In this document: positions 1-12,006 of the stretch, piece after piece
How the letters are laid out: each line of letters starts with the position of its first letter
Position numbering within the stretch: the first letter of the stretch is position 1
DNA from: a virus
Taxonomy: Duplodnaviria; Heunggongvirae; Uroviricota; Caudoviricetes
Virus record (IMG/VR): IMGVR_UViG_2609460346_000011
Coordinates: 1-12,006 of that record
Length of the DNA stretch: 12,006 bases
Direction: 5' to 3' (one strand)
Translations under genes and position numbers: made by a program
The notes under the pieces: generated by a model
What the model saw: the letters and a program-made list of their open reading frames with translations, nothing else
Told to the model about the DNA's origin: nothing
Databases searched by the model: none

Positions 1-1263
1 ATGAAACTGACTGATGTAGCTGTACGTAACGCCAAACCAGATAAGGACAACAACAAAATTAAAAAACTTCGAGACGGGAAAGGGCTGTATCTCTATGTTC
101 ACCCCAACGGCTCAAAATACTGGCGCTTTCGCAAGGTTATCAACGGTAAAGAAACGACCCGAGCTTTAGGCATTTATCCTGCCGTAACACTTGCACAGGC
201 AAGGAACGCTCGTGATGAATATCTGGCGAGCCTGGCTAAAGGCATTGACCCACTGCACACGCCAAAACCTCAAATAGTGCTTTTTGAAGACGTTGCCAGA
301 GAGTGGCACAGCCGGAAAAAGGGCTGGAGCGAATTACACGCGCAAAAAGTCTTAAAAGACCTGGAAAACCACATCTTCCCCATTCTAGGTAAAAGGCCAA
401 TTAACGAGATCACAACCATGGATCTACTGATTCCTTTACGCAAAATGGAAGATAAAGGAGTGCTTGAGACAGCATCACGTAACAAGCAGCGAATGAACGC
501 CATTATGCGCTACGCTGTACAGAATGGAATGATTAAATACAATCCAGCGCAGGAGCTAAACGGTGCAATCGAAACTAATAAAACCAAACATCGCCCTGCT
601 CTTCCCCTTGAGCGATTACCTGAATTACTTGGCAAAATAAATGATTACCACTATAAGATGAATGGACGGTTATTAACGCAATTTGCACTAAAATTAAATT
701 TATTAATTTTTATTCGCTCAAGTGAATTGCGTTTTGCTCGTTGGAATGAAATTGATTTTGATAAATCAATGTGGGTAATACCAGCAGAACGCGAAAAAAT
801 AGAAGGCGTAAAATATTCATATCGTGGAACGAAAATGGGAACCCCTCACGCCATCCCTTTACCCACTCAGGCCATGCAGCTTCTTGACGATATAAGAAAT
901 ATATCCGGTGATGAAGTGTTTATTTTCCCCGGCGACCATTACCAGATAAAACCAATGAGCGAAAACACCATTAACAAGGCATTACGCCACATGGGATACG
1001 ACACAAAAAAAGATATTTGTGGTCACGGATTCAGGGCCATGGCCTGTTCGGCGCTGACAGAGTCAGGCAGGTGGACAAGAGAAGCCGTTGAGCTTCAGAT
1101 GAGTCACAGGGAAAGAGGCAGTGTCCGGGCTGCATACGTTCACAGAGCTGAACATATGCAGGAACGCCGCCGAATGTTGCAATGGTGGGCTGATTATCTC
1201 GACACCTGCAAGACGGCATATATTGCCCCCTATGATTTTAAATGGGCTAACGAAACAGACTGA
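1..1263 (+). CDS. int: Tyrosine site-specific integrase, P4/CP4-57 (IntA-like) family, 420 aa
   Basis: Full-length ORF with TGA stop at 1261-1263. The N-terminus (LTD..VRNAKP...GKGLYLYVHPNGSKYWRFR...YPAVTLAQAR) matches the P4-type integrase N-terminal domain as I recall it. The C-terminus carries recombinase-like motifs (HGFRAM, RAAYVHRAE). The ORF starts on base 1, so the upstream attachment site and RBS are not visible. Confidence 0.9.
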   Translation: MKLTDVAVRNAKPDKDNNKIKKLRDGKGLYLYVHPNGSKYWRFRKVINGKETTRALGIYPAVTLAQARNARDEYLASLAKGIDPLHTPKPQIVLFEDVAREWHSRKKGWSELHAQKVLKDLENHIFPILGKRPINEITTMDLLIPLRKMEDKGVLETASRNKQRMNAIMRYAVQNGMIKYNPAQELNGAIETNKTKHRPALPLERLPELLGKINDYHYKMNGRLLTQFALKLNLLIFIRSSELRFARWNEIDFDKSMWVIPAEREKIEGVKYSYRGTKMGTPHAIPLPTQAMQLLDDIRNISGDEVFIFPGDHYQIKPMSENTINKALRHMGYDTKKDICGHGFRAMACSALTESGRWTREAVELQMSHRERGSVRAAYVHRAEHMQERRRMLQWWADYLDTCKTAYIAPYDFKWANETD

Positions 1264-1863
1264 ATCAACTCAACAAACTAAACTACCCCAAGCGGCTGAA
1301 TTAAACTCAAGGCGTGGACAATATGTGGACACGCCGATTTTTTTATCTTTTAAAATCAATAGAATAAGACACTACTAAAAGCACCTAGTGATTTTTTAGC
1401 CTCAAAACCAAGTATATCTATTTGATTTTTAATGTGTTTTTAATTAATGACCAGTTCTTTTGATAAAAACTAGAAAATCAAACTGTTTTATCGATATTGT
1501 TTTTTGATATGCATCACATTTTCAACTCTTTTTTTGTTTTCAGAATCCACTATTCCAGCGTTCGCAAGCATTGCATCCCCCCGGAACGGGCTTTCCTGGT
1601 GCCTGAAAGGGTAAGTCAGCAAACCTTTCTGGCACTAACTTGTTATTCTTTGTCGCTTTCTGGCGGTTTAAAGTGGCTCTAAATGTATATTTCACGCATG
1701 GAACAAATCTAACTGTCCATGTCAACCCCATCTGAAAATCGACCTGATTTACAAATCCGCTTTTCGTTGTTTATGATTTTTCTCGTCCCGCAGACGACCG
1801 CGAGATCTTACATGCTCCCACTGTGAGCTAACGTAAAGTGTTCAGCATATACAGGAGGCCAAT

Positions 1864-2085
1864 ATGTCAGCATACTCACAGACCAGCGAAAGGCGGATTC
1901 AAAAATTAATAAGACTCCCCAGAGTCATTGAAATCACAGGGAGATCAAGAGCTCGAATTTACGAAGATATAAAATCTGATATCTTCCCCAAACCAATAAA
2001 AATAGGCCCTCGTGCGGTTGCATGGGTTGAAGAAGAAATTATCGACTGGATAGAAGAAAGAAAACAACAACGTTTTCAGGCTTAA
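1864..2085 (+). CDS. alpA: AlpA-family phage transcriptional regulator / excisionase-like protein, 73 aa
   Basis: Strong SD (caggagg) 6 nt upstream of the ATG. The pattern IRLPRVIEITGRSRARIYEDI...FPKPIKIGPRAVAWVEEEIIDWIEER fits the AlpA/Vis helix-turn-helix signature (TG.SR..IY ... FPKP.K.G.R.V.W...EI..W). Confidence 0.85.
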   Translation: MSAYSQTSERRIQKLIRLPRVIEITGRSRARIYEDIKSDIFPKPIKIGPRAVAWVEEEIIDWIEERKQQRFQA

Positions 2086-2701
2086 TTATTTTCATTTTAT
2101 AGTCAGCATGGCGCGATATGCGCCTAAACACTTCATACAATAAGAAACATCACTTAACCAAAGATGCATTCATGGTTTAAAAGATGCTCTACCCTTGTTA
2201 AGGAAACCGGAGTAAACAGATATAACAAAATAAAAGAAAGTGGACTATCAGAGGGATATTTTCATCTGTACGTCACACGTAAGAAATATATTTCAAGGAG
2301 CTAAGTTTAAAATCAACATTTATTTACAGAGTATAAAATTGAGTTATTCCGGTTACATTAACCGGATTGGGTGAACTGTTATGATAAATACAAGTAATGG
2401 CGACGTGGGTATATTCTCCACGAGGCATAAACAAACAAACGCTTTAAACATCATAACCGGATGTCCGGGAATACAGCATTATCCTGCTGACTGGAGCGGG
2501 CACATTGCTACATGTGAGGGAAGGAGGCCGGGTACTGGCAGCAGAGTCAAAAAAAGAAGCTCGCTAAAGCTAGCGAGCCAACCAGTCAGTAGTACGCGAT
2601 GGATCTGACATTAAGAATAATAGGCAGAAATAATTATGGCTTTTTTACTCTTAAAAATCAATCACTCAGCGCAAGTGAGCAAAAATAATTTGCAATATTG
2701 C

Positions 2702-2731
2702 TTGACTCGCTTTTTTGTCATGGCGTATCGT
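2702..2731 (+). promoter_or_regulatory. Putative sigma70-like promoter (TTGACT, ~18 bp spacer, TATCGT) reading into the repeat region
   Basis: TTGACT at 2702-2707 and a weak -10 candidate TATCGT at 2726-2731, with AT-rich DNA upstream. Pattern match only. Confidence 0.25.
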
Positions 2732-2756
2732 TTGCCCGCACCTCATAAAGCGGGTG

Positions 2757-2941
2757 CCGGGTTTAGCAGCCTGAACAATCAAGCGGGTAGCCGCTATATT
2801 TCCGTAATGCGGTTTTTTTGTGCCCGTAATTCCACCCTACCCCGTATTATGGCGGGGCGGAATGGGGGGGCCTTTGCGCTCGCTGGTTCCTTGATTGCCA
2901 GTCTGCTAACCCTGTTACGTCCCGCCACCATGTTTAGCAGC
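2757..2941 (+). promoter_or_regulatory. Non-coding region with direct 10-mer repeats (GTTTAGCAGC at 2761-2770 and 2932-2941) and an internal partly complementary segment (2897-2914); candidate RNA-RNA regulatory module
   Basis: The exact 10-mer occurs twice 171 bp apart. The reverse complement of 2897-2914 (CAGGGTTAGCAGACTGGC) aligns with the first repeat context (CCGGGTTTAGCAGCCTG) at about 14 of 16 positions with one bulge. The 173-aa ORF called across this region translates to low-complexity sequence that does not look protein-like. Confidence 0.35.
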
Positions 2942-2983
2942 GTGCTGGCGAGACTCCGTAAACTTAATCAAGGAGCCGCCAAA

Positions 2984-3157
2984 ATGGCTATATCAACACG
3001 CCCTGATTTTATCTGGCGCTTTATGCAGTGCCACGGTAAAAATATTCGCCTTCATACCGTTACCGCTGCCAGTGAGCGCGAAGCGCGCGCCATGCTTCCG
3101 GCATCCCGTCTGGTCTTTGTTGCCCGTATCCGTGTCCGGGAGGCGTGCCATGTTTAA
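2984..3157 (+). CDS. Hypothetical small protein, 57 aa
   Basis: Internal ATG of the 2636..3157 ORF, with SD AGGAG at 2971-2975 eight nt upstream. Its stop overlaps the next gene's start. No family recognised. Confidence 0.45.
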   Translation: MAISTRPDFIWRFMQCHGKNIRLHTVTAASEREARAMLPASRLVFVARIRVREACHV

Positions 3158-3332
3158 GCTCCTTATCACCCTGATTAACTACCAGAACGGCGACGTTCGC
3201 CAGATGATTCATTCCTGGGAATATCCGACTTATGACGATGCATGGCGTGATGCCTGTCGTATGGCATATTCCCGCAATGACAAACAGGGGCGATTAACCC
3301 ACAAATGCGCAGTAAAAATCATGGAGGGGTAA
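3150..3332 (+). CDS. Hypothetical small protein, 60 aa
   Basis: ATG at 3150 preceded by GGGAGG (3135-3140) and overlapping the stop of the upstream ORF (translational coupling). The longer 3072 start lacks an RBS and overlaps the upstream gene. No family recognised. Confidence 0.4.
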   Translation: MFKLLITLINYQNGDVRQMIHSWEYPTYDDAWRDACRMAYSRNDKQGRLTHKCAVKIMEG

Positions 3333-3334
3333 CG

Positions 3335-3523
3335 ATGTACGAGATTCATATTAAATTGCGTAATGTGGTAACAGGAGAGGAAGAAAACTTCTACACGATA
3401 CGTAAATATAAATCAAAAGGAAAAGCGGCAAGGGACGCTATCAGGTATACGGAAGAAATTGCGCCGAAATATCAATTGCCAGAAGAAGAATTCACAGCAT
3501 CAGTGGTAAAGGTGAAGAAATGA
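3335..3523 (+). CDS. Hypothetical small protein, 62 aa (Lys/Glu-rich)
   Basis: ATG at 3335 with SD GGAGGGG five nt upstream; stop TGA overlaps the next start (ATGA at 3520-3523). No family recognised. Confidence 0.45.
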   Translation: MYEIHIKLRNVVTGEEENFYTIRKYKSKGKAARDAIRYTEEIAPKYQLPEEEFTASVVKVKK

Positions 3524-3738
3524 AAAGCCGTTCAATATCCCGTAAAAATAATGGCAGTGGTGAAAAACGTTTCTTTGTGTTGGGTTATGCCGTTAATAAA
3601 CGTGGGTTAACCAAACATGCACATGCAACGGTATACGGAACAGGACCGGGCGAAGCCATACGCCGCGCAGCCGAAGGGCTGGAAGAGCTGGGAATGACAC
3701 ATTTCAGGGCATTGAAGGTTACGCAGCTTTCCGCCTGA
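3520..3738 (+). CDS. Hypothetical small protein, 72 aa
   Basis: Start overlaps the upstream stop (ATGA) and a purine-rich stretch lies upstream. No family recognised. By position it could correspond to the small ORFs preceding the primase gene in P4-like elements. Confidence 0.45.
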   Translation: MKSRSISRKNNGSGEKRFFVLGYAVNKRGLTKHAHATVYGTGPGEAIRRAAEGLEELGMTHFRALKVTQLSA

Positions 3739-3805
3739 TTCCTTAATTACCAACTGATAACTGAATTAAATTTATATTTCGATCTTAACGGGTCGGGGAG
3801 TTTTT

Positions 3806-4105
3806 ATGTCTAAACGTCAGAATAGCGAAATTTTTTTAGATAGAGAATATGCTGGCTTTTTTACAGAAAGTGCAAAGGAAGATCTCACAGATGTGATTAA
3901 TCTCGTCAGTTTAATATCTGTGGTCTTTGGCGATAAAAATGGTAGAGCATCAGCAGAAATTATAAATGAAGAAATTGTATCTCTGTCTAACATTATTTAT
4001 AGGGAATTACAATCAATAAAATCTGGTATGCATTCATCCGGCGGAATTTTTTCATGGCATAGCGCCGAAACCGCCGGGATTGCCAAAGCAATAAGCAACG
4101 AGTAA
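3806..4105 (+). CDS. Hypothetical protein, 99 aa, encoded in a markedly AT-rich segment
   Basis: SD GGGGAG six nt upstream of the ATG. Codon usage and GC content are clearly lower than in the flanking genes. A perfect hairpin follows immediately downstream. Confidence 0.5.
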   Translation: MSKRQNSEIFLDREYAGFFTESAKEDLTDVINLVSLISVVFGDKNGRASAEIINEEIVSLSNIIYRELQSIKSGMHSSGGIFSWHSAETAGIAKAISNE

Positions 4106-4115
4106 TTAATAAAAA

Positions 4116-4140
4116 CCCCACTGCAAAAGGTGCAGTGGGG
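4116..4140 (+). terminator. Perfect 10-bp stem hairpin (CCCCACTGCA / AAAGG / TGCAGTGGGG), intrinsic terminator or RBS-sequestering structure
   Basis: Perfect inverted repeat seen directly, preceded by an A-tract and followed by a U-rich stretch. The right arm overlaps the purine-rich SD (GGTGGAG, 4138-4144) of the primase gene. Confidence 0.5.
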
Positions 4141-4153
4141 TGGAGTTTTATAT

Positions 4154-6823
4154 ATGAAATCTGACATCAGAAAAGAGATTATTAACCGTCTTATCCGTGA
4201 TTACAACTTCAAAGAAGAAAATAACTACCTCCGATATGGTGTTTGTCCACAATGTGGAAAGAAAGAGCTGTTTACCAGCCTTGAGAAGCCGTACATCGTA
4301 CACTGCGGGCGTGAAAATAAATGCGGTACAGACCTGCTAACCAAAGAACTTTACCCGGATGTGTTTTCATCATGGTCAGATCGCTATATCAGCACGAAAG
4401 ACGAGCCATATGCAGCGGCGGCAGCTTATCTTCAGGAGGCGCGCAATATTGCTGTGGAGCCACTGAAAGGGGTATTCACTCAGGAGCGATACCAGGACAA
4501 GGAAAGCGGCGAACAGGCCGCTACCGTGCGTTTTACACTGGCTGACGGCGTGTGGTGGGAGCGCATCATAGACCGACCGGAACGCTTCGAACGGAAGGCG
4601 AATTTTTCCGGCAGCTACAAGGGGCTGTGGTGGGCTTATCCGGGAACAGATTTAAGCAGGGCCAAGGAAATCTGGATTTGTGAGGGTGTCTTTGATGCAA
4701 TCAGCCTTAACCAGAATGGCATTGCGGCCGTTTCTGTCATGTCTGCCGTGAATTATCCTGATGAGGCGCTGGAAGAACTGGCAAAGCAGTGCGGAGATAA
4801 TCCCCGTCCGGTTATTGTGTGGGCGCTGGATAACGGGCGTGCAGGTGAGCGTTACGCGAAAAAACATGCAGAACGCAGCGCCGAAGACGGCTGGAGAACG
4901 GCGGCGGCGTTACCGGGTAAAAACAGCAATAAACGCGACTGGAATGATTTACACACCGCCGGAAAGCTGCGTAGCCATGATGTAAAAAGATACCGTTATT
5001 ACGGTGATTTATTACTGGCGAAATCCCCAAGAGATAAGGCGCTGATAATATTTTCCTTTTGTGAGCGGAAGGAATTTCATTTTACCTTTGATAACCGTGT
5101 TTTCTGGTTCAAACTGGACATTGAGCGCTATATGAAGGCTGTTGAGCGTGCCAAGAATGAGCGAAATGTTGATGAGGATGAAGCGCGCAAAATTGCACTT
5201 AAGGAATCCGGTACTGTAAAAGAAATCGCAAACTGTAACCCAGCGCCGCTTTATTACATTCGAAATAATGATACGGATGAAGCCTGGTATTACTTCCGTG
5301 TTACGTTCCCGGATGGTGCTACGGTGAAAAACACCTTTACATCAGGACAATTAACATCCGCATCTGAATTTAAAAAACGCCTGTTGCATGTGGCAAAAGG
5401 CGGTATTTATACCGGAACGACTGCGCACCTTGATGCATTAATAAAAAATGACCTTCCCGCAATAAAAAATGTTATCGGTCAGGATTTTATCGGATACAAC
5501 AAAGAGATTGGCGCGTGGCTGTTTAATGATGTCGCGGTTTGTAATGGTAAAACCTACGAAATCAATGAAGAGGATTATTTTGAAATTGATGGCATAAACG
5601 CAAAACCATTGAATAAAAAACCAATATTGCAGATTAACTATAAAAAACCGGATAAATTTACAATATCCTGGGTGGAAGATCTCTGGCTGGCGTTTGGTGA
5701 AAAGGGAATTATTACCCTGGCCTTCTGGCTGGGTTCGTTGTTCAGCGAACAAATCAGGCAGAAAAACACGTCTTACCCTTTTCTTGAGATTACCGGAGAG
5801 CCTGGAACGGGTAAAACAACGCTGATTGATTTTTGTTGGCGTTTGTGTGGCCGTGACAACTATGAAGGTGTTGATCCAACCAAAGGATCGGAATCAGGCT
5901 GGAAGCGAACTTTTGGACAGGTCGCCGGATTACCTGTTGTTCTGATTGAAGCAGACCGGGGAGACAATGCGCAAAAAAGAGGCGCGTTTGACTTCGATAA
6001 CCTGAAAAGCCTCTATAACGGTGGTGGTATTGGGGTACGTGGCGTTAAAACCAATGATAACGCCACATATGACCCCGTTTTTAAGGGGGCTGTCGTGATT
6101 GCGCAAAATGCCACGGTAAACGCCTCGTCGGCAATTATTGAGCGCCTGGTACGTGTATACACCGATAAAAAACGCCACTCACCAGATAGCCGACTGGCAG
6201 CAAAACGGCTGGAGCTTTACCCCGTTGAGCAGGTATCAGGTTTTATCCATCGGGCAGTAAGTCAGGAACGGACGATTATGGAGACGTTTATGGCACTCTC
6301 GGATTCTGAGACAACCCGCCTTTATAGTTGCGAAAATATTCGTCATCAGCGTATTGCCAAAAATCACGCGCAACTTATCGCGCTGGTCAGGGCGCTGAAA
6401 TGCGTTATTGATATCCCGGATGAATGGCTTGATGCCACATGTCTGGAACTGGAGCGAATGGCAGAGGAACAGGCTAAAGCGGTAATGGATGACTTGCCGG
6501 AAGTGATGGCGTTCTGGGAGACGTTCGACTATCTGGACGGCATCACAGCATACGGCGTAAATCATTTTGGCAAGGGACGGCAGAATGAGTTTGCCATCAG
6601 TATCCCGCAACTTGAGCAGGTTGCCGCCGTTCACCACGTGAAGATCCAAACCAATCCCGAAATGATAAAGCTTCTCAAGGCTGGCCGTTCTCGATCGCTG
6701 ATTGGATACAAGCCCGTCCGTAGCGAGGTATCCAGACAGGCGAACGCCGGGAGGGGAATAGCCGAGGCCAGAGAGAAGGAGGTATTGAAATGCTGGATAT
6801 TTAGTAACAAGGAGGGGGCTTAA
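4154..6823 (+). CDS. DNA primase/helicase-type replication initiator (zinc ribbon + TOPRIM/EGxxD primase + P-loop NTPase), P4 alpha-like in architecture, 889 aa
   Basis: Start taken at the ATG at 4154 (MKSDIRK) rather than the upstream in-frame ATG inside the hairpin. N-terminal Cys cluster CPQCGKK...HCGRENKCG; EGVFDA primase-type motif followed by an acidic DNGRAGE segment; Walker A GEPGTGKTT near residue 550. Confidence 0.85.
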   Translation: MKSDIRKEIINRLIRDYNFKEENNYLRYGVCPQCGKKELFTSLEKPYIVHCGRENKCGTDLLTKELYPDVFSSWSDRYISTKDEPYAAAAAYLQEARNIAVEPLKGVFTQERYQDKESGEQAATVRFTLADGVWWERIIDRPERFERKANFSGSYKGLWWAYPGTDLSRAKEIWICEGVFDAISLNQNGIAAVSVMSAVNYPDEALEELAKQCGDNPRPVIVWALDNGRAGERYAKKHAERSAEDGWRTAAALPGKNSNKRDWNDLHTAGKLRSHDVKRYRYYGDLLLAKSPRDKALIIFSFCERKEFHFTFDNRVFWFKLDIERYMKAVERAKNERNVDEDEARKIALKESGTVKEIANCNPAPLYYIRNNDTDEAWYYFRVTFPDGATVKNTFTSGQLTSASEFKKRLLHVAKGGIYTGTTAHLDALIKNDLPAIKNVIGQDFIGYNKEIGAWLFNDVAVCNGKTYEINEEDYFEIDGINAKPLNKKPILQINYKKPDKFTISWVEDLWLAFGEKGIITLAFWLGSLFSEQIRQKNTSYPFLEITGEPGTGKTTLIDFCWRLCGRDNYEGVDPTKGSESGWKRTFGQVAGLPVVLIEADRGDNAQKRGAFDFDNLKSLYNGGGIGVRGVKTNDNATYDPVFKGAVVIAQNATVNASSAIIERLVRVYTDKKRHSPDSRLAAKRLELYPVEQVSGFIHRAVSQERTIMETFMALSDSETTRLYSCENIRHQRIAKNHAQLIALVRALKCVIDIPDEWLDATCLELERMAEEQAKAVMDDLPEVMAFWETFDYLDGITAYGVNHFGKGRQNEFAISIPQLEQVAAVHHVKIQTNPEMIKLLKAGRSRSLIGYKPVRSEVSRQANAGRGIAEAREKEVLKCWIFSNKEGA

Positions 6824-6825
6824 GT

Positions 6826-7827
6826 ATGTCGATCAGAAAGATGGATGATGGGCGATGGCTGCTCGATATCAGGCCCCAAGGGGCGTACGGCAAACGGATA
6901 CGTAAAATTTTTGTCAGGAAAGGGAGTGCGGAGGTCTTCAAAGAACATATTTTACAGAATTTCCATAACAACCCATGGCTGGCTAAACCTGCTGATCGAC
7001 GGAGATTATCAGAGCTGCTTGATATATGGTGGATGCTTGATGGCCGTAACCAGGCTTACGGTGATACCTACAGGATTCGGATGGAGAAAGTGATTCGTGA
7101 AATGGGAGATCCGCGTGCCAGCCAGATGACGCAAAAATTTATGCTTGAGTATCGGTCAGAGAAATTACAGGCCGGCTTAATGCCATCCAGCATTAATCGT
7201 GACTTGTGCGTTCTGTCTACCATGTTCACGGTGCTGATTGAAGCTGAGGTCTTTCACAACCCGAACCCTGTACGCGGTATACGCAAGCTAAAAATTCAGA
7301 ATACAGAGATGGCCTTTCTTTCTGATGATGAGATTGAGCGGCTTCTTGAGCGACTGGAGGGGGATGCGCGTCGTGTTGCCATTCTGTGTCTTTCTACTGG
7401 TGCCCGATGGAGTGAAGCATCGGAACTACGTGGAGAGCACATCATTGGCAACCGGGTGACGTTCTTTAACACCAAAAACGGAAAATCCCGTTCGGTTCCT
7501 GTGGCTGATTCGGTCGTGCCGCTGATTAAGACCCACCGGACAGGGGTGTTGTATCAGGTTGATTATCTGAAGTTCCGGGAGATCCTTCAGGAGGTGAAGC
7601 CGGATTTACCGAAGGGGCAGGCTACGCATGTCATGCGTCATACATTTGCCACACACTTTATGATGAATGGCGGAAATATTGTTACGTTACAACGAATCCT
7701 GGGGCATGCCACGATTCAACAGACAATGACGTACGCGCATTTTTCTCCCGACTATCTGGCGGATGCCATGAGGTTTAACCCGATAGCTAACATGGCATTC
7801 ACTGAACAAGAAGAGCCAGCAGAGTAA
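6826..7827 (+). CDS. int: Tyrosine integrase, P2 Int-like family, 333 aa
   Basis: Near end-to-end resemblance to the P2 integrase as I recall it (MSIRKMDDGRWLLDIRPQG..GKRIRK...AILCLSTGARWSEA...GQATHVMRHTFATHFMMNGGNIVTLQRILGH...TYAHF). Catalytic Arg, HxxR box and Tyr are present. The ATG lies 2 nt after the primase stop, with the SD (AAGGAGGGGG) inside the primase 3' end. Confidence 0.85.
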   Translation: MSIRKMDDGRWLLDIRPQGAYGKRIRKIFVRKGSAEVFKEHILQNFHNNPWLAKPADRRRLSELLDIWWMLDGRNQAYGDTYRIRMEKVIREMGDPRASQMTQKFMLEYRSEKLQAGLMPSSINRDLCVLSTMFTVLIEAEVFHNPNPVRGIRKLKIQNTEMAFLSDDEIERLLERLEGDARRVAILCLSTGARWSEASELRGEHIIGNRVTFFNTKNGKSRSVPVADSVVPLIKTHRTGVLYQVDYLKFREILQEVKPDLPKGQATHVMRHTFATHFMMNGGNIVTLQRILGHATIQQTMTYAHFSPDYLADAMRFNPIANMAFTEQEEPAE

Positions 7828-7857
7828 CCCGCAGAACGCTACATTCACAGCAAAAGA

Positions 7858-7882
7858 GGTCAGTTTTCCACTGGCCTTTTTT
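7858..7882 (+). terminator. Rho-independent terminator after the P2-type integrase
   Basis: Stem GGUCAG/CUGGCC (one G-U pair) with a 7-nt loop, followed by a run of six T. Confidence 0.6.
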
Positions 7883-8073
7883 GTTGGCCAAAGCCAACGG
7901 TAACAGCAATGCGATGGAGGCCATATTGCAGTGGTGTCGCCATCAATTTTTTTTGCTCTCCCCCCTGGTTATCAGAAAGAGTCAAATAATGGCGAGATAC
8001 ATTTCAATAACAGAGAGTTAATGATAGAGATACAGAATAAGTGAGTTTGATTAACATTTTAAAGGGTCGCGCT

Positions 8074-8397
8074 AAAATCCGGGGGGGGGTGCGGAAACGG
8101 GTTACAAAGGTTACAAACAGAAAAATATATTATATATCAATACATTATAATACATTTAAAAGGTTACAAACGGGTTACAACAGGGTTACATGTAACCTTT
8201 ATGTAGTGGTTACTGTTGGTTACAGGTTAAATTTATAATTAATTGATAATTAATCTGTTTTTGAGAGCTGCAACCTCGTGTAACCTTCTGTAACCTCAAA
8301 AAGGTTACAAGAAATATGTTTTAAAATCATATGACTATAGTGTGTTTTAGGGGGTTGTAACCTTTGTAACCCGTTTCCGCACCCCCTACCGGATTTT
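8074..8397. repeat. Iteron cluster: about 12 copies of GGTTACA/TGTAACC in both orientations around AT-rich DNA, bounded by 43-bp inverted repeats (8074-8116 and 8355-8397, 41/43 identity); putative replication origin
   Basis: Counted directly: forward copies at 8100, 8109, 8162, 8173, 8184, 8219, 8303; reverse copies at 8191, 8279, 8289, 8356, 8365. Includes the palindrome GGTTACATGTAACC at 8184-8197. The interior is AT-rich and there is no convincing coding potential. Confidence 0.6.
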
Positions 8398-8614
8398 GAG
8401 GCAGAGCCCCAAAACAACTGGCCTGACCTCTAACAAAAATGCAACATTAATCATTGATTTTTTGGGGGCTGTCAGTCACGGGGAGTTGCCCTGTTGTTTG
8501 GCAGAAAAATGAAGTATGTACATGCGCGGCGGGGATGGTAAAAAACGTAATACACGCGGCGCAGTTGCCATAAAAAATCTCTCAAAAGCACTCTTTTTGA
8601 CGCTATTGTTCATC

Positions 8615-8644
8615 TGCACAAAAGTGCACAAATTTGCACAATTT
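8615..8644. repeat. Three direct TGCACAA(A/T) repeats phased at exactly 10 bp (8615, 8625, 8635), with a fourth copy at 8707
   Basis: Direct reading of TGCACAAAAG TGCACAAATT TGCACAATTT. Helical-turn phasing suggests a protein binding array or bent DNA. Confidence 0.4.
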
Positions 8645-9004
8645 TTTAGAGTAACTTTTTGCCCATCCGGCCCAGTACTGGCGCGCCCGGAGGGCGATTT
8701 CGTGCGTGCACAAAAAACGGTGAGTTTTTCGCGCGCAGGTGACGGGGGAACAGCACGCGTTTCAGGGGGTAAATTACATTTTCGCTAAAGGCTGCGGGAA
8801 TGCCCCGACCGGGTTAGTTTTATCGCCAGCCAGAGCCGTTCTTACGGCAAGAGAGAACTGATACGGGGAATGTGACGAGTGAGCATGGGAACGGCGCGCC
8901 CGTGCGTAATACGCGGCGACTGCTGCGGGTTTATTTGATACAGCCAGAGGGGGGCGGCAGAAGATATAATAGGTTAAATTTCACACCAGTAAGAGGAGCG
9001 TGAT

Positions 9005-9187
9005 ATGTCTTTCCCTTGCCCGGCCTGTGGCGCTTCAGCCCGCACCCGTGGTCGTTCGTTGGAAGAACACGAACAAAACATCTACAGAACGTATTACCAG
9101 TGCAATAATATTGAGTGTGGGGCTTGTTTTTGTACGCTTGAGTCGTTTGTACGCATTACTAAGCGCAGGAAGTCGAAAACTTCATAG
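9005..9187 (+). CDS. ogr: Ogr/Delta-family zinc-finger late-gene transcriptional activator, 60 aa
   Basis: SD AAGAGGAG upstream. CPAC...(x)...YQCNNIECGACFCTLESF matches the Ogr/Delta C-x2-C / C-x4-C zinc-finger signature and the FxTxES motif of P2 Ogr as recalled. Confidence 0.85.
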   Translation: MSFPCPACGASARTRGRSLEEHEQNIYRTYYQCNNIECGACFCTLESFVRITKRRKSKTS

Positions 9188-9237
9188 TGATTTGTATAAC
9201 ACAGCCAGCGAGTGTGACCGGCTGCGTTATTTCTGTA

Positions 9238-9471
9238 TTACGTCGTGTGGTTCTGGTCATTTGCCCAGGCCCACACATCCCCCGCTACATTGCGCCCGTT
9301 GCAGTCTTCTTCCTGCGTTTCCCCGGCCTTAATTCCCTGACTGATAAACATTCTGACGCACTGGGAGTAGTTCATCTCTCTGTCCTGACATATCTGATTT
9401 ATTTTATGGTCGATTTCGTGCGGGATACGAATACAGCGTAATACGCATCGCATTTTCTTTTGTTTTTTCAT
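9238..9471 (-). CDS. Small hypothetical protein (77 aa) with a ribbon-helix-helix-like N-terminus; possible DNA-binding regulator
   Basis: Minus-strand ATG at 9471 preceded by AGGGAGG at seven nt spacing. The N-terminus MKKQKKMRCVLRCIRIPHEIDHKINQICQDREMNYSQCVRMFI has a strand-helix-helix pattern reminiscent of Arc/CopG-type proteins. The overlapping + strand ORFs look like junk. Family assignment is tentative. Confidence 0.4.
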   Translation of the reverse strand: MKKQKKMRCVLRCIRIPHEIDHKINQICQDREMNYSQCVRMFISQGIKAGETQEEDCNGRNVAGDVWAWANDQNHTT

Positions 9472-9626
9472 AGTGTTGCCTCCCTGATTGTTTATGCCGG
9501 GATTTAACACCCGCGATACAAGAAAGCGTAATACAACAGTATTGTGAGCGTATTACGAGAACAAAATCGGCTGGAATGTATTACGCAATATGGAAAAAAT
9601 CGGCGTAAGTAAAAAAATGTATTACA
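9436..9626. promoter_or_regulatory. Divergent intergenic/promoter region with five copies of GCGTAATAC/GTATTACGC in both orientations
   Basis: Motif at 9436, 9526, 9549 (inverted), 9577 (inverted) and 9618 (partial). Related longer copies (CGTAATACRCGCGG) occur at about 8549, 8899 and inside the capsid gene at about 11177. Confidence 0.35.
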
Positions 9627-9636
9627 GGAGCAAATA

Positions 9637-10347
9637 ATGGATATAACTCAGGCAAGCGCCGAACATCAGGTATGTAAAGCACAGTTTGATACAGCCATGG
9701 CAAAACTCAGTGAACAGGAATCATTAATCACCAATCTGGAAGCAACTATCGAACAGACGAAAGGGGAGCTGGAATCTCTCGATCGTGACTGGCAGAACTC
9801 AATCCTGTCTGCGCTGGGCGTAAAAACGGAAGCCTCCGCGAAATTATCCATTCAGGCGGGTGTGGCGCGAGAAAATCTTGAGCGTCTGCGGGTGCTGCAT
9901 GATGAGGCGCGCATCAGGCTACTGGAGTGTCGTTATAACGCGGCAGAGGCTGGTTGTGCTTACGAAAGCATTGATAATAAGTTGCGGGCAGAGATATTTG
10001 CAAAAGCACTTCCCGAACTGATTAACGAGCTGACCCCTGCTCTGTTATTGATTCGTGGTTTATGTGAGCTGCTTGGCCAGCCGCTGTATAACGCAGAAAA
10101 GAAAATATGCGAAACACTGAAAGCGACAGATACTGCTGAAAGTGTCGGGATGATTCGCGGCCGGATTAACGATACCGAAAGCGACACCTCCAGCCCGCTG
10201 CGTTATTGCCCGGAGAAACTCCCGGATTCGGTAAGCCGCGCAATCAGGAACGCCCCTTCACCTGTACAATGGAGCGCGGCGCGACAGAATCCAGAAAAAA
10301 TGCGCGACCTTGCGGAGGGCAGAGAACTCTGCCGGGGGTGGCAGTAA
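9637..10347 (+). CDS. Coiled-coil alpha-helical protein, 236 aa; putative capsid scaffold or size-determination-like (Sid/Psu/GpO-like) protein
   Basis: SD AGGAG seven nt upstream. The sequence is rich in Ala/Leu/Glu heptad-like segments. It sits immediately upstream of, and is translationally coupled to, the capsid gene (TAATG overlap at 10345-10349). The coding call is reasonably safe; the function is inferred from position and composition only. Confidence 0.5.
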   Translation: MDITQASAEHQVCKAQFDTAMAKLSEQESLITNLEATIEQTKGELESLDRDWQNSILSALGVKTEASAKLSIQAGVARENLERLRVLHDEARIRLLECRYNAAEAGCAYESIDNKLRAEIFAKALPELINELTPALLLIRGLCELLGQPLYNAEKKICETLKATDTAESVGMIRGRINDTESDTSSPLRYCPEKLPDSVSRAIRNAPSPVQWSAARQNPEKMRDLAEGRELCRGWQ

Positions 10348-11618
10348 TGGGCGGTCTGAATACTCCACATTTGCACGGCGCTGATATAGTGAGCCGACTC
10401 AGGGGATTAATGTCCCGGAATCGCCTGAAAGCAAACACAGCAAGCATAAGCGATGAGACGCGTCGCGCGCTGGACAATGAATATCAAAAACTGGAGCGTG
10501 AGCTTGAGCTTCACACCCTGCATACTGCAAGCGGTGGGGGTAATAACGACGGCATTGAGCGTTATAATTGCACTGCTGATTCTGTTGTATCACAACGAAA
10601 TCAACAGGCTCAGATGGTTTTCAATTGCGCTATCGAGTCGATAACCGGAAAGCATCCGAAGGATTTGCACTTTTCTGGTGACACTGCGCGCTATTCGTCA
10701 GAAGTTGAACCCGTTCCCCGCCAGAGTGCAACGCTTGCCAGTGGATGGCAGGCAAATTTCCTTGCTGAAATAACTCCCGTGCCTGTTACGGATATATCAG
10801 GTCGGGTTGTGCTGGTAGACGCTTCGGGGCCGTTGGCACGTACATCGCCACCTCACGAGCGCCGTTCGCCACTACAGGCGCATTCACTGGTTTCAAGGGG
10901 CTACCGCTGCGAGCAGGTTAATTTTGATTTTGCGCTGAACTACGACAATGTTGATGCTCACACATCCGCAAACGGTCTTGAAGGAAGCGCACGGGCTGCT
11001 TTTGAACGCCGGAAATGGCTGGATTTGATTCAGATTGGTTTTAACGGTACGCACTATGCCGATACATCAGATCCCGGAACATATCCGGGGCGTGATGATT
11101 GCGGCGTGGGCTGGTTGCAGAAGTTTCGAAATGAAGCGGCGGGAAGGGTTATCAGCGGCCTTTCTGTTTCATCACCGAAAAGTAATACACGCGGTACACA
11201 CCATACGATAGATGCGCTCGTTCTGGATGCCTGGCAATCCATGATTGATGAACAGTGGCAGGAAGGCATTGTGGCCGTATGCAGTCACAATACGCTGGTC
11301 CGTAAGCAATGGCCTTTGATAAACCGTCTTGATCCATCGCAGATGAATCAGGAAATTTTGCTTAACGAGGAAATCATTAAAAATCCCGTTCTGGGGAATC
11401 TCCCGGCTGTGACCGTTCCATTTTTCCCGGACAATGCTGTATTGATCACACCTCTTGCCAATCTGTGTCTGTACTGGCAGCGTGGTTCCGTTCGTGGCCT
11501 GGTAAAAAACGAGCCTCAGTATAATCGCCTCGCGTTCTATGAGTCCTGTAACCTTGACTGGGTGGTGGGGCAATATGAGGCAGGGTGCTTACTGGATGGG
11601 ATTGACTGGAAAGAATAG
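10347..11618 (+). CDS. Major capsid protein, P2 GpN-like family, 424 aa from the ATG at 10347 (alternative internal start at 10614)
   Basis: Extended motif agreement with P2 GpN as I recall it: CEQVNFDF, GFNGTHYADTSD, GVGWLQKFRNEAAGRV, IDALVLDA, GNLPAVTVPFFPDNAVLITPLANL, YESCNLDWVVGQYEAGCLLDGI. SD-like GGGGGTGG lies upstream of the 10347 ATG. About 89 residues precede the region that aligns with the GpN N-terminus. Confidence 0.8.
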   Translation: MGGLNTPHLHGADIVSRLRGLMSRNRLKANTASISDETRRALDNEYQKLERELELHTLHTASGGGNNDGIERYNCTADSVVSQRNQQAQMVFNCAIESITGKHPKDLHFSGDTARYSSEVEPVPRQSATLASGWQANFLAEITPVPVTDISGRVVLVDASGPLARTSPPHERRSPLQAHSLVSRGYRCEQVNFDFALNYDNVDAHTSANGLEGSARAAFERRKWLDLIQIGFNGTHYADTSDPGTYPGRDDCGVGWLQKFRNEAAGRVISGLSVSSPKSNTRGTHHTIDALVLDAWQSMIDEQWQEGIVAVCSHNTLVRKQWPLINRLDPSQMNQEILLNEEIIKNPVLGNLPAVTVPFFPDNAVLITPLANLCLYWQRGSVRGLVKNEPQYNRLAFYESCNLDWVVGQYEAGCLLDGIDWKE

Positions 11619-11640
11619 CAAGGAAATTTCCGGTAACGTT

Positions 11641-11658
11641 GAGGGCTTCTCAGCCCTC
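11641..11658. terminator. Hairpin GAGGGC/TTCTCA/GCCCTC between convergent genes; probable bidirectional terminator
   Basis: Perfect 6-bp GC-rich stem followed by CTTTTACTT on the + strand. It lies between the capsid stop (11616-11618) and the toxin stop (11662-11664). Confidence 0.5.
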
Positions 11659-11661
11659 CTT

Positions 11662-12006
11662 TTACTTAAGCAGATGCTCTCCACCAATCAGGGTTATGAC
11701 TCTTTCAAGCACATCATTAAATACCCCATCTTCTGCCTCTGTGATTAAGCGCGCTTTCCGCTGACGCCAGTCAAGGGTTTGAATGAGTGTGGTTGCTACC
11801 ACGCTGGGGGCGTCCAGATTTGTTACCGGAACTTCTGTGGGAGCATTTCGTATGCTCGTACTTATGGAGCAGCATATGACAAGCCCGGTGAGTCGGTTAT
11901 ATTGCTCATGGGATAGTATGAGTGCCGGGCGATACTTTCCGATCTCTTTTCCTTTCTGCGGCTCAAAATCCAGCCAGCAAATATCACCACGCTTAGGTAC
12001 AAACAT
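11662..12006 (-). CDS. Type II toxin, MazF/PemK/Kid-family endoribonuclease, 114 aa
   Basis: RGDICWLDFEPQKGKEIGKYRPALILS...LTGLVICCSISTS...VATTLIQTLDWRQRKARL follows the MazF/PemK pattern (RGDI..V.FDP..G.E..G.RPALVLS). The start codon sits on the last three bases of the window, so the upstream partner gene and promoter are not visible. Confidence 0.8.
   Translation of the reverse strand: MFVPKRGDICWLDFEPQKGKEIGKYRPALILSHEQYNRLTGLVICCSISTSIRNAPTEVPVTNLDAPSVVATTLIQTLDWRQRKARLITEAEDGVFNDVLERVITLIGGEHLLK

Follow-up and report, generated by a model that had tools for sequence, protein, structure and literature searches.

Does an island that combines a P4-type integrase, an AlpA-like regulator and a primase with a second, P2-type integrase, an Ogr-like activator and a P2-family capsid gene represent a hybrid satellite with a capsid gene of its own, or a P2-like prophage remnant fused with or nested in a P4-like island? 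This question is raised by the window analysed here, the whole stretch of 12,006 nucleotides. Profile searches place every gene named in the original prediction (integrase, AlpA, primase, second integrase, Ogr and capsid) where it was expected. Several features of the stretch had gone unmentioned: a cos region, an iteron origin (8074-8397), immunity RNAs (2738-2932), a Sid-like gene and the coupling of its translation to that of the capsid gene.

Boundaries and left arm of the island

The window covers nearly all of a 12.7-kb island of E. coli TOE17, located at a tRNA-Arg gene (argW). The att repeat CTGCAGGG(G)ACACCAT flanks the island (L001 14806-14822 and 27478-27493), with attL ~180 bp upstream and attR ~480 bp downstream of the window. 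Position 1 of the window is the ATG of the integrase, and the only missing parts are attL, mazE and attR. The island is a discrete 12.7-kb unit at argW bounded by att repeats. Host genes lie on its flanks, and no adjoining P2 prophage was found at its edges, mazE being followed directly by dsdC at the right; a complete neighbouring P2-like prophage to which the capsid and int genes might belong, an outcome contemplated at the outset, did not appear. Extension beyond the window, as originally suggested, located attL and attR and revealed no terminase or tail genes, and the cos was found inside the window at 8614-8780. Genes for portal, protease/scaffold, terminase, GpO, tail, lysis and gpA-type replication are absent from the 12.7-kb element, as are the head-tail connector and adaptor of the cf-PICI gene set. 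Of the gene set of a P2-like prophage (head, tail, lysis, replication), it has no more than homologues of int, ogr and capsid. The element is probably a complete satellite rather than a broken prophage.

A variable slot beside attR holds cargo, which in the window is the mazF toxin gene (11662-12006, minus strand; PF02452, E=9e-24, and annotation), with mazE just beyond the window end. In relatives, the slot contains GmrSD with type I restriction-modification, UDG or hok, and some of this cargo would be too large for a T=4 head. Because the slot carries toxin-antitoxin and restriction cargo, these elements probably move defence genes among enteric bacteria.

The primary integrase (1-1263, plus strand) is a P4-type tyrosine recombinase with the Pfam domains Arm-DNA-bind_3, Phage_int_M and Phage_integrase. 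It shares 53% identity with P4 Int over 417 aa (E=8e-156), has a dN/dS of 0.03-0.15 and targets the 3' end of argW; another copy of the same element carries a different integrase module and resides at gcd/hpt. The AlpA-family regulator or excisionase (1864-2085, plus strand; PF05930, E=5.5e-17) displays zero nonsynonymous changes across the variants compared. A P4/P1-type immunity region follows, comprising an isrK-like small RNA (2738-2819, plus strand; Rfam RF01394, 52.1 bits, above the gathering score) and a C4/CI-type antisense immunity RNA (2845-2932, plus strand; Rfam RF01695, 67.3 bits against a gathering score of 45, E=1e-11). Both are overlapped by an Icd-like ORF (2636-3157, plus strand; NCBIfam phage_ICD_like, E=2e-14, with PHROG repressor-type matches), at whose position Phage_ASH is found in relatives. 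Four small ORFs from the RefSeq annotation (3150-3332, 3335-3523, 3520-3738 and 3806-4105, plus strand; dN/dS 0.14-0.9) occupy 3150-4105 upstream of the primase and had no match in Pfam and PHROG searches; in an Erwinia relative, P4 epsilon-like (Derepression) and DUF5375 genes occupy this place. For Ash/epsilon, the Pfam search of the window's small ORFs gave no match, and relatives have Phage_ASH and Derepression (epsilon) domains there.

Replication genes, second integrase and cos region

The primase-helicase (4154-6823, plus strand; phrog_1139, 1015 bits) joins a toprim domain to a DUF927-type C-terminal part and has a dN/dS of 0.12-0.16. Its best tblastn matches are the primases of the P2-like phages phiCTX, RSY1 and ESSI2_ev239 (42-51% identity), and no P4 match was found by tblastn at E<=1e-5; BLASTP against P4 alpha gives local patches only, in toprim (E=5e-4) and Walker A. 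Orthology with P4 alpha was rejected on the absence of a P4 tblastn match and the phiCTX/RSY1 type of the protein. The proposed P4-type set thus stands for the integrase and AlpA, which are P4-like, and falls for the primase. A 10.3-kb 'Bacteriophage sp.' contig with a similar primase (MT836451) is an unrelated high-GC phage fragment.

The replication origin (8074-8397) consists of GGTTACA iterons in both orientations with AT-rich spacers, edged by 43-nt inverted repeats (8074-8116 and 8355-8397). Of the window's 15 GGTTACA copies, 13 fall within it; the expectation for the window as a whole is 1.4. Similar iterons are present directly 3' of the primase in a Klebsiella member and in an Erwinia member devoid of the second integrase gene, int2. 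An alternative reading of the iteron block as an att or recombination site for int2 was rejected because the int2-less member keeps its post-primase iterons and the variants are colinear.

The second integrase, int2 (6826-7827, plus strand; Int_N and Phage_integrase domains), is of the helper type (P2-family): its amino-acid sequence is 87% identical to that of the integrase in P2-like phages of the vB_EcoM-569R5 type and 55% identical to P2 Int, and its dN/dS is 0.06-0.08. Its middle part has been swapped among island variants while the flanks remain ~90% identical, and nucleotides 127-932 of the gene share ~92% identity with a widespread prophage int. The gene is conserved, and its central part has been repeatedly exchanged with helper prophage alleles. 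A shared att core was not found between the island and the 569R5-type prophage junction, which gave chance 11-mers only, and similarity ends within int2. In the L007 lineage, int2 is followed by a reverse-strand ogr, so that the two genes converge. A convergent int-ogr order is the P2 int-attP-ogr arrangement.

The cos region (8614-8780, plus strand) was recognised by homology to a phage non-coding stretch beside the portal gene, sharing 77-81% identity with this stretch in P88, 569R5, 500465-2 and others. It contains a predicted cohesive-end 19-mer, GGTGACGGGGGAACAGCAC (8738-8756), is colinear with P4 cos (a score reached by 4 of 300 shuffles) and is kept in all family members. In strain P13-6, the cos core of the island is near-identical to that of a resident P88-like prophage. 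The P2/P4 cos 19-mer was not found in the window with up to three mismatches allowed. The island 19-mer, located via conservation and phage homology, departs from that of P2/P4 in 5 of its 19 positions, which points to a P88-like phage as the likely helper. An annotated ORF at 8516-8788 overlaps the cos, has a dN/dS near 1 and is probably not a gene.

Genome co-occurrence and element size also bear on the helper. A P88-like terminase is present in 41 of 57 carrier genomes (~72%), TOE17 among them, versus 1074 of 5369 others (odds ratio 10, Fisher p=7e-17), counts that are uncorrected for relatedness and include many related pig ETEC strains among the carriers. P88-like prophages occur in ~20% of complete E. 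coli genomes. The element is 0.354 (~0.35) times as long as the P88 genome, and P4 stands in the same proportion to P2. The analysis thus names a likely helper group, the P88-like prophages; to our knowledge, no satellite of P88-like phages has been described.

Late region and the probable satellite family

The late region begins with a single-domain, 60-aa zinc-finger late-gene activator of the Ogr/Delta type (9005-9187, plus strand; PF04606, E=3e-11), which is kept in all relatives and has a dN/dS of up to 0.36 in one comparison resting on 7 substitutions. The Ogr box TGT-N12-ACA is absent from the window, and the promoter region differs between the E. coli island lineage and the members from Klebsiella and Erwinia. 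A probable ribbon-helix-helix (RHH) regulator of 77 aa (9238-9471, minus strand; weak CopG/RHH and RelB matches) is oriented divergently to the late operon. Its position is kept in most relatives, and the divergent E. coli lineage L007/L008 has there a 59-aa gene in which similarity was undetected. Upstream of the sid-like gene, the dyad CGTAATAC-N15-GTATTACG (9527-9557) may serve as an operator or as an activator site; it is specific to this lineage of E. coli islands. Seven copies of GTATTACG, against 0.29 expected, are confined to 8546-9585; such clustering was not found in the helper-phage loci compared, which were partial, and a sigma-70 consensus promoter is absent upstream of 9637.

The Sid-like protein (9637-10347, plus strand; 236 aa) has the P4 Sid fold and is predicted to be an external capsid-size scaffold. 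A premise that such satellites lack sid is overturned here by the presence of this Sid-fold gene immediately before the capsid gene. At the plain sequence level, Sid similarity of the island protein and Ash went undetected. Comparison of the protein with Psu by sequence gave nothing, and the family profile matched Psu with a probability of 0.5%; searches of Pfam, PHROGs and NCBIfam returned no Psu-family match, and the element has a single Sid/Psu-fold gene. The sid-like gene is translationally coupled to the capsid gene.

The major capsid homologue (10347-11618, plus strand; PF05125, E=1e-71; dN/dS 0.09-0.26) belongs to the P2 (GpN-like) family, and its best Foldseek match is GpN in the P4 procapsid (7jw1, E=1e-27). 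It is ~35% identical to P2 GpN or any phage GpN, 35-38% to the capsids of P88-like phages and <60% to every deposited phage. The capsid homologues of the family form a separate clade in Enterobacterales (41-96% identity) and possess an N-terminal extension of ~85-118 aa, which in a predicted model of moderate confidence (pLDDT 73) comprises a helical hairpin (11-60) and a disordered linker. Neither this extension nor the Sid-like protein has significant similarity to P88 GpO. None of the three genes sid-like, capsid and int2 received a defence-family assignment from PADLOC, and no terS or rpp-like gene was present among the ORFs searched. The late operon is closed by a terminator-like hairpin (11641-11658, plus strand). 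We infer roles in the satellite for the capsid homologue and for int2.

The late order ogr, RHH, sid-like and capsid always accompanies the capsid clade, and the gene order is common to ~10 genera, e.g., Escherichia, Klebsiella, Enterobacter, Kluyvera, Erwinia, Izhakiella and Apirhabdus. Among 5426 complete E. coli genomes, 57 (~1%) carry the element at an identity of at least 95%; its copies sit at several chromosomal sites, and the host strains come from humans, pigs, cattle and poultry. Purifying selection acts on the genes for the capsid, the Sid-like protein, int2 and the primase. A metagenome relative of 12,207 bp is circularly permuted and terminally redundant, with the repeat end inside the cos 19-mer; a search for packaged copies in IMG/VR gave one metagenome contig of 47 kb and otherwise only prophage-style calls made on isolate genomes. 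Together, these elements are probably a coherent satellite family of P88-like helpers, of the P4/PICI kind.

Proposed life cycle, alternatives and known satellites

Judged from sequence, the window probably represents a complete mobile satellite, ~12.7 kb long, that exploits P88-like temperate phages of the P2 family (Peduoviridae), a reading given a probability of about 0.65. Induction of or infection by the helper would lead to satellite excision by Int and AlpA and replication from its own origin, and the Ogr-type activators of helper and satellite would turn on one another's late genes. The capsid homologue and a Sid-like cage may then assemble small (T=4-size) heads on the helper portal and GpO. 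The helper terminase would recognise the copied cos and package one 12.7-kb genome per head, and helper tails and lysis would complete the transfer. Points against this reading are the missing Ogr box, the promoter region that varies between lineages, the moderate confidence of the capsid model, the oversized cargo of some relatives, the prophage-style nature of the IMG/VR copies, the relatedness of many carriers in the co-occurrence counts and the dispensability of the capsid homologue in EcCICFT073.

Of the two readings proposed at the outset, a hybrid satellite with its own capsid gene is supported by the att-bounded unit, the recurrent gene order, the purifying selection and the helper-type cos. 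Decay that happened to leave int, ogr and capsid of a P2-like prophage fused with or inserted in a P4-like island is the least likely of the readings considered, with hardly any probability left to it. The close match of int2 to a P2-like phage integrase, the convergent int2 and ogr of the L007 lineage and the occurrence of the primase type in P2-like phages would suit such an accident; however, there is no adjoining prophage, the same order recurs in many genera, and the capsid, distant from phage capsids, lies in its own clade marked by an N-terminal extension. In addition, the P2-like genes of the island are all intact (dN/dS 0.06-0.36), and fragments of neighbouring P2 genes such as O, M, L, Q or P are absent, as are portal, terminase or tail fragments. 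An ancient P2-like phage ancestry is possible, although this would be the origin of a family rather than a remnant. It is also very unlikely that the locus is a domesticated, immobile island that keeps phage-like genes and is mobilised by no helper. Its low frequency in E. coli (~1% of genomes) is compatible with immobility, but copies of at least 95% identity at several sites in varied hosts with exchanged integrase modules, a cos matched to those of co-resident helpers, the excised circular or concatemeric form of the metagenome relative and purifying selection on core genes argue against it.

Less improbable, though still unlikely, is a satellite of P88-like phages that travels in helper-made heads and uses the Sid-like/capsid pair mainly for interference or defence, by poisoning, mis-sizing or acting as a decoy. 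Deletion of the EcCICFT073 capsid homologue left interference unrelieved, that homologue being dispensable for it, and SaPIbov5 Ccm blocks phage reproduction (PMC6092414). PMC10111431 reports PICI capsid genes as unnecessary for helper-assisted transfer and cites the EcCICFT073 homologue as dispensable in this respect. Because of this dispensability, the capsid gene of the island may likewise be unneeded for transfer (PMC6092414; PMC10111431). Anti-phage cargo is also common in satellites, as with mazEF here and GmrSD and restriction-modification in relatives. On the other hand, every member retains the coupled pair along with cos and ogr, the pair is under purifying selection, the genome has the length to be expected of small-head packaging (0.35 of the helper's), and PADLOC yielded no defence-family matches. 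Roles of the pair in interference and in the shell are mutually compatible.

Within the satellite reading, a more specific proposal, tentative and rather unlikely, is that the family represents a lineage intermediate between P4 and cf-PICIs. Its small head might consist wholly of its own co-evolved GpN-family capsid protein under its own Sid-like cage, with the N-terminal helical extension serving as a fused scaffolding (delta-like) domain and only portal, protease, terminase and tails coming from P88-like helpers. Such heads would be insensitive to sir-type helper capsid mutations, and int2 would be kept helper-matched by gene conversion because it would act on helper att sites.

P4 is the textbook satellite that reshapes a borrowed capsid, and cf-PICIs are the opposite extreme, making whole heads. 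Like P4, the island sits at a tRNA gene with a P4-type integrase, and it has AlpA/Vis, RNA immunity of the C4/CI type, a primase-based replicon of its own whose origin carries iterons, an Ogr/Delta activator, a protein with the Sid fold, a copied helper cos and a genome of ~0.35 of the helper's. It differs in lacking Psu and in having a capsid gene of the GpN family that is coupled to the sid-like gene, a primase-helicase from another family (phiCTX type), a single 60-aa Ogr domain instead of the 166-aa P4 Delta, an extra helper-type integrase and a cos of the P88 rather than the P2/P4 type. Its order also differs, with the hijack module at the int-distal end and cos between ori and ogr. P4-like satellites have seven core genes, namely int, alpA, ash/epsilon, alpha, sid, delta and psu (PMC10085698). 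The island has the integrase, AlpA, Delta/Ogr, Sid and helper cos and lacks alpha and Psu; with fewer than seven core genes confirmed, the family may fall outside the seven-gene P4-like definition.

Gram-negative PICIs of lambdoid helpers (e.g., EcCICFT073; SatelliteFinder PICI Type A) share with the island the series int, alpA, pri and ori (3' of pri), followed by a 'late zone' with a capsid homologue, as well as a helper-type cos, a size of 10-20 kb and occasional extra integrases akin to helper prophage integrases (PMC6092414; PMC10111431; PMC10085698). Their capsid homologues belong to the lambda E/HK97 type and go together with packaging redirection of the TerS or Rpp type, whereas the island has neither TerS nor Rpp and relies on Ogr, a Sid-fold protein and a capsid from the P2 family, with another helper family. 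The description of the locus as uncommon is accordingly only partly borne out: it occurs in ~1% of complete E. coli genomes, and the pattern of a capsid homologue plus an extra helper-type integrase is already documented in these PICIs (PMC10111431, PMC6092414, PMC10085698), but no published account of a satellite, P4-like or PICI-like, with a capsid gene from the P2 family was found in a literature coverage that is incomplete, so that an earlier one may exist. SaPIbov5 Ccm and PmCI172 are likewise satellite-encoded homologues of the helper major capsid protein, for which head resizing has been proposed or shown (PMC6092414); they have other helpers (staphylococcal cos siphophages and a Mu-like phage), and no Sid-like partner has been described. 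A major capsid protein is also encoded by cf-PICIs, together with portal, protease, head-tail connectors and terminase, so that only tails are taken from the helper (PMC10085698), whereas the island has only capsid and Sid-like protein. With P88-like phages (Xuanwuvirus and relatives, Peduoviridae), the island shares a cos of ~81% identity, an int2 resembling the integrase of some members, Ogr and the P2-family capsid fold; it differs in its divergent capsid and in lacking portal, terminase, GpO, tail, lysis and gpA-type replication genes. By pairing a Sid-like cage with a shell protein of its own, and with no further structural gene, the family offers a direct test of two things: how satellites that borrow structural genes come to own them, and whether a capsid protein of their own shields them from resistance mutations of the helper.

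Boundaries and integration of the island

The window matches E. coli TOE17 at 99.9% identity, and there the island lies between tRNA-Arg (argW, after yfdC) and dsdC. A direct repeat, CTGCAGGG(G)ACACCAT, occurs at the tRNA 3' end and in a second copy ~480 bp beyond the window end, and delimits an element of ~12,672 bp. The first base of the window is that of the integrase ATG, and only attL, mazE and attR fall outside it. The original prediction had considered that the capsid gene and the P2-type integrase might come from a complete adjacent P2-like prophage; host genes directly flank the island, so no such neighbor exists. In pig ETEC strains (loci L012 and L013, 13654-14035), the island stands in tandem with a CPS-53-type intS prophage remnant at argW, which is one att site common to the two elements.

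Of 5426 complete E. coli genomes, 57 contain the module formed by the sid-like gene and the capsid gene at an identity of at least 95%, located at several positions on the chromosome. The copy in ETEC6333 (locus L137, 2072-4790) lies between gcd and hpt and has a different integrase module, the rest of the element being the same. By sequence comparison, the integration module is exchangeable. In ETEC6333, another integrase adjoins the satellite core, together with genes for a 352-aa hypothetical protein and an HTH regulator.

Recombination, immunity and replication genes

All of the genes originally named from the sequence (integrase, AlpA, primase, P2-type integrase, Ogr and capsid gene) are real. 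Among those assigned to the P4 type, the primary integrase (1-1263; 53% identity to P4 Int) and AlpA (1864-2085) stand, whereas the primase does not. Tblastn of the primase-helicase (4154-6823) yields no P4 match and places it at 42-51% identity to replication proteins of the P2-like phages phiCTX, RSY1, Smp131 and ESSI2_ev239; its likeness to P4 alpha is confined to toprim and Walker A patches. With no P4 match by tblastn and its best matches in P2-like phages, it is ruled out as an orthologue of P4 alpha. Rfam recognizes two RNAs within an annotated Icd-like ORF, an isrK-like RNA at 2738-2819 and a C4/CI-type antisense RNA at 2845-2932, and the immunity of the island is probably RNA-based in the style of P4 and P1.

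The replication origin is marked by GGTTACA iterons in both orientations at 8100-8371, a block that holds 13 of the 15 copies in the window (1.4 expected for the whole window), with AT-rich spacers between them and a 43-nt inverted repeat as its frame. Equivalent but different iterons lie directly 3' of the primase in a Klebsiella relative and in an Erwinia relative that lacks the second integrase, and the repeats are therefore regarded as origin iterons of the primase-helicase. Their position in the Erwinia member also rules them out as integrase sites.

The second recombinase, int2 (6826-7827), is a true P2-family integrase as predicted, sharing 55% identity with P2 Int and 87% with its counterpart in vB_EcoM-569R5-type Peduoviridae. 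The gene is conserved and under constraint. Between islands that are otherwise ~90-97% identical, its amino-acid identity may be 54% or 98%, the lower value applying to the window against L014 (7842-8846) and L138, two other island loci. The center of the gene has been swapped between island variants, and its flanks are still ~90% identical. The gene is a mosaic in which the 5' 126 nt and the 3' ~70 nt are satellite-specific and the center is exchanged with helper-prophage alleles. Nucleotides 127-932 share ~92% identity with a widespread prophage integrase, and TOE17 harbors a second copy of an int2-like prophage integrase. No helper-like attP was found adjoining int2. Extra integrases related to those of the helper have been recorded in the late zone of PICIs with lambdoid helpers (PMC10111431).

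The late region and its conservation

Downstream of ogr (9005-9187) and a small reverse-strand, probable RHH gene (9238-9471, 77 aa), the sid-like gene (9637-10347) precedes the capsid homologue (10347-11618). No sigma-70 promoter was found upstream of the sid-like gene. The octamer GTATTACG has seven copies in the window against 0.29 expected, all within 8546-9585, where they surround ogr, the RHH gene and the sid-like promoter and include a dyad at 9527-9557. This clustering was seen neither in partial helper-phage loci nor in the Klebsiella and Erwinia relatives examined, and the set is specific to the E. coli island lineage of the window. These octamers are likely operators, either of the 77-aa RHH protein or of the Ogr variant of the window. 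In Klebsiella and Erwinia members, the region 5' of the sid-like gene contains CCCTGTT...TGGCC...CTTACAACAAAAGC (L002 9100-9150, L005 9100-9150), which resembles the late-promoter region between the portal and scaffold genes of P88 (L135 7805-7840) and is absent from the E. coli lineage of the window. Furthermore, the convergent capsid and mazF genes are separated by a GC-rich hairpin (11638-11658) that may terminate transcription in both directions.

The predicted GpN-like capsid gene is borne out by PF05125 (E=1e-71) and by a model match to GpN of the P4 procapsid (7jw1, E=1e-27). Its 423-aa product shares less than 60% identity with every deposited phage protein (~35%). Within a large protein collection it falls into a clade of its own (41-96% identity, 393-497 aa), with members from Escherichia, Salmonella, Klebsiella, Erwinia, Pectobacterium and Symbiopectobacterium; a clear score gap sets this clade apart from phage GpN proteins, and all its members carry a variable N-terminal extension. 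In the predicted model, residues 11-60 form an N-terminal helical hairpin, which may be a fused scaffolding domain; such a role is speculation, because the hairpin has no significant similarity to GpO. Some prophage-size IMG/VR contigs (L088, L103, L189-L191, L197) encode P2-family capsid proteins that align nearly full-length to the satellite protein (34% identity, residues 12-421), so that some phage GpN proteins may carry an N-terminal extension too.

Besides a hybrid satellite with its own capsid gene, the original prediction allowed for a P2-like remnant fused to or inserted into the island. Where context is available, relatives keep the order primase, usually int2, ori, cos, ogr, small reverse-strand gene, sid-like gene, capsid gene and variable cargo. 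The small gene is RHH-like wherever similarity is detectable; in the divergent E. coli lineage L007/L008, in which ogr is reversed, a 59-aa gene occupies the position and shows no detected similarity. The cargo slot holds mazEF in the island of the window; in relatives it is filled by GmrSD plus type I restriction-modification, by UDG or by hok. Comparison of E. coli variants gives dN/dS values of 0.09-0.26 (capsid gene), 0.15-0.29 (sid-like gene), 0.06-0.08 (int2) and 0.12-0.16 (primase), and these low values argue that the island is a maintained design rather than debris. The separate capsid clade, the recurring gene order and dN/dS of 0.06-0.29 across the four genes speak against the remnant.

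Probable helper, proposed life cycle and relation to known satellites

The cos region (8614-8780) shares ~81% identity with a stretch of non-coding DNA in P88, vB_EcoM-569R5, PhiR44_2 and Citrobacter Shae_phiSM, and 77% with the matching stretch of phage 500465-2. In P88 and 500465-2 this stretch directly adjoins the portal gene, and the canonical cos position of P2-like phages is beside that gene. In the alignment, TGCACAA-AGTGCACAAATTTGCACAATTTTTT and GCGCGCAGGTGACGGGGGAACAGC-CGCGTTTCAGGGGGTAAA are nearly invariant; the island cos is colinear with that of P4, and 14 of the 19 positions of the 19-mer GGTGACGGGGGAACAGCAC (8738-8756) agree with the P2/P4 cohesive end. An ORF that RefSeq annotates as a "hypothetical protein" (8516-8788) overlaps cos; its dN/dS is ~1, and it is probably spurious, not a gene. 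In strain P13-6, the cos core is nearly identical between the island and the resident P88-like prophage. A P88-like terminase gene occurs in 1115 of the 5426 genomes, and in ~41 of the 57 island carriers, TOE17 included, versus 20% of the others (odds ratio 10, p=7e-17, from counts that ignore the relatedness of genomes). The island has 0.354 of the length of the P88 genome; the P4/P2 ratio is 0.346.

A circularly permuted family member is found in the 12,723-bp metagenome contig QAKE01000006.1, with the order ogr, RHH, sid-like, capsid, int, primase, int2, ori and cos. The initial 507 nt of the contig recur unchanged at its end (1-507 = 12208-12714), giving a unit of 12,207 bp, and the contig shows an excised circle or concatemer. 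The terminal repeat ends inside the cos 19-mer; the 9 nt after it, AGATGTGTA, correspond to the first bases of the Nextera mosaic end. This is possibly a physical end at cos. The contig was binned as a "Bacillota" MAG and is actually an enterobacterial-type satellite.

Beside the observed parts list, its conservation and the helper-type cos, a life cycle may be proposed on the model of P4 and of capsid homologues encoded by other satellites, among them SaPIbov5 Ccm and the PmCI172 gene (PMC6092414). Int and AlpA would excise the satellite, which would replicate from its own origin, and Ogr-type cross-activation would switch on the late genes. The capsid homologue and a Sid-like cage would then build small heads on the helper portal and GpO, the helper terminase would cut cos and package the genome, and helper tails and lysis would complete the process.

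Satellite capsid homologues and extra integrases of helper type are known design elements (PMC10111431, PMC6092414, PMC10085698); a literature search found no published satellite of P88-like phages in which a P2-family capsid gene is coupled to a Sid-fold gene. The island works like P4, yet the lack of Psu and of an alpha orthologue, the different gene order and the capsid gene of its own place it outside the P4-like satellites in the strict sense. Nor is it a cf-PICI. It fits the layout of Gram-negative PICIs, in which int, alpA, pri and ori are followed by a late zone that includes a capsid homologue, but it has neither TerS nor Rpp and its parts are of the P2 family.

Follow-up and report, generated by a model that had tools for sequence, protein, structure and literature searches.

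A probable C4/CI-type antisense-RNA immunity module in a phage-satellite-like island of E. coli

The region between alpA and the replication genes of the viral DNA analysed here (12,006 nucleotides, referred to below as the window) is very probably an antisense-RNA immunity module of the C4/CI type, carried by a phage-satellite-like island. The system is of an already known kind, recognisable with two Rfam models, and the locus adds nothing new on mechanism. Its use lies in annotation: in RefSeq a 173-aa “Icd-like” protein covers the RNA region, relatives have a frameshifted pseudogene in its place, and the RNA gene is unannotated, so that the regulator of the island's replication operon is invisible in the record. 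A first-pass annotation of the window had proposed a P4-type immunity RNA with two target sites. That proposal holds as to family (Rfam C4 and isrK models match, and the pairings covary) and needs amending as to kinship: the nearest relatives are the c4-icd modules of P1 and P7.

Genomic context

The window is 99.9% identical to a locus of E. coli TOE17 (NZ_CP069093), and the gene calls used here are the RefSeq annotation of that locus. In E. coli the element is a chromosomal island of about 12 kb that adjoins a tRNA-Arg gene and lies between yfdC and dsdC. Its gene order begins with an integrase (1-1263) and an alpA-family regulator (1864-2085, + strand; Pfam Phage_AlpA, 5.5e-17) whose position corresponds to that of P4 vis/orf88. 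The RNA module (2702-2977), an icd-like gene and four small ORFs come next, and then a toprim primase (4154-6823), a second integrase-like gene, an ogr/Delta-like gene, a P2-family capsid homologue and mazEF. These coordinates agree with the earlier placement of the module between alpA and an operon of small ORFs and primase. The genes that the RNA would control (3150-6823, + strand) are the small ORFs at 3150-3332, 3335-3523, 3520-3738 and 3806-4105 and the primase itself, which has toprim domains and matches phrog_1139 (DNA primase). A search of the window for tRNA and tmRNA genes found none.

RNA families, folds and promoter

The Rfam model for C4 antisense RNA (RF01695, the family of P1/P7 C4 and P4 CI) matches positions 2845-2932 on the + strand over its full length (model positions 1-87), with 67.3 bits against a gathering score of 45; the covariance-model search that the first-pass annotation had suggested for a P4 CI-type RNA was, in other words, positive. 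Alignment to the annotated 77-nt c4 RNA of P7 sets the ends of the predicted mature RNA at 2851 and 2929 (+ strand, about 79 nt). This RNA is predicted to fold into a long closing stem enclosing two internal hairpins (-40.3 kcal/mol, z -3.25, with the minimum-free-energy structure equal to the centroid) and to finish in a 3′ GCCACC(A) end. The sequence itself shows a tRNA-like stem of the acceptor type and the 3′ GCCACCA. The topology (closing stem plus two hairpins) is that of P7 C4 and P4 CI, and the suggested RNA folding check therefore returned the expected architecture.

Upstream lies a leader RNA of the IsrK / P4 SeqA / c4-a1b1 type (2738-2819, + strand), which matches the Rfam isrK model (RF01394) with 52.1 bits against a gathering score of 50, a borderline pass whose narrow margin counts against our reading. 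The leader consists of a first hairpin (2738-2757), which covaries among P1, P7, P4 and the islands; a second hairpin (2758-2773), which presents the pairing site called a1; the site b1; and a terminator-like hairpin followed by seven U residues (2790-2819). Two further points also weigh against the reading: the terminator, with its short stem and its loop of 14 nt, was missed by a simple scan, and the c4-a1b1 model (RF03163) matches 2725-2777 below gathering (29.5 bits vs 46.7, E 1.8e-5). When the same Rfam searches were applied to reference phages, P4 gave C4 and isrK (74.9 and 60.8 bits) in the same order as the window, and P7 and P1 gave C4 and c4-a1b1, their leaders passing the latter model at 55.5 bits. 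From these family pairs it follows that the window carries a standard two-part module. Both RNA motifs were catalogued in 2010 (PMC2864571).

The promoter-like element that had been noticed at the start of the region is a sigma-70-like sequence at 2702-2731 (+ strand), with a -35 element TTGACT (2702-2707), an 18-nt spacer and a -10 element TATCGT (2726-2731), matching the consensus at 9 of 12 positions. Its geometry is conserved with P1, P7 and P4: when these are aligned together with two other islands, the position of the promoter and the TAT of the -10 element are invariant. It is the counterpart of P51b of P1/P7 and of PLE of P4.

Pairing sites

The observation that first drew attention to the region, an exact 10-mer repeated 171 bp apart, was confirmed: GTTTAGCAGC occurs at 2761-2770 and again at 2932-2941. 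The reported complementarity of a segment between the copies was confirmed as well, at about 14 of 16 positions if one bulged U is allowed and 12 of 14 without gaps (2899-2912 with 2760-2773). That segment is the recognition sequence a′ (CAGTCTGCTAACCCTG, 2899-2914, + strand), predicted to be mostly single-stranded between hairpin 2 of the C4-type RNA and its closing stem, and the two 10-mer copies are its pair of targets. Site a1 (GGTTTAGCAGCCTG, 2760-2773, + strand) holds the first copy, and the a′-a1 duplex (-19.0 kcal/mol, equalled by 11 of 1000 shuffles) is the best for a′ in the whole window. Site a2 (2929-2941, + strand) holds the second copy and is complementary to a′ at 10 of 12 positions (2903-2914 with 2929-2940); at -12.3 kcal/mol, equalled or beaten by 133 of 1000 shuffles, this duplex is not significant alone and counts against the reading.

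The inventory of sites in the first-pass annotation was right for the a sites and incomplete beyond them: a second set, b′/b1/b2, had been missed together with the icd-like gene. Recognition sequence b′ (GGTTCCTTGATTG, 2885-2897, + strand) forms the loop of C4 hairpin 2 and is complementary at 11 of 12 positions to b2 (AATCAAGGAGCC, 2966-2977, + strand). The b′-b2 duplex (-20.4 kcal/mol) is equalled by none of 1000 shuffles, is the best b′ site in the 12-kb window and is the strongest, energetically dominant interaction of the system. Upstream, b1 (CAATCAAGCGG, 2776-2786, + strand) forms eight contiguous Watson-Crick pairs with b′, a marginal duplex (52 of 1000 shuffles equal it) that again counts against the reading. 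Within b2 lies AAGGAG (2970-2975), the Shine-Dalgarno sequence of the icd-like gene, 8 nt ahead of an ATG at 2984. The full layout runs: promoter, hairpin, a1, b1, terminator-like hairpin with U7, C4 (containing b′ and a′), a2, b2 over the Shine-Dalgarno sequence, and ATG.

Elsewhere in the window, b′ and a′ also find secondary strong duplex sites around 10226-10265 and 10726-10765, respectively, probably by chance. An inverted repeat (2738-2752 / 3017-3031) was considered as a further functional pairing and rejected: in the relative L012, positions 2746, 2750 and 2752 are altered and 3017-3031 is unchanged.

Comparative evidence for the pairings

Taken on its own, the single-sequence evidence for these pairings is modest; what makes the case decisive is the comparative data, that is, covariation and concerted changes. 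A search for homologous islands with the primase as query in genome contigs yielded one locus only and was replaced by blastn against E. coli genomes and by a scan of viral contigs with a degenerate C4 pattern. Modules were gathered from five close relatives, from P1, P7, SJ46 and P4, and from seven other satellite-like islands of E. coli, and covariation was computed on an 11-sequence alignment and compared with shuffles and with slid registers. For C4 with a2/b2, 89.7% of cells are paired, 8 pairs (31 cells) are changed on both sides, and the covariation score is 0.377, against a shuffle mean of 0.133 and a best slid register of 0.114. The values for C4 with a1/b1 are similar: 85.8% of cells paired, 8 pairs (29 cells) changed on both sides, and a score of 0.323 against a shuffle mean of 0.112 and a best slid register of 0.078. 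Site b1 covaries with b′ in six pairs (alignment A1) and a2 with a′ in two.

The same pattern appears at a much shorter evolutionary range. Relative to five islands that are 93-98% identical to the window's, most substitutions across 2640-3200 cluster in the pairing sites and in C4 hairpin 1. The clusters fall at 2775-2781 (b1), 2889-2897 (b′) and 2963-2970 (b2), and, for the other set, at 2765-2766 (a1), 2906-2907 (a′) and 2936-2937 (a2).

The pattern scan of viral contigs widened the sample to 125 modules with full flanks, which fall into 37 types by their b′ loop and a′ allele. For 36 of the 37 types the b′ loop is perfectly complemented at fixed positions both upstream and downstream, with matches of at least 6 nt at b1 (at least 7 nt in 35 types) and at least 7 nt at b2, and these 36 types also have a1 and a2 sites that both fit their a′ allele (CT or TC). 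Between non-cognate sites, matches of at least 7 nt turn up in 1.4-2.4% of comparisons. The sole exception (L051) looks like a spurious match to the pattern. These figures are site-wise complementarity counts, used in place of a whole-segment RNAduplex matrix of cognate against non-cognate combinations, which was noisy (the cognate combination was best in most rows, not all). The first-pass annotation had made its proposal depend on the repeats being conserved in homologous islands; the a and b sites are indeed kept there and change in concert. On this strong comparative evidence we regard it as settled that a1/a′/a2 and b1/b′/b2 behave as functional partners.

The icd-like gene and two alternatives to an RNA module

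An icd-like gene of 57 aa (2984-3157, + strand) follows directly on the module, with 45% identity to P7 Icd (E 2e-12) and matches to phrog_1426 and phrog_1743. Its stop codon overlaps the next start (ATGTTTAA, 3150-3157), and it would be the first translated gene of the regulated operon. In RefSeq, this gene is the tail of a longer ORF (2636-3157) annotated as the 173-aa “Icd-like” protein. The first-pass annotation had judged the ORF across the region to be non-protein-like, a judgement that is right for 2636-2983 and wrong for 2984-3157, which is a real Icd-like gene.

Could the longer frame nevertheless be a genuine protein, with the repeats incidental to its coding? The ORF is uninterrupted, and PGAP annotates it here and in close relatives, yet several observations make this highly improbable. 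The NCBIfam model phage_ICD_like (NF033153, 53.1 bits) covers only residues 125-167 of the 173, corresponding to nucleotides 3008-3136; Icd of P1 and P7 starts after b2, and a strong Shine-Dalgarno sequence and ATG stand here at 2970-2986. Substitutions in 2640-2983 relative to the five islands of 93-98% identity number 52, 32 and 44 by codon position, without third-position bias, and cluster at the sites where the RNAs pair. The counterpart of the long ORF is flagged as frameshifted in more distant islands, the alignment holds 1-nt indels, and two RNA families score above gathering across the region. Of a protein-coding frame spanning the whole region, then, only the last 57 codons stand: apart from codons 117-173 (2984-3157) the 173-aa ORF is an artefact, and 2636-2983 is non-coding. 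Still less credible, to the point of being practically discarded, is the idea that the repeated 10-mer and the segment complementary to it arose by chance or are a functionless remnant. The statistics of the single sequence do leave some room for it: by our estimate the probability that some 10-mer recurs exactly within about 300 nt by chance is about 0.04, at least three matches with one mismatch allowed were seen in 8 of 200 shuffles of the window, and the a′-a2 energy is unexceptional. What refutes it is the concerted change of the a and b sites, seen in 36 of the 37 types as well as between near-identical islands, which chance could not produce.

Proposed mechanism and the role of the upstream sites

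By analogy with P1/P7, P4 and IsrK, the C4/CI-type module probably works as follows. The promoter at 2702-2731 would start a transcript near 2738, and the leader, of IsrK/SeqA type, would present a1 and b1 and end in a weak intrinsic terminator. From RNA that reads through, the tRNA-like element of about 79 nt (2851-2929) would be cut out as a stable small RNA; in P1 and P4, the 5′ end of the C4/CI RNA (about 77-80 nt) is made by RNase P. The loop b′ and the single-stranded a′ would then pair with b2 and a2 just downstream and hide the ribosome-binding site of the icd-like gene. With icd untranslated, Rho-dependent polarity of the kind described for P1 and P4 would halt transcription ahead of the small ORFs, which are coupled in translation, and of the primase, and replication functions would stay off. 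The upstream sites a1/b1 may serve as a second target or as a competitor, whether in cis, as part of the precursor, or in trans, when the leader exists as a short RNA of its own. Two observations count against this scheme. A Rho-utilisation site was not identified, and a mild excess of C over G is seen across 2990-3130 only. In addition, the minimum-free-energy fold of the whole leader joins a1/b1 to a′/b′ in cis and keeps the Shine-Dalgarno sequence accessible; before it is processed, the transcript may thus lack self-repression. This modelled fold is compatible with a competitor or decoy role for a1/b1 along the lines of the IsrK model.

The same fold is one of the observations that would suit positive control of the IsrK type, in which the leader, stopping at its own terminator as a short RNA (2738-2819), would target the long transcript or free C4 in trans; by sequestering a′ and b′ it would make the icd ribosome-binding site accessible and turn the operon on. 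The duplicated sites would in that case serve mainly for activation, as an anti-antisense device, and not for repression, and the two modes may coexist. The leader's match to the isrK model includes the terminator hairpin and U-run, and a1/b1 coevolve with a′/b′ as tightly as a2/b2 do. There is also a precedent: the short IsrK of Gifsy-1 activates orf45-anrP translation in trans, and a processed RNA of about 80 nt, complementary to IsrK, lies just downstream (PMC4825925). Against this stand the seqA site of P4, which is needed to establish immunity and does not relieve it, and the IsrK-like elements of P4-like prophages, which were required for viability in TraDIS and suggest a repressive role (PMC3632133). 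The terminator, moreover, looks weak here. We consider activation as the main function unlikely, and retain repression by the C4-type RNA as the preferred reading.

Specificity switching among related elements

Islands 93-98% identical to the window's carry at least five specificity types, and each switch alters three sites together. Across the roughly 125 related modules, about 27 b′ loops combine freely with the two a′ alleles, and in one E. coli strain, ETEC1732, two related islands differ from each other at both a and b. The pairs P1/P7 and P4/phiR73 already illustrate the principle of heteroimmunity. We entertain, tentatively and at slightly less than an even chance, the possibility that the module is a combinatorial, fast-evolving address code. 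Such a code would be in keeping with diversifying selection that stops satellites and P1-like phage-plasmids in one cell from interfering with each other (heteroimmunity). The concerted three-site switches could originate by short-patch gene conversion. The scale and combinatorial structure of this switching may be previously undescribed. In some other islands, two C4 modules lie in tandem; together with the three-site switches and the b′/a′ combinations, these tandem modules could serve as material for a small study on how satellites escape cross-repression.

Comparison with known systems

The heteroimmunity of P1 and P7 rests on c4 RNA, which pairs with complementary stretches near the ribosome-binding site and blocks translation (PMC12197685). 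The similarity of the window to the immI regions of these phages is extensive: by blastn, 2757-2942 matches the c4 region of P1, P7, SJ46 and relatives at 78-81% identity, the order of elements is shared (promoter, a1 b1, terminator-like hairpin, C4, a2 b2 over the ribosome-binding site, icd), a′ is identical in sequence and the RNA fold is the same. What differs is the specificity of b′ and its target (CTTGATT/AATCAAG in the window, CACAATC/GATTGTG in P7, CGTAAGT/ACTTACG in P1), the leader family (c4-a1b1 in P1/P7, isrK here) and the surroundings. P1 and P7 have ant genes (ant1/ant2) downstream, whereas the window has small ORFs and the primase, and Ant-type domains are absent from its downstream ORFs. 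P1 and P7 also have a C1 operator (Op51) upstream; its consensus was searched for here and not found, even with 3 mismatches allowed. The host element is a phage-plasmid of about 95 kb in the case of P1/P7 and a chromosomal island of about 12 kb here.

The system of Gifsy-1 in Salmonella (IsrK - orf45/STnc1160 - anrP) provides a second point of comparison, since the window's leader matches the isrK model including the terminator. The genes that follow the ~80-nt processed RNA of Gifsy-1 depend on translational coupling, and IsrK is regarded as a structural homologue of P4 SeqA (PMC4825925). The outputs differ. In Gifsy-1 an antirepressor-like regulator follows, and the short RNA has been shown to activate; here an Icd-like gene and replication genes follow, and their regulation is predicted.

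P4 immunity comprises the PLE promoter, seqA, the CI RNA (seqB) and seqC and controls the alpha (primase) operon. The CI RNA is processed from the leader and pairs with seqA and seqC, causing premature termination before the replication genes (PMC4825925), and P4-like prophages likewise use homologues of IsrK (= seqA) and C4 (= CI) (PMC3632133). The window shares this logic: an alpA/vis gene, a promoter, a leader site, a small RNA, a site over the ribosome-binding site of a small first ORF, further small ORFs and a primase. The P4 RNA, too, has an old, over-extended “cI protein” ORF annotated across it. P4 differs in having about 100 nt more between leader terminator and RNA and in its recognition sequences (CCTGTGAA and TTCTCAC). 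At the sequence level, blastn of the window gave no match to P4, BLASTP found no similarity between the first P4 ORF and the window's Icd, and the window's primase resembles P4 alpha in toprim and P-loop motifs only (E 5e-4); sid and psu were not recognised in the island, which carries a P2-family capsid homologue instead, along with the ogr/Delta-like gene. Judged by sequence, then, the module is closest to c4-icd of P1/P7, and by its position between alpA and a primase operon it is P4-like.

Specificity of the C4-type RNA modules

Across 125 P1-lineage C4 modules from viral contigs (L018-L137), the a' recognition site takes essentially two alleles, CTGCTAAC and CTGTCAAC. About 27 different b' loops are found in free combination with these alleles, a pattern suggesting that the a' and b' elements are exchanged as modules. 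Differences in specificity can be seen within one genome: strain ETEC1732 (NZ_CP122823) carries two related islands, L013 near 4.295 Mb and L138 near 1.549 Mb, that differ at both recognition sites. L013 has b' TCTTTGTCA with the CT allele of a', and L138 has b' TCTCTTACG with the TC allele. The two islands would be heteroimmune to each other; only this one example was seen.

Three other E. coli satellite-like islands have a tandem pair of C4 modules upstream of their primase genes (L005, 3113-3200 and 3594-3681; L006, 3108-3195 and 3588-3676; L008, 3111-3198 and 3588-3676). The recognition sequences of the first module are P4-like in L005 and L006 and of a distinct type in L008, and in all three islands an Icd-like gene comes directly after this module in the order of features. 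The other module of the pair is P1-like and has an Icd-like gene of its own, and the a'/b' specificities of the two RNAs are unlike in each pair.

Annotation and surroundings of the module

RefSeq/PGAP lays a 173-aa "Icd-like" CDS over the RNA module (window 2636-3157; also L005-L008 and L010-L015 among the compared loci) and includes no RNA gene at the module in any of these; only the final 57 codons of the CDS belong to Icd. The counterpart of this extended ORF in related islands is either marked "frameshifted" or appears as two separate "Icd-like" CDSs.

A 15-nt inverted repeat with 87% complementarity has one arm in leader hairpin 1 (2738-2752) and the other in the icd coding region (3017-3031). 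In L012, a relative, the leader arm is altered at three positions without compensating change, so the repeat is probably due to chance. Between alpA and the module lies a 75-aa ORF (2381-2608, plus strand) for which no family matches were found. Inside it is a strong minus-strand terminator-like hairpin (2558-2579), where an unannotated minus-strand transcript may therefore end.

Recombinase, toxin-antitoxin and capsid-homologue genes

Besides the integrase at 1-1263, the window has a second tyrosine-recombinase gene (6826-7827, plus strand; Int_N and Phage_integrase domains) that starts 3 nt past the primase stop. At the island's distal end, dsdC adjoins a minus-strand MazF/PemK-MazE toxin-antitoxin pair (11662-12006 and beyond; 17662-18254 in locus L001).

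On the plus strand, an ogr/Delta-like zinc-finger gene (9005-9187) and a 236-aa ORF (9637-10347), for which a search gave no convincing family match, lie upstream of a divergent P2-family major capsid homologue (10347-11618; phrog_70, 5.6e-76; TIGR01551 below cutoff). Such an arrangement departs from the usual P4-like layout, which would be expected to include sid and psu.

What the first reader, a model, noticed from the sequence alone, without database searches (positions are those of the whole stretch)
2984..3738. Operon of four tiny translationally coupled ORFs (57, 60, 62, 72 aa) upstream of the primase
Consecutive small genes with overlapping stop and start codons, each with its own SD, occupy the position where P4-like elements encode helper-manipulating or derepression proteins. 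None could be assigned to a family from sequence. Small proteins at this position are plausible anti-repressor, anti-defence or helper-interference factors.
Basis: inference. Interest (0 to 1): 0.45.

Follow-up and report, generated by a model that had tools for sequence, protein, structure and literature searches.

The report
RNA-gated early operon of a P4-like satellite
The four tiny genes are real and conserved, but they are the front end of a known kind of antisense-RNA-controlled "immunity" operon of a P4-like phage satellite: the first gene is an Icd-type cell-division inhibitor and the other three are small proteins whose function is still unknown.

Summary
Four same-strand ORFs of 57, 60, 62 and 72 aa lie at 2984-3738, each behind a Shine-Dalgarno site. 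Their junctions are an 8-nt overlap, a 2-nt gap and a 4-nt overlap. All four evolve as coding sequence (dN/dS 0.12-0.54) and RefSeq annotates them.

Two things were missed. ORF1 is an Icd-like protein (NCBIfam NF033153; 51% identical to P1 Icd, which targets FtsZ). Directly upstream lie an isrK/seqA-like RNA (2738-2819) and a C4/CI-type antisense RNA (2845-2932). The C4 loop pairs with 2966-2975, which contains ORF1's SD. Loop and targets co-vary across 18 modules, P4's included.

The operon is therefore a P4 left-operon / P1 immI-type unit. The antisense RNA most likely blocks ORF1 translation, and coupling passes that block downstream towards the primase.

ORF2 and ORF3 are tandem paralogs (hhalign E 2.6e-9). 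ORF4 belongs to a small, basic family with a GYAVNxxGxT motif. ORF3 and ORF4 are predicted with confidence as β-hairpin/helix/β domains with only generic structural matches.

The trio is not ε-like. In related satellites it occurs in the same operon as a true ε gene, which sits where ORF5 sits here. Function remains unknown.

The parts
2702..2731 (+). Candidate sigma-70 promoter of the operon (TTGACT, 18-nt spacer, TATCGT); inferred analogue of P4 P_LE
   Evidence: Consensus scan, 9 of 12 matches. The -10 hexamer ends 6 nt before position 1 of the isrK model match at 2738. Inference only.
2738..2819 (+). isrK/seqA-like leader RNA ending in a hairpin plus U7 terminator. It carries the upstream target sites b1 (TTTAGCAG, 2762-2769) and a1 (CAATCAAG, 2776-2783).
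   Evidence: Rfam RF01394 at 52.1 bits (gathering score 50); the overlapping c4-a1b1 RF03163 match at 2725-2777 scores 29.5 bits, below its gathering score. Sites located. They co-vary with the C4 loops. PMC4825925 and PMC10111431 equate isrK with P4 seqA.
2845..2932 (+). C4/CI-type antisense (immunity) RNA. The loop a' is UUCCUUGAUUG at 2887-2897 and the single-stranded b' is CUGCUAA at 2903-2909.
   Evidence: Rfam RF01695 at 67.3 bits (gathering score 45), full-length model match. The P4 CI RNA region hits the same model at 74.9 bits.
2933..2975 (+). Downstream target region (seqC / a2b2 equivalent): b2 TTTAGCAG at 2933-2940 and a2 AATCAAGGAG at 2966-2975. The a2 site contains the ORF1 Shine-Dalgarno AAGGAG (2970-2975).
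   Evidence: RNAduplex gives -20.4 kcal/mol for a' against 2964-2978, the best site in the window. a'/a1/a2 and b'/b1/b2 change together in 11 loci. The same geometry is seen in 18 modules.
2984..3157 (+). ORF1, 57 aa, Icd-like (host cell-division inhibitor family). It is the first, gate-keeping cistron.
   Evidence: NF033153 at 56 bits against a cut-off of 25. 51% identical to P1 Icd over residues 5-49. dN/dS 0.12. The PGAP 173-aa version starting at 2636 includes the RNA genes, and that extension has dN/dS 1.05.
3150..3332 (+). ORF2, 60 aa, uncharacterized; paralog of ORF3
   Evidence: SD GGGAGG at 3138-3143 and an 8-nt overlap with ORF1. dN/dS 0.54, or 0.35-0.45 in deep pairs. hhalign against the ORF3 family gives probability 96% and E 2.6e-9. 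No family hit.
3335..3523 (+). ORF3, 62 aa, uncharacterized; paralog of ORF2; predicted β-hairpin/helix/β domain
3520..3738 (+). ORF4, 72 aa, basic (pI 10.7). It has a disordered N-terminal tail followed by a β-hairpin/helix/β domain, and carries the family motif GYAVNKRGLT.
3806..4105 (+). ORF5, 99 aa, hypervariable. It occupies the slot that holds the ε (Derepression) gene in related satellites.
   Evidence: 31-99% aa identity among otherwise similar elements. An ε-family protein (PF25738, 70 bits) sits at this place in L036-L039. No detectable homology to ε.
4130..6823 (+). Toprim-domain primase/replicase, the distal gene of the same-strand gene string
   Evidence: Pfam Toprim_2 and Toprim_3. 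Weak similarity to P4 α, E 6e-5. PGAP starts it at 4154.

Best explanation
The four ORFs are the proximal cistrons of the early, immunity-controlled operon of a P4-like satellite prophage of E. coli, integrated at a tRNA-Arg gene next to yfdC. The proposed mechanism has five steps.

1. Transcription probably starts near 2738. It first produces an isrK/seqA-like leader that carries sites a1 and b1 and has its own terminator. (The RNA matches are shown; the start site is inferred.)

2. Read-through transcripts contain a C4/CI-type RNA, which by analogy with P1 C4 and P4 CI is processed out of the transcript. (The RNA match is shown; the processing is inferred.)

3. In the immune state this RNA pairs through its loop a' and single strand b' with a2 and b2 just downstream. 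The a2 site includes the Shine-Dalgarno sequence of ORF1. (Complementarity and covariation are shown. The molecular outcome is inferred from P1 and P4: ORF1 is not translated, so the untranslated mRNA terminates prematurely and nothing downstream is made.)

4. When the RNA is outcompeted or diluted, for example after infection or transfer, ORF1 is translated. The overlapping or abutting stop/start junctions relay ribosomes through ORF2, ORF3 and ORF4, and transcription continues to ORF5 and the primase. (Inferred.)

5. The protein products are as follows. ORF1 is an Icd homolog and probably blocks FtsZ-dependent division transiently. ORF2 and ORF3 are tandem paralogs that evolve faster and recombine between alleles. 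ORF4 is a conserved, basic member of a small Enterobacterales family that occurs in satellite early operons, in nearly every case examined downstream of a C4-Icd module. ORF3 and ORF4 are predicted, and ORF2 is inferred, to be single small β-hairpin/helix/β domains. I take them to be stoichiometric binding proteins made only on derepression, acting on host or helper targets rather than as enzymes. Their targets are unknown.
For: Coding status:
- dN/dS is below 1 only in the called frames.
- The frames and coupled junctions are conserved in other genera.
- PGAP calls the same genes.

Icd identity:
- NF033153 hit above cut-off and 51% identity to P1 Icd.
- P1 Icd binds FtsZ, with a core at residues 12-51 (PMC11897509).

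RNA gate:
- C4 and isrK both score above their Rfam gathering scores.
- P4 has the same order: a1b1/isrK, C4, Icd-like ORF, then ε overlapping by 8 nt.
- The a' duplex with the region containing the SD is -20.4 kcal/mol, the best site in the window.
- Five combinations of co-varying a'/a1/a2 and b'/b1/b2 occur among 11 near-identical loci.
- In 17 of 18 C4 modules the variable loop is complementary to a variable 7-mer plus the SD of the next ORF, whose ATG lies at +52 to +58.
- The literature describes CI pairing with seqA and seqC, and isrK as the seqA homolog (PMC4825925, PMC10111431), and C4 control of icd-ant in P1 (PMC8198154).

Proteins:
- ORF2 and ORF3 are paralogs.
- The AF2 models are confident.
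- The ORF4 family sits in the same context with at least three different replicase types.
- Alleles of ORF2 and ORF3 are mosaic between conserved ORF1 and ORF4.
Against: - No expression, processing or termination data exist for this element.
- The promoter and transcription start are only consensus-level inferences.
- The isrK score is only just above threshold (52.1 against 50), and the c4-a1b1 match is below its gathering score.
- Whether the RNA acts mainly on translation, as in P1, or on termination, as in P4, cannot be told from sequence.
- Nothing identifies the targets of ORF2-4. The fold matches are generic.
- ORF2's dN/dS of 0.54 among close relatives is only weakly below the off-frame values.
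- Some strains carry frameshift fusions (L003, L009), so these genes can be lost.
- One ORF4-family locus, in Tatumella, showed no C4 hit.
Confidence: 0.75

Rival explanations
1. One or more of ORF2-4 are ε-type anti-repressors that derepress a P2-like helper prophage. Several copies might target different helper repressors.
For: - P4 ε starts at exactly the ORF2 position, 8 nt inside the Icd-like stop.
- ORF2 and ORF3 are duplicated, faster evolving and mosaic between alleles, as expected for proteins that track variable partners.
- The element has Ogr/Delta and a P2-family capsid gene, so a P2-like helper is likely.
Against: - No similarity to PF25738 or to P4 ε.
- In L036-L039 the trio and a true ε gene are in the same operon, so the trio is not a replacement for ε.
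- ORF4 is strongly conserved (dN/dS mostly 0.07-0.22) across satellites in several genera, which fits poorly with helper-specific tracking.
- ORF2 is absent from the Yersinia version.
Confidence: 0.12
2. ORF4, a basic protein with an eL20-like fold, is an RNA-binding regulator of the immunity circuit itself. It might sequester or destabilise the C4/CI RNA, or act as an antiterminator, giving positive feedback once the gate opens. ORF2 and ORF3 could be partners.
For: - The family pI is 9.3-10.7 and the N-terminal tail is disordered and rich in K and R.
- Family members lie 250-660 nt downstream of a C4 RNA in 8 of 9 genome loci, whatever the replicase type.
Against: - The linkage to C4 may simply reflect that the satellites carrying this family use C4 immunity.
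- P4 works without such a protein.
- No RNA-binding motif was detected.
Confidence: 0.1
3. ORF2-4 are anti-defence or host-takeover inhibitors, such as anti-CRISPR or anti-restriction proteins, made early to protect the incoming satellite or helper.
For: - They are small single-domain early proteins.
- ORF2 and ORF3 diversify.
Against: - The matches are no better than those to PurS, eL20, ClpS or topoisomerase domains.
- There is no sequence-level relation to any known family.
- BFVD gives no match with E below 1e-3.
Confidence: 0.1
4. ORF2-4 are accessory factors of satellite replication that work with the downstream primase, for example in copy-number control or origin loading.
For: - They lie directly upstream of, and are probably co-transcribed with, the primase.
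- P4 has cnr (orf106), a copy-number regulator, in the same interval (PMC8628076).
Against: - The ORF4 family occurs with at least three unrelated replicase architectures: a Toprim_2 897-aa protein, Zn_Ribbon_Prim+Toprim_3+DUF927, and a DUF927 704-aa protein.
- There is no similarity to cnr/DUF5375.
Confidence: 0.08
5. ORF2-4 have no protein function. They are only translated spacers that keep ribosomes on the mRNA so that Rho does not terminate before the primase.
For: - The genes are tightly coupled.
- ORF2 is missing in Yersinia, and frameshift fusions are tolerated in some strains.
- In Gifsy-1, orf45 acts mainly as a coupling ORF with a poorly conserved peptide (PMC4825925).
Against: - There is purifying selection on the amino-acid sequence, down to dN/dS 0.07-0.2 for ORF4.
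- The conserved motif GYAVNxxGxT holds at 35-50% identity across genera.
- The AF2 folds are confident even from shallow alignments.
Confidence: 0.04

Closest known systems
Left (early) operon of satellite phage P4: P_LE, seqA, CI RNA, seqC, Icd-like ORF (the C-terminal part of the old 'cI 137 aa' ORF), ε, orf151, cnr, α
   Same: - The order of Rfam hits is the same (c4-a1b1/isrK, then C4), followed by an Icd-like ORF whose stop overlaps the next gene's start by 8 nt, then small genes, then the primase.
- The C4 loop is complementary to a 7-mer plus the SD of the Icd-like ORF in both.
- AlpA, the integrase and Ogr/Delta are also shared.
   Different: - The payload differs. P4 has ε (PF25738), orf151 and cnr (DUF5375). 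This element has ORF2, ORF3, ORF4 and ORF5, none related to those.
- The primase is only weakly similar to α, E 6e-5.
- No Psu or Sid was found in the window. Instead there is a P2-family capsid homolog and a second integrase.
immI operon of phages P1 and P7: c4 antisense RNA, icd, ant1/ant2
   Same: - A C4 RNA made from the same transcript it controls, with targets a1/b1 upstream and a2/b2 at the icd RBS.
- icd is the first cistron and is coupled to the downstream effector.
- ORF1 is 51% identical to P1 Icd (PMC8198154). That C4 represses ant by blocking icd translation, followed by Rho-dependent termination, is from my own knowledge of Citron & Schuster 1990 and Biere et al. 1992.
   Different: - The downstream genes here are three 60-72 aa proteins, then ORF5 and a primase, rather than the large Ant1/2 antirepressor.
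- The host element is a chromosomal satellite, not a plasmid prophage.
Gifsy-1 isrK-orf45-anrP-isrJ locus of Salmonella
   Same: - An isrK-type leader RNA with its own terminator, read-through into a region that yields a processed C4-like RNA (STnc1160), and a first small ORF coupled (AUGA) to the next gene (PMC4825925).
- The predicted pairing in cis of the isrK middle part with the C4 loop region is also seen here.
   Different: [quoted passage not shown]
- Here the first ORF is a well-conserved Icd homolog (dN/dS 0.12), and nothing shows an activating role for the leader RNA.
P4 ε / Pfam PF25738 'Derepression' family
   Same: Small proteins (85-95 aa) encoded in the C4-controlled operon between Icd and the primase.
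   Different: - ORF2-5 do not match the family.
- In relatives ε lies after the ORF2-4 trio, in the ORF5 slot.

Membership tests
Icd-like host cell-division inhibitor (NCBIfam NF033153; prototype P1 Icd) | Profile match above the curated cut-off | tested here: met
   ORF1 scores 56 bits against a cut-off of 25, E 2.9e-15, with residues 9-51 covering the whole 48-position model.
Icd-like host cell-division inhibitor (NCBIfam NF033153; prototype P1 Icd) | Direct similarity to the experimentally studied P1 Icd | tested here: met
   tblastn gives 51% identity over ORF1 residues 5-49 to the annotated icd of P1, E 2e-6.
Icd-like host cell-division inhibitor (NCBIfam NF033153; prototype P1 Icd) | First cistron directly downstream of a C4 RNA, with its RBS inside the a2 target | tested here: met
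   The ATG lies 52 nt after the C4 3' end, and the SD (2970-2975) lies inside the a2 duplex.
Icd-like host cell-division inhibitor (NCBIfam NF033153; prototype P1 Icd) | Binds FtsZ, blocks the Z-ring and causes filamentation | not testable with these tools
   Known for P1 Icd only (PMC11897509).
C4 antisense RNA (Rfam RF01695; P1 C4, P4 CI) | Covariance-model score above the gathering score over the full model | tested here: met
   67.3 bits against 45, model positions 1-87 of 87.
C4 antisense RNA (Rfam RF01695; P1 C4, P4 CI) | Two exposed segments complementary to one upstream and one downstream target pair | tested here: met
   a' pairs with a1 (2776-2783) and a2 (2966-2975); b' pairs with b1 (2762-2769) and b2 (2933-2940). 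The changes are coordinated across three sites in 11 loci and across 18 modules.
C4 antisense RNA (Rfam RF01695; P1 C4, P4 CI) | Processed from the operon's own transcript (RNase P) and confers immunity | not testable with these tools
   Requires RNA analysis and superinfection tests.
isrK / P4 seqA leader RNA (Rfam RF01394) | Covariance-model score above the gathering score | tested here: met
   52.1 bits against 50, so marginal. The same hit is found in P4 at 60.8 bits and in relatives.
P4 ε helper-derepression protein (Pfam PF25738) | Profile match for any of ORF2, ORF3, ORF4 or ORF5 | tested here: not met
   No Pfam hit at E up to 1. P4 ε scores 168 bits and the L037 and L038 proteins score 70 and 47.5 bits with the same library. 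BLASTP against ε gives nothing. ORF5 against ε by hhalign gives E 0.51.
P4 ε helper-derepression protein (Pfam PF25738) | Binds and inactivates the helper repressor (P2 C) | not testable with these tools
   Needs lysogen induction or binding assays.
P4-like satellite (core set used by Moura de Sousa & Rocha, PMC8628076: int, psu, δ, sid, alpA, ε/Ash, α) | Integrase, AlpA and an Ogr/Delta-type activator present | tested here: met
   Phage_integrase with its arm domain at 1-1263; Phage_AlpA at 1864-2085; Ogr_Delta at 9005-9187.
P4-like satellite (core set used by Moura de Sousa & Rocha, PMC8628076: int, psu, δ, sid, alpA, ε/Ash, α) | Psu and Sid capsid-size genes and a P4 α-type primase | tested here: inconclusive
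   No Psu or Sid Pfam hit among the ORFs scanned. The ORF at 9637-10347 has no family. A P2-family major capsid homolog is present instead. The primase is a Toprim type with only weak similarity to α.
Translationally coupled operon | Stop/start overlap or a gap of at most a few nt, with an SD inside the upstream gene, conserved in relatives | tested here: met
   Junctions of 8-nt overlap, 2-nt gap and 4-nt overlap. In L027 the ORF2-ORF3 and ORF3-ORF4 junctions are 8-nt overlaps, and in L035-L039 all three junctions are. Functional coupling itself was not tested.

The most novel reading that the evidence does not exclude
The ORF2-ORF3-ORF4 trio is an undescribed, conserved effector module of a sub-lineage of P4-like satellites across Enterobacterales. 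It is distinct from ε and released only when the C4/CI RNA gate opens.

In the most novel version, the basic, eL20-like ORF4 family is a protein partner of the C4 immunity RNA, acting as an anti-immunity or antitermination factor that makes derepression irreversible. It follows a C4-Icd module in nearly every locus examined. The fast-evolving paralogs ORF2 and ORF3 would be helper- or host-targeting binders. ORF4 may also be the unnamed '75 aa protein present in 61% of P4-like elements but absent from P4' noted in PMC8628076.
Probability: 0.12. Interest if true: 0.7.

Novelty: new variant of a known kind. Interest (0 to 1): 0.38.

Why it matters
[quoted passage not shown] Four points follow from this work.

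1. A large group of these elements carries a conserved trio of small proteins between Icd and the ε slot that P4 lacks. What satellites do on derepression is therefore only partly known.

2. The C4 loop and its targets form a readable code of immunity specificity: five combinations among eleven near-identical E. coli elements. This can be used to predict cross-immunity between co-resident satellites.

3. Current annotation hides the RNA genes. PGAP's 173-aa 'Icd-like' ORF and Pfam Phage_ASH both translate the C4 region, and Phage_ASH has been used as the marker for 'ε'.

4. ORF1 is a ready candidate for a second FtsZ-targeting Icd.

None of this overturns known biology. It is a well-defined set of small-protein candidates sitting in a known regulatory frame.

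Tried and rejected
- Family assignment of ORF2-5. Pfam, NCBIfam, PHROGs and PADLOC gave nothing significant. PDB sequence profiles gave nothing below E 0.28.

- Homolog searches. The word-indexed search found only E. coli relatives plus one Yersinia protein. The exhaustive HMMER search with the ORF4 profile found only 14 representatives. tblastn of ORF4 against phage genomes found no match. blastn of ORF2-4 against plasmids found no match.

- All four proteins as diverged copies of one Icd-like domain. I considered this because they share a β-hairpin/helix/β pattern, and rejected it at the sequence level. Only ORF2 and ORF3 are related. Comparisons of ORF2/3 with ORF4, ORF2/3 with Icd, and ORF4 with Icd are all non-significant.

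- ORF5 as a diverged ε. MAFFT lined up a short motif (Y-x-F/Y-x-x-E-D…L), but hhalign gives E 0.51. Rejected.

- The N-terminal 116 residues of PGAP's 173-aa Icd as coding sequence. Rejected: dN/dS is 1.05 in that frame and the stretch is covered by the isrK and C4 hits.

- Positive selection on ORF3. A few close pairs give dN/dS of 1.7-2.1, but from only 8 non-synonymous against 1 synonymous change, clustered at residues 19-23. Deep pairs give 0.29-0.42. This is not robust.

- Riedel et al. 1993 (PMC204598) could not be read.
Full report
**1. What the window is**

The window is a P4-like satellite prophage of E. coli.
- It is 99.7% identical over 2600-4130 to strain TOE17, where it sits next to a tRNA-Arg gene and yfdC.
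- The gene order is as follows:
  - integrase, 1-1263
  - AlpA, 1864-2085
  - an RNA region
  - the four small ORFs
  - ORF5, 3806-4105
  - a Toprim primase, 4130-6823
  - a second tyrosine recombinase, 6826-7827
  - an Ogr/Delta zinc finger, 9005-9187
  - a P2-family major capsid homolog, 10206-11618
  - a PemK toxin gene on the other strand
- The 1.5-kb block around the finding occurs in 75 of 5426 complete E. coli genomes, always on the chromosome.

**2. Checking the observation**

| ORF | Coordinates | Length | Shine-Dalgarno site | Junction with the ORF before |
|---|---|---|---|---|
| ORF1 | 2984-3157 | 57 aa | AAGGAG, 2970-2975 | none |
| ORF2 | 3150-3332 | 60 aa | GGGAGG, 3138-3143 | 8-nt overlap (ATGTTTAA) |
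| ORF3 | 3335-3523 | 62 aa | GGAGGGG, 3323-3329 | 2-nt gap |
| ORF4 | 3520-3738 | 72 aa | AAGGTG, 3509-3514 | 4-nt overlap (ATGA) |

The phrase 'overlapping stop and start codons' is therefore true for two of the three junctions. PGAP annotates ORF2-4 at the same coordinates as hypothetical proteins.

- Among 11 E. coli loci, variable sites in ORF1 and ORF4 are concentrated at third codon positions (10 of 13, and 19 of 33).
- Pooled dN/dS in the called frame is 0.12 (ORF1), 0.54 (ORF2), 0.38 (ORF3) and 0.17 (ORF4). The off-frames give 0.77-2.8.
- More diverged pairs give 0.35-0.45 for ORF2 and 0.29-0.42 for ORF3. ORF4 gives 0.07-0.22 in most pairs, including 0.12 against a Yersinia copy, with 0.45-0.53 in two pairs.
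- Most indels are multiples of three. The frame-breaking ones inside ORF1-4 are two strain-specific lesions that fuse neighbouring ORFs: an 11-nt insertion in L003 and a 1-nt insertion in L009.
- Orthologs at 35-50% identity in Enterobacter, Erwinia, Apirhabdus, Symbiopectobacterium and an unidentified viral contig keep the frames. In L027 the ORF2-ORF3 and ORF3-ORF4 junctions, and in L035-L039 all three junctions, are 8-nt overlaps.

All four are real genes. The case is weakest for ORF2.

**3.

A scan of the window against Rfam gives three co-linear hits just upstream of ORF1.

| Rfam family | Coordinates | Score |
|---|---|---|
| c4-a1b1 | 2725-2777 | 29.5 bits, below the gathering score |
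| isrK | 2738-2819 | 52.1 bits against a gathering score of 50 |
| C4 antisense RNA | 2845-2932 | 67.3 bits against 45, full-length match |

Phage P4 gives the same three hits in the same order. They lie in front of an Icd-like reading frame, which is the C-terminal part of the old 'cI 137 aa' ORF. Its stop is overlapped by 8 nt by the start of ε. The literature equates the C4 model with P4 CI RNA and the isrK model with P4 seqA. It describes CI as causing premature termination by pairing with seqA and seqC (PMC4825925, PMC10111431).

In the window the C4 hairpin loop a' (UUCCUUGAUUG, 2887-2897) and the single-stranded b' (CUGCUAA, 2903-2909) have two sets of complementary targets.
- Upstream: b1 at 2762-2769 and a1 at 2776-2783.
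- Downstream: b2 at 2933-2940 and a2 at 2966-2975.
- The a2 site is AATCAAGGAG, so it contains ORF1's Shine-Dalgarno sequence.
- The a'-a2 duplex is -20.4 kcal/mol, the best site for a' anywhere in the window. The a'+b' segment scores best on exactly the two expected regions.

The strongest evidence is covariation.
- Among 11 loci that are 88-99.7% identical, the a' loop, a1 and a2 change together, giving three alleles.
- b', b1 and b2 also change together, giving two alleles.
- This makes five combinations, with every change compensated at all three sites.
- I then examined 18 C4 modules from diverse satellites, P4 included. The loop sequence differs widely between them, but the complementary target lies about 31-56 nt (14-47 in L017) after the C4 3' end.
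- In 17 of the 18 the target consists of a variable 7-mer plus the SD of the next ORF, whose ATG is at +52 to +58.
- In the unprocessed transcript, the predicted fold pairs the a1/b1 region with the C4 loops in cis, as described for IsrK 'structure A' (PMC4825925).

Further details:
- A consensus promoter (TTGACT, 18-nt spacer, TATCGT; 2702-2731) ends 6 nt before the first position of the isrK match. This is inference only.
- PGAP's 'Icd-like' CDS of 173 aa starts at 2636 and runs across both RNA genes. That N-terminal extension has dN/dS 1.05, so it is not coding.

**4. ORF1**

- ORF1 matches NCBIfam NF033153 (phage_ICD_like) at 56 bits against a cut-off of 25.
- It is 51% identical over residues 5-49 to the icd gene of phage P1.
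- P1 Icd (73 aa) blocks Z-ring formation by binding FtsZ, with a core at residues 12-51 (PMC11897509).
- In P1 it is the first gene of the C4-controlled immI operon, ahead of the antirepressor genes ant1/2 (PMC8198154).
- From my own knowledge of Citron & Schuster 1990 and Biere et al. 1992: C4 represses ant by blocking icd translation, which leads to Rho-dependent termination.
- ORF1 is thus a member of a known family. It is also the gate-keeping cistron of the operon.

**5. ORF2, ORF3 and ORF4**

No library places them in a family.

Their families are small.
- The word-indexed search of 5.8 billion proteins found only E. coli relatives, one Yersinia protein and two proteins from an unassigned 956-nt ENA metagenome contig.
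- An exhaustive HMMER search of 1.84 billion representatives with the ORF4 profile found 14.

ORF2 and ORF3 are tandem paralogs.
- The first profile comparison gave E 4e-4.
- The two copies in L027 give BLASTP E 2e-8.
- Enlarged family alignments give hhalign probability 96% and E 2.6e-9 over residues 1-38, in register.
- They evolve faster than their neighbours and are mosaic. In L014, for example, ORF1 is 100%, ORF2 73%, ORF3 58% and ORF4 97% identical to the window.
- The Yersinia element has only the ORF3-type copy.

ORF4 is conserved and basic. The window protein has pI 10.7, and the family spans 9.3-10.7. It carries an invariant motif, GYAVNKRGLT, which relaxes to GYAV[NT]xxG[LY]T in distant members.

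AlphaFold models are confident for the two proteins I could run.
- ORF4 has pLDDT 85.9: a disordered tail at residues 1-15, then β16-25, β31-40, α43-56 and β60-70.
- ORF3 has pLDDT 88.5: β2-10, β16-20, α28-46 and β51-59.
- Foldseek against viral models gives nothing with E below 1e-3.

The shared topology made me ask whether all four proteins derive from one Icd-like domain. Sequence profiles do not support this beyond ORF2 and ORF3.

**6.

- The ORF4 family is found in Enterobacterales satellites. Eight of nine genome loci have a C4 RNA 250-660 nt upstream.
- The same holds for viral contigs and for a distant member, P0043. There the order is int, AlpA, C4, Icd-like, ORF4-like with an 8-nt overlap, DUF4222, and a primase.
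- The family occurs with at least three replicase architectures. It therefore travels with the C4-Icd module rather than with a particular primase.
- In Enterobacter hormaechei, Ca. Erwinia dacicola, Symbiopectobacterium and a related contig, the order is Icd-like, ORF2-like, ORF3-like, ORF4-like and then an 85-93 aa protein. That protein is a clear member of Pfam PF25738 'Derepression', the P4 ε family, at 70 and 47.5 bits.
- In Apirhabdus the same slot holds an ORF5-like protein.
- The trio therefore co-exists with ε and is unlikely to be its substitute. The gene that alternates with ε is ORF5, which is also the most variable gene of the block, at 31-99% identity.
- ORF5 shows no detectable homology to ε.

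**7. Mechanism, and how sure each step is**

*Shown by sequence and comparative evidence:*
- The four genes are coding.
- ORF1 is an Icd homolog.
- A C4/CI-type RNA and its two target pairs are present and co-vary.
- The downstream target includes ORF1's SD.
- The cistrons are arranged for coupling.

*Inferred from P1 and P4:*
- The RNA is processed from the operon's own transcript.
- In the immune state it blocks ORF1 translation and causes premature termination, so that ORF2-4, ORF5 and the primase are silent.
- On derepression, ribosomes are relayed through the coupled cistrons.

*Inferred weakly:*
- ORF2-4 are small binding proteins that act on host or helper targets.

I put 0.75 on the overall picture. 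Each specific function proposed for ORF2-4 gets much less: ε-like antirepressor 0.12, RNA-circuit regulator 0.10, anti-defence 0.10, replication accessory 0.08, and mere translated spacers 0.04.

**8. Novelty and verdict**

- The regulatory chassis is known from the P4 left operon and P1 immI, and ORF1 belongs to a known family.
- The payload is the new element. It is a trio of small proteins, conserved across genera, sitting between Icd and the ε/ORF5 slot, which P4 lacks and nobody has characterised.
- It may correspond to the unnamed 75-aa family reported in 61% of P4-like elements (PMC8628076). I could not verify this.
- I class the finding as a new variant of a known kind, of moderate interest (0.38).

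Noticed in passing
window 2636-3157; L011 (P4) 8168-8584: PGAP annotates a 173-aa 'Icd-like' CDS that runs across the isrK and C4 RNA genes. Pfam PF10554 (Phage_ASH) matches residues 22-85 of P4's old 'cI 137 aa' ORF, which is the translation of the CI/C4 RNA region. PF10554 was used as the 'ε' marker in a survey of P4-like satellites (PMC8628076), whereas real ε is PF25738.
   Followed up: partly
L021, L022, L029 (two copies); L024 (two); L026 (three); L028 (two Icd genes): Some satellites carry two or three tandem C4 modules, most followed by an Icd-like ORF, and each module has its own loop/target specificity.
   Followed up: partly
window 3806-4105 (ORF5): This 99-aa gene is hypervariable, at 31-99% aa identity among otherwise similar elements. 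It occupies the slot that holds a true ε (PF25738) gene in Enterobacter, Erwinia and Symbiopectobacterium relatives. It is a better candidate than ORF2-4 for the module that interacts with the helper. It has no family hit and no detectable homology to ε.
   Followed up: partly
window 10206-11618 and 9637-10347; L002 1869-2921; L030 3058-4110: The satellite encodes its own P2-family major capsid protein homolog (PF05125, E 1e-71), preceded by an overlapping ORF with no family hit (236 aa in the window, 287-291 aa in relatives). In relatives this pair sits between alpA and the immunity region, not downstream of Ogr/Delta, so the module moves within the element. No Psu or Sid hit was seen.
   Followed up: no
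window 6826-7827: A second tyrosine recombinase (Int_N plus Phage_integrase) starts 2 nt after the primase stop, in addition to the arm-type integrase at 1-1263. The arrangement is conserved in Yersinia.
   Followed up: no
window 4115-4141: A perfect 11-bp inverted repeat with 7 G-C pairs (ACCCCACTGCA…TGCAGTGGGGT) lies between ORF5 and the primase start and is followed by GGAGTTTTAT. It could be a regulatory hairpin or an attenuator at the primase RBS.
   Followed up: no
L003 (ETEC1701) after window position 3097; L009 (CFSAN027346) after window position 3325: There are strain-specific frameshifts. An 11-nt insertion fuses ORF1 to ORF2, and a 1-nt insertion fuses ORF2 to ORF3; PGAP calls the latter as a 124-aa protein. 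The operon is decaying in some hosts.
   Followed up: partly
window 11662-12006 (- strand): A PemK/MazF-family toxin gene (PF02452, E 9e-24) runs to the end of the window. It may be a toxin-antitoxin or defence cargo of the satellite, or the flanking chromosome.
   Followed up: no
L033 563-631: An int-alpA RNA (Rfam RF02996, 46.5 bits) lies between the integrase and alpA of a distant relative. The window gave no such hit at E up to 1.
   Followed up: no
L039 (contig QAKE01000006.1): A 12.7-kb contig labelled 'MAG: Bacillota bacterium' carries the complete enterobacterial module: isrK, C4, Icd, the ORF2-3-4 trio and ε. This is probably a binning error or contamination.
   Followed up: no

What the first reader, a model, noticed from the sequence alone, without database searches (positions are those of the whole stretch)
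4116..4156. Perfect hairpin overlapping the primase ribosome-binding site
The right arm of the 10-bp stem (TGCAGTGGGG) runs into the GGTGGAG SD that sits 9 nt before the primase ATG at 4154. The structure could therefore act both as a terminator for the upstream gene and as an RBS-occluding element that makes primase translation depend on read-through or structure opening. That would be a plausible switch for replication control.
Basis: seen in the sequence. Interest (0 to 1): 0.4.

Follow-up and report, generated by a model that had tools for sequence, protein, structure and literature searches.

The report
Conserved terminator hairpin before satellite primase
The hairpin is real and conserved in a family of E. 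coli phage-satellite islands, but it leaves the primase ribosome-binding site free; it reads best as the terminator of a predicted short antisense RNA that would cover the primase start site.

Summary
A perfect 11-bp stem (4115-4141, loop AAAGG) lies 10 nt after the stop of a 99-aa ORF. It ends directly before the GGAG Shine-Dalgarno (4142-4145), which sits 8 nt before the primase ATG (4154).

The stem is not chance: 0.017 are expected per shuffled window. Close relatives show four compensatory double substitutions, and at least seven unrelated stem sequences occupy the same position across this primase family.

The window is a P4-like satellite island at tRNA-Arg in E. coli.

RBS occlusion by the stem is not supported, because the SD core lies outside the stem in every lineage with a recognisable SD next to it. 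As a sense-strand terminator the hairpin is non-canonical, since the SD interrupts the U-run. On the minus strand it is canonical: the stem is followed at once by UUUUUAUU, and that A-tract is conserved in most enterobacterial clades.

A sigma-70-like minus-strand promoter lies inside primase codons 9-18 (TTGTAA-17-AATAAT). It co-occurs with the hairpin. In a diverged sister clade it is held by synonymous-site constraint: the rare Ile codon ATA is present in 7 of 7 lineages.

Best reading (about 0.45, with no expression data): a roughly 64-nt cis-antisense RNA (4171 to 4108) masks the primase SD and AUG, as pMV158 RNAII does for repB. Main rival: a leaky sense-strand attenuator.

The parts
3806..4105 (+). 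Upstream 99-aa ORF with no family match. It ends in TAA at 4103-4105, 10 nt before the stem.
   Evidence: ORF list. Annotated as a hypothetical protein in RefSeq relatives. No Pfam or PHROG hit. In relatives the gene at this position is often PF25738 'Derepression'.
4108..4114 (.). A-tract TAAAAAA on the + strand. On the - strand it is the U-tract UUUUUAUU that directly follows the stem.
   Evidence: The A-tract is conserved in front of unrelated stems in the E. coli, Yersinia, Salmonella, Pectobacterium and Providencia-type clades.
4115..4141 (.). Perfect 11-bp stem with the 5-nt loop AAAGG. This is the hairpin of the finding.
4142..4145 (+). Shine-Dalgarno core GGAG of the primase gene. It is unpaired and starts immediately 3' of the stem.
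4146..4153 (+). U/A-rich 8-nt spacer UUUUAUAU between the SD and the AUG. It can pair weakly with the A-tract, leaving GGAG as a bulge.
4154..6823 (+). Primase-helicase gene, 889 aa, with a Toprim domain.
   Evidence: Pfam Toprim_2/Toprim_3. PHROG 1139 DNA primase, E = 0. 871 homologues; some sources name them 'bifunctional DNA primase/helicase'.
4178..4183 (-). Candidate -10 hexamer AATAAT of a minus-strand promoter. It is the reverse complement of the Ile-Ile codons ATT ATT.
   Evidence: In a sister clade the homologous codons are ATT ATA (TATAAT), and ATA is fixed in 7 of 7 lineages although ATA makes up only 17% of Ile codons.
4201..4206 (-). Candidate -35 hexamer TTGTAA, 17 nt from the -10. 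It lies over the codons GAT TAC AAC.
   Evidence: The third base of the Tyr/Phe codon is C, which gives the G of TTG, in every A-tract lineage that carries this promoter. It is T in L102, in the GCACAC clade and in most hairpin-less lineages.
4108..4171 (-). Predicted cis-antisense RNA of about 64 nt. It has a largely unstructured 5' tail of about 30 nt, complementary to primase codons 1-6, the AUG, the spacer and the SD. The terminator hairpin and U-tail follow. This is inferred and has not been observed.
   Evidence: Fold of 4107-4172 on the - strand: -23.9 kcal/mol, z = -5.7; the tail carries only a weak 4-bp hairpin. Promoter and terminator evidence as in the rows above.

Best explanation
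The stem-loop is a Rho-independent terminator hairpin whose functional orientation in this island is mainly the minus strand. A sigma-70-type promoter lies inside primase codons 9-18 (-35 TTGTAA 4206-4201, 17-nt spacer, -10 AATAAT 4183-4178). It would fire leftwards from about 4171. The transcript would run across the primase AUG and SD and stop at the hairpin plus UUUUUAUU, near 4108.

[quoted passage not shown] By pairing with the primase mRNA from -12 to +18, it would block 30S binding or trigger cleavage. That would hold down synthesis of the satellite's replication enzyme.

In the sense mRNA the complementary hairpin inevitably forms just 5' of the SD. There it leaves GGAG free and is at most a weak attenuator or 3' stabiliser for the upstream operon.

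Shown: the structure, its covariation, the position of the SD outside the stem, the asymmetry of the U-tracts, and the conserved promoter-like element with synonymous-site constraint. Inferred: that the promoter fires, that the RNA accumulates, and that it represses the primase.
For: 1. The structure is real and under selection.
- 0.017 such stems are expected by chance.
- Compensatory changes: A:U to G:C in Yersinia L098. In L120 (93% primase identity), U:A to C:G and C:G to U:A.
- At least seven unrelated stems sit at the same site across the primase family.

2. The terminator signature is asymmetric.
- On the - strand the stem is followed directly by U4-7, with a tail score of 2.0-5.4, in the E. 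coli, Yersinia, Salmonella-type, Pectobacterium, L028 and Providencia-type clades.
- On the + strand the tail score is 0.01-1.3 in the window clade.
- Sub-threshold Rfam hits are almost all - strand sRNA 3' ends.

3. A - strand promoter sits at a fixed position (TSS about +18). The score is a simple log-odds promoter score in bits. The percentile is the rank among the best scores in random 152-nt windows of the same loci.
- Window: 9.2 bits, top 8% of background windows.
- L098: 11.7 bits.
- L100 and L101: TTGTAA-17-TATAAT, 12.8 bits, top 0.4%.
- L221, L125 and L028: 11.3 bits.
- Hairpin-less lineages score about the background median.

4. Synonymous sites are constrained in seven lineages that are 57-66% identical in protein and near-saturated at synonymous sites.
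- The second Ile codon is ATA in 7 of 7, although ATA is 17% of Ile codons.
- Only 11 of 296 invariant-residue columns keep one codon in all 7.
- L225 changes Ile to Val using GTA, which still gives TACAAT.

5. The Providencia-type clade lacks that promoter. All 12 of its sequences examined, including hairpin-less L203, carry an extended -10, TG(G/A)TATGAT, on the - strand over codons 2-4. The chance expectation is 0.0035-0.014 per 60 nt.

6. Lineages whose hairpin has no - strand U-tract (L102, L222/L227) also lack a promoter above background.

7. The architecture matches pMV158 RNAII. That RNA is 48 nt, with a 17-nt A/U-rich 5' tail, a terminator hairpin and a U-tail. It is complementary to the region just upstream of the replication gene (PMC4485353).
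Against: - No transcript data of any kind. Promoter and terminator are sequence predictions.
- Any Ile-Ile dipeptide gives xATxAT on the opposite strand, so part of the -10 match comes free. The window's own -10 (AATAAT) and promoter score (top 8%) are only moderate.
- The lineages are related, so the co-occurrence of hairpin and promoter is not a set of independent events.
- Wobble evidence for strand choice is mixed. L008, L120 and L200/L202/L124 favour the - strand (C.A on +, G.U on -). L211, L214, L222 and L227 favour the + strand.
- A hairpin next to the SD also exists in clades with no A-tract, including a GC-rich distant clade with G.U pairs on the + strand. Some sense-strand role is therefore probably ancestral.
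- No literature report of such an RNA was found.
Confidence: 0.45

Rival explanations
1. Sense-strand attenuator. The hairpin is the leaky intrinsic terminator and 3'-end stabiliser of the early operon (isrK/C4, icd-like gene, small ORFs, orf99). Primase is made only from read-through transcripts. Read-through could be helped by ribosomes terminating 5-10 nt before the stem, or by an antiterminator. The minus-strand U-tract and promoter-like hexamers would be incidental: a bidirectional terminator next to AT-rich codons.
For: - The hairpin lies 10 nt after the stop codon of the upstream gene, 5 nt in some variants.
- No + strand promoter-like site lies between 3900 and 4153, so primase needs read-through.
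- In the Salmonella/Pectobacterium-type clade, 2-4 U follow the GC stem directly on the + strand, with a tail score of 1.9-3.2.
- In the distant GC-rich clade the hairpin is followed by a U-rich run of up to 7-8 U on the + strand only, with G.U pairs that work only on the + strand.
- The island encodes an AlpA-family protein. AlpA of P. aeruginosa is an antiterminator (PMC7969949).
Against: - In the window clade the U-run is displaced by GGAG. The + strand tail score is 1.3 or less, which by established knowledge of intrinsic terminators predicts poor termination.
- It does not explain the fixed rare ATA codon, the C-ending Tyr/Phe codon, or the clade-specific extended -10 on the opposite strand.
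- It does not explain why the A-tract is kept in front of unrelated stems.
Confidence: 0.3
2. Translation-initiation module in the sense mRNA. A stable hairpin placed directly 5' of the SD either insulates the SD from upstream sequence and provides an A-rich standby site, or is an operator bound by a protein. One candidate is autoregulation by the primase, as with T4 gp43 (from general knowledge).
For: - The stem-to-SD distance is 0-3 nt in every enterobacterial clade with a recognisable SD beside the stem.
- In the distant GC-rich clade the hairpin is followed 1-2 nt later by GGGA, a 6-nt U-rich spacer and UUG. That clade has no minus-strand terminator features.
- L102 and L222/L227 keep a hairpin with no U-tract on either strand.
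Against: - Loop and stem sequences are not conserved between clades, so a sequence-specific protein operator is unlikely.
- Several lineages do without any hairpin: the L029 group, L203, L213 and L224.
Confidence: 0.12
3. The right arm of the stem occludes the SD, so primase translation depends on opening of the structure.
For: - The last three stem bases (GGU, 4139-4141) belong to a possible extended SD, GGUGGAG.
- A weak A-tract:U-spacer extension can leave GGAG as a 4-nt bulge.
- In several distant-clade sequences a lower stem pairs with part of the GGGA.
Against: - GGAG is unpaired in the centroid folds of 71 nt and 201 nt.
- The SD is outside the stem wherever it can be recognised next to it.
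- No alternative anti-sequestor pairing was seen.
Confidence: 0.05
4. A DNA-level element. The perfect palindrome would be a binding site for a dimeric protein, or a single-strand hairpin used in replication initiation.
For: It is a perfect 10+10 palindrome next to the replication gene.
Against: - The half-site sequence is replaced wholesale between close relatives while the pairing is kept. That fits a folded nucleic acid, not a fixed protein site.
- G.U-type (G.T) pairs occur in several lineages.
- The hairpin is flanked by A- and U-tracts typical of terminators.
Confidence: 0.03

Closest known systems
pMV158 RNAII (countertranscript controlling repB translation)
   Same: [quoted passage not shown] It is encoded opposite the intergenic region just upstream of the replication gene, and the target mRNA carries the complementary hairpin (PMC4485353).
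   Different: - Here the predicted RNA is about 64 nt, and its promoter lies inside the target's coding region, so the RNA also covers the AUG.
- The host element is an integrated P4-like satellite of Gram-negative bacteria with a Toprim primase-helicase, not a rolling-circle plasmid.
- Nothing has been shown experimentally.
Phage P22 sar RNA (antisense to the ant ribosome-binding site)
   Same: From my own knowledge (references are listed in PMC2629481): a 68-69-nt antisense RNA. It starts inside the 5' end of the target gene, is complementary to the arc-ant intercistronic region including the ant RBS, and ends at a terminator in that region.
   Different: The target there is an antirepressor, not a replication gene. 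There is no sequence or Rfam relationship.
Bidirectional Rho-independent terminators
   Same: A GC-rich stem flanked by an A-tract 5' and a U-rich tract 3'.
   Different: There is no convergent gene on the minus strand. The + strand U-tract is interrupted by a functional SD, and the AUG of the next gene follows only 13 nt after the stem.
P4 / P1 RNA-based immunity (P4 CI RNA, P1 c4 RNA)
   Same: The same island carries Rfam-level isrK and C4 RNA genes upstream. RNA-based control of its early operon is therefore already a feature of the element.
   Different: Those RNAs act on upstream targets. P4 itself has no hairpin before its alpha primase gene, only a 14-nt gap after orf106. P4 alpha is also a different primase family.

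Membership tests
Rho-independent terminator, sense (+) orientation | GC-rich stem of 5-14 bp with a 3-8 nt loop | tested here: met
   11 bp, 7 GC pairs, 5-nt loop, about -21 kcal/mol.
Rho-independent terminator, sense (+) orientation | U-rich tract starting within 0-2 nt of the stem | tested here: not met
   The tail is GGAGUUUUAUAU. The tail score is 1.3 or less in the window clade, against 2.0-5.0 on the other strand.
Rho-independent terminator, sense (+) orientation | Lies downstream of a transcribed gene end | tested here: met
   The stop codon TAA at 4103-4105 is 10 nt before the stem.
Rho-independent terminator, antisense (-) orientation | GC-rich stem followed at once by a U-tract | tested here: met
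   ACCCCACUGCA-CCUUU-UGCAGUGGGGU followed by UUUUAUUAAU. The - strand tail score is 4.5. The feature is conserved behind unrelated stems.
Rho-independent terminator, antisense (-) orientation | Actual termination of transcripts at the site | not testable with these tools
   Needs in vitro transcription or Term-seq.
Cis-antisense countertranscript controlling a replication gene (pMV158 RNAII, R1 CopA, ColE2 RNAI type) | Promoter on the opposite strand at or within the 5' end of the target gene | tested here: inconclusive
   TTGTAA-17-AATAAT at 4206-4178 scores 9.2 bits, in the top 8% of background. The same position scores 11-13 bits in sister clades, with synonymous-site constraint. Activity has not been measured.
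Cis-antisense countertranscript controlling a replication gene (pMV158 RNAII, R1 CopA, ColE2 RNAI type) | Small RNA (about 50-150 nt) ending in its own intrinsic terminator and complementary to the target's translation-initiation region | tested here: met
   This is a prediction from sequence only: 4171 to 4108, about 64 nt. It covers the SD (4142-4145) and the AUG (4154-4156) and ends in the hairpin plus U-tail.
Cis-antisense countertranscript controlling a replication gene (pMV158 RNAII, R1 CopA, ColE2 RNAI type) | The RNA is detectable and represses the replication gene or copy number in trans | not testable with these tools
   No transcriptome or genetics is available. No report was found.
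RBS-sequestering hairpin / translational switch | SD or start codon base-paired in the stable conformer | tested here: not met
   GGAG and AUG are unpaired in the centroid structures. The SD lies outside the stem in every homologous lineage where it can be recognised beside the stem.
Any curated Rfam family | Score at or above the family gathering threshold | tested here: not met
   Only isrK and C4 pass, and they lie elsewhere in the window. At 4040-4280 the best hit is 23.3 bits against a threshold of 60, and all such hits are driven by the terminator.
Dispersed palindromic repeat (REP-like) | Many copies per genome in varied contexts | tested here: not met
   One place per genome, two where a second island is present, in 58 of 5426 genomes. 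Every place inspected or listed is at the orf-primase junction.

The most novel reading that the evidence does not exclude
The hairpin-SD module and its predicted antisense RNA would form a specificity (incompatibility) system for this family of P4-like satellites. The hypervariable segment comprises primase codons 2-5, the SD spacer and the stem sequence, and it is exactly what the antisense RNA would read. Each variant would then repress only its own kind, allowing different satellites to co-reside while copies of the same type are shut down at the level of primase translation.

This fits two observations. In the three two-island genomes that could be resolved (ETEC1732, ETEC1734, ETEC4067), a CCCCACTGCA- or CCCACTGCA-type island is paired with a CCCCCTGTA-type island. 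Recombination breakpoints also fall at about 4147-4153.
Probability: 0.15. Interest if true: 0.7.

Novelty: new member of a known kind. Interest (0 to 1): 0.45.

Why it matters
P4-like satellites are reported in more than 30% of Enterobacterales genomes (abstract of PMC8628076). How the members that carry this Toprim primase-helicase control their replication gene is not described.

If the predicted antisense RNA exists, it adds a plasmid-style countertranscript layer to a phage satellite. It would sit beside the C4/isrK RNA genes already present in the island. It would also define an RNA gene that annotation pipelines currently miss, since nothing is annotated at this site in any of the records inspected.

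If it does not exist, the result is still useful. It shows that a textbook-looking 'RBS hairpin' leaves the SD free, and that it is an ordinary intergenic terminator-type element.

Tried and rejected
- **Rfam.** At gathering threshold and at E up to 10, nothing specific appears. The sub-threshold hits are generic terminator matches.
- **Strand assignment from wobble pairs.** The result is mixed, so it is not decisive. L008, L120 and L200/L202/L124 favour the - strand; L211, L214, L222 and L227 favour the + strand.
- **Automated terminator discriminant on whole folds.** It was unreliable because RNAfold absorbs the A and U tracts into the stem. I replaced it with tail scores taken from the GC core of the stem.
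- **Scan of genome contigs with the primase N-terminus.** It returned only one close locus. Diversity came from IMG/VR, the metagenome scan and look-ups by exact protein.
- **P4 itself.** It has no comparable hairpin before alpha, so this is not a described P4 feature.
- **REP-like repeat.** Rejected, because the region is single-copy.
- **Long-range pairing of GGAG with CUCC at about 4231.** It appears only in the MFE fold, not in the centroid, so I did not pursue it.
- **Literature searches.** Searches for an antisense RNA or terminator at P4-like primase genes found nothing. One search failed on a term that was too short.
- **The orf99 product.** It has no Pfam or PHROG family.
- **Not used.** Structure prediction and fold search, because the question concerns RNA and DNA.
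Full report
**What is there**

The sequence reads TAA(4103-4105)-TTAATAAAAA-CCCCACTGCA-AAAGG-TGCAGTGGGG-T-GGAG-TTTTATAT-ATG(4154).
- With A4115:T4141 the stem is 11 perfect pairs with a 5-nt loop.
- It is the centroid structure on both strands: + strand centroid -21.3 kcal/mol (MFE -22, z = -4.0), - strand -22.3 kcal/mol (z = -5.1).
- It is the only perfect stem of at least 9 bp in the 12-kb window. Shuffled windows give 0.017 stems of at least 11 bp.

**Context**

The window matches E. coli TOE17 at 99.9% over the stretch compared (3700-4500). There it is an island inserted next to a tRNA-Arg gene. Its gene order is:
- integrase and an AlpA-family regulator;
- an 'Icd-like' ORF that contains Rfam isrK and C4 RNA matches;
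- several small ORFs;
- the 889-aa Toprim primase-helicase;
- a second integrase-like gene and an Ogr/Delta zinc-finger gene;
- a P2-family major capsid gene and MazEF.

This makes it a P4-like satellite, but with a primase unrelated to P4 alpha. P4 itself has no hairpin before alpha. The hairpin region is single-copy, occurs in 58 of 5426 complete E. coli genomes, and carries no RNA annotation in any listed record.

**Is the structure selected?**

Yes.
- Among ten close relatives, 4 of 11 pairs show changes on both sides and 94% of cells are paired. Only 1 of 500 shuffles reaches this, and slid registers collapse to 33-62% paired.
- Specific cases are Yersinia L098 (CCCCGCTGCA/TGCAGCGGGG) and L120 (CCCCACCGT/ACGGTGGGG).
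- Some E. coli islands carry a different stem at the same place, CCCCCTGTA/TACAGGGGG.
- Further out in the primase family (45-76% identity), unrelated stems occupy the same site: AAGCGCCG/CGGCGCTT, GCGCCCT, AAAATGCAC, GCACACAA, GGGCGCTA and TGCGCTGACC.
- Other lineages have no hairpin at all: the L029 group, L203, L213 and L224.

**Does it occlude the RBS?**

No, as far as sequence can show. GGAG is unpaired in the centroid folds of 71 nt and 201 nt. Wherever an SD is recognisable beside the hairpin, it starts 0-3 nt after the stem. The conserved feature is adjacency, not overlap.

**Is it a sense-strand terminator?**

Only weakly in this clade. The U-run is pushed 5 nt away by the SD, and the + strand U-tail score is 0.01-1.3. 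On the - strand the stem is followed at once by UUUUUAUU, with a tail score of 4.5.

The corresponding A-tract (AATAAAAA) is kept in front of unrelated stems in the E. coli, Salmonella-type, Pectobacterium, L028 and Providencia-type clades. It is weaker in Yersinia (tail score 2.0). In the Salmonella/Pectobacterium-type clade, 2-4 U also follow the stem on the + strand. Those versions look truly bidirectional.

**What would be terminated on the minus strand?**

No gene is annotated there. However, a sigma-70-like promoter lies at a fixed place inside primase codons 9-18.

| Lineage | Promoter | Score | Rank in background |
|---|---|---|---|
| Window | TTGTAA-17-AATAAT | 9.2 bits | top 8% |
| L098 (Yersinia) | TTGAAA-17-AATAAT | 11.7 bits | top 0.7% |
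| L100, L101 | TTGTAA-17-TATAAT | 12.8 bits | top 0.4% |
| L221, L125, L028 | TGGAAA-17-TATAAT | 11.3 bits | top 1.4% |

Scores are from a simple log-odds promoter model; ranks are against the best score in random 152-nt windows of the same loci. Hairpin-less enterobacterial lineages score about the background median.

An Ile-Ile dipeptide gives xATxAT on the other strand for free, so I tested synonymous sites.
- The test used seven lineages with the GCGCCG-type hairpin. They are 57-66% identical in protein, with a same-codon fraction of about 0.40-0.53 at identical residues.
- The second Ile codon is ATA in 7 of 7, although ATA is 17% of Ile codons in these genes. The first is ATT in 6 of 7.
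- Only 11 of 296 invariant-residue columns keep one codon in all seven.
- The Tyr/Phe codon that supplies the G of the -35 ends in C in every one of these lineages, and in the window clade, Yersinia and L038. It is TTT in L102, in the GCACAC clade and in most hairpin-less lineages.
- L225 has Val instead of the second Ile, but uses GTA, which keeps TACAAT.

The Providencia-type clade lacks this promoter. All twelve of its sequences examined, including hairpin-less L203, carry an extended -10, TG(G/A)TATGAT, over codons 2-4. The expectation is 0.0035-0.014 per 60 nt. The one variable base is the unconstrained n of the TGn motif.

Lineages whose hairpin has no - strand U-tract (L102, L222/L227) have no promoter above background.

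**The predicted RNA**

Together these features predict a roughly 64-nt RNA from about 4171 to about 4108. It folds as a largely open 5' tail plus the terminator hairpin (-23.9 kcal/mol, z = -5.7). It is complementary to primase codons 1-6, the AUG, the spacer and the SD.

The closest described architecture is pMV158 RNAII. P22 sar, from my own knowledge, has the same layout of promoter, target and terminator.

**What limits this conclusion**

- There are no expression data.
- The window's own promoter is only moderate.
- The lineages are not independent.
- Wobble pairs do not pick a strand consistently.
- A hairpin beside the SD also exists where no antisense features exist.

The last point is clearest in a distant GC-rich clade (42-47% identity). 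There the hairpin has G.U pairs that work only on the + strand. It is followed 1-2 nt later by GGGA, a U-rich spacer and UUG-CCn. The motif sits at a fixed -24 from a primase AUG that has no SD of its own.

A sense-strand role (attenuation, 3' stabilisation or presentation of the SD) is therefore probably ancestral and may persist here. For that reason I give the antisense-RNA reading 0.45 and the sense-attenuator reading 0.30.

**Verdict**

The most likely mechanism is antisense-RNA termination and masking of the primase start site.

This would be a new member of a known kind, and it is moderately interesting.

Noticed in passing
window 2738-2819 and 2845-2932 (+), inside ORF 2636-3157: Rfam isrK (52.1 bits) and C4 antisense RNA (67.3 bits) both pass their gathering thresholds. 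Both lie inside the 5' half of the 173-aa ORF that RefSeq calls 'Icd-like'. Several PHROG matches to that ORF cover only residues 119-173. The annotated ORF is probably over-extended across two RNA genes, in a P1 immI-like layout (c4, then icd).
   Followed up: partly
window 2558-2579 (- strand): This is a second strong minus-strand terminator-like hairpin: GGCTCGCTAGC-TTTAGCGAGCT followed by TCTTTTTTTG. It has an A-tract on the + strand side. It lies between the alpA-like gene and isrK, where only + strand genes are annotated. It may end another leftward transcript.
   Followed up: no
L045, L047, L049, L050, L057, L061, L072, L083, L097, L131, L143, L154, L157 and others; 25-70 nt upstream of the primase start: A distant GC-rich clade (42-47% primase identity) carries a conserved motif. 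It is a hairpin CAYGCC..GGCRTG, then 1-2 nt, (A/G)GGAY, a U-rich run and TTGCC, often fixed at -24 from the ATG. TTG opens a 4-5-codon mini-ORF whose TGA overlaps the primase ATG (ATGA or TGATG) in L045, L047, L049, L050, L061 and L083. The primase ATG has no SD of its own. This may be a leader ORF with translational coupling, superimposed on a sense-strand terminator.
   Followed up: partly
L015 (E. coli E92) 1058-1090, equivalent to window ~4153: An IS903B copy is inserted directly after GGAGTTTTATAT, exactly where the primase ATG would be. This separates the hairpin and SD from the gene.
   Followed up: no
window ~4147-4153; hits H43-H50: Mosaic breakpoints between island variants fall between the SD and the ATG. 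Some relatives match only from query position 448 onward. The upstream gene and its hairpin therefore appear to be exchanged as a unit, separately from the primase gene.
   Followed up: partly
E. coli ETEC1732, ETEC1734, ETEC4067: The three two-island genomes whose second copy could be located carry different hairpin and 5'-codon types. One is CCCCACTGCA- or CCCACTGCA-type, near 1.55 Mb. The other is CCCCCTGTA-type, near 4.13-4.29 Mb. The second copy in STEC306/307/308 could not be located.
   Followed up: partly
window 6826-7827 (+): A second tyrosine-recombinase gene (Int_N plus Phage_integrase) starts 3 nt after the primase stop codon. It is conserved at that position in many relatives, from Yersinia to Salmonella. 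Its role beside the tRNA-side integrase is unclear.
   Followed up: no
window 10206-11618 (+; RefSeq start ~10347) and ~9000-9190: This 12-kb satellite-like island encodes its own P2-family major capsid protein (Pfam Phage_cap_P2, 1.3e-71) and an Ogr/Delta zinc-finger protein. No Sid or Psu homologue was recognised. It is therefore not a classical P4 and may form capsids partly from its own protein.
   Followed up: no
window 11662-12006 (-) and beyond: A MazF/PemK-type toxin with a MazE-type antitoxin sits at the distal end of the island, next to dsdC (RefSeq annotation).
   Followed up: no

Follow-up and report, generated by a model that had tools for sequence, protein, structure and literature searches.

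A helper-type integrase gene forms an exchangeable cassette behind the primase gene of an E. coli phage satellite

In phage P2, Pc drives int along with the gene of the repressor C and is turned off by Cox; excision of the prophage requires both Int and Cox, and poor expression of int is the classical explanation for the non-inducibility of P2. The satellite P4 exploits P2 prophages without excising them, and an iteron origin serving the primase/helicase is well established for this element. The routes by which satellites are known to manipulate their helpers are anti-repressors, late-gene activators, capsid remodelling and the redirection of packaging. The core set of P4-like features that we used comprises an integrase, alpA, an alpha-type primase, delta/ogr, CI-type RNA immunity and cos, plus sid, psu and epsilon. 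A survey of P4-like elements (PMC8628076) puts an integrase beside alpha in less than 1% of them and ascribes these cases to neighbouring mobile elements; the literature that we searched on P4-like elements and PICIs describes no second integrase, and this rare integrase beside alpha is the sole remark on the subject.

Here we describe such a gene. The window, by which we mean the whole stretch of DNA that was analysed (12,006 nt, or 12 kb), comprises nearly the whole of a small island and is 99.8% identical over positions 6000-9200 to an island of E. coli TOE17, where it is flanked by a tRNA-Arg gene (argW, beside yfdC) and dsdC. The element appears to be a P4-like satellite of P2-like phages with a capsid gene of its own (Table 1). 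Among the core features, the window contains int, AlpA, the Toprim primase, Ogr_Delta, the C4 RNA and cos; none of the window ORFs scanned matched Psu or Sid, and a P2-family capsid gene is present instead. With P4 and P4-like elements, the satellite shares the P4-type integrase, AlpA, a CI/C4-type RNA upstream of an operon that ends in the primase/helicase, an iteron origin after the primase gene, an Ogr/Delta activator, a P2-type cos and dependence on P2-like helpers. It differs from P4 in that sid and psu were not detected in the window, in the P2-family capsid gene and in the helper-type integrase gene that follows the primase gene, hereinafter int2.

Table 1. Features of the window in order of position
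Feature	Position	Strand	Remarks
P4-type integrase gene, left end	1-1263	+	Pfam Arm-DNA-bind_3 + Phage_int_M + Phage_integrase; correlated with the location of the element in the chromosome (argW)
Paired arm-site motif CGTGTCCACATATTGTCCACG	1312-1332	-	two TGTCCAC repeats, 11-bp period; sole paired P2-type arm-site motif in the window
AlpA gene	1864-2085		Pfam
isrK-like RNA (2738-2819) and C4 antisense RNA (2845-2932)	2738-2932	+	P4/P1-type RNA immunity
Several small ORFs			between the C4 RNA and the primase gene
Toprim primase/helicase gene	4154-6823	+	P4 alpha analogue; PHROG 1139
AGGAGG Shine-Dalgarno sequence of int2	6810-6815	+	within the primase 3' end; read from the sequence
int2	6826-7827	+	P2-family tyrosine integrase, 333 aa, allele A
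Central part of int2	6863-7788	+	88% nt identical to int of serS/dmsA P2-like prophages, including the TOE17 resident
Hairpin and U-tract	7848-7886	+	intrinsic terminator-like; closes the primase-int2 unit; -23.7 kcal/mol, z = -4.6
Probable replication origin	8074-8397		12 GGTTACA iterons, two AT-rich blocks, 43-nt inverted-repeat ends
cos-like region	8615-8780		80% identical to a segment beside the portal gene of the TOE17 P2-like prophage
Ogr/Delta zinc-finger gene	9005-9187
236-aa ORF, then P2-family major capsid gene			after the Ogr/Delta gene
MazEF		opposite	after the capsid gene in the gene order

The int2 gene encodes a complete tyrosine recombinase of the P2 type, as an earlier note on this DNA had recognized, and as a protein it is an ordinary member of a well-known family. 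Its product is matched by the Pfam families Int_N (PF24624, 100.7 bits with a cutoff of 27) and Phage_integrase (PF00589, 67.2 bits with a cutoff of 27.1); the top match among solved structures is the P2 integrase (5c6k, E = 1.4e-94 over residues 47-322), followed by the HP1 integrase (1aih, E = 7.5e-46), and the identity to P2 Int at the protein level is 54-55%. Like P2 Int (5c6k, 5dor) and P2-like Ints (for example, those of prophages at serS/dmsA, such as vB_EcoM-569R5), Int2 combines Int_N with the catalytic domain, in this order, and possesses the catalytic hexad: R194, K217, H268, R271, H294 and Y303 are invariant in the window and 15 aligned satellite and phage homologues, and with all six residues intact the enzyme is apparently active, as had been proposed. 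Residues 1-46, approximately, align with the N-termini of P2 and P2-like Ints and make up a putative arm-binding domain; the core-binding domain (residues ~47-160) and the catalytic domain (~161-310) follow, and the tail (residues 311-333, FNPIAN..EEPAE) is specific to the satellites.

The close linkage to the primase gene that the same note had pointed out is real as well: the ATG of int2 (6826-6828) starts 2 nt past the primase stop codon (TAA, 6821-6823), and the Shine-Dalgarno sequence lies inside the primase coding sequence, 10 nt ahead of this ATG (for the primase, we use the start in the RefSeq annotation of TOE17; the mechanical ORF begins at 4130). In all 13 loci inspected (L001, L006-L008, L011, L018-L022 and L025, plus L012 and L013, which have a different primase), int2 starts 2-3 nt past the primase stop codon or overlaps it; none of these satellite copies is frameshifted, and no inspected copy is disrupted in any other way. 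Primase and int2 are the last genes of the operon downstream of the RNA immunity element; this position behind a C4/CI-type RNA makes it likely that int2 is expressed in the active phase of the satellite. The contrast with the int genes of P2-like phages is threefold, namely, int2 is not located next to C and cox or attP; an acidic satellite tail replaces the 3' end that in the phages encodes the P arm; and the gene is coupled to the primase gene in a satellite that integrates through a different integrase of the P4 type. We view int2 as a helper-type (Peduoviridae, P2-family) integrase gene that concludes the replication/early operon of a P2-dependent satellite as a fixed but exchangeable cassette. 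What is unusual here is this arrangement: an integrase cassette of the helper type, devoid of attP, that is fixed in a replication operon and swapped among helper specificities.

The primase family of this satellite is represented in 66 of the 5426 complete E. coli genomes, and the satellites occupy two chromosomal sites, argW and gcd-hpt, each with its own left-end integrase; the separate P4-type integrase at the left end of the window, already noticed in the earlier note, is one of these. Allele A of int2 (see below) is found at both sites, and the site tracks the left-end integrase, so it is not int2 that decides where the element resides; it is the left-end integrase that places the satellite in the chromosome. 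None of the satellite copies inspected is located at a P2-type att site, all of them being at argW or gcd-hpt. Two other types of satellites likewise have a P2-type Int after the replication gene, one with a DUF927 primase (L012) and the other with an AAA_25 helicase, PerC and a protease-capsid fusion (L014-L016). A scan of genome contigs with the C-terminal half of the primase yielded a single locus, L011, so the breadth of the family beyond E. coli is poorly sampled.

Within this one primase family, int2 exists in at least four alleles that are only 47-59% identical at the protein level and are represented, approximately, in 21 (allele A, that of the window), 11 (B), 29 (C) and 7 (D) genomes. 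The backbones around the different alleles are closely similar (83-97% identity in nucleotide sequence for the primase genes, and likewise 83-97% for the DNA around int2), and the divergence lies within int2: the similarity of the window to L008 (allele B) is lost at ~6852-7360 and that to L011 (allele C) at ~6876-7597. The core-binding domain is 34-51% identical between alleles, with nearby non-coding DNA unchanged; in the most telling comparison, that of L018 (allele D) with L011 and L021 (allele C), the 330 nt downstream of int2 are identical, whereas the Ints are 47% identical. We found no allele-linked site in these 330 nt and recognized none elsewhere, and the int2 allele does not correlate with the backbone haplotype. 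The ends of the gene behave differently: all four alleles share the C-terminal tail (..FNPVAN..EPAE), and the first 17 codons are 76-100% identical to those of the window in alleles A-C and 41% identical in allele D, the N-terminus of which is phage-like. Allele C is at least 97.7% identical across its 29 genomes, and the dN/dS values among the satellite copies of allele A are 0.07-0.11, indicative of purifying selection. Taken together, purifying selection, the lack of disrupted copies and the cassette structure imply that int2 is selected for while its specificity-determining part is repeatedly replaced.

It is nevertheless worth considering whether int2 is devoid of any role for the satellite, being a by-product of recombination between satellite and helper, or else a selfish cassette. 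Part of the gene has clearly been exchanged with prophage int genes, and the lack of correlation between allele and haplotype would fit such an origin. We consider this improbable, given that every member of the family that we inspected has a full-length int2, as do two other satellite families, that purifying selection is apparent between satellite copies, that the translational coupling is conserved and that none of the 13 loci carries a frameshift, against the frameshifted int of the TOE17 prophage.

The closest relatives of each allele outside the satellites are the Ints of P2-like prophages in which the gene sits beside C, cox and the early genes (73-88% identity), and the prophages related to the different alleles occupy different attachment sites. 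Allele A is 84-87% identical to the Int of prophages between serS and dmsA, allele B 73% to that of a prophage next to pheA, allele C 82% to that of P88/Xuanwuvirus and allele D 88% to that of a prophage next to mazEF-like genes and ppa. For allele A and the serS/dmsA Int, the identity reaches 97% in the catalytic domain and 89% in the core-binding domain (~88-92% at the nucleotide level); by contrast, the arm-binding N-domains of the two are no more than 53-62% identical, which makes it uncertain whether Int2 uses the arm sites of this cognate phage. No phage counterpart of allele B was found among the complete E. coli genomes, and the Int of the PerC-type satellite family has no phage relative above 58%; with allele B at only 73% and the PerC-type Int at no more than 58%, a matching helper is not demonstrated for every allele.

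The exchange with phage genes evidently stops short of the attachment site. The 5'-terminal 37 nt and the 3'-terminal 40 nt of int2 are satellite-specific, and in the phages, it is the last codons of int that encode the P-arm pair of Int-binding sites (GTGTCCATAAACTGTCCAT in the serS/dmsA phage and GTGTCCACGCAGTGTCCACG in P88). In every allele, this arm-site-encoding 3' end is swapped for the satellite tail, so that the enzyme is kept and attP is not. The core and the arm sites of the serS/dmsA phage were derived from attL and attR; a search of the window that allowed up to 3 mismatches did not find the 20-bp core (AAAGCGCCTGCGGGCGCTTT, the serS terminator), and there are no paired GTCCAY arm sites near int2. 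An attP shared with the closest phage was considered and rejected, as the DNA similarity does not extend past the stop codon of int; when the phage attR was compared with the window by short-word BLAST, only chance matches appeared, and the P88-type attP region has nothing significant in common with the allele C satellites. A P2-type integration module would be expected to have attP beside int, with arm-site pairs (one of them overlapping the 3' end of int) and a core in common with a bacterial attB, and to reside at the site specified by int2, and neither is the case. The idea, raised in the earlier note, that int2 is an alternative integration module of the element thus finds no support, inasmuch as the arm-site 3' end is gone, the cognate core is absent and the chromosomal site follows the left-end integrase.

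Another proposal of that note, resolution of multimers, belongs with the second integration module to a broader possibility, namely, that Int2 acts on the DNA of the satellite itself, either in the manner of Cre/lox or Xer/cer or on an attP of its own. Co-transcription of int2 with the primase gene, its position next to the origin and the presence in the element of one pair resembling P2-type arm sites (1312-1332) would all accord with such a role, as would the ability of P4-type elements to replicate as plasmids (PMC8628076). Resolution is conceivable; however, a resolution site would have to change along with the core-binding domain, and there is no allele-linked site near int2: the central part of int2 has been exchanged within otherwise identical backbones, down to the identical flanks of alleles C and D, with no co-varying site nearby. 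The absence of the cognate phage core from the window, the deletion of the int 3' arm-site pair in every allele, the lack of the 1312-1332 pair in gcd-hpt satellites that carry the same Int allele and the absence of P2-like att locations among the inspected copies all weigh against action in cis. Cre/lox, ResD/rfsF and Xer/cer resemble int2 in that a tyrosine recombinase is encoded beside replication functions, but the enzymes of these systems are devoid of an arm-binding domain, and each uses a fixed site adjacent to it; to our knowledge, resolution recombinases generally lack such a domain. Int2, in contrast, retains the arm-binding domain, no site for it was found, and its specificity domain is swapped without a change in cis. 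We therefore view action on the satellite's own DNA as unlikely; should int2 serve this purpose after all, it would be an unusual case of an arm-binding recombinase employed in plasmid-type maintenance.

The region downstream of int2 is indeed rich in repeats, including inverted ones, as the earlier note stated. The two arms of the 43-nt inverted repeat (8074-8116 and 8355-8397) are 95% complementary and consist of GGTTACA iterons, which also occupy the enclosed segment; this heptamer occurs 12 times in 8100-8371 and 15 times across the window, compared with 1.4 occurrences expected by chance. Both GGTTACA and the 43-nt repeat are kept in L008, L011 and L018, which carry alleles B, C and D (Int 47-58% identical), and both are absent in L012, in which Int is 83% identical and the primase is a different one. 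The repeats are thus retained with divergent Ints and vanish with a different primase, that is, they go with the primase, as an origin would. We therefore regard 8074-8397 as a probable replication origin and do not treat this region, which co-varies with the primase type and not with the int2 allele, as a target of Int; by the same co-variation, the GGTTACA iterons were ruled out as Int sites. The further suggestion that the recombinase is an invertase, flipping the 238-bp segment 8117-8354 as a switch, draws on the proximity of the gene to an almost perfect inverted repeat, an arrangement reminiscent of the FimB/FimE switches, in which a tyrosine recombinase gene likewise lies beside inverted repeats. 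Here, however, the repeats are iterons tied to the primase, the inner segment is in one and the same orientation in all five relatives compared (L001, L006, L007, L008 and L011), with no inverted variants, and Int2 is a heterobivalent phage-type integrase rather than a Fim-type or Hin-type enzyme. An invertase function accordingly appears very improbable.

Where Int2 would act, then, is suggested by the relationship with P2-like prophages. TOE17, the strain with the nearly identical island, also has a P2-like prophage at serS/dmsA, and a comparison of the whole window with this prophage revealed only two shared segments, the central part of int2 and the cos-like region. The prophage is defective, with a frameshifted int, a cox gene interrupted by IS1 and the loss of the early genes, so it could not respond in that strain. 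A second int match is present in 8 of the 21 genomes that carry allele A; in 6 of these 8, it is unlinked to a second copy of the primase. A second, non-satellite cognate int is therefore present in 6 of the 21 carriers and in 301 of the 5405 other genomes (Fisher p = 8e-4), the TOE17 gene having been inspected directly and the other five deduced from hit counts; after collapsing the carriers into ~14 lineages, the count is 5 of 14 (p = 7e-4), and both statistics rest on few, partly clonal genomes. In 15 of the 21 carriers, no cognate prophage was detectable by megablast. For allele C, the co-occurrence with a P88-type int is only suggestive, with at least 2 carriers, both among the 60 genomes listed out of the 308 that have such an int, against 0.32 expected for these 60.

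These observations lead us to favor, tentatively and as an explanation somewhat short of probable, the view that Int2 is a helper-directed integrase, probably one that supplies Int for the excision of the helper prophage. The substrate, the att sites of the helper, and the direction, excision, are both what we infer from the relationships described above, excision being the most likely direction if the enzyme is directed at the helper. Int2 would act in trans on the attachment sites of P2-like helpers, and would be made together with the primase once the satellite leaves RNA-mediated immunity. A derepressed or infecting helper would, at that stage, produce Cox and little Int, the scarcity of Int following from the fact that int shares Pc with C and that Cox represses Pc. 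Conceivably, Int2, together with Cox of the helper and IHF, could then recombine attL with attR of the helper, and the excised helper would replicate, providing more late proteins for the satellite. An exchange with the int gene of a resident prophage, in the part of int2 that encodes the core-binding and catalytic domains, would direct the satellite to a new helper lineage. Given that P4 makes use of P2 without excision, excision of the helper is not obviously required of a satellite.

The more comprehensive scenario is that int2 is a retargetable, attP-free helper integrase gene, the core of which is exchanged with the int of resident prophages, that it serves to excise P2-like prophages that are otherwise non-inducible, overcoming the limitation in Int, and that it recurs in at least three unrelated families of enterobacterial satellites; this seems possible to us, and we put it forward with considerable doubt. 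A different kind of helper-directed role would be antagonistic: mistimed binding or recombination at att sites might lower the yield of a helper or competing P2-like phage, or exclude a superinfecting one, through forced integration, abortive excision or the poisoning of mixed Int tetramers by the altered C-terminal tail. The evidence for phage-matched specificity applies equally to such interference, for which the satellite-specific acidic tail, present in place of the phage tail in every allele, would provide a means; satellites commonly interfere with their helpers, and P4-like elements carry defence cargo (PMC9122126). However, five divergent lineages, subject to purifying selection, retain all six catalytic residues, none of which a pure blocker would need, so that we consider antagonism to the helper, by any of these routes, distinctly unlikely.

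Perhaps, the case most relevant for the proposed excision of the helper is AlpA_1 of EcCIMP1, the second AlpA-type excisionase of an E. coli PICI, which promotes excision of the helper and not of the island (PMC11773190). As is proposed for Int2, this is a recombination factor of a satellite that serves the excision of the helper; AlpA_1 differs in being a directionality factor, in the nature of the helper, a P22-like podovirus, and in that its role was tested experimentally, whereas that of Int2 is deduced. The Mycolicibacterium satellites that induce excision of prophages (preprint PMC12822802) were also considered as a precedent and were set aside, as no helper-type integrase is involved. 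If Int2 indeed functions as we suggest, a helper-matched integrase of the satellite would add control over the integration state of the helper to the known routes of manipulation. Such a function would bear on the old puzzle of P2, the non-inducibility of the prophage that results from the lack of Int, and would account for the second integrases that pipelines for finding satellites now regard as contaminants derived from neighbouring elements. The int2 allele could, furthermore, predict which lineage of P2-like prophages is exploited by a given satellite.

The pair of arm-site-like repeats at 1312-1332 has some features of its own. The motif is identical in 17 of 20 positions to the P-arm pair of Int sites of P88-like phages and is located 50 nt past the stop codon of the P4-type int, within a terminator-like hairpin; a scan for paired GTCCAY over ~296 kb of loci otherwise recovered true phage arm sites only. 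The pair is present in the argW left module (L001, L008, L012 and L013) and, as noted above, missing from gcd-hpt satellites; because it travels with this module and not with int2, it cannot be a general target of Int2. In the elements that have it, this pair may be a candidate binding site for the N-domain of Int2.

Comparison of the window with two other satellites, L012, which carries a different primase, and L025, which belongs to the same primase family, shows that the satellite family is modular. Capsid genes can lie upstream of the immunity region rather than at the right end, MazEF is interchangeable with a hok-type toxin, and a DUF927-type primase can stand in for the usual one. Throughout these modular variants, the gene order primase-int2-ogr, where int2 is the P2-family integrase gene, is constant. 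Variation on a finer scale was detected in homopolymer tracts, which differ in length between otherwise conserved satellites (the window and the equivalent positions of L006-L022), namely, a C tract (C6-C10) that follows a T-run and a G tract (G8-G9) at the outer edge of the 43-nt inverted repeat downstream of int2.

A different satellite type is widespread in E. coli; it is represented here by L014-L016, which adjoin yejM / a tRNA region. Its gene order is P4-type int, AlpA, DUF4222, AAA_25 helicase, P2-type Int, PerC-family gene and a ClpP-protease/capsid fusion; the gene for the P2-type Int (P0108, 334 aa), for which no phage relatives above 58% were found in the phage collection searched, overlaps the PerC-family gene.

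Features of the satellite and of the resident prophage (window coordinates unless an accession is given)
Feature	Location	Strand	Remarks
Arm-site-like pair, CGTGTCCACATATTGTCCACG	1312-1332	-	TGTCCAC x2, 11-bp period
isrK-like RNA	2738-2819		Rfam, 52 bits
C4 antisense RNA	2845-2932		Rfam, 67 bits
Hairpin before primase	4115-4141		perfect, 11-bp stem (7 GC pairs)
Length-variable homopolymer tracts	7961-7972, 8083-8091
Probable cos	8615-8780		non-coding, conserved
P2-family capsid gene of the satellite and upstream 236-aa ORF	9637-11618
Defective P2-like prophage (L024) at serS/dmsA	TOE17, NZ_CP069093.1 3308623-3336321

At 17 of 20 positions, the arm-site-like pair is identical to the P-arm pair of Int-binding sites in P88-like phages. 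It sits within the hairpin and U-tract 3' of the P4-type int and is confined to satellites that carry the argW left module (the left end of those inserted at argW). The isrK-like and C4 RNAs (2738-2932), both matched in Rfam, constitute RNA immunity of the P4/P1 type; both are contained in the RefSeq 'Icd-like protein' ORF (2636-3157). The hairpin directly 5' of the primase start (4154) is flanked on both sides by T-runs, is terminator-like in either strand and could be an attenuator within the early operon.

The segment at 8615-8780 is probably cos because it shows 80% identity to DNA beside the portal gene of the P2-like prophage that resides in TOE17, the strain that matches the window; unannotated DNA of many other E. 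coli genomes matches it as well. RefSeq annotates a 'hypothetical protein' at 8516-8788, which overlaps this segment and may not be a real gene. The capsid protein of the satellite (423 aa from the RefSeq start at 10347) contains an N-terminal extension of approximately 119 aa, and its identity to the capsid protein of the resident prophage is only 34.5%. The upstream 236-aa ORF had no match among Pfam or PHROG families and is unlike gpO, which makes it a candidate for a scaffold or size-determination factor. In the resident prophage itself, int carries a frameshift, an IS1 truncates cox, and the early and replication genes are absent; by annotation, its genes for portal, terminase, capsid and tail, as well as ogr, are intact.

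Follow-up and report, generated by a model that had tools for sequence, protein, structure and literature searches.

The window (the whole stretch of 12,006 nucleotides that was analyzed) is 99.6% identical to a chromosomal island of E. coli located at a tRNA-Arg gene (L001). The left part of the island encodes a P4-type integrase, AlpA, an Icd-like gene product, a Toprim protein, and a P2-type integrase of 333 amino acids, and the right part encodes ogr/delta, a 236-amino-acid protein, a P2-family major capsid protein, and MazEF, with the capsid gene present in place of sid and psu. Relatives of the island are found at other chromosomal sites with a different outer integrase and display the same internal gene order. 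Thus, as judged by its gene content and by the existence of relatives at other sites, the window is a P2-dependent satellite island of E. coli of approximately 12 kb and not a canonical P4. Between the gene for the P2-type integrase and ogr/delta lies a stretch of about 1.2 kb that lacks convincing genes, and contained within it is an element composed of short repeats (iterons) and bounded by terminal inverted repeats (Table 1). Among 5,426 complete E. coli genomes, at least 67 carry the element, and beyond Escherichia it was found in related satellites and P2-like prophages from at least five further genera.

Table 1. Coordinates of the primase-helicase gene, the integrase cassette, and the parts of the repeat element in the window
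Feature	Position	Strand	Remarks
Primase-helicase gene	4130..6823	+	Longest ORF from 4130; RefSeq start 4154; 889/897 amino acids
P2-type tyrosine integrase cassette	6826..7827	+	333 amino acids; Pfam Int_N and Phage_integrase
Left terminal arm	8074..8116	+	A/T lead, G9 run, TGCGGAAACG box, two direct iterons
Left-arm iterons	8100-8106, 8109-8115		Direct, 9-nt spacing
AT-rich segment 1	8117..8161		About 10% GC; candidate unwinding region
IHF-consensus match	8135-8147		TATCAATACATTA; inside AT-rich segment 1
Central iteron block	8162..8224	+	Direct copies at 8162, 8173, and 8184, phased at 11 nt
Inverted iteron of central block	8191-8197		Makes palindrome GGTTACATGTAACC
Last copies of central block	8208, 8218		GGTTACT at 8208, GGTTACA at 8218
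AT-rich segment 2	8225..8268		About 15% GC; holds invariant ATTGAT, 8242-8247
IHF-consensus match	8236-8248	-	Encloses ATTGAT of AT-rich segment 2
Inverted iteron block	8269..8309	-	TGCAACC 8269-8275, TGTAACC 8279-8285 and 8289-8295; pattern ---+
Direct GGTTACA ending inverted block	8303-8309		
AT-rich segment 3	8310..8354		Holds invariant AAATCAT, 8324-8330
Right terminal arm	8355..8397	-	Two inverted iterons, CGTTTCCGCA box, C-run
Right-arm iterons	8356-8362, 8365-8371		Inverted

An earlier note on this DNA had described about 12 copies of GGTTACA in both orientations around AT-rich DNA, with the outer pairs lying inside nearly perfect 43-bp inverted repeats, and both observations held. Twelve of the 15 exact copies of GGTTACA in the window are found within 8100-8371, a span of 272 bp that also contains two variants, GGTTACT and a decayed copy, TGCAACC, which reads TGTAACC in close relatives. 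The number expected per window was 1.36 +/- 1.17, and in 200 shuffles the count always stayed below 15. The iterons fall into five groups that are separated by DNA of low GC content (10-15% in the two inter-block segments 8120-8159 and 8220-8259), and the start-to-start spacings within blocks are 9, 11, 11, 7, 17, 10, 10, 14, and 9 nt, that is, mostly 9-11 nt. The terminal arms, identified in a repeat search, are complementary at 41 of 43 positions (95%) and are 238 nt apart. The longest inverted match with two or fewer mismatches was 43 nt, as compared with a mean of 14.9 and a maximum of 23 nt in 100 shuffles of the region 7900-8600. Also within the element are the only two perfect matches in the window to the IHF consensus WATCAANNNNTTR. 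A search of Rfam with the element returned no family, a search of a phage collection with its DNA returned no match, and a scan for promoters and terminators revealed no excess of either and no promoter signal above background. No DnaA boxes are present inside the element, and no genes are annotated within it in relatives. A single-strand fold of the element (z = -12.5) follows trivially from its inverted repeat and for that reason was not counted as evidence of a structured nucleic acid.

To place the element in a wider context, we turned to homologues of the primase-helicase encoded upstream of it. A protein search yielded 1,623 homologues at E <= 1e-20, phages of the phiCTX type included. 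Distant loci were obtained by protein search combined with contig look-ups (a contig scan with a single primase sequence gave one locus), and the contexts of six primase homologues at 52-76% identity were inspected. All six contexts contained 9-13 repeats of the GTTACA type 3' of the primase gene in the same layout. The strand pattern of the iterons, ++ +++-++ ---+ --, was the same in 25 of 25 loci from six genera (Escherichia, Yersinia, Salmonella, Pectobacterium, Providencia, and Morganella), the +++-++ of the central block included. This pattern is asymmetric, and the orientation of the module can therefore be read directly; it was constant relative to the primase gene. The module is directly 3' of the primase gene in five loci (L007 and L031-L034), whereas in the window the two are separated by an integrase cassette of 1 kb, as they are by an inner P2-type int gene in a Yersinia satellite (L030). 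Two Salmonella satellites (L031 and L032) and a Pectobacterium satellite (L033) have no integrase near the module, and the P2-like prophages of Providencia (L034) and Morganella (L035) have int and cox genes of their own 3 kb upstream, at the prophage end. Most elements carry just one module, and the island is without any second iteron cluster; the Providencia prophage has one full module and two partial ones.

The same architecture was found in the P2-like phage ESSI2 (L005:148-445), where it is built of (C)RTCACA repeats and no GTTACA cluster is present. This module was located by a k-mer scan, a DNA search having given no match. A distance of 4.5 kb separates it from the primase gene, and adjacency of module and primase is therefore not universal. 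No convincing iteron cluster was detected in the flanks examined of the GC-rich relatives at 42-47% identity (phiCTX, RSY1, a Halomonas phage, and L023-L025), whose origins may be located elsewhere or may be too diverged.

Which parts of the module are under constraint was revealed by an alignment of nine copies that were 69-99% identical. Invariant columns accounted for 67 of 91 positions in the heptamers but for 68 of 233 positions elsewhere (p = 5e-13). Beyond the iterons, the invariant blocks in the alignment were the G-run and CGGAAA box, ATTGAT, and AAATCAT; blocks resembling TATCAAT or AAATCAT are found at the same position in L031, L034, L035, and ESSI2. Meanwhile, the AT-rich spacers drift freely, and AT-rich segment 1 in particular is free to diverge among relatives. 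The box and the iterons of the left arm are kept in all relatives, and the box shifts together with the right arm. Thus, the left and right arms, which read GCGGAAACG and CGTTTCCGC in the window, read GCGCAAAGCG and CGCTTTGCGC in L003, TTCGGAAACG and CGTTTCCGAA in L007 and L032, and CATCGGGAT and ATCCCGATG in L031, varying in concert across this set. Simple binding to iterons does not account for the conserved box CGGAAACG or for arms that change together. From these comparisons, the module is a conserved unit of about 300 bp that is common to some P2-like phages and their satellites.

The protein encoded upstream of the element displays, in order, a Cys4 zinc ribbon, a Toprim domain, a Walker A P-loop (GEPGTGKT), and a C-terminal helical domain followed by an alpha-beta-alpha-alpha-beta-beta unit (approximately residues 800-897). 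Pfam recognizes Toprim_2/3 in it, phrog_1139 is matched over its full length, and the zinc ribbon, Toprim, and Walker A motifs are seen in an alignment of 36 homologues. It is 41-51% identical to the primases of P2-like phages (phiCTX, RSY1, and ESSI2). AlphaFold modeled the C-terminal 198 residues with a mean pLDDT of 93.8, and in this model the C-terminal unit has a winged-helix-like order of elements. The longest structural alignments of the C-terminal part were to the initiator-helicases Rep of SaPIbov and Cch of SCCmec; a sequence search of the PDB with the primase gave no result.

Is the module linked to the primase or to some other protein? The primase is the sole protein of the window with a homologue in all nine distant loci that bear the module, as judged by tblastn, and the module was found in every examined locus that encodes a primase of at least 50% identity. 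Among close relatives the iterons come in three flavors, RGGTTACA, CGGTTACA (with C in 12 of 14 copies), and RGGTCACA, and an identity matrix of the primase C-termini revealed three roughly equidistant lineages. The flavor CGGTTACA is paired with C-terminal lineage B in nine of nine loci, in the company of two unrelated types of integrase, and integrase type 1 occurs alongside all three flavors. Conversely, 13 iterons in L019 have changed from T to C (GGTCACA) while the integrase is still 96% identical, and its N-domain 95% identical, to that of the window. Because the integrase gene is located between the 3' end of the primase gene and the iterons, linkage alone would predict that the integrase follows the iterons no less closely than the primase. 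The covariation of iterons and primase is nonetheless suggestive rather than clean, as L011 has a primase C-terminus like that of L019 yet GGTTACA iterons. Two finer arguments were discarded. A count of private residues, by which the changes in L019 had seemed to be concentrated in the primase C-terminus, was unfair to clades with many members, and we therefore used the association at the level of lineages alone. Likewise, the only residue exclusive to both primases of the TCACA type was Thr885, which is no more than control pairs give, and it was dropped as evidence specific for TCACA.

The earlier note had also drawn attention to an isolated inverted repeat containing GGTTACA at 2349-2365. 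The repeat is present and reads CCGGTTACATTAACCGG, but it is tied to one variant of a left-hand module. It is missing from relatives with the same primase and the same iterons and therefore lies outside this system, which rules it out as an extra operator for the initiator.

In its mode of working the element appears, by analogy, to resemble the ori and crr of P4 and the origins of PICIs, but by homology it is not a member of the P4 family, with whose alpha protein the primase has a common domain order but similarity at the level of motifs only, and probably not a member of the PICI family. The likeness to P4 has several parts. Both initiators have a zinc ribbon, a Toprim primase, a P-loop NTPase, and a C-terminal domain in that order; both systems have iterons of 7-8 bp in both orientations with a phasing of 9-11 bp around AT-rich DNA; both have, as judged by the annotation of the P4 record, a cis element immediately 3' of the replication gene and beside an integrase/att region; and the island, like P4, is a P2-dependent satellite, here with AlpA, an Icd-like gene, a derepression protein, and ogr/delta. 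According to the P4 record, crr follows alpha directly on the 3' side, with attP/int beyond it. It is made up of two repeats of 120 bp, and each repeat contains five type-1 iterons of 8 bp, which occur in both orientations, and has a 9-nt leading pair. The ori, with six type-1 iterons, is 4.5 kb away from crr. The systems differ in that the iteron is GGTTACA here but the 8-bp type-1 repeat in P4, in that a single module of about 320 bp with a 43-bp inverted repeat takes the place of a separated ori and crr, and in that the primase family of the island is also found in bona fide P2-like phages (phiCTX, RSY1, and ESSI2). A BLASTP comparison of P4 alpha with the primase detected similarity only in the Toprim (E 5e-4; 32% over 100 residues) and Walker A segments, and the Pfam domains D5_N and Pox_D5 of P4 alpha were not detected here, with DUF5906 below threshold (E 0.0097).

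The origins of PICIs and SaPIs are located 3' of pri-rep and consist of sets of iterons around an AT-rich putative melting region, and a rep-ori fragment from EcCICFT073 and from SaPIs has been shown by experiment to drive plasmid replication (PMC6092414). In the module, too, iterons surround AT-rich DNA 3' of the gene for the initiator (directly so in L007 and L031-L034), and the structures with which the C-terminal part of the protein aligns over the greatest length are SaPIbov Rep and SCCmec Cch, although no homology is detectable in sequence. In contrast to the two sets of iterons around one AT-rich region in PICIs and SaPIs, however, the module has five groups of iterons, a fixed strand pattern, and terminal inverted repeats, and primase and helicase are fused in one protein of about 890 amino acids that belongs to a phage-derived family.

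We propose, with a probability that we put at roughly 80%, that the element at 8074-8397 is the iteron-type origin (oriV) of the phiCTX/ESSI2-type primase-helicase of the island. The proposal, which is based on comparisons of sequences, follows from several lines of evidence: enrichment of the heptamer and an inverted repeat that are both far beyond chance; constraint on the heptamers while the spacers drift; a strand pattern and an orientation that are constant over the 25 loci; a module that follows the primase, also where an integrase is absent or distant; a primase that alone is common to all distant loci with the module; and an iteron flavor that follows the lineage of the primase and not the type of integrase. 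Also arguing for an origin are the separation of module and true attP in ESSI2, a layout 3' of the replication gene that matches that of PICI/SaPI origins and of P4 crr, and a protein with a zinc ribbon, a Toprim domain, a P-loop, a modeled C-terminus, and fold matches to initiator-helicases. The lack of an Rfam family, of an excess of promoters or terminators, and of annotated genes in the element is likewise in keeping with an origin. An iteron origin for the neighboring primase-helicase, on the pattern of P4 ori/crr, was among the suggestions of the earlier note. It has gained comparative support, with the qualifications that the primase resembles P4 alpha in the Toprim, Walker A, and zinc-ribbon motifs alone and that in the window the integrase cassette separates the primase gene from the element.

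The iterons could instead belong to an accessory cis array for the same initiator, such as an enhancer like crr, a locus for copy number or incompatibility (handcuffing), or a decoy that titrates the initiator of related helpers. P4 is a precedent, since its replication depends on crr in addition to ori, the two being separate, and the one directly 3' of alpha is crr. Likewise in keeping with an array of this kind are the one full and two partial modules of L034 and the presence of the module in both satellites and P2-like phages. We nevertheless consider an accessory role rather improbable: The element is the sole iteron cluster of the island, there is usually one module per element, and its three strongly AT-rich segments are fit for melting.

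Very unlikely, in our judgment, is that the element is an attP-like or complex recombination site for the adjacent P2-type integrase, with the heptamers as arm-type sites for its N-domain and with the site serving in integration, in the resolution of multimers, or in action on a helper. The integrase, which is 87% identical to Int of P2-like prophages and 55% identical to Int of P2, retains its full catalytic residues, and its gene abuts the module, on either side, in every E. coli and Yersinia satellite. The DNA is reminiscent of an attP as well. Attachment sites of the P2 type (P2, ESSI2, and the 186 family) have inverted paired heptamers, a palindromic pair, AT-rich DNA with IHF sites, and a P2-type int gene nearby (PMC3448106); the attP of ESSI2 has pairs of TGTGGAC, inverted on two arms, with a pair spacing of 9-11 nt and a GTCCACA/TGTGGAC palindrome of the form XXXXACATGTXXXX; and the element has its own IHF-consensus sites. 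Against this, an identical architecture is found with no integrase nearby in L031-L033, and int and attP are located elsewhere in L034, L035, and ESSI2. In ESSI2 the module and the attP, with its TGTGGAC arms, are distinct loci 1.4 kb apart. A P2-type attP is also built differently, with four to six arm sites and a core that is shared with attB and is split upon integration, whereas the module has 14 sites and no core and is intact within the integrated island in 66 of the 67 E. coli genomes.

The sequences of the sites point in the same direction. The arm consensus of P2-type integrases is tgTGGaCa, that of the 186 type is tgccGCCActt, and residues Y/W, D/E, and R/Y in the N-domain discriminate among P2-type integrases (PMC3448106). 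The N-domains encoded beside the same GGTTACA cluster are 40-100% identical and have both Y-D-R (L010 and L016) and W-D-R signatures, whereas in L019 the heptamer has changed beside a nearly identical N-domain. In P2-like phages attP is just 3' of int, and the prophage with the closest integrase (87%) has GTCCAT repeats at the 3' end of int and no GGTTACA in its att arm. In the window GTCCAYA is present in two copies (2.2 expected), neither of them near the element, and it is unclustered in every island. The alignment of nine copies revealed no core-like segment that co-varies with the type of integrase, and a comparison of the element with the att region of the prophage whose integrase is closest gave nothing beyond random 7-8-mers. 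At least five interchangeable types of integrase are found beside the module. Such swapping would by itself be a weak argument against an attP, because P2-family N-domains that are about 60% identical share GTCCAYA arm sites, and we dropped the attP reading only after modules free of integrase and the separate attP of ESSI2 had been found. The integrase cassette, which in the window has been inserted downstream of the primase gene and ahead of the proposed origin, is thus a neighbor of the origin and not a component of it. From the order in L007 (primase, module, integrase), the cassette may sit on either side of the module. We note that the abutment of integrase and module in the Escherichia and Yersinia satellites sits outside the explanation of the module as an origin.

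The recombination site that the earlier note had offered as an alternative has accordingly been set aside, and the same is true of its invertible switch. Long inverted repeats that flank some 240 bp beside a gene for a tyrosine recombinase do recall fimS, in which inverted repeats flank a segment of about 300 bp in a like position, but we attach almost no weight to a phase-variable segment that the recombinase would flip to switch the downstream late genes, since no orientation polymorphism was seen (in a DNA search with 701 bp, 53 of 57 E. coli genomes aligned as a single collinear piece, flanks and inner segment together), the asymmetric iterons have one polarity in all 25 loci, the module persists where no recombinase is present (L031-L033), no promoter signal within the element rises above background, and the inverted repeats themselves consist of iterons. 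Just as remote is a packaging (cos/pac) region for recognition by the helper terminase: A satellite must carry a cos, and the module is in the same noncoding stretch, but homology with L008 led us to place a separate cos-like block downstream of the module, with TGCACAA repeats (8615-8641, 8707-8713) and GGTGACGGGGGAACAGCAC (8738-8756). This block is positionally homologous to GGCGAGGCGGGGGAACAAG in L008 and resembles a sequence near the portal gene of L034, and the ESSI2 module is far from the genes for portal and terminase. What we take to be the P2 cos sequence had no match within three mismatches in the window.

How might the origin work? Inverted arrays of short initiator sites near AT-rich DNA are a feature of the origins recognized by SV40 large T and papillomavirus E1 and of the origins of R6K and pSC101; in the two viral systems the initiator is the replicative helicase, and in R6K and pSC101 bending is assisted by IHF. 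These systems, to which homology is not expected, differ from the module in the number and arrangement of sites. In the mechanism that we propose, the C-terminal winged-helix-like domain of the primase-helicase would bind the iterons of 7-8 bp (RGGTTACA), which are helically phased at 9-11 bp in both orientations. The outer, opposed pairs of iterons and the central palindromic pair would bracket the three AT-rich stretches, and the two IHF-like sites may help to bend the AT-rich DNA. Oligomers of the initiator would then melt this DNA and assemble as outward-facing helicase rings, and the Toprim domain would make the first primers, leading to theta-type and probably bidirectional replication of the excised satellite. 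The contact between the C-terminal domain and the iterons is a prediction, and we likewise infer the role of IHF, the site of melting, and bidirectionality.

In the literature, including surveys of P4-like satellites, we found no description of this iteron origin or of the origins of phiCTX-type primases. Thus, the kind of element is well known, but this family of origins appears to be undescribed. A broader and speculative reading, which we consider unlikely, is that the module is a replication "currency" between a subgroup of P2-like helpers and their satellites, with the flavors (RGGTTACA, CGGTTACA, GGTCACA, CGTTACA, and RTCACA) being groups of specificity or incompatibility that arose from conflict at the level of replication, and with the integrase acting in trans on the att sites of the helper. 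If so, the machinery of a helper could fire the origin of a satellite, or the initiator of a satellite could titrate or hijack the replication of a helper, and the shift in L019 toward the TCACA iteron of the ESSI2 kind would be such a move. The core-binding and catalytic domains of the inner integrase are about 90% identical to those of a helper-type prophage integrase while its own arm sites are absent, and under the same reading the parked integrase cassette would act on the att sites of the helper and not on the satellite.

Finally, the assignment of the element as an origin would give a function to a conspicuous unannotated element in E. coli satellites and their relatives, would tell the origin apart from the adjoining integrase cassette, and would define a probable origin for the large family of primase-helicases represented by the homologues found here. 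The natural variants of the iterons, paired with distinct primase C-termini, are a ready system for the study of origin specificity. The pair of primase and ori, at about 3 kb, would make a compact inducible replicon, and the flavor of the origin could serve to type the capsid-encoding class of P2 satellites.

In a Providencia P2-like prophage (L034), a complete iteron module of the type proposed as the island's replication origin, built on CGTTACA, is flanked by two partial modules built on GGTTACA/TGTAACC, with two iteron flavours adjoining in a single element; one full and two partial modules together recall the duplicated crr of P4. We also searched by k-mer enrichment around the primase genes of the GC-rich loci phiCTX (L026), RSY1 (L027), L028 and L023-L025, whose primases are 42-47% identical to that of the island. 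No comparable iteron cluster was identified within 4 kb of the primase gene in these loci, and their origins are either located elsewhere or of a form that k-mer enrichment does not recognise.

Coordinates of features in the island and in the Providencia prophage
Feature	Locus	Position	Description
GGCGTGGACAATATGTGGACACGCC then T-run	window	1310-1335 (region 1226-1580)	just past outer integrase gene
Palindrome CCGGTTACATTAACCGG	window	2349-2365	one base short of the central palindrome of the probable origin
Candidate cos/packaging region	window	8600-8760	TGCACAA repeats at 8615, 8625, 8635, 8707; GGTGACGGGGGAACAGCAC at 8738-8756
(C)GTAATAC(G) array	window	8547-9625: copies at 8547, 8906, 9091, 9235, 9438, 9528, 9550, 9578, 9619	nine copies, both orientations
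P2-family major capsid protein gene	window	10347-11618	Pfam Phage_cap_P2, E 1e-71
Iteron modules	L034	7770-7900, 8008-8310, 8405-8540	one complete, two partial

The palindrome CCGGTTACATTAACCGG was limited to relatives with the same left-hand module (L001, L016 and L017), and its presence was independent of iteron flavour; the immunity-like region probably uses it as an operator or RNA stem. Farther to the left, GGCGTGGACAATATGTGGACACGCC and its T-run form a terminator-like element that contains two GTGGACA repeats resembling P2-type arm sites; an AT-rich stretch carrying five copies of AAAATCA comes next. This region is not kept in relatives that share the inner integrase but differ in the outer one.

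In the candidate cos/packaging region, GGTGACGGGGGAACAGCAC has a positional homologue, GGCGAGGCGGGGGAACAAG, in the related locus L008 (at 6599), and a similar sequence is found near the portal gene of the Providencia prophage (at 12299). The region is overlapped by a RefSeq "hypothetical protein" of 90 aa (8516-8788) that has no family match and may be no gene at all. The (C)GTAATAC(G) cluster is kept in many relatives and is densest just 5' of a gene for an unassigned 236-aa protein (9637); the late (ogr/delta-capsid) region may use it as an operator or activator array. The 236-aa gene precedes the satellite's own major capsid protein gene, which lies at the opposite island end in the Yersinia and Salmonella relatives. 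The satellite has no capsid-size factor of the Sid/Psu type, and we found no description of a satellite class with its own P2-family capsid in the surveys of P4-like satellites consulted.

Finally, the cassette for the inner P2-type integrase (6826-7827), between the primase gene and the probable origin, is interchangeable: at least five types were distinguished among the window, L010, L011, L016, L007, L008 and the Yersinia satellite L030, with identities of 40-100% in the N-domain and 37-100% in the core-binding domain. All types have intact catalytic residues and a common C-terminal tail (FNPVAN...EKEPAE) that is specific to the islands. The gene is missing from the satellites of Salmonella and Pectobacterium. 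In its core-binding and catalytic domains, the window's enzyme is approximately 90% identical to the integrase of a dmsA-site P2-like prophage; for the arm-binding domain the figure drops to 60%. P2-type arm sites were not found alongside the inner integrase, and its target may be the att sites of the helper.

Follow-up and report, generated by a model that had tools for sequence, protein, structure and literature searches.

Phased TGCACAA repeats in a P4-related satellite of Escherichia coli: probable parts of a cos module resembling that of P88-type phages

Introduction

What are the short repeats of a long non-coding region doing in a phage satellite, between a recombinase gene and an ogr/delta-like gene? 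The window (here, the whole stretch of viral DNA that was analysed, 12,006 nucleotides in length) carries two such families within a 1.2-kb non-coding region: an array of TGCACAA repeats, and a second motif whose core is CGTAATAC. The initial annotation considered both as possible arm-type integrase sites, Cox/Vis-type boxes or regulator operators, and noted that 7830-9000, between the P2-type int and ogr, is where attP lies in P2. We propose instead that the TGCACAA repeats lie in the cos site of the satellite, i.e. a packaging signal for the terminase of a helper phage, and would be recognition sites of that terminase matching P88-type helpers, a reading to which we assign a probability of about 0.8.

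That a satellite carries the cos of its helper is already well known from P4 and from cos-type SaPIs; here, the cos site of a P4-related satellite is matched to P88-type helpers. Two features may be under-appreciated, although we do not claim that either is new: a conserved cos module extending well beyond the 55-bp core usually quoted, and a fixed ‘3+1’ geometry of repeats (in P2, 186, P4 and the P88 lineage) combined with a lineage-specific repeat word.

Results and discussion

The element and its phased repeats

A 12.67-kb island of E. coli TOE17, located between tRNA-Arg and dsdC, matches the window at 99.8% identity. The element opens with a 420-aa integrase of the P4 family that has an arm-binding domain, followed by AlpA and a P4-type immunity region (C4 antisense RNA, 67 bits; isrK, 52 bits). 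Next come an Icd-like gene and an 889-aa toprim primase-helicase without close similarity to P4 alpha, then a second recombinase, a P2-type tyrosine recombinase of 333 aa, the 1.2-kb non-coding region and a 60-aa Ogr/Delta-like gene, and finally a gene of 77 aa on the minus strand, a coiled-coil protein of 236 aa, a divergent 423-aa homologue of the P2-family capsid protein (about 35% identical to gpN of P2 or P88) and MazEF. This gene content points to a phage satellite related to P4 whose late region is unusual. Relatives of the 333-aa recombinase were found at 80 loci in GTDB genomes, none of them with the satellite, and the closest of these loci, in E. albertii, has only the recombinase gene in common with it.

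Both repeat families were confirmed. The whole window contains exactly four copies of TGCACAA, always on the plus strand (8615-8621, 8625-8631, 8635-8641 and 8707-8713), so that the three copies previously noted at a 10-bp spacing, and the additional copy at 8707, were recovered at exactly these positions. The number of copies is unremarkable (4 versus 2.44 expected, with at least four in 50 of 200 shuffled sequences), whereas their phasing is exceptional: a triple of one 7-mer at a fixed spacing of 8-12 bp was obtained in none of 300 dinucleotide-preserving shuffles. The real window has two such arrays, TGCACAA with a spacing of 10 and the GGTTACA iterons at 8162 with a spacing of 11. The description of 7830-9000 in the initial annotation as a dense cis-acting, non-coding region proved sound.

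An Rfam scan of the whole window (E <= 1) returned only C4, isrK and c4-a1b1, at 2725-2932, and nothing in 8540-8910; the repeats are thus not explained by any known RNA. Single-strand DNA folding of 8600-8790 gave an unexceptional structure (z = -0.24).

A module shared with P88-type phages

The non-coding region was compared, by sensitive blastn, with 50,697 phage records and with 5,426 complete E. coli genomes. Matches to phages were confined to window positions 8614-8780, at about 70-82% identity, and belonged to P2-like phages, namely P88 and other Xuanwuvirus, Gemsvirus, Novemvirus and Reginaelenavirus. In the phages and E. coli genomes together, nearly all matches open at 8613-8616, that is, at the first TGCACAA, and close at about 8774-8780, at 72-82% identity, and the sequence flanking 8615-8780 is unrelated in every comparison of satellite and phage. 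The following parts can be distinguished in this segment:

8615-8780 (166 bp), plus strand: complete cos module, the sole DNA common to the satellite and P88-type P2-like phages by blastn
8615-8641, plus strand: distal array of three TGCACAA with 10-bp spacing, at -123, -113 and -103 from the predicted cohesive end
8642-8647: invariant T-tract, directly after the third TGCACAA
8707-8713, plus strand: proximal, fourth TGCACAA, 72 bp past the third repeat and 31 bp ahead of the predicted cohesive end
8738-8756, plus strand: predicted 19-nt cohesive end (cosN), GGTGACGGGGGAACAGCAC, identical at 14/19 positions to the annotated P2 cosL, GGCGAGGCGGGGAAAGCAC
8757-8780, plus strand: conserved flank on the portal-gene side of cos, beginning with GCGTTTCAGGGGGTAAAT

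The four repeats are kept in register in an alignment of 13 sequences (three from satellites, 10 from phages or prophages of E. coli, Enterobacter and Klebsiella). Despite a mean column identity of 67%, this alignment shows no variation in the GCA core of any of the four repeats, in the T-tract that follows the third one or in most of GCGCGCA-GGTGACGGGGGAAC; variation is much greater in the spacer separating repeats three and four. At the aligned position of the cohesive end, Klebsiella phages have an intermediate sequence, GGCGAGGCGGGGG.

In phages and prophages, every copy of the module is intergenic: it follows a replication gene, ParM/ParR or variable cargo, and the portal gene ends 290-500 bp further on. 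Indeed, it lies between the replication or hotspot region and portal gene Q in P88, 500465-2, EC958, E2348/69, strain 4600 and phiT5282H, as well as in LZSFT34, S1-CAM, Chuche, 3LV2017 and E16KP0115. On the cargo side, the genes are gpA, ParM or hotspot cargo, and the sequence immediately left of the module is often the terminator of a cargo gene. This site beside the portal gene is where the cos of P2-like phages is located, and cos is the sole region homologous between P2 and P4 (Rousset et al. 2022, PMC9122126). The TGCACAA repeats therefore very probably belong to a cos module. No record among the phages searched begins at the predicted cohesive end, nor are the termini of any P88-type phage documented in the collections searched; the nick positions, uncertain by about 2 nt, and the use of the site as cos are consequently predicted from homology.

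Comparison with other cos sites

The window was compared with P2, P4 and 186 by counting positions from where the annotated 19-nt cohesive end begins (for the window, from 8738):

P2, TGCAT: -123, -111, -101, -29
P4, TGCAT: -124, -111, -101, -29
186, TGCAT: -124, -111, -101, -29
Window, TGCAC: -123, -113, -103, -31

The third and fourth repeats are 72 bp apart in P2, P4, 186 and the window alike. Between P2 and P4, the block with at most three mismatches measures exactly 55 bp, from -29 to +25, and thus opens with the proximal repeat; it is the ‘55-bp core’ of Ziermann and Calendar (1990), as that work is quoted in PMC9594776 and PMC5694545. The fourth TGCACAA of the window, at 8707, corresponds to the opening bases of this core. 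Upstream of it, the only sequence common to P2 and P4 consists of the distal repeats, as islands GGTGCATG and TTGCAT. Since the 5' context of the second and third repeats is kept across lineages (GTGCAY and TTGCAY), it seems that the arrays of P88 type and of P2 type are homologous and have diverged.

The cos site of the window resembles those of P2, 186 and P4 in several respects: a position beside the portal gene in phages, a G-rich 19-nt cohesive end (14/19 to P2), a TGCAY about 30 bp before this end that opens the shared core, and three more TGCAY at about -100 to -124. It differs from them in its repeat word and spacing (TGCACAA at a strict 10/10 bp versus TGCAT at 12-13/10 bp) and in the position of the proximal repeat (-31 versus -29). 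Moreover, the block shared by helper and satellite is 166 bp long in this system versus 55 bp for P2 and P4, and cos is placed between the iteron origin and ogr/delta in the window, as opposed to between psu and the cargo/int region in P4.

Such repeats are not organized in the same way in all relatives. For the P2-like phage phiCTX, the GenBank record annotates repeats R3-R6 and an IHF site in the last few hundred base pairs before cosR, and CGCAGAAAG occurs three times, at -104, -58 and -48; the sequences and spacings of these repeats are different, and they have no sequence homology to the window. HP1 does not have the TGCAY layout, its repeats being CACGGAAA at -109, -45 and -15, so that the 3+1 layout is not universal in Peduoviridae. 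In the cosB of lambda, the sites bound by gpNu1 are arranged as R3-I1-R2-R1, with an IHF bend. The window likewise has several short repeats near the nicking site that are presumed loaders of the small terminase subunit, but these repeats and the terminase genes are on opposite sides of cosN, and the spacer has no IHF consensus. Satellites of other families (SaPIbov5-type SaPIs and cf-PICIs) also carry the cos of their helper and are packaged by its terminase (PMC5052747); their sequences and helpers are unrelated to those of the present satellite, which, unlike them, has a P4-type immunity region (C4 and isrK RNAs) and its own divergent P2-family capsid homologue.

Alternative readings of the phased repeats

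The initial annotation had sought arm-type integrase sites or Cox/Vis boxes of an attP in the TGCACAA repeats. Arm sites are typically phased direct repeats, and the gene order resembles the ogr-attP-int order of P2, as the gene of the 333-aa P2-type tyrosine recombinase (Int_N and Phage_integrase domains) ends at 7827 and the ogr/delta-like gene begins at 9005. The element is, however, inserted at tRNA-Arg, adjacent to a different integrase of its own, the 420-aa enzyme of the P4 family, and both core repeats lie outside the window: one, TTCCTGCAGGGGACACCA, is the 3' end of tRNA-Arg (L003 1405-1422), about 180 bp before the window, and the other, TTTCTGCAGGGACACCA, stands at L003 14075-14091, about 470 bp after it, which gives an element of 12,670 bp. 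Region 7830-9000 is therefore internal, and the cores are flanked not by TGCACAA but by AAACGGGTA, of which there are only three copies in 14 kb, one by attL and two in tandem by attR, as expected for the arm sites of a P4-family integrase. A variant satellite near hpt has the same unbroken order of int333, origin, cos and ogr; with int333 and ogr contiguous at two different chromosomal sites, the crossover site cannot be located between them. In addition, the E. albertii copy of int333, 92% identical, has none of this adjoining DNA, and TGCACAA is also present near the portal gene of P88-type phages, far from their integrases. As for Cox/Vis boxes, the repeats are common to phages with different immunity and integration modules, keep a fixed distance from cosN, and no promoter is predicted there. 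Given att cores outside the window and an array conserved in register at the cos position of P88-type phages, we rejected attP, arm-type sites and Cox boxes, a reading that we consider extremely improbable.

Equally improbable is a coding origin of the repeats, for which the feature in question is:

8516-8788, plus strand: 90-aa ORF, ‘hypothetical protein’ in RefSeq (WP_000281924.1), overlapping cos

PGAP annotates this protein in most satellite-carrying genomes, in which case TGCACAA would merely be a repeat of the coding sequence. Several genomes are nonetheless without the annotation, and the frame meets a stop directly after the third repeat in variant satellite L007 and in all the phages; with these in-frame stops, an N-terminal third that falls in a non-homologous variable segment, no conserved start and no Pfam match, the ORF was judged spurious. 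A less extreme alternative keeps the repeats inside the cos module but assigns them, in place of sequence-specific recognition by the terminase, to a host architectural protein or to phased bending of the DNA. Bending or wrapping would suit the phasing at 10 bp, the invariant T-tract and a gap of 72 bp (about seven turns), and phiCTX provides the example of an annotated IHF site with repeats near a P2-like cos. Yet within each lineage it is the repeat sequence, beyond mere spacing, that is invariant, and lineages with terminases of only 37-44% identity have different repeat sequences. Besides, a search for the IHF consensus found none in 8540-8800, cos spacer included, its two perfect sites being both in the origin, and TGCAY is not known as a consensus of any common E. 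coli nucleoid protein. We hold this alternative to be improbable, and retain recognition of the repeats by the terminase as the preferred explanation.

A second motif and its candidate regulator

The other repeat family had been described as a motif of roughly 14 bp, with copies at about 8549 and 8899 and a third in the capsid gene near 11177. The two intergenic copies exist, slightly displaced: CGTAATACACGCGG is exact at 8546-8559, and the copy from 8905 reads CGTAATAC[AC]GCGGCG, identical only with a 2-bp deletion (12/14 ungapped). By contrast, the capsid-gene copy, AGTAATACACGCGG at 11181-11194, matches at 13/14 positions without the exact core and is probably due to chance, as several 13/14 matches are expected by our own estimate for a 1.2-kb region against a 24-kb search space. 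The true unit is shorter, an 8-mer core, CGTAATAC, with seven copies versus 0.22 expected (none of 200 shuffles reached seven), five of which had been missed. All seven are located in 8546-9585 (8546+, 8905+, 9235-, 9437+, 9527+, 9550- and 9578-), often within a palindrome, GCGTAATACGC, which is perfect (GCGTA-A-TACGC) at 8904 and 9436 and partial at the other copies. The main sites, and the segment in which the first of them stands, are:

8546-8553, plus strand: first copy, with the first TGCACAA exactly 69 bp further on whichever allele of the variable segment is present
8904-8914, plus strand: second copy, in a perfect palindrome, about 55 bp upstream of the TATAAT (8965-8970) that precedes the ogr/delta-like gene
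9436-9585, both strands: cluster of four conserved copies (9437+, 9527+, 9550-, 9578-)
8447-8614, plus strand: variable segment between the iteron origin and cos, with two alleles (168 bp here, 122 bp in L007 and L098)

The cluster lies in or near the divergent region that separates the RHH-like gene (on the minus strand, 9238-9471) from the operon of the 236-aa protein and capsid homologue (from 9637), and includes an inverted pair at 9527/9550.

Conservation in related satellites, on which the regulatory reading had been made to depend, was found for both families: TGCACAA is kept in the three satellites aligned, and six of the seven CGTAATAC copies (8546, 8905, 9437, 9527, 9550- and 9578-) in four satellites besides the one studied here, the copy at 9235 not being conserved in all of them. 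The two alleles of the variable segment are strongly diverged (global alignment score of 10.5 versus 3.1 +/- 1.9 for shuffles; 41% identity past the motif), and AAAAACGTAATAC, identical in both, is their sole conserved island; this identity, together with the constant 69-bp distance, indicates selection on the motif. A homologue search with the 236-aa protein gave eight clusters, all at least 89% identical, and hence no distant satellite for a comparison of CGTAATAC; those clusters with a source name were all from E. coli.

CGTAATAC, with its palindrome GCGTAATACGC, is likely the operator of a satellite-encoded regulator. It is specific to the satellite and unrelated to the helper, being absent from the P-O late-promoter region of P88 and EC958. 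Judging from sequence features, the RHH-like protein of 77 aa encoded at 9238-9471 on the minus strand is the likely first candidate for this regulator, with the 60-aa Ogr/Delta-like protein as the second. The 77-aa protein has an RHH-like strand-helix-helix pattern and sub-threshold matches to CopG, RHH_9, RelB/DinJ, VapB and ORF56 over residues 14-49, its single-sequence AlphaFold model being poor (pLDDT 59), and both the palindrome and the inverted pair are found in the divergent region beside its gene. Through such a regulator, the ogr/delta gene, the operon of the capsid homologue and the site next to cos would be controlled jointly.

Alternatively, the CGTAATAC copies could be late-promoter activator sites for an Ogr/Delta-like zinc-finger protein of the satellite or of the helper. 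Both the ogr/delta-like gene and the operon of the capsid homologue do have copies upstream, and the canonical P2 activator dyad, TGT-N12-ACA, is absent from the whole window (0 versus 2.75 expected), so that another site would be needed if these promoters depend on an activator. We nevertheless regard this as doubtful, because the motif does not occur in the P-O late-promoter region of the helpers mentioned above, its distance to start codons varies, and one copy is located beside cos without a downstream gene. A scan of 8380-9700 for sigma-70 promoters and terminators gave no excess over shuffles, most CGTAATAC copies having no adjoining sigma-70 prediction. The suggestion of a regulator operator thus stays likely for CGTAATAC only, and not for TGCACAA, the array of the probable cos. 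As an operator, the CGTAATAC network offers a handle on late-gene regulation in a satellite that has P4-type immunity and yet its own capsid homologue.

Packaging and choice of helper

By analogy with lambda cosB, the helper terminase would recognize the TGCACAA repeats, most likely through its small subunit, gpM, the large subunit or a host protein being less likely binders. Three sites on one helical face, with a fourth about seven turns away, could result in wrapped or looped DNA, and the terminase bound to the repeats would then bring gpP, the subunit with nuclease and ATPase functions, to cosN, about 30 bp away. In such a scheme, the repeat word (TGCACAA versus TGCAT) would match the satellite to P88-type rather than P2-type helpers. 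The divergence between the terminases of P88 and P2 (37% identity for TerS, 44% for TerL) fits a changed recognition sequence, and on balance we favour the prediction that these repeats are the terminase recognition sites that determine the choice of helper.

A broader proposition, which we put forward only tentatively, is that 3+1 TGCAY repeats are the terminase recognition element of the P2 family as a whole, that the repeat word sets the helper, that a cassette of about 166 bp can be swapped, with the first repeat as the boundary of the hotspot, and that CGTAATAC modulates cos. If true, the recognition element would reach about 95 bp beyond the textbook 55-bp core of P2 and P4; satellites would change helper by exchanging this cassette, which is bounded on the left by the first repeat; the first repeat would also be the recombination boundary of the variable/defence hotspot adjacent to cos; and a satellite-encoded protein bound at CGTAATAC, 69 bp from the array, could modulate the use of the satellite's own cos.

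The assignment made here replaces a wrong annotation of the region, as attP or as a hypothetical protein, by a packaging signal. It also provides a concrete mutagenesis map for cos recognition in the P2 family, with four short repeats at fixed distances, and marks an exact boundary for the exchange of cos-adjacent cargo.

Finally, it predicts which prophages could mobilize the satellite; a P88-type cos is found in about 1170 of 5426 complete E. coli genomes. The exact count for this cos segment is 1,173 of 5,426 genomes, the satellite-specific flanks being present in 56 only. At least one further P88-type cos was detected in 39 of these 56 satellite-bearing genomes versus 1,117 of the 5,370 others, an association (odds ratio 8.7, Fisher p = 8e-15) that ignores clonality, many of the genomes being porcine ETEC, and that counts second copies without individual inspection. 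These co-occurrence data fit a helper relationship; two satellites were present together in only three genomes.

The cohesive end and its surroundings

The record of Escherichia phage Chuche (PP925824; approximately positions 2630-2650, aligned to window 8746-8753) lacks 8 nt (GGGAACAG) that fall within the predicted 19-nt cohesive-end sequence and are present in all the other phages. This gap may be an assembly artefact located at the physical ends of the genome, a reading that would agree with termini at the predicted cohesive end. An annotated ORF also overlaps the cos site (WP_000281924.1, a RefSeq 'hypothetical protein', window 8516-8788); because it is not kept among relatives, its annotation is probably an artefact.

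In every lineage, a GC-rich sequence that is a short palindrome or could form a hairpin occupies the spacer separating the distal from the proximal repeats (window 8680-8696 and the aligned phage position). These palindromes occupy a similar position and differ in sequence: GGCGCGCC and CGCCC-GGA-GGGCG are found in the satellite and GGATCC-GTCAA-GGATCC in P88-type phages, with comparable stems in 186 and P4.

Between the origin and the cos module, comparison of window 8447-8614 with its counterparts in L007 (a variant satellite; 5879-6000) and L098 revealed two very divergent alleles of 168 and 122 bp. The edges of the segment are sharp and coincide with the origin end and the first TGCACAA. 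In appearance it resembles the exchange hotspot described next to cos in P2 and P4, in an empty or minimal form.

Replication, recombination and element limits

Two features precede this variable segment:

8074-8397: probable replication origin
6826-7827: second tyrosine recombinase (333 aa, P2-type), with Int_N and Phage_integrase domains

The probable origin is bounded by inverted-repeat arms of 43 bp each (8074-8116 and 8355-8397; 95% complementarity), between which lie numerous GGTTACA iterons in both orientations, and its AT-rich centre harbours two perfect IHF consensus sites (8135, plus strand; 8236, minus strand). The recombinase gene is located immediately 3' of the primase-helicase gene; no att site adjoins it, and a gene 92% identical to it is found at an E. 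albertii locus in unrelated surroundings. Dimer resolution and another integration route are both possible roles for this enzyme.

The limits of the element were placed in the near-identical island of E. coli TOE17 (L003):

L003 1405-1560 and 13996-14091: att core repeats at tRNA-Arg, with AAACGGGTA arm-type-like repeats

The second of these regions lies approximately 390-485 bp past the window end. Together, the att cores and the AAACGGGTA repeats, the latter assigned to the P4-family integrase, define an element of 12,670 bp, in which the final gene pair ahead of attR is MazEF.

Late region and candidate regulator

9238-9471, minus strand: 77-aa RHH-like protein, matched below threshold by several ribbon-helix-helix families
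9637-11618: late region, encoding a 236-aa coiled-coil protein, then a 423-aa capsid homologue

This late region departs from the sid-delta-psu arrangement of P4. Its homologue of the P2-family major capsid protein shares approx. 35% identity with gpN of both P2 and P88 and is extended at the N-terminus by approximately 85-120 aa. The homologues recovered for the coiled-coil protein form only eight near-identical clusters, the named sources of which are all E. coli. The combination of its own divergent capsid gene and a helper-type cos in one satellite merits separate study.

The 77-aa gene and the capsid-homologue operon are divergently transcribed, and the product of the former is the leading candidate for binding the CGTAATAC motif, a satellite-specific repeat family. 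Finally, a terminator-like hairpin (CGCGGCGACTGCTGCG, then a T-rich tail; 8912-8937) was observed directly 3' of the palindrome GCGTAATACGC and upstream of the TATAAT (8965) that precedes the ogr/delta-like gene.

What the first reader, a model, noticed from the sequence alone, without database searches (positions are those of the whole stretch)
9238..9636. Opposite-strand RHH-like regulator and a divergent promoter region with GCGTAATAC repeats
A small ORF with a good SD and a ribbon-helix-helix-like N-terminus is encoded antisense between ogr and the scaffold/capsid genes. The 165 bp between its start and the scaffold gene contains the 9-mer GCGTAATAC in direct and inverted orientation, resembling an operator array. 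This would be a dedicated repressor/operator controlling the capsid operon, in addition to Ogr-type activation.
Basis: partly seen in the sequence, partly recalled or inferred. Interest (0 to 1): 0.45.

Follow-up and report, generated by a model that had tools for sequence, protein, structure and literature searches.

The report
Satellite late-gene repressor with palindromic operators
A small, previously uncharacterised DNA-binding protein of the ribbon-helix-helix type sits next to the capsid genes of a P4-like phage satellite in E. coli, and probably keeps them (and their activator gene) switched off by binding a repeated 9-bp palindrome wrapped around the activator-dependent promoter.

Summary
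ORF 9238-9471(-) has a GGGAGG Shine-Dalgarno, and GCGTAATAC occurs 4 times against 0.06 expected.

The motif is really a 9-bp palindrome, YGTAWTACR. All 8 copies in the 12-kb window lie in 8546-9626 (0.35 expected), not only in the 165-bp spacer.

Every locus has a T(G/C)T-N12-ACA/AGA Ogr box 28.5-29.5 bp upstream of a palindrome. That places the palindrome between the inferred -35 and -10. Other copies lie at about -76, about +15, inside the RHH gene, and upstream of ogr.

Lineages whose β-strand reads SIRRT instead of VLR(C/T/S) carry TGTCWGACA at the same positions. The probable helper, P88, has the Ogr box and an Ogr homologue but no palindrome array and no RHH.

Best reading: an autoregulated RHH repressor laid over an Ogr-type late promoter. 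Binding and the sign of regulation are untested. This is a new member of a known kind.

The parts
9238..9471 (-). 77-aa ribbon-helix-helix-like gene. Predicted β-strand about residues 9-16, helix 18-30, helix 35-57, poorly modelled linker (pLDDT below 50 at residues 57-60), C-terminal helix 62-72 with invariant W69.
9479..9484 (-). Shine-Dalgarno GGGAGG, 7 nt upstream of the ATG of the RHH gene
   Evidence: Sequence.
9502..9507 (-). Inferred -10 (TTAAAT) of the RHH promoter. Relatives have GATAAT at the same distance from the ATG.
   Evidence: Comparison of intergenic regions. Inference; the consensus scan did not call it.
9527..9535 (.). Palindrome O_b, CGTAATACA. About -76 from the inferred late transcription start, and over the inferred -35 of the RHH promoter.
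   Evidence: Conserved at -106 to -123 from the downstream ATG in all 7 VLR-type loci (a variant in L007).
9543..9560 (+). Ogr-box-like element TGT-N12-AGA (one mismatch to TGT-N12-ACA)
   Evidence: Same position as exact TGT-N12-ACA in L007/L008/L014/L029/L011 and TCT-N12-ACA in L028/L006/L017 and in the P88 late promoter.
9549..9557 (.). Palindrome CGTATTACG embedded in the spacer of the Ogr box (seen only in the E. coli window lineage)
9577..9585 (.). Palindrome O_c, TGTATTACG. Centred 29.5 bp downstream of the box centre, about -26 from the inferred start, between the inferred -35 and -10.
   Evidence: Present at a fixed 28.5-29.5 bp from the box in 8 of 9 loci.
9595..9600 (+). Inferred -10 (AAAAAT) of the late promoter. 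Relatives have AAAAAT, GATAAT, GATAAG or TATAAC at the same place.
   Evidence: inference.
9618..9626 (.). Palindrome O_d, TGTATTACA, abutting the SD (AGGAG 9626-9630) of the 236-aa gene; about +15 from the inferred start
9437..9445 (.). Palindrome O_int, CGTAATACG, inside the RHH ORF. It is written in codons GTA-TTA-CGC for V10-L11-R12.
   Evidence: GTA TTA CG is kept in 5 of 7 VLR-type loci while neighbouring synonymous sites vary.
9234..9242 (.). Palindrome TGTATTACG across the stop codon of the RHH gene
   Evidence: Salmonella loci have a copy near the 3' end of the gene.
8905..8913 (.). Palindrome CGTAATACG (perfect 11-mer GCGTAATACGC at 8904-8914), 96 bp upstream of the ogr ATG and 56 bp upstream of a perfect TATAAT (8965-8970)
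8546..8554 (.). Distal palindrome CGTAATACA, left of the TGCACAA repeats and the cos-like region
   Evidence: Equivalent copies at -1042 to -1143 in L008, L014, L028, L011, L006 and L017; none in L007, and L029 is too short to show one.
9005..9187 (+). ogr/delta-like zinc-finger activator gene (60 aa), convergent with the RHH gene
   Evidence: Pfam Ogr_Delta E=3e-11. Present next to the RHH gene in all 9 loci.
9637..11618 (+). Target operon: 236-aa coiled-coil protein (9637-10347, possibly Sid-like) and a P2-family major capsid homologue (10347-11618)
   Evidence: Pfam Phage_cap_P2 E=1e-71. gpN in PDB 7jw1 E=8e-56. Sid match E=0.45 only.

Best explanation
ORF 9238-9471(-) encodes a ribbon-helix-helix DNA-binding protein with an Arc/Mnt-like layout: an N-terminal β-α-α domain plus a C-terminal helix. 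It belongs to the late module of a P4-like satellite integrated at tRNA-Arg.

Inferred mechanism:
- A dimer inserts its β-ribbon into the major groove of the 9-bp palindrome YGTAWTACR. By alignment to Arc, the base-facing residues are L11, C13 and R15.
- The capsid operon promoter copies the helper's Ogr-dependent late promoter, with a box at about -55 and a -10 but no recognisable -35.
- Palindromes lie at about -26 (O_c), +15 (O_d) and -76 (O_b). In this lineage one more lies inside the Ogr box itself (9549-9557).
- Occupancy would block RNA polymerase and, in this lineage, the activator. The 236-aa/capsid operon would stay silent until repression is relieved.
- O_b also covers the inferred -35 of the RHH gene's own promoter, and O_int lies about 50 nt into its transcript. 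That would give autoregulation.
- Copies upstream of ogr would put the activator gene under the same control.

Shown here: the gene is real and conserved, the fold prediction is RHH, the palindrome array is non-random, positionally conserved and in register with the box, and it co-varies with the late module and the RHH β-strand.

Inferred only: binding, transcription starts, the sign of regulation, oligomeric state, and the signal that relieves repression.
For: 1. Real gene. PGAP calls it. An exhaustive HMMER search and a profile search found homologues at 30-37% identity. All of them are divergent from a ~240-aa gene plus P2-capsid gene and adjacent to an ogr-like gene. R12, R15, P17, D21, I24, Y35, C38 and W69 are invariant.

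3. Motif. There are 8 YGTAWTACR copies, all within 1.1 kb, against 0.35 expected. The top perfect palindrome in each lineage recurs 2-6 times.

4. Positional conservation at 30-37% protein identity (centres relative to the downstream ATG):
- window: -1087, -728, -399, -196, -106, -84, -56, -15
- L008: -1139, -900, -782, -361, -196, -109, -59, -15
- L014: -1108, -855, -751, -201, -114, -65
The box-to-O_c distance is 28.5-29.5 bp in 8 of 9 loci.

5. Co-variation. Loci with β-strand SIRRTIRIP (L006, L017) carry YGTCWGACR at the equivalent positions. VLR(T/S) loci carry TGTAWTACA, and the window (VLRC) prefers CGTAWTACG.

6. Specificity tracks the late module. L017 has early proteins 92-100% identical to the window, but RHH 33%, Ogr 55% and a different palindrome. 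Primase type does not track the motif.

7. Not an Ogr or helper element. P88-like phages share the cos region (about 81%), an Ogr homologue (51%) and the TCT-N12-ACAACAAAA box at the same distance from the ATG. Yet P88 has only 1 YGTAWTACR in 35.8 kb, none at its late promoter, and no RHH homologue. No RHH homologue was found in 50,697 phage records.

8. The spacer from 9526 to 9607 is invariant among E. coli variants that differ elsewhere by 2-4%.

9. GTA-TTA-CG codons for V-L-R are retained in 5 of 7 VLR-type loci although neighbouring synonymous sites vary.
Against: - No experimental binding, transcription-start or expression data exist.
- All Pfam, NCBIfam and PHROG RHH hits are below curated thresholds. 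A PDB profile search found nothing.
- The model is a monomer, so the β-ribbon dimer is not modelled.
- Co-variation rests on about three or four independent lineages. RHH and the Ogr-like gene always co-occur, so linkage alone cannot separate them.
- The SIRRT-type loci lack O_b and O_int, and L007 lacks O_c.
- The distal copies flanking the cos-like region have no obvious promoter.
- Within the shallow E. coli clade, non-synonymous changes are not depleted: 13 non-synonymous against 6 synonymous.
- The consensus scan found no sigma-70 promoter for the RHH gene.
- Placing the Ogr box at -55 rests on my own knowledge of P2 late promoters, not on data for this element.
Confidence: 0.55

Rival explanations
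1. The RHH protein does bind the palindromes, but it is not a simple repressor. It could be an activator or co-activator, or a timing switch that helps or antagonises the Ogr-like protein. For example, it could activate from the -76 site while repressing its own gene.
Against: O_c, the most conserved copy, lies between the inferred -35 and -10, and O_d lies at +15. Both are typical repressor positions. In the window one copy sits inside the Ogr box.
Confidence: 0.15
2. The palindromes are recognised by the Ogr-like zinc-finger protein (island or helper) as an alternative TGT-N3-ACA arrangement. The RHH protein would then have another role or other targets.
For: The palindrome ends, TGT...ACA, are the Ogr half-sites. 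The ogr-like gene is always adjacent, so its specificity could co-vary too.
Against: A separate N12 box is present at a fixed place in all 9 loci. P88 has a 51%-identical Ogr and the same box but no palindrome array. The window mostly uses CGT...ACG ends. Island Ogr proteins are 42-55% identical across groups, without an obvious change matching the A/T to C/G switch, whereas the RHH β-strand changes L11 to R. L008 carries an in-frame stop in ogr yet keeps 7 YGTAWTACR copies, 6 of them perfect palindromes.
Confidence: 0.1
3. The palindrome array and the RHH protein serve DNA architecture or packaging rather than transcription. For example, they could mark or bridge the satellite's cos region for helper terminase, or act as partition- or iteron-like sites.
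For: Copies at 8546 and 8905 bracket the TGCACAA repeats (8615-8641) and the cos-like 19-mer (8738-8756), a region about 81% identical to the portal-proximal non-coding region of P88-like phages. RHH proteins such as ParG, omega and TraM act as centromere- or relaxosome-binding proteins (one search lists omega and TraM).
Against: Half of the copies are locked in register to promoter elements of the divergent genes. The helper's own cos region and genome lack the motif. The motif does not track primase type.
Confidence: 0.1
4. The ORF is an orphan RHH antitoxin remnant or a non-functional ORF, and the palindromes are bound by an unidentified host or helper factor.
For: The best sequence hits are to antitoxin-type RHH families (CopG_antitoxin, RelB/DinJ, VapB). 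dN/dS within E. coli shows no clear constraint.
Against: No toxin gene is adjacent; the neighbours are ogr (convergent) and the 236-aa gene (divergent) in every locus. The MazEF pair at the island end has its own antitoxin. Deep conservation with invariant residues. Two different palindromes occur in E. coli islands, which argues against a host factor.
Confidence: 0.05

Closest known systems
Phage P22 immI repressors Arc and Mnt (RHH)
   Same: - Small RHH proteins. Mnt, like this protein, has an N-terminal RHH domain plus a C-terminal helix (82 aa against 77 aa).
- Their operators are short pseudo-palindromes placed within the core of one promoter of a divergent pair, giving repression plus autoregulation (my own knowledge).
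- Arc is among the fold matches, and hhalign gives the same register.
   Different: - There is no significant sequence similarity.
- The operator here is a 9-bp palindrome repeated 8 times over 1.1 kb, not one or two operators.
- The repressed promoter is activator-dependent (Ogr type).
- The host element is a P4-like satellite, not a lambdoid phage.
CopG/ParD/RelB-type RHH antitoxins and plasmid copy-control repressors
   Different: No toxin partner or replication gene is adjacent. The target is a capsid operon.
P2/P4 late promoters activated by Ogr/Delta (TGT-N12-ACA)
   Same: A box with this consensus (PMC3931495) lies at a fixed position in all 9 loci and in the P88 late promoter. There is no recognisable -35. 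An ogr/delta-like gene is adjacent.
   Different: Neither the P88 late promoter examined here nor, to my knowledge, the P2 and P4 promoters carry flanking YGTAWTACR palindromes or a dedicated RHH gene. The window's box has one mismatch, and a palindrome sits inside its spacer.
Satellite master repressors (SaPI Stl; P4 CI RNA immunity)
   Same: A satellite-encoded negative control that keeps satellite functions silent until a helper is present. This island also carries the P4-type C4 antisense RNA.
   Different: Stl is an HTH protein that controls the early ori/excision module and is relieved by helper proteins. Here the repressor is an RHH protein sitting on the late (capsid) module, and no inducer is known.

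Membership tests
Ribbon-helix-helix (Arc/MetJ/CopG) superfamily of DNA-binding proteins | β-strand followed by two helices (β-α-α) in about 45 residues | tested here: met
Ribbon-helix-helix (Arc/MetJ/CopG) superfamily of DNA-binding proteins | Obligate dimer forming a two-stranded antiparallel β-ribbon that enters the major groove | not testable with these tools
   Only monomer prediction is available. The N-terminal strand is unpaired in the model.
Ribbon-helix-helix (Arc/MetJ/CopG) superfamily of DNA-binding proteins | Match to a curated RHH sequence family above its threshold | tested here: not met
   CopG_antitoxin 15.1 bits (cut-off 28). RHH_9 12.3 (23.4). RelB_DinJ 16.6 (45.65). phrog CopG-like E=0.01. 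No precomputed Pfam domain on any family member.
Ribbon-helix-helix (Arc/MetJ/CopG) superfamily of DNA-binding proteins | Binds short (pseudo)palindromic or tandem operators, usually including its own promoter | tested here: inconclusive
   A non-random, positionally conserved palindrome array that co-varies with the protein surrounds the gene. Binding itself was not tested.
Type II toxin-antitoxin RHH antitoxin | Co-transcribed adjacent toxin gene | tested here: not met
   The neighbours are a convergent ogr-like gene and a divergent 236-aa/capsid operon in all loci.
Ogr/Delta-dependent late promoter (for 9543-9636) | TGT-N12-ACA dyad upstream of a promoter that lacks a -35 | tested here: inconclusive
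   The window has TGT-N12-AGA. Five relatives have the exact dyad and three have TCT-N12-ACA, as does the P88 late promoter. The consensus scan found no sigma-70 promoter.
Ogr/Delta-dependent late promoter (for 9543-9636) | Dyad centred near -55 from the transcription start, and dependence on Ogr/Delta | not testable with these tools
   No transcript data. The start at about 9607 is inferred from the box and the -10-like AAAAAT at 9595-9600.
P4-like phage satellite (context of the finding) | Integrase, alpha-type primase, C4/CI antisense RNA, delta/ogr-like activator, cos site related to the helper | tested here: met
   Integrase and Toprim primase (phrog_1139). C4 RNA 67 bits. Ogr_Delta. cos-like region about 81% identical to P88-like phages.
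P4-like phage satellite (context of the finding) | Sid and Psu capsid-size and decoration genes | tested here: inconclusive
   The 236-aa protein matches Sid only at E=0.45 (collinear) and a Psu-like phrog at E=0.014. No Psu was found. Unlike P4, the island carries its own gpN homologue.

The most novel reading that the evidence does not exclude
The RHH/palindrome system could be the master late switch of an undescribed lineage of P4-like satellites that carry their own diverged P2-type capsid and a Sid-like protein and parasitise P88-like (Xuanwuvirus) phages. In this reading the conserved C-terminal helix (W69) senses a helper or satellite protein, so that repression of ogr and of the capsid operon is relieved only during helper late development. 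The copies bracketing cos would couple this switch to packaging.
Probability: 0.15. Interest if true: 0.7.

Novelty: new member of a known kind. Interest (0 to 1): 0.45.

Why it matters
Phage satellites must keep their morphogenesis genes silent until a helper is active. For P4 this is explained by dependence on the Ogr/Delta activator alone.

Here a satellite lineage copies the helper's activator-dependent promoter but wraps it in its own operators, with a private RHH protein beside it. That implies a second, satellite-specific layer of late-gene control, and probably control of the activator gene as well.

The system gives a compact, testable repressor-operator pair (a 77-aa protein and a 9-bp palindrome) with natural specificity variants: CGTAWTACG, TGTAWTACA and TGTCWGACA, paired with β-strands VLRC, VLRT/S and IRRT. 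These variants are useful for studying RHH recognition and for orthogonal regulators.

It also flags an apparently undescribed group of capsid-encoding P4-like satellites.

Tried and rejected
- Sequence searches of PDB with the family profile found no RHH hit.
- Foldseek on the first, low-confidence model gave Arc on top but at E about 3.
- Scans of genome contigs, viral contigs and metagenome contigs with the RHH alignment returned only near-identical E. coli copies and one spurious archaeal hit.
- The 236-aa and full RHH alignments were too divergent for pattern scans.
- A profile search with the 236-aa family found no new lineages, so no set of modules lacking the RHH gene could be assembled.
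- The 'distant' BLAST in 5,426 E. coli genomes found only copies at 95.7% identity or more, in 57 genomes.
- The sigma-70 and terminator scan was uninformative. The hairpin between ogr and the RHH gene is no better than shuffles (z=0.03).
- dN/dS within E. coli was uninformative.
- PADLOC gave no defence-system match.
- LexA, CRP, IHF and the P2 Cox box were considered as binders from memory and rejected, because their consensus sequences do not fit and because the motif differs between two E. coli islands.
- Replication iterons were rejected because primase type does not track the motif.
- Literature searches found no description of this module. A source for the -55 position of the Ogr box could not be retrieved.

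Full report
**Context**

The window is an E. coli chromosomal island inserted at tRNA-Arg between yfdC and dsdC. It is 99.9% identical to strain TOE17. Only 57 of 5,426 complete E. coli genomes carry it, all at 95.7% identity or more.

The island carries:
- an integrase, an HTH gene and an Icd-like gene overlapping a C4 antisense RNA and isrK
- a Toprim primase (phrog_1139) and a second integrase
- a ~1.2-kb non-coding stretch
- an ogr/delta-like zinc-finger gene (9005-9187, +)
- the finding's ORF (9238-9471, -)
- a 236-aa coiled-coil gene (9637-10347, +) and a P2-family major capsid homologue (10347-11618, +)
- MazEF

It is therefore a P4-like satellite, unusual in carrying its own gpN homologue.

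**Observation**

The ORF, its Shine-Dalgarno (GGGAGG, 7 nt from the ATG) and the 9-mer are all present. GCGTAATAC occurs 4 times against 0.06 expected.

The true unit is a 9-bp palindrome, YGTAWTACR. There are 8 exact copies, all between 8546 and 9626, against 0.35 expected and with none elsewhere in the 12 kb. The core GTAATAC occurs 12 times against 1.1 expected, and 9 of these lie in that 1.1 kb.

**Is the ORF a gene?**

Word-seeded search found only near-identical E. coli proteins and frameshifted fragments. Exhaustive HMMER over 1.8 billion representatives found four proteins at about 32-36% identity. A profile search then added Salmonella and E. coli members, one of which UniRef names 'Arc family DNA-binding protein'.

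Every one whose contig I read lies in the same place. It is divergent from a ~240-aa gene plus a P2-capsid gene, inside an island with integrase, HTH_17 and primase. An ogr-like gene is always on the other side. R12, R15, P17, D21, I24, Y35, C38 and W69 are invariant.

Within the shallow E. coli clade the substitution pattern is uninformative, with 13 non-synonymous and 6 synonymous changes, the non-synonymous ones densest in residues 51-77 (8 of 13).

**Fold**

- Sequence-profile hits to RHH families recur but stay below threshold.
- With a 15-sequence alignment, AlphaFold gives pLDDT 85-93 over residues 11-50. The model has an extended N-terminus, helices 18-30 and 35-57, a poorly modelled stretch at residues 57-60, and a helix at 62-72.
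Residues 11, 13 and 15 would then face the DNA.

The RHH assignment is well supported as a prediction. The dimer could not be modelled.

**The cis-elements**

Intergenic regions of nine loci were aligned on the downstream ATG. They share one architecture:

| Element | Sequence | Notes |
|---|---|---|
| O_b | palindrome | upstream of the box |
| Ogr box | T(G/C)T-N12-A(C/G)A | 9-11 bp after O_b |
| O_c | palindrome | centred 28.5-29.5 bp downstream of the box centre (8 of 9 loci) |
| -10-like hexamer | AAAAAT, GATAAT, GATAAG or TATAAC | downstream of O_c |
| O_d | palindrome | next to the Shine-Dalgarno |

TGT-N12-ACA is the P2 late-promoter consensus (PMC3931495). It is exact in five loci, TCT-N12-ACA in three, and TGT-N12-AGA in the window (9543-9560), which also has an extra palindrome inside the spacer.

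From my own knowledge, the box is centred near -55 in P2 late promoters. On that basis the late start is near 9607, which puts O_c at about -26, O_d at about +15 and O_b at about -76.

On the other strand a -10-like hexamer lies 31-37 nt upstream of the RHH ATG (GATAAT in five loci, TTAAAT in the window). O_b then falls on the -35 position of that promoter (inference).

Further copies are positionally conserved between the window and the Salmonella loci. They lie inside the RHH ORF (-196 in both), near its 3' end, upstream of ogr, and about 1.1 kb upstream.

The internal copy is written in codons GTA-TTA-CG for V-L-R. These codons are kept in 5 of 7 loci while neighbouring synonymous positions vary. 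Among E. coli variants, 9526-9607 is invariant.

**Who binds?**

Four lines point to the RHH protein.

1. Co-variation. Loci whose β-strand reads SIRRTIRIP carry YGTCWGACR at the same positions. VLR(T/S) loci carry TGTAWTACA, and the window (VLRC) prefers CGTAWTACG. The L11-to-R change coincides with a gain of G:C pairs in each half-site. That is what an added arginine-guanine contact would predict (inference).
2. Mosaicism. L017 shares 92-100% identical early proteins with the window, but its late module is diverged (RHH 33%, Ogr 55%) and its palindrome differs. Early and immunity proteins and host factors are therefore excluded. Primase type does not track the motif.
3. The helper. Window 8614-8780 is about 81% identical to the portal-proximal non-coding region of P88-like P2-family phages. 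P88 has an unannotated Ogr homologue (51% identical) and a TCT-N12-ACAACAAAA box at the same distance from its capsid-operon ATG. But it has only one YGTAWTACR in 35.8 kb and no RHH homologue. No RHH homologue was found in 50,697 phage records. The palindromes are thus a satellite-specific addition to a helper-type promoter, and an Ogr-type protein does not require them.
4. L008 has an in-frame stop in its ogr-like gene yet keeps its palindromes.

**Mechanism proposed**

An autoregulated RHH repressor sits on a helper-mimicking, Ogr-dependent late promoter, and probably on the ogr gene's own promoter region as well.

Weak points:
- There is no binding or transcript evidence.
- Independent lineages are few.
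- RHH and Ogr are always linked.
- The SIRRT group lacks O_b and O_int, and L007 lacks O_c.
- The copies flanking the cos-like region have no assigned promoter, which keeps a packaging or architectural role open.

**Comparison and novelty**

The system works like P22 Arc/Mnt or plasmid CopG: a small RHH protein, palindromic operators within a promoter core, and divergent genes. It is not a sequence member of any curated RHH family, and it is not an antitoxin because it has no toxin partner.

I found no paper describing this protein, the palindrome, or capsid-encoding P4-like satellites of this type. The library is incomplete.

I rate it a new member of a known kind. Interest is moderate (0.45) for the regulator itself; the satellite lineage it belongs to may deserve more.

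Noticed in passing
window 8614-8780 (TGCACAA repeats at 8615-8621, 8625-8631, 8635-8641 and 8707-8713; 19-mer GGTGACGGGGGAACAGCAC at 8738-8756): This non-coding stretch is about 81% identical to the region next to the portal gene of P88-like (Xuanwuvirus) P2-family phages. It is probably a cos mimic that names the helper. The PGAP 'hypothetical protein' at 8516-8788 overlaps it and is probably spurious.
   Followed up: partly
window 9637-11618: The satellite carries its own P2-family major capsid homologue. It is only 35-39% identical to phage gpN proteins and has an N-terminal extension of about 100 aa. It is preceded by a 236-aa coiled-coil protein with a weak collinear match to P4 Sid (E=0.45) and to a Psu-like phrog. 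I found no description of capsid-encoding P4-like satellites in the searchable literature.
   Followed up: partly
window 2738-2932: Rfam isrK (2738-2819) and C4 antisense RNA (2845-2932) lie inside or overlap the 173-aa Icd-like ORF (2636-3157). This is P4-type RNA immunity.
   Followed up: no
L017 12649-14112 against window 2636-4105: An E. coli island with a very different late module (RHH 33%, capsid 49%, a different primase type) has early-region proteins 92-100% identical to the window. This is modular exchange between early and late halves of these satellites.
   Followed up: partly
L008 about 8284-8460 (also L009, L010): The ogr-like gene of this Salmonella island has an in-frame TAA (FPCP*CGSS), while the RHH gene, the palindromes and the Ogr box are intact.
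   Followed up: no
L030 (phage P88, NC_026014) 34479-34643: An Ogr/Delta homologue, 51% identical to the island protein, is not annotated in the RefSeq record.
   Followed up: no
L006, about 560-330 bp upstream of its ogr start: The distal TGTCTGACA palindrome lies inside a direct repeat of about 120 bp, present in two copies.
   Followed up: no
window 6826-7827 and 7828-8540: A second tyrosine recombinase (Int_N plus Phage_integrase) follows the primase directly and is conserved in several related islands. About 700 bp of unannotated sequence follows it.
   Followed up: no
window 9301-9303 (codon 57 of the RHH gene): The window has Cys at position 57, where the other E. coli variants have Arg or His. 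It lies in the poorly modelled linker.
   Followed up: no

Follow-up and report, generated by a model that had tools for sequence, protein, structure and literature searches.

P4, the textbook satellite, has no structural genes of its own and remodels the capsid protein of its helper from outside, and P4-type satellites have, to our knowledge, been described as lacking a capsid gene. What, then, is a gene for a capsid protein doing in a P4-type phage satellite of Escherichia coli, directly behind a gene for a helical protein? The pair lies in the 12,006-nucleotide stretch analysed here (the window), which belongs to an island of 12,669 bp (~12.7 kb) at tRNA-Arg. The element encodes a P4-type integrase, AlpA, a toprim primase and an Ogr/Delta protein (all by Pfam), which, with the tRNA-Arg site, upholds the description of it as satellite-like in an initial, sequence-only reading of this DNA. 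The P4-like core as defined in SatelliteFinder (integrase, AlpA, alpha-type primase, Delta and Sid) is complete, the Sid-like gene described below being counted as Sid. No portal, protease, head-tail connector or terminase gene of the kind that marks capsid-forming PICIs was found in the 12.7-kb island, and RefSeq annotates none of genes O, M, P and Q there. Among the window ORFs tested, none matched Psu or Phage_ASH (Ash/epsilon); some relatives carry Phage_ASH or Derepression genes. A near-identical island (99.9% at the nucleotide level) is present in E. coli TOE17 (NZ_CP069093), where its capsid protein is annotated as WP_032230077.1. The genes and signals around the capsid gene are as follows.

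9005..9187, plus strand: ogr/delta-type zinc-finger late-gene activator, 60 aa (Pfam PF04606, 43.4 bits)
9238..9471, minus strand: small antisense ORF, 77 aa as annotated in RefSeq
9637..10347, plus strand: Sid-like gene, 236 aa, with AGGAG 7 nt upstream of its ATG
10334..10349, plus strand: coupling junction, a purine run GGGGGTGG followed by TAATG, read from the sequence
10347..11618, plus strand: capsid gene, 423 aa, for a GpN-family major capsid protein with an N-terminal extension (Pfam PF05125)
11641..11658, plus strand: terminator-like hairpin 3' of the capsid gene and before the convergent pemK, GAGGGCTTCTCAGCCCTC and then a T-rich tail

The ogr/delta gene adjoins the sid-like/capsid pair in all related loci, mostly upstream and on the same strand (on the opposite strand in L011). 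Here it lies ~450 bp upstream of the Sid-like gene, the Delta-linked late-operon arrangement looked for in a sid gene. Between the two, most related loci have a minus-strand ORF of 59-107 aa at the same position, with none called in L007. In the window this ORF possibly encodes a ribbon-helix-helix regulator, to judge from a weak CopG-like match (E = 0.04, below the cut-off). The late-promoter dyad TGT-N12-ACA has no exact match anywhere in the window. A toxin-antitoxin pair adjoins the operon on its capsid side, so that the capsid gene stands after the Sid-like gene and before these genes, not between O and M as in a phage head operon.

The identity of the capsid protein is clear. It matches the Pfam family Phage_cap_P2 at 241.8 bits against a cut-off of 27, over profile positions 38-327 of 327, and PHROG 70 (major head protein) with E = 7.7e-76; it is 34% identical to P2 GpN, in a BLASTP alignment that pairs its residue 86 with GpN residue 3. 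Both the match to P2 GpN along most of the ORF and the claim that the element encodes a P2-family capsid protein of its own, made from the sequence alone, are thus confirmed. A Foldseek search with the AlphaFold2 (AF2) model of the protein recovered gpN of the P4 procapsid (7jw1_B, E = 1e-29) and the phiRSA1 capsid protein (7oz4, E = 3e-26), while other HK97 folds matched with E values of 1e-10 or weaker. Its closest relatives form a separate clade, whose members score 268-932 bits against at most 205 bits for phage GpNs, and which occurs in E. coli, Salmonella, Klebsiella, Enterobacter, Erwinia, Izhakiella and Pectobacterium. These relatives make up a distinct Enterobacterales clade, and the members sampled are arranged, inside P4-like islands, as ogr/delta, antisense ORF, a ~240-aa gene and capsid. 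The capsid body has a dN/dS of 0.13, indicating strong purifying selection on the whole HK97 fold, including the assembly interfaces; some symbiont genomes hold degraded copies (L112-L114). The 409-aa GpNs of Yersinia phages were considered as N-extended phage proteins and rejected, their extra length being C-terminal.

Where translation of this protein begins determines whether the extension is real. RefSeq places the start at ATG 10347, which overlaps the TAA stop of the sid-like gene by one base. The overlap of 10206-10347 in another frame that had been proposed is thereby dismissed; it arose because the first TTG of the open frame was taken as the start. Intact relatives have equivalent tight junctions: in 8 non-identical relatives (ten related loci) the upstream stop and the conserved N-terminal Met are -8 to +19 nt apart, and a purine-rich, often Shine-Dalgarno-like stretch precedes the Met. 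A programmed frameshift between the sid-like and capsid genes was rejected, as was a fusion of the two, because their spacing and frames vary and in-frame stops intervene; nor does the idea of a frameshifted scaffold gene survive, the two genes being separate in all intact relatives.

A start further downstream, at ATG 10614, was part of one outcome that, by the sequence-only reading, would overturn it. It would yield a protein of GpN length (334 aa, near the 357 of GpN), leaving the upstream 267 nt as an untranslated or decaying remnant. A database cluster (P0002, 334 aa) is called from that very ATG, and a natural subclade without the extension exists. However, the Met encoded there (Met-90) is not conserved in relatives, the frame of the extension is open in all 13 of 13 intact full-length loci, and the Met that is conserved is the N-terminal one behind its purine-rich stretch in the loci checked. 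The motif of the extension is moreover maintained between genera at 40-50% identity with a dN/dS of 0.36-0.40, and its helices are confidently predicted by AF2. We consider the internal start very improbable indeed. The sequence-only estimate of about 89 extra residues is exact, ATG 10347 and ATG 10614 being 89 codons apart, and the Gly-rich segment ASGGGNNDG does lie in the extension, which makes up the first ~85 residues of the protein and consists of a helix-loop-helix and a disordered linker.

10377..10529, plus strand: helix-loop-helix of the extension (residues 11-61; AF2)
10530..10580, plus strand: disordered Gly/Asn-rich linker of the extension (residues 62-78; pLDDT ~41)
10581..10646, plus strand: helix 79-100, the equivalent of the gpN N-terminal alpha0 helix and the start of the N-arm (AF2, BLASTP)

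The AF2 model has the layout expected of a delta domain: helices 11-29 and 36-61 (pLDDT 85-92), the disordered residues 62-78, an alpha0-like helix and then the HK97 fold. The helix-loop-helix carries the conserved motif F..R[IL]K.L..RN...SPE.R..LE.EN.KLE.EL and is the part to which the dN/dS of 0.36-0.40 applies, and the linker is hypervariable in length and sequence (dN/dS ~0.95) and always in frame, the whole extension ranging from 53 to 152 residues among relatives. Judged by this pattern of conservation and by a frame that stays open across genera, the extension genuinely belongs to the capsid protein, being translated, conserved and under purifying selection, and the suggestion of an elongated capsid protein was well founded. 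It is not indispensable, because one subclade (L111, P0016 and P0018) lacks the helix-loop-helix entirely and keeps the Sid-like gene.

Where could such an extension come from? It had been likened to the C-terminal end of the P2 scaffold GpO, and on that reading it would be the GpO C-terminal scaffolding domain, which would have become linked to GpN once the protease domain and the stop codon were lost. The resemblance is marginal: BLASTP gives no significant match to GpO (P2 GpO, E = 2.2) and Pfam Phage_GPO (PF05929) none at all; what is left of it is one reproducible hhalign match of 18 columns, with E values of 0.002-0.04, modestly above controls. In that match the extension repeatedly aligns, by its first 18 columns (F..R[IV]K.L[IF].R[NK]), with GpO 180-197, just ahead of the scaffolding domain (residues 195-284), with scores of 16.7-18.5 against 7.4 +/- 1.45 for column shuffles and 10-13 for reversed and decoy controls. 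The Gly-rich end of the extension is collinear with the GpO tail (...ATGGGGD). In the phage locus L157, O and N share one frame and are a stop codon and 9 nt apart, so a fusion would need little change. Against this, the hhalign probabilities are 1-13%, the best alignment to one P88-like GpO moves to segment 220-257, and the helical part of the extension is about half as long as the GpO C-terminal domain. Searches of PDB sequences and PHROGs with the extension profile returned only designed or generic helical hairpins and chance matches. For these comparisons the GpO profile was built from annotated phage records and further phage loci, which replaced viral_contigs homologues that were all identical to P2. 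A tblastn match reaching to residue 12 in four phage loci (L156-L158 and L164) was discarded as evidence of GpO-tail similarity, the direct comparison with L157 not being significant. Sequence support for a natural scaffold-capsid fusion is thus marginal, and we think descent from GpO rather unlikely.

The upstream gene was found to be a different kind of scaffold from the one expected. As the sequence-only reading had noted, ORF 9637-10347 on the plus strand encodes a helical protein: the AF2 model (pLDDT 93.8) is almost wholly so, with long helices at 3-58 and 65-146 followed by short C-terminal helices. Word-indexed searches with this 236-aa protein found little beyond near-identical E. coli sequences, and its family was gathered from the neighbours of capsid homologues and by an exhaustive representative search (24 representatives). 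Compared by hhalign with P4 Sid, a 22-sequence family gives E = 2.9e-5 and a probability of 74% over 208 collinear columns (1-254 against 1-244); the reversed control scores 9.9. Pairwise BLASTP of the protein itself against Sid gives E = 0.51. Sid (7jw1_E) is also the top Foldseek match of the model among 350,542 PDB chains, weakly (E = 0.15, TM 0.47); the same search did not recover Psu, and Foldseek against BFVD returned generic coiled coils only. Two other identities were rejected: Psu, at E values of 0.16-0.34 for the family, and a GpO-like internal scaffold, there being zero signal against GpO and a match to P4 Sid instead. With moderate statistics, then, the 236-aa gene is distantly homologous to Sid, the scaffold that sets capsid size from outside in P4, and not the internal, GpO-like scaffold that it had been taken for.

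Two motifs bear on how the Sid-like protein and the capsid protein would meet.

10255..10269, plus strand: PSPVQ codons (residues 207-211 of the Sid-like protein), the best-conserved motif of the family (family alignment)
11157..11168, plus strand: GLSV codons (residues 271-274 of the capsid protein), a clade-specific motif in the equivalent of the sir loop (clade alignment)

In the Sid-like family P207, S208 and Q211 are nearly invariant, and the motif aligns with Sid 219-224 (TPAQRK). This region belongs to the helix-alpha6 segment by which Sid touches the sir loop, the part of gpN (183-224) that it binds (PMC7552001). On the capsid side, G271, S273 and V274 are invariant in the clade and L272 nearly so; GLSV aligns with GpN 186-189, in a loop 7 residues shorter than that of GpN. 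A Sid-like motif aligned to the gpN-contacting part, together with GLSV in a shortened sir loop, suggests from the alignments that the Sid-like protein and the satellite capsid protein are a co-evolved pair.

Which phage would mobilize such an element is indicated by its packaging region.

8614..8780, strand not assigned: cos-like packaging region, sharing 81% identity with non-coding DNA 5' of portal gene Q in vB_EcoM-569R5, P88 and relatives
8738..8756, plus strand: predicted 19-nt cohesive end GGTGACGGGGGAACAGCAC, aligned to P4/P2 and 569R5

The P2/P4 cos 19-mer is absent from the window, both exactly and with up to 3 mismatches, and blastn of whole P4 against the window matched the integrase only; the cos region was later located by way of P88-like phages. 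It is collinear with the P4 cos region, and the predicted cohesive end agrees with that of P4/P2 (GGCGAGGCGGGGAAAGCAC) at 14/19 positions and with that of 569R5 at 18/19; its place corresponds to that of cos in P88-like phages. The region is common to P88-like Peduoviridae and every related satellite locus examined, and lies a few hundred bp upstream of ogr/delta in those family loci whose stretch includes cos. L133 has it too, as does L013 at its cut start, and in phage L157 it adjoins Q. A second locus with P88-like terminase and cos was counted in 39 of 56 satellite-bearing E. coli genomes against 1075 of 5370 others (Fisher p = 2e-15), a statistic that ignores strain relatedness and in which the nature of the second locus is deduced from counts; the other 17 of the 56 carriers have no P88-like locus. 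Given a cos near-identical to that of P88-like Peduoviridae and the co-occurrence with such prophages, the helper is probably P88-like rather than P2. No satellite of P88-like phages is described in the searchable literature. The capacity of small P4-type capsids is ~12 kb (PMC9122126), and we count the fit of the 12,669-bp island to this size in favour of small-capsid packaging.

The explanation that we favour, at something just short of even confidence, is that 9637-11618 is a late capsid-morphogenesis operon for a Sid-like cage and a shell of the satellite's own with a built-in, delta-domain-like scaffold, the helper supplying the rest. Its two products, the Sid homologue and the GpN-family major capsid protein, would be translationally coupled. 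After induction of, or infection by, a P88-like Peduoviridae helper, the Ogr/Delta activator would switch the operon on, and the satellite capsid protein would form a small shell, its Sid-like partner directing the process as the external size-determining cage. The extension would work like the delta domain of HK97 or Ccm, as a scaffold built into the shell protein, and would be cut off by the helper GpO protease near a conserved V-E-P site. Portal, protease, terminase, head completion, tail and lysis would come from the helper, whose terminase would cut and package the island at the P88-type cos. We infer the scaffold role of the extension, its proteolytic removal, an all-satellite shell and a small T number; a Sid relative and a capsid protein encoded by the island itself point to an undescribed way of building a small capsid, and no description of such a system was found in the searchable literature. 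Counting against this explanation, the shell protein is ~35% identical to the putative helper GpN (35% to that of 569R5), yet must fit the portal, protease and head-completion proteins of the helper.

The main rival to an all-satellite shell is a mixed one, in which the satellite protein would co-assemble with helper GpN at particular positions, for example the pentamers, and together with the Sid-like cage force a small shell. SaPIbov5 Ccm and its helper phi12 set the precedent (PMC8569155), the two capsid proteins share a fold family, and a satellite without portal and protease must mesh with helper head proteins anyway. However, the clade-specific GLSV sits in the loop bound by Sid on the hexamers of P4 shells, which suggests that the satellite protein would be in hexamers bound by its own Sid-like partner, and 35% identity to helper GpN is low for mixed capsomer contacts, though compatible with them. 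We regard a mixed shell as unlikely but as the alternative to be taken most seriously. Still less probable, in our view, is that the capsid homologue acts outside any transducing particle, as a decoy that poisons helper head assembly in defence of the host population. Interference with helper assembly is common among satellites, P4-like elements are places where defence genes gather (PMC9122126), and a toxin-antitoxin pair does adjoin the operon; but the helper-type cos, the Sid homologue, the late activator and the small-capsid size all point to packaging, and a decoy sits poorly with the strong purifying selection on the whole HK97 fold (dN/dS 0.13).

A bolder proposal, possible if somewhat doubtful, is that these islands form a shell-semi-autonomous P4-like lineage, which would make its whole small capsid from its own GpN-type protein, with a built-in and possibly GpO-derived scaffold, and a co-evolved Sid cage, and would take only portal, protease, terminase and tail from P88-like helpers. 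Such a lineage, if real, would stand midway in evolution between classical P4 and the capsid-forming PICIs, and it would escape the helper sir-type gpN mutations that block Sid. A private capsid with a private Sid removes the easiest escape of the helper, namely sir-loop mutations, which makes this a testable case of arms-race escalation. More generally, a sub-family with both a shell protein and a Sid-type cage would change the picture of how P4-like elements hijack their helpers. The extension would be a natural delta-domain-like scaffold in a family of capsid proteins that as a rule rely on a separate scaffold-protease, and would help to show how scaffolding functions pass from one protein to another; the two-gene small-capsid module is of interest for engineering P4-based delivery particles.

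Among known systems, the C-terminal domain of P2 GpO (195-284) is the functional analogue of the role proposed for the extension: it too is helical, with a Gly-rich tail and a short common motif at its start, whereas GpO stands alone as a protein, with a protease domain at its N-terminus, and its homology to the extension is marginal. The delta domain of HK97 gp5 is likewise an N-terminal helical domain flexibly joined to the N-arm of an HK97-fold protein, and as in HK97 the element has no separate internal scaffold gene. Zero sequence similarity to it was detected, however, and the extension is shorter (~50 structured residues), a simple hairpin, whose cleavage is here only proposed. Ccm, which SaPIbov5 encodes, is homologous to capsid proteins and has a delta domain of 87 residues that is removed by cleavage; in T=4 shells it fills the pentamers, the hexamers being made of helper protein (PMC8569155). 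It shares with our protein the kinship to an HK97-fold helper capsid protein and an N-terminal helical extension, of ~85 residues here, and both satellites have a helper-type cos and no protease of their own. SaPIbov5 nonetheless belongs to an unrelated lineage with a Gram-positive host and an HK97-like helper whose capsid protein also has a delta domain, and Ccm acts alone, without an external scaffold, whereas the helper family here has a separate scaffold-protease, GpO, and GpNs without a delta domain. The capsid-forming PICIs likewise carry a major capsid gene of their own and produce small capsids, as is proposed here; but they encode capsid, portal, protease, connectors and terminase and take only tails from their helpers, whereas this element encodes only a shell protein and an external, Sid-like scaffold. 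A further counterpart is P4 itself, with its Sid on P2 gpN (PDB 7JW1), where Sid builds a dodecahedral cage over the hexamers and diverts assembly to T=4. The P4-like backbone of integrase, AlpA, primase and Ogr/Delta is the same, as are a helical Sid homologue of ~240 aa that keeps the gpN-contacting C-terminal motif, a shell protein of the GpN fold, a cos copied from the helper and a genome of ~12 kb. The element differs in lacking Psu, in its gene order (delta/sid-like/capsid, against sid/delta/psu in P4) and in a cos that indicates P88-like helpers, not P2; and where P4 has no capsid gene and uses the gpN of its helper, the satellite described here has its own.

The 236-aa ORF at 9637-10347 has AGGAG 7 nt 5' of its ATG and is followed by a capsid gene whose RefSeq start, ATG 10347, shares one base with the upstream TAA (TAATG) and is preceded by a GGGGGTGG run. 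The capsid frame is open from 10170, and a mechanical ORF list puts its start at TTG 10206, which the sequence-only reading had taken as a 142-nt overlap in another frame. In ten related loci from other genera (eight of them non-identical), the homologous N-terminal Met is found within -8 to +19 nt of the upstream gene's stop codon, following a purine-rich, often Shine-Dalgarno-like stretch, and in most of them merely a few codons are open 5' of it. Because the gene starts at ATG 10347 and the position of this Met is conserved in relatives, the overlap has no biological reality. Coupling between the two genes is tight and probably translational. The features downstream of the capsid gene are:

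11641-11658, terminator-like hairpin that closes the operon
11662-12006 and beyond (16763-17355 in locus L001), strand -, PemK/MazF toxin with MazE/AbrB antitoxin, at the attR-proximal end of the island

Between ogr/delta and the 236-aa gene lies a small, conserved antisense ORF (9238-9471, strand -) with weak CopG/ribbon-helix-helix likeness (E=0.04). The intergenic region that follows (9527-9625) has GTATTAC three times as well as the inverted repeat CGTAATAC-N15-GTATTACG; these elements may be operator sites.

Pfam Phage_cap_P2 scores 241.8 bits on the 423-aa capsid product, which shares 34% identity with P2 GpN (its residue 86 aligned to GpN residue 3) and 35% with GpN of the P88-like phage 569R5. 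Its AlphaFold model (pLDDT 81) hits 7jw1_B, the gpN chain of the P4 procapsid, with E=1e-29. Among 5.8 billion proteins searched, it falls in a discrete clade of about 20 clusters (393-497 aa, 268-932 bits), with true phage GpNs starting at 205 bits. These clusters come from E. coli, Salmonella, Klebsiella, Erwinia, Pectobacterium and Symbiopectobacterium, and a scan of species-representative genomes added Enterobacter, Izhakiella, Kluyvera, Apirhabdus and Ca. Erwinia dacicola. Gene order is constant across the seven clade proteins whose contigs were looked up (ogr/delta, small antisense ORF, gene of about 240 aa, capsid gene), save that ogr/delta is inverted in contig L011 and the antisense gene is uncalled in L007. 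This module occupies the right-hand (attR-proximal) end of P4-like islands, with a DUF927/toprim-type primase wherever the contig is long enough (toprim was undetected in L011, and L013 ends just upstream of ogr/delta) and an integrase where contigs reach it. In P0004, a 534-aa database protein, Toprim domains are fused to the C-terminal portion of the capsid protein; an artefact of assembly or gene calling, or an island deletion derivative, is the probable explanation.

In the capsid model, the N-terminal extension begins with a disordered tip (residues 1-10), followed by helices at 11-29 and 36-61 (pLDDT 85-92) and a disordered Gly/Asn-rich linker at 62-78 (pLDDT about 41); helix 79-100, equivalent to gpN alpha0, then leads into the HK97 fold. 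The helices share a cross-genus motif, F..R[IL]K.L..RN...SPE.R..LE.EN.KLE.EL, and the linker is highly variable in sequence and length among relatives with its frame always intact. For pairs of informative divergence (dS about 0.7-0.95), dN/dS is 0.36-0.40 in the helix-loop-helix, about 0.95 in the linker, 0.16 in the N-arm and 0.13 in the body. Internal Met-90 (ATG 10614) is unconserved in relatives. Taken together, helices, motif, intact frame, dN/dS and the unconserved Met-90 argue, from sequence and model, that the extra ~85 residues are translated and under selection. A subclade of Pectobacterium/Symbiopectobacterium type (L111 2248-3330, P0016, P0018) has no hairpin and starts at MNKTTGMPQPVM; the Sid-like gene is still upstream in contig L111, the sole subclade locus examined. 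Some symbiont-genome copies are degraded, and the Sid-like gene is apparently frameshifted or degraded in Kluyvera, Ca. Erwinia dacicola and Apirhabdus (L112-L114). Some E. coli variants (P0009, P0011 and P0012; locus L008, 10001-11425) have long Ser/Ala/Pro-rich linker repeats, giving extensions of 106-152 residues.

For a resemblance of the extension to the C-terminus of P2 scaffold GpO, proposed in the sequence-only reading, the alignments point both ways. BLASTP gave an insignificant collinear alignment (residues 27-67 with GpO 236-278, E=2.2), Pfam Phage_GPO gave no match, and searches of PDB and PHROGs returned generic helical hairpins only. Against GpO profiles of 12 and 19 sequences, the same 18-column match recurred between the start of the extension and GpO 180-197, a segment just ahead of the GpO scaffolding domain (residues 195-284; PMC7552001). 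It scores 16.7-18.5 (E 0.002-0.04), compared with 7.4 +/- 1.45 for column shuffles and 10-13 for reversed and decoy controls; against a single P88-like GpO the best alignment moves to another segment. Descent of the extension from GpO is a possibility, though less likely than not. In a P88-related phage contig (L157, 9344-11227), scaffold gene O and capsid gene N are in frame, separated by a stop codon plus 9 nt, such that one small change could produce an O-N fusion.

The upstream 236-aa gene is Sid-like. Its product has no Pfam or PHROG match and belongs to a small family (24 representatives among 1.84 billion proteins searched). Aligned to P4 Sid, a profile of 22 sequences from this family gives E=2.9e-5 (probability 74%); relaxing the threshold extends the alignment to full length, over 208 columns, with reversed Sid scoring 9.9. 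The top match of its model (pLDDT 93.8) among 350,542 PDB chains is Sid itself (7jw1_E), weakly (E=0.15, TM 0.47). Psu and GpO were also considered as relatives, and both comparisons yielded nothing. The best-conserved motif of the family, PSPxQ (residues 207-211), pairs with Sid 219-224, within the alpha6 segment that touches the gpN sir loop. Within the equivalent of this loop, a GLSV motif is invariant in the capsid clade; in the E. coli protein the loop is 7 residues shorter than in GpN. These sequence features, on opposite sides of the interface, fit a co-evolving Sid-capsid pair.

The window derives from an island in the E. coli chromosome. Segment 8900-11700 is present in 57 of 5,426 complete E. 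coli genomes at 95-100% identity, and in strain TOE17 the island (12,669 bp) lies between tRNA-Arg and dsdC; its borders are marked by 21 bp of the tRNA 3' end, imperfectly repeated. Its gene set is that of a P4-like satellite (P4-type integrase, AlpA, Icd-like gene, large toprim primase, second integrase-like gene, Ogr/Delta zinc-finger protein), with the PemK/MazE pair at the far end. Other cargo occurs in related islands, at this end or close to it (Salmonella again has MazEF; Erwinia has GmrSD and a type I R-M system) or between primase and ogr/delta (HicAB in Salmonella, DUF4238 in one Klebsiella), and both sites look like variable cargo/defence spots. The second tyrosine-recombinase gene (Int_N + Phage_integrase, 6826-7827) begins 3 nt past the primase stop, a pairing also found in related islands L006, L007, L008 and L011. 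From alpA to the primase (2636-4105) runs a row of small same-strand ORFs with zero Pfam matches, one called Icd-like by RefSeq. An Ash/epsilon-type derepressor, carried by some relatives, was not detected in this island. Dense GGTTACA/TGTAACC repeats in both orientations (8040-8400), flanked by the inverted repeat CGGGGGGGGTGCGGAAACGGGTTACAAAGGTTACA ... TGTAACCTTTGTAACCCGTTTCCGCACCCCC, are probably the satellite replication origin (iterons for the primase), by analogy with P4 ori/crr.

The P2/P4 cos 19-mer is absent from the window. Positions 8614-8780 are 81% identical to a non-coding stretch 5' of portal gene Q in P88-like Peduoviridae (569R5, P88, 500465-2 and others). This block is collinear with the P4 cos region, and the predicted cohesive end, GGTGACGGGGGAACAGCAC, was therefore placed at 8738-8756 (18/19 matches to 569R5, 14/19 to P4). 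Each of the seven related satellite loci tested has the block, as does locus L133; where the stretch covers ogr/delta, the block lies a few hundred bp upstream of that gene. In phage contig L157 it adjoins Q. By sequence, the predicted packaging site is of the type seen in P88-like (Xuanwuvirus-type) Peduoviridae, not that of P2/P4, and about 21% of complete E. coli genomes contain the same block. One or more further loci with P88-like terminase and cos were present in 39 of 56 satellite-bearing genomes versus 1,075 of 5,370 others (Fisher p=2e-15, or 5e-11 after discounting up to five second satellite copies, with strain relatedness ignored).

P4 has been described as being without capsid genes (PMC9122126), a capsid protein does not figure in the P4-like core set, which includes Psu, Delta and Sid (PMC10085698), and no description of a P4-like element with a GpN homologue was found in the literature searched. 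Our leading reading, still tentative, is that the satellite's own capsid protein would assemble into a small shell, with the N-terminal hairpin as a scaffold built into the shell protein, the Sid-like protein as a cage around it, and everything else supplied by a P88-like helper; we infer these functional steps. The main rival, appreciably less probable, is a mixed shell in the manner of SaPIbov5 Ccm, which occupies the pentamers of a T=4 shell (PMC8569155). That the capsid homologue serves only as an interfering decoy is improbable, and translation from an internal start is the least credible reading, given that Met-90 is not kept in relatives. The nearest precedent for this satellite-encoded capsid protein is Ccm, itself a satellite-encoded capsid-protein homologue from which an 87-residue delta domain is cleaved off (PMC8569155), and the functional analogy to the delta domain is independent of any descent of the extension from GpO.
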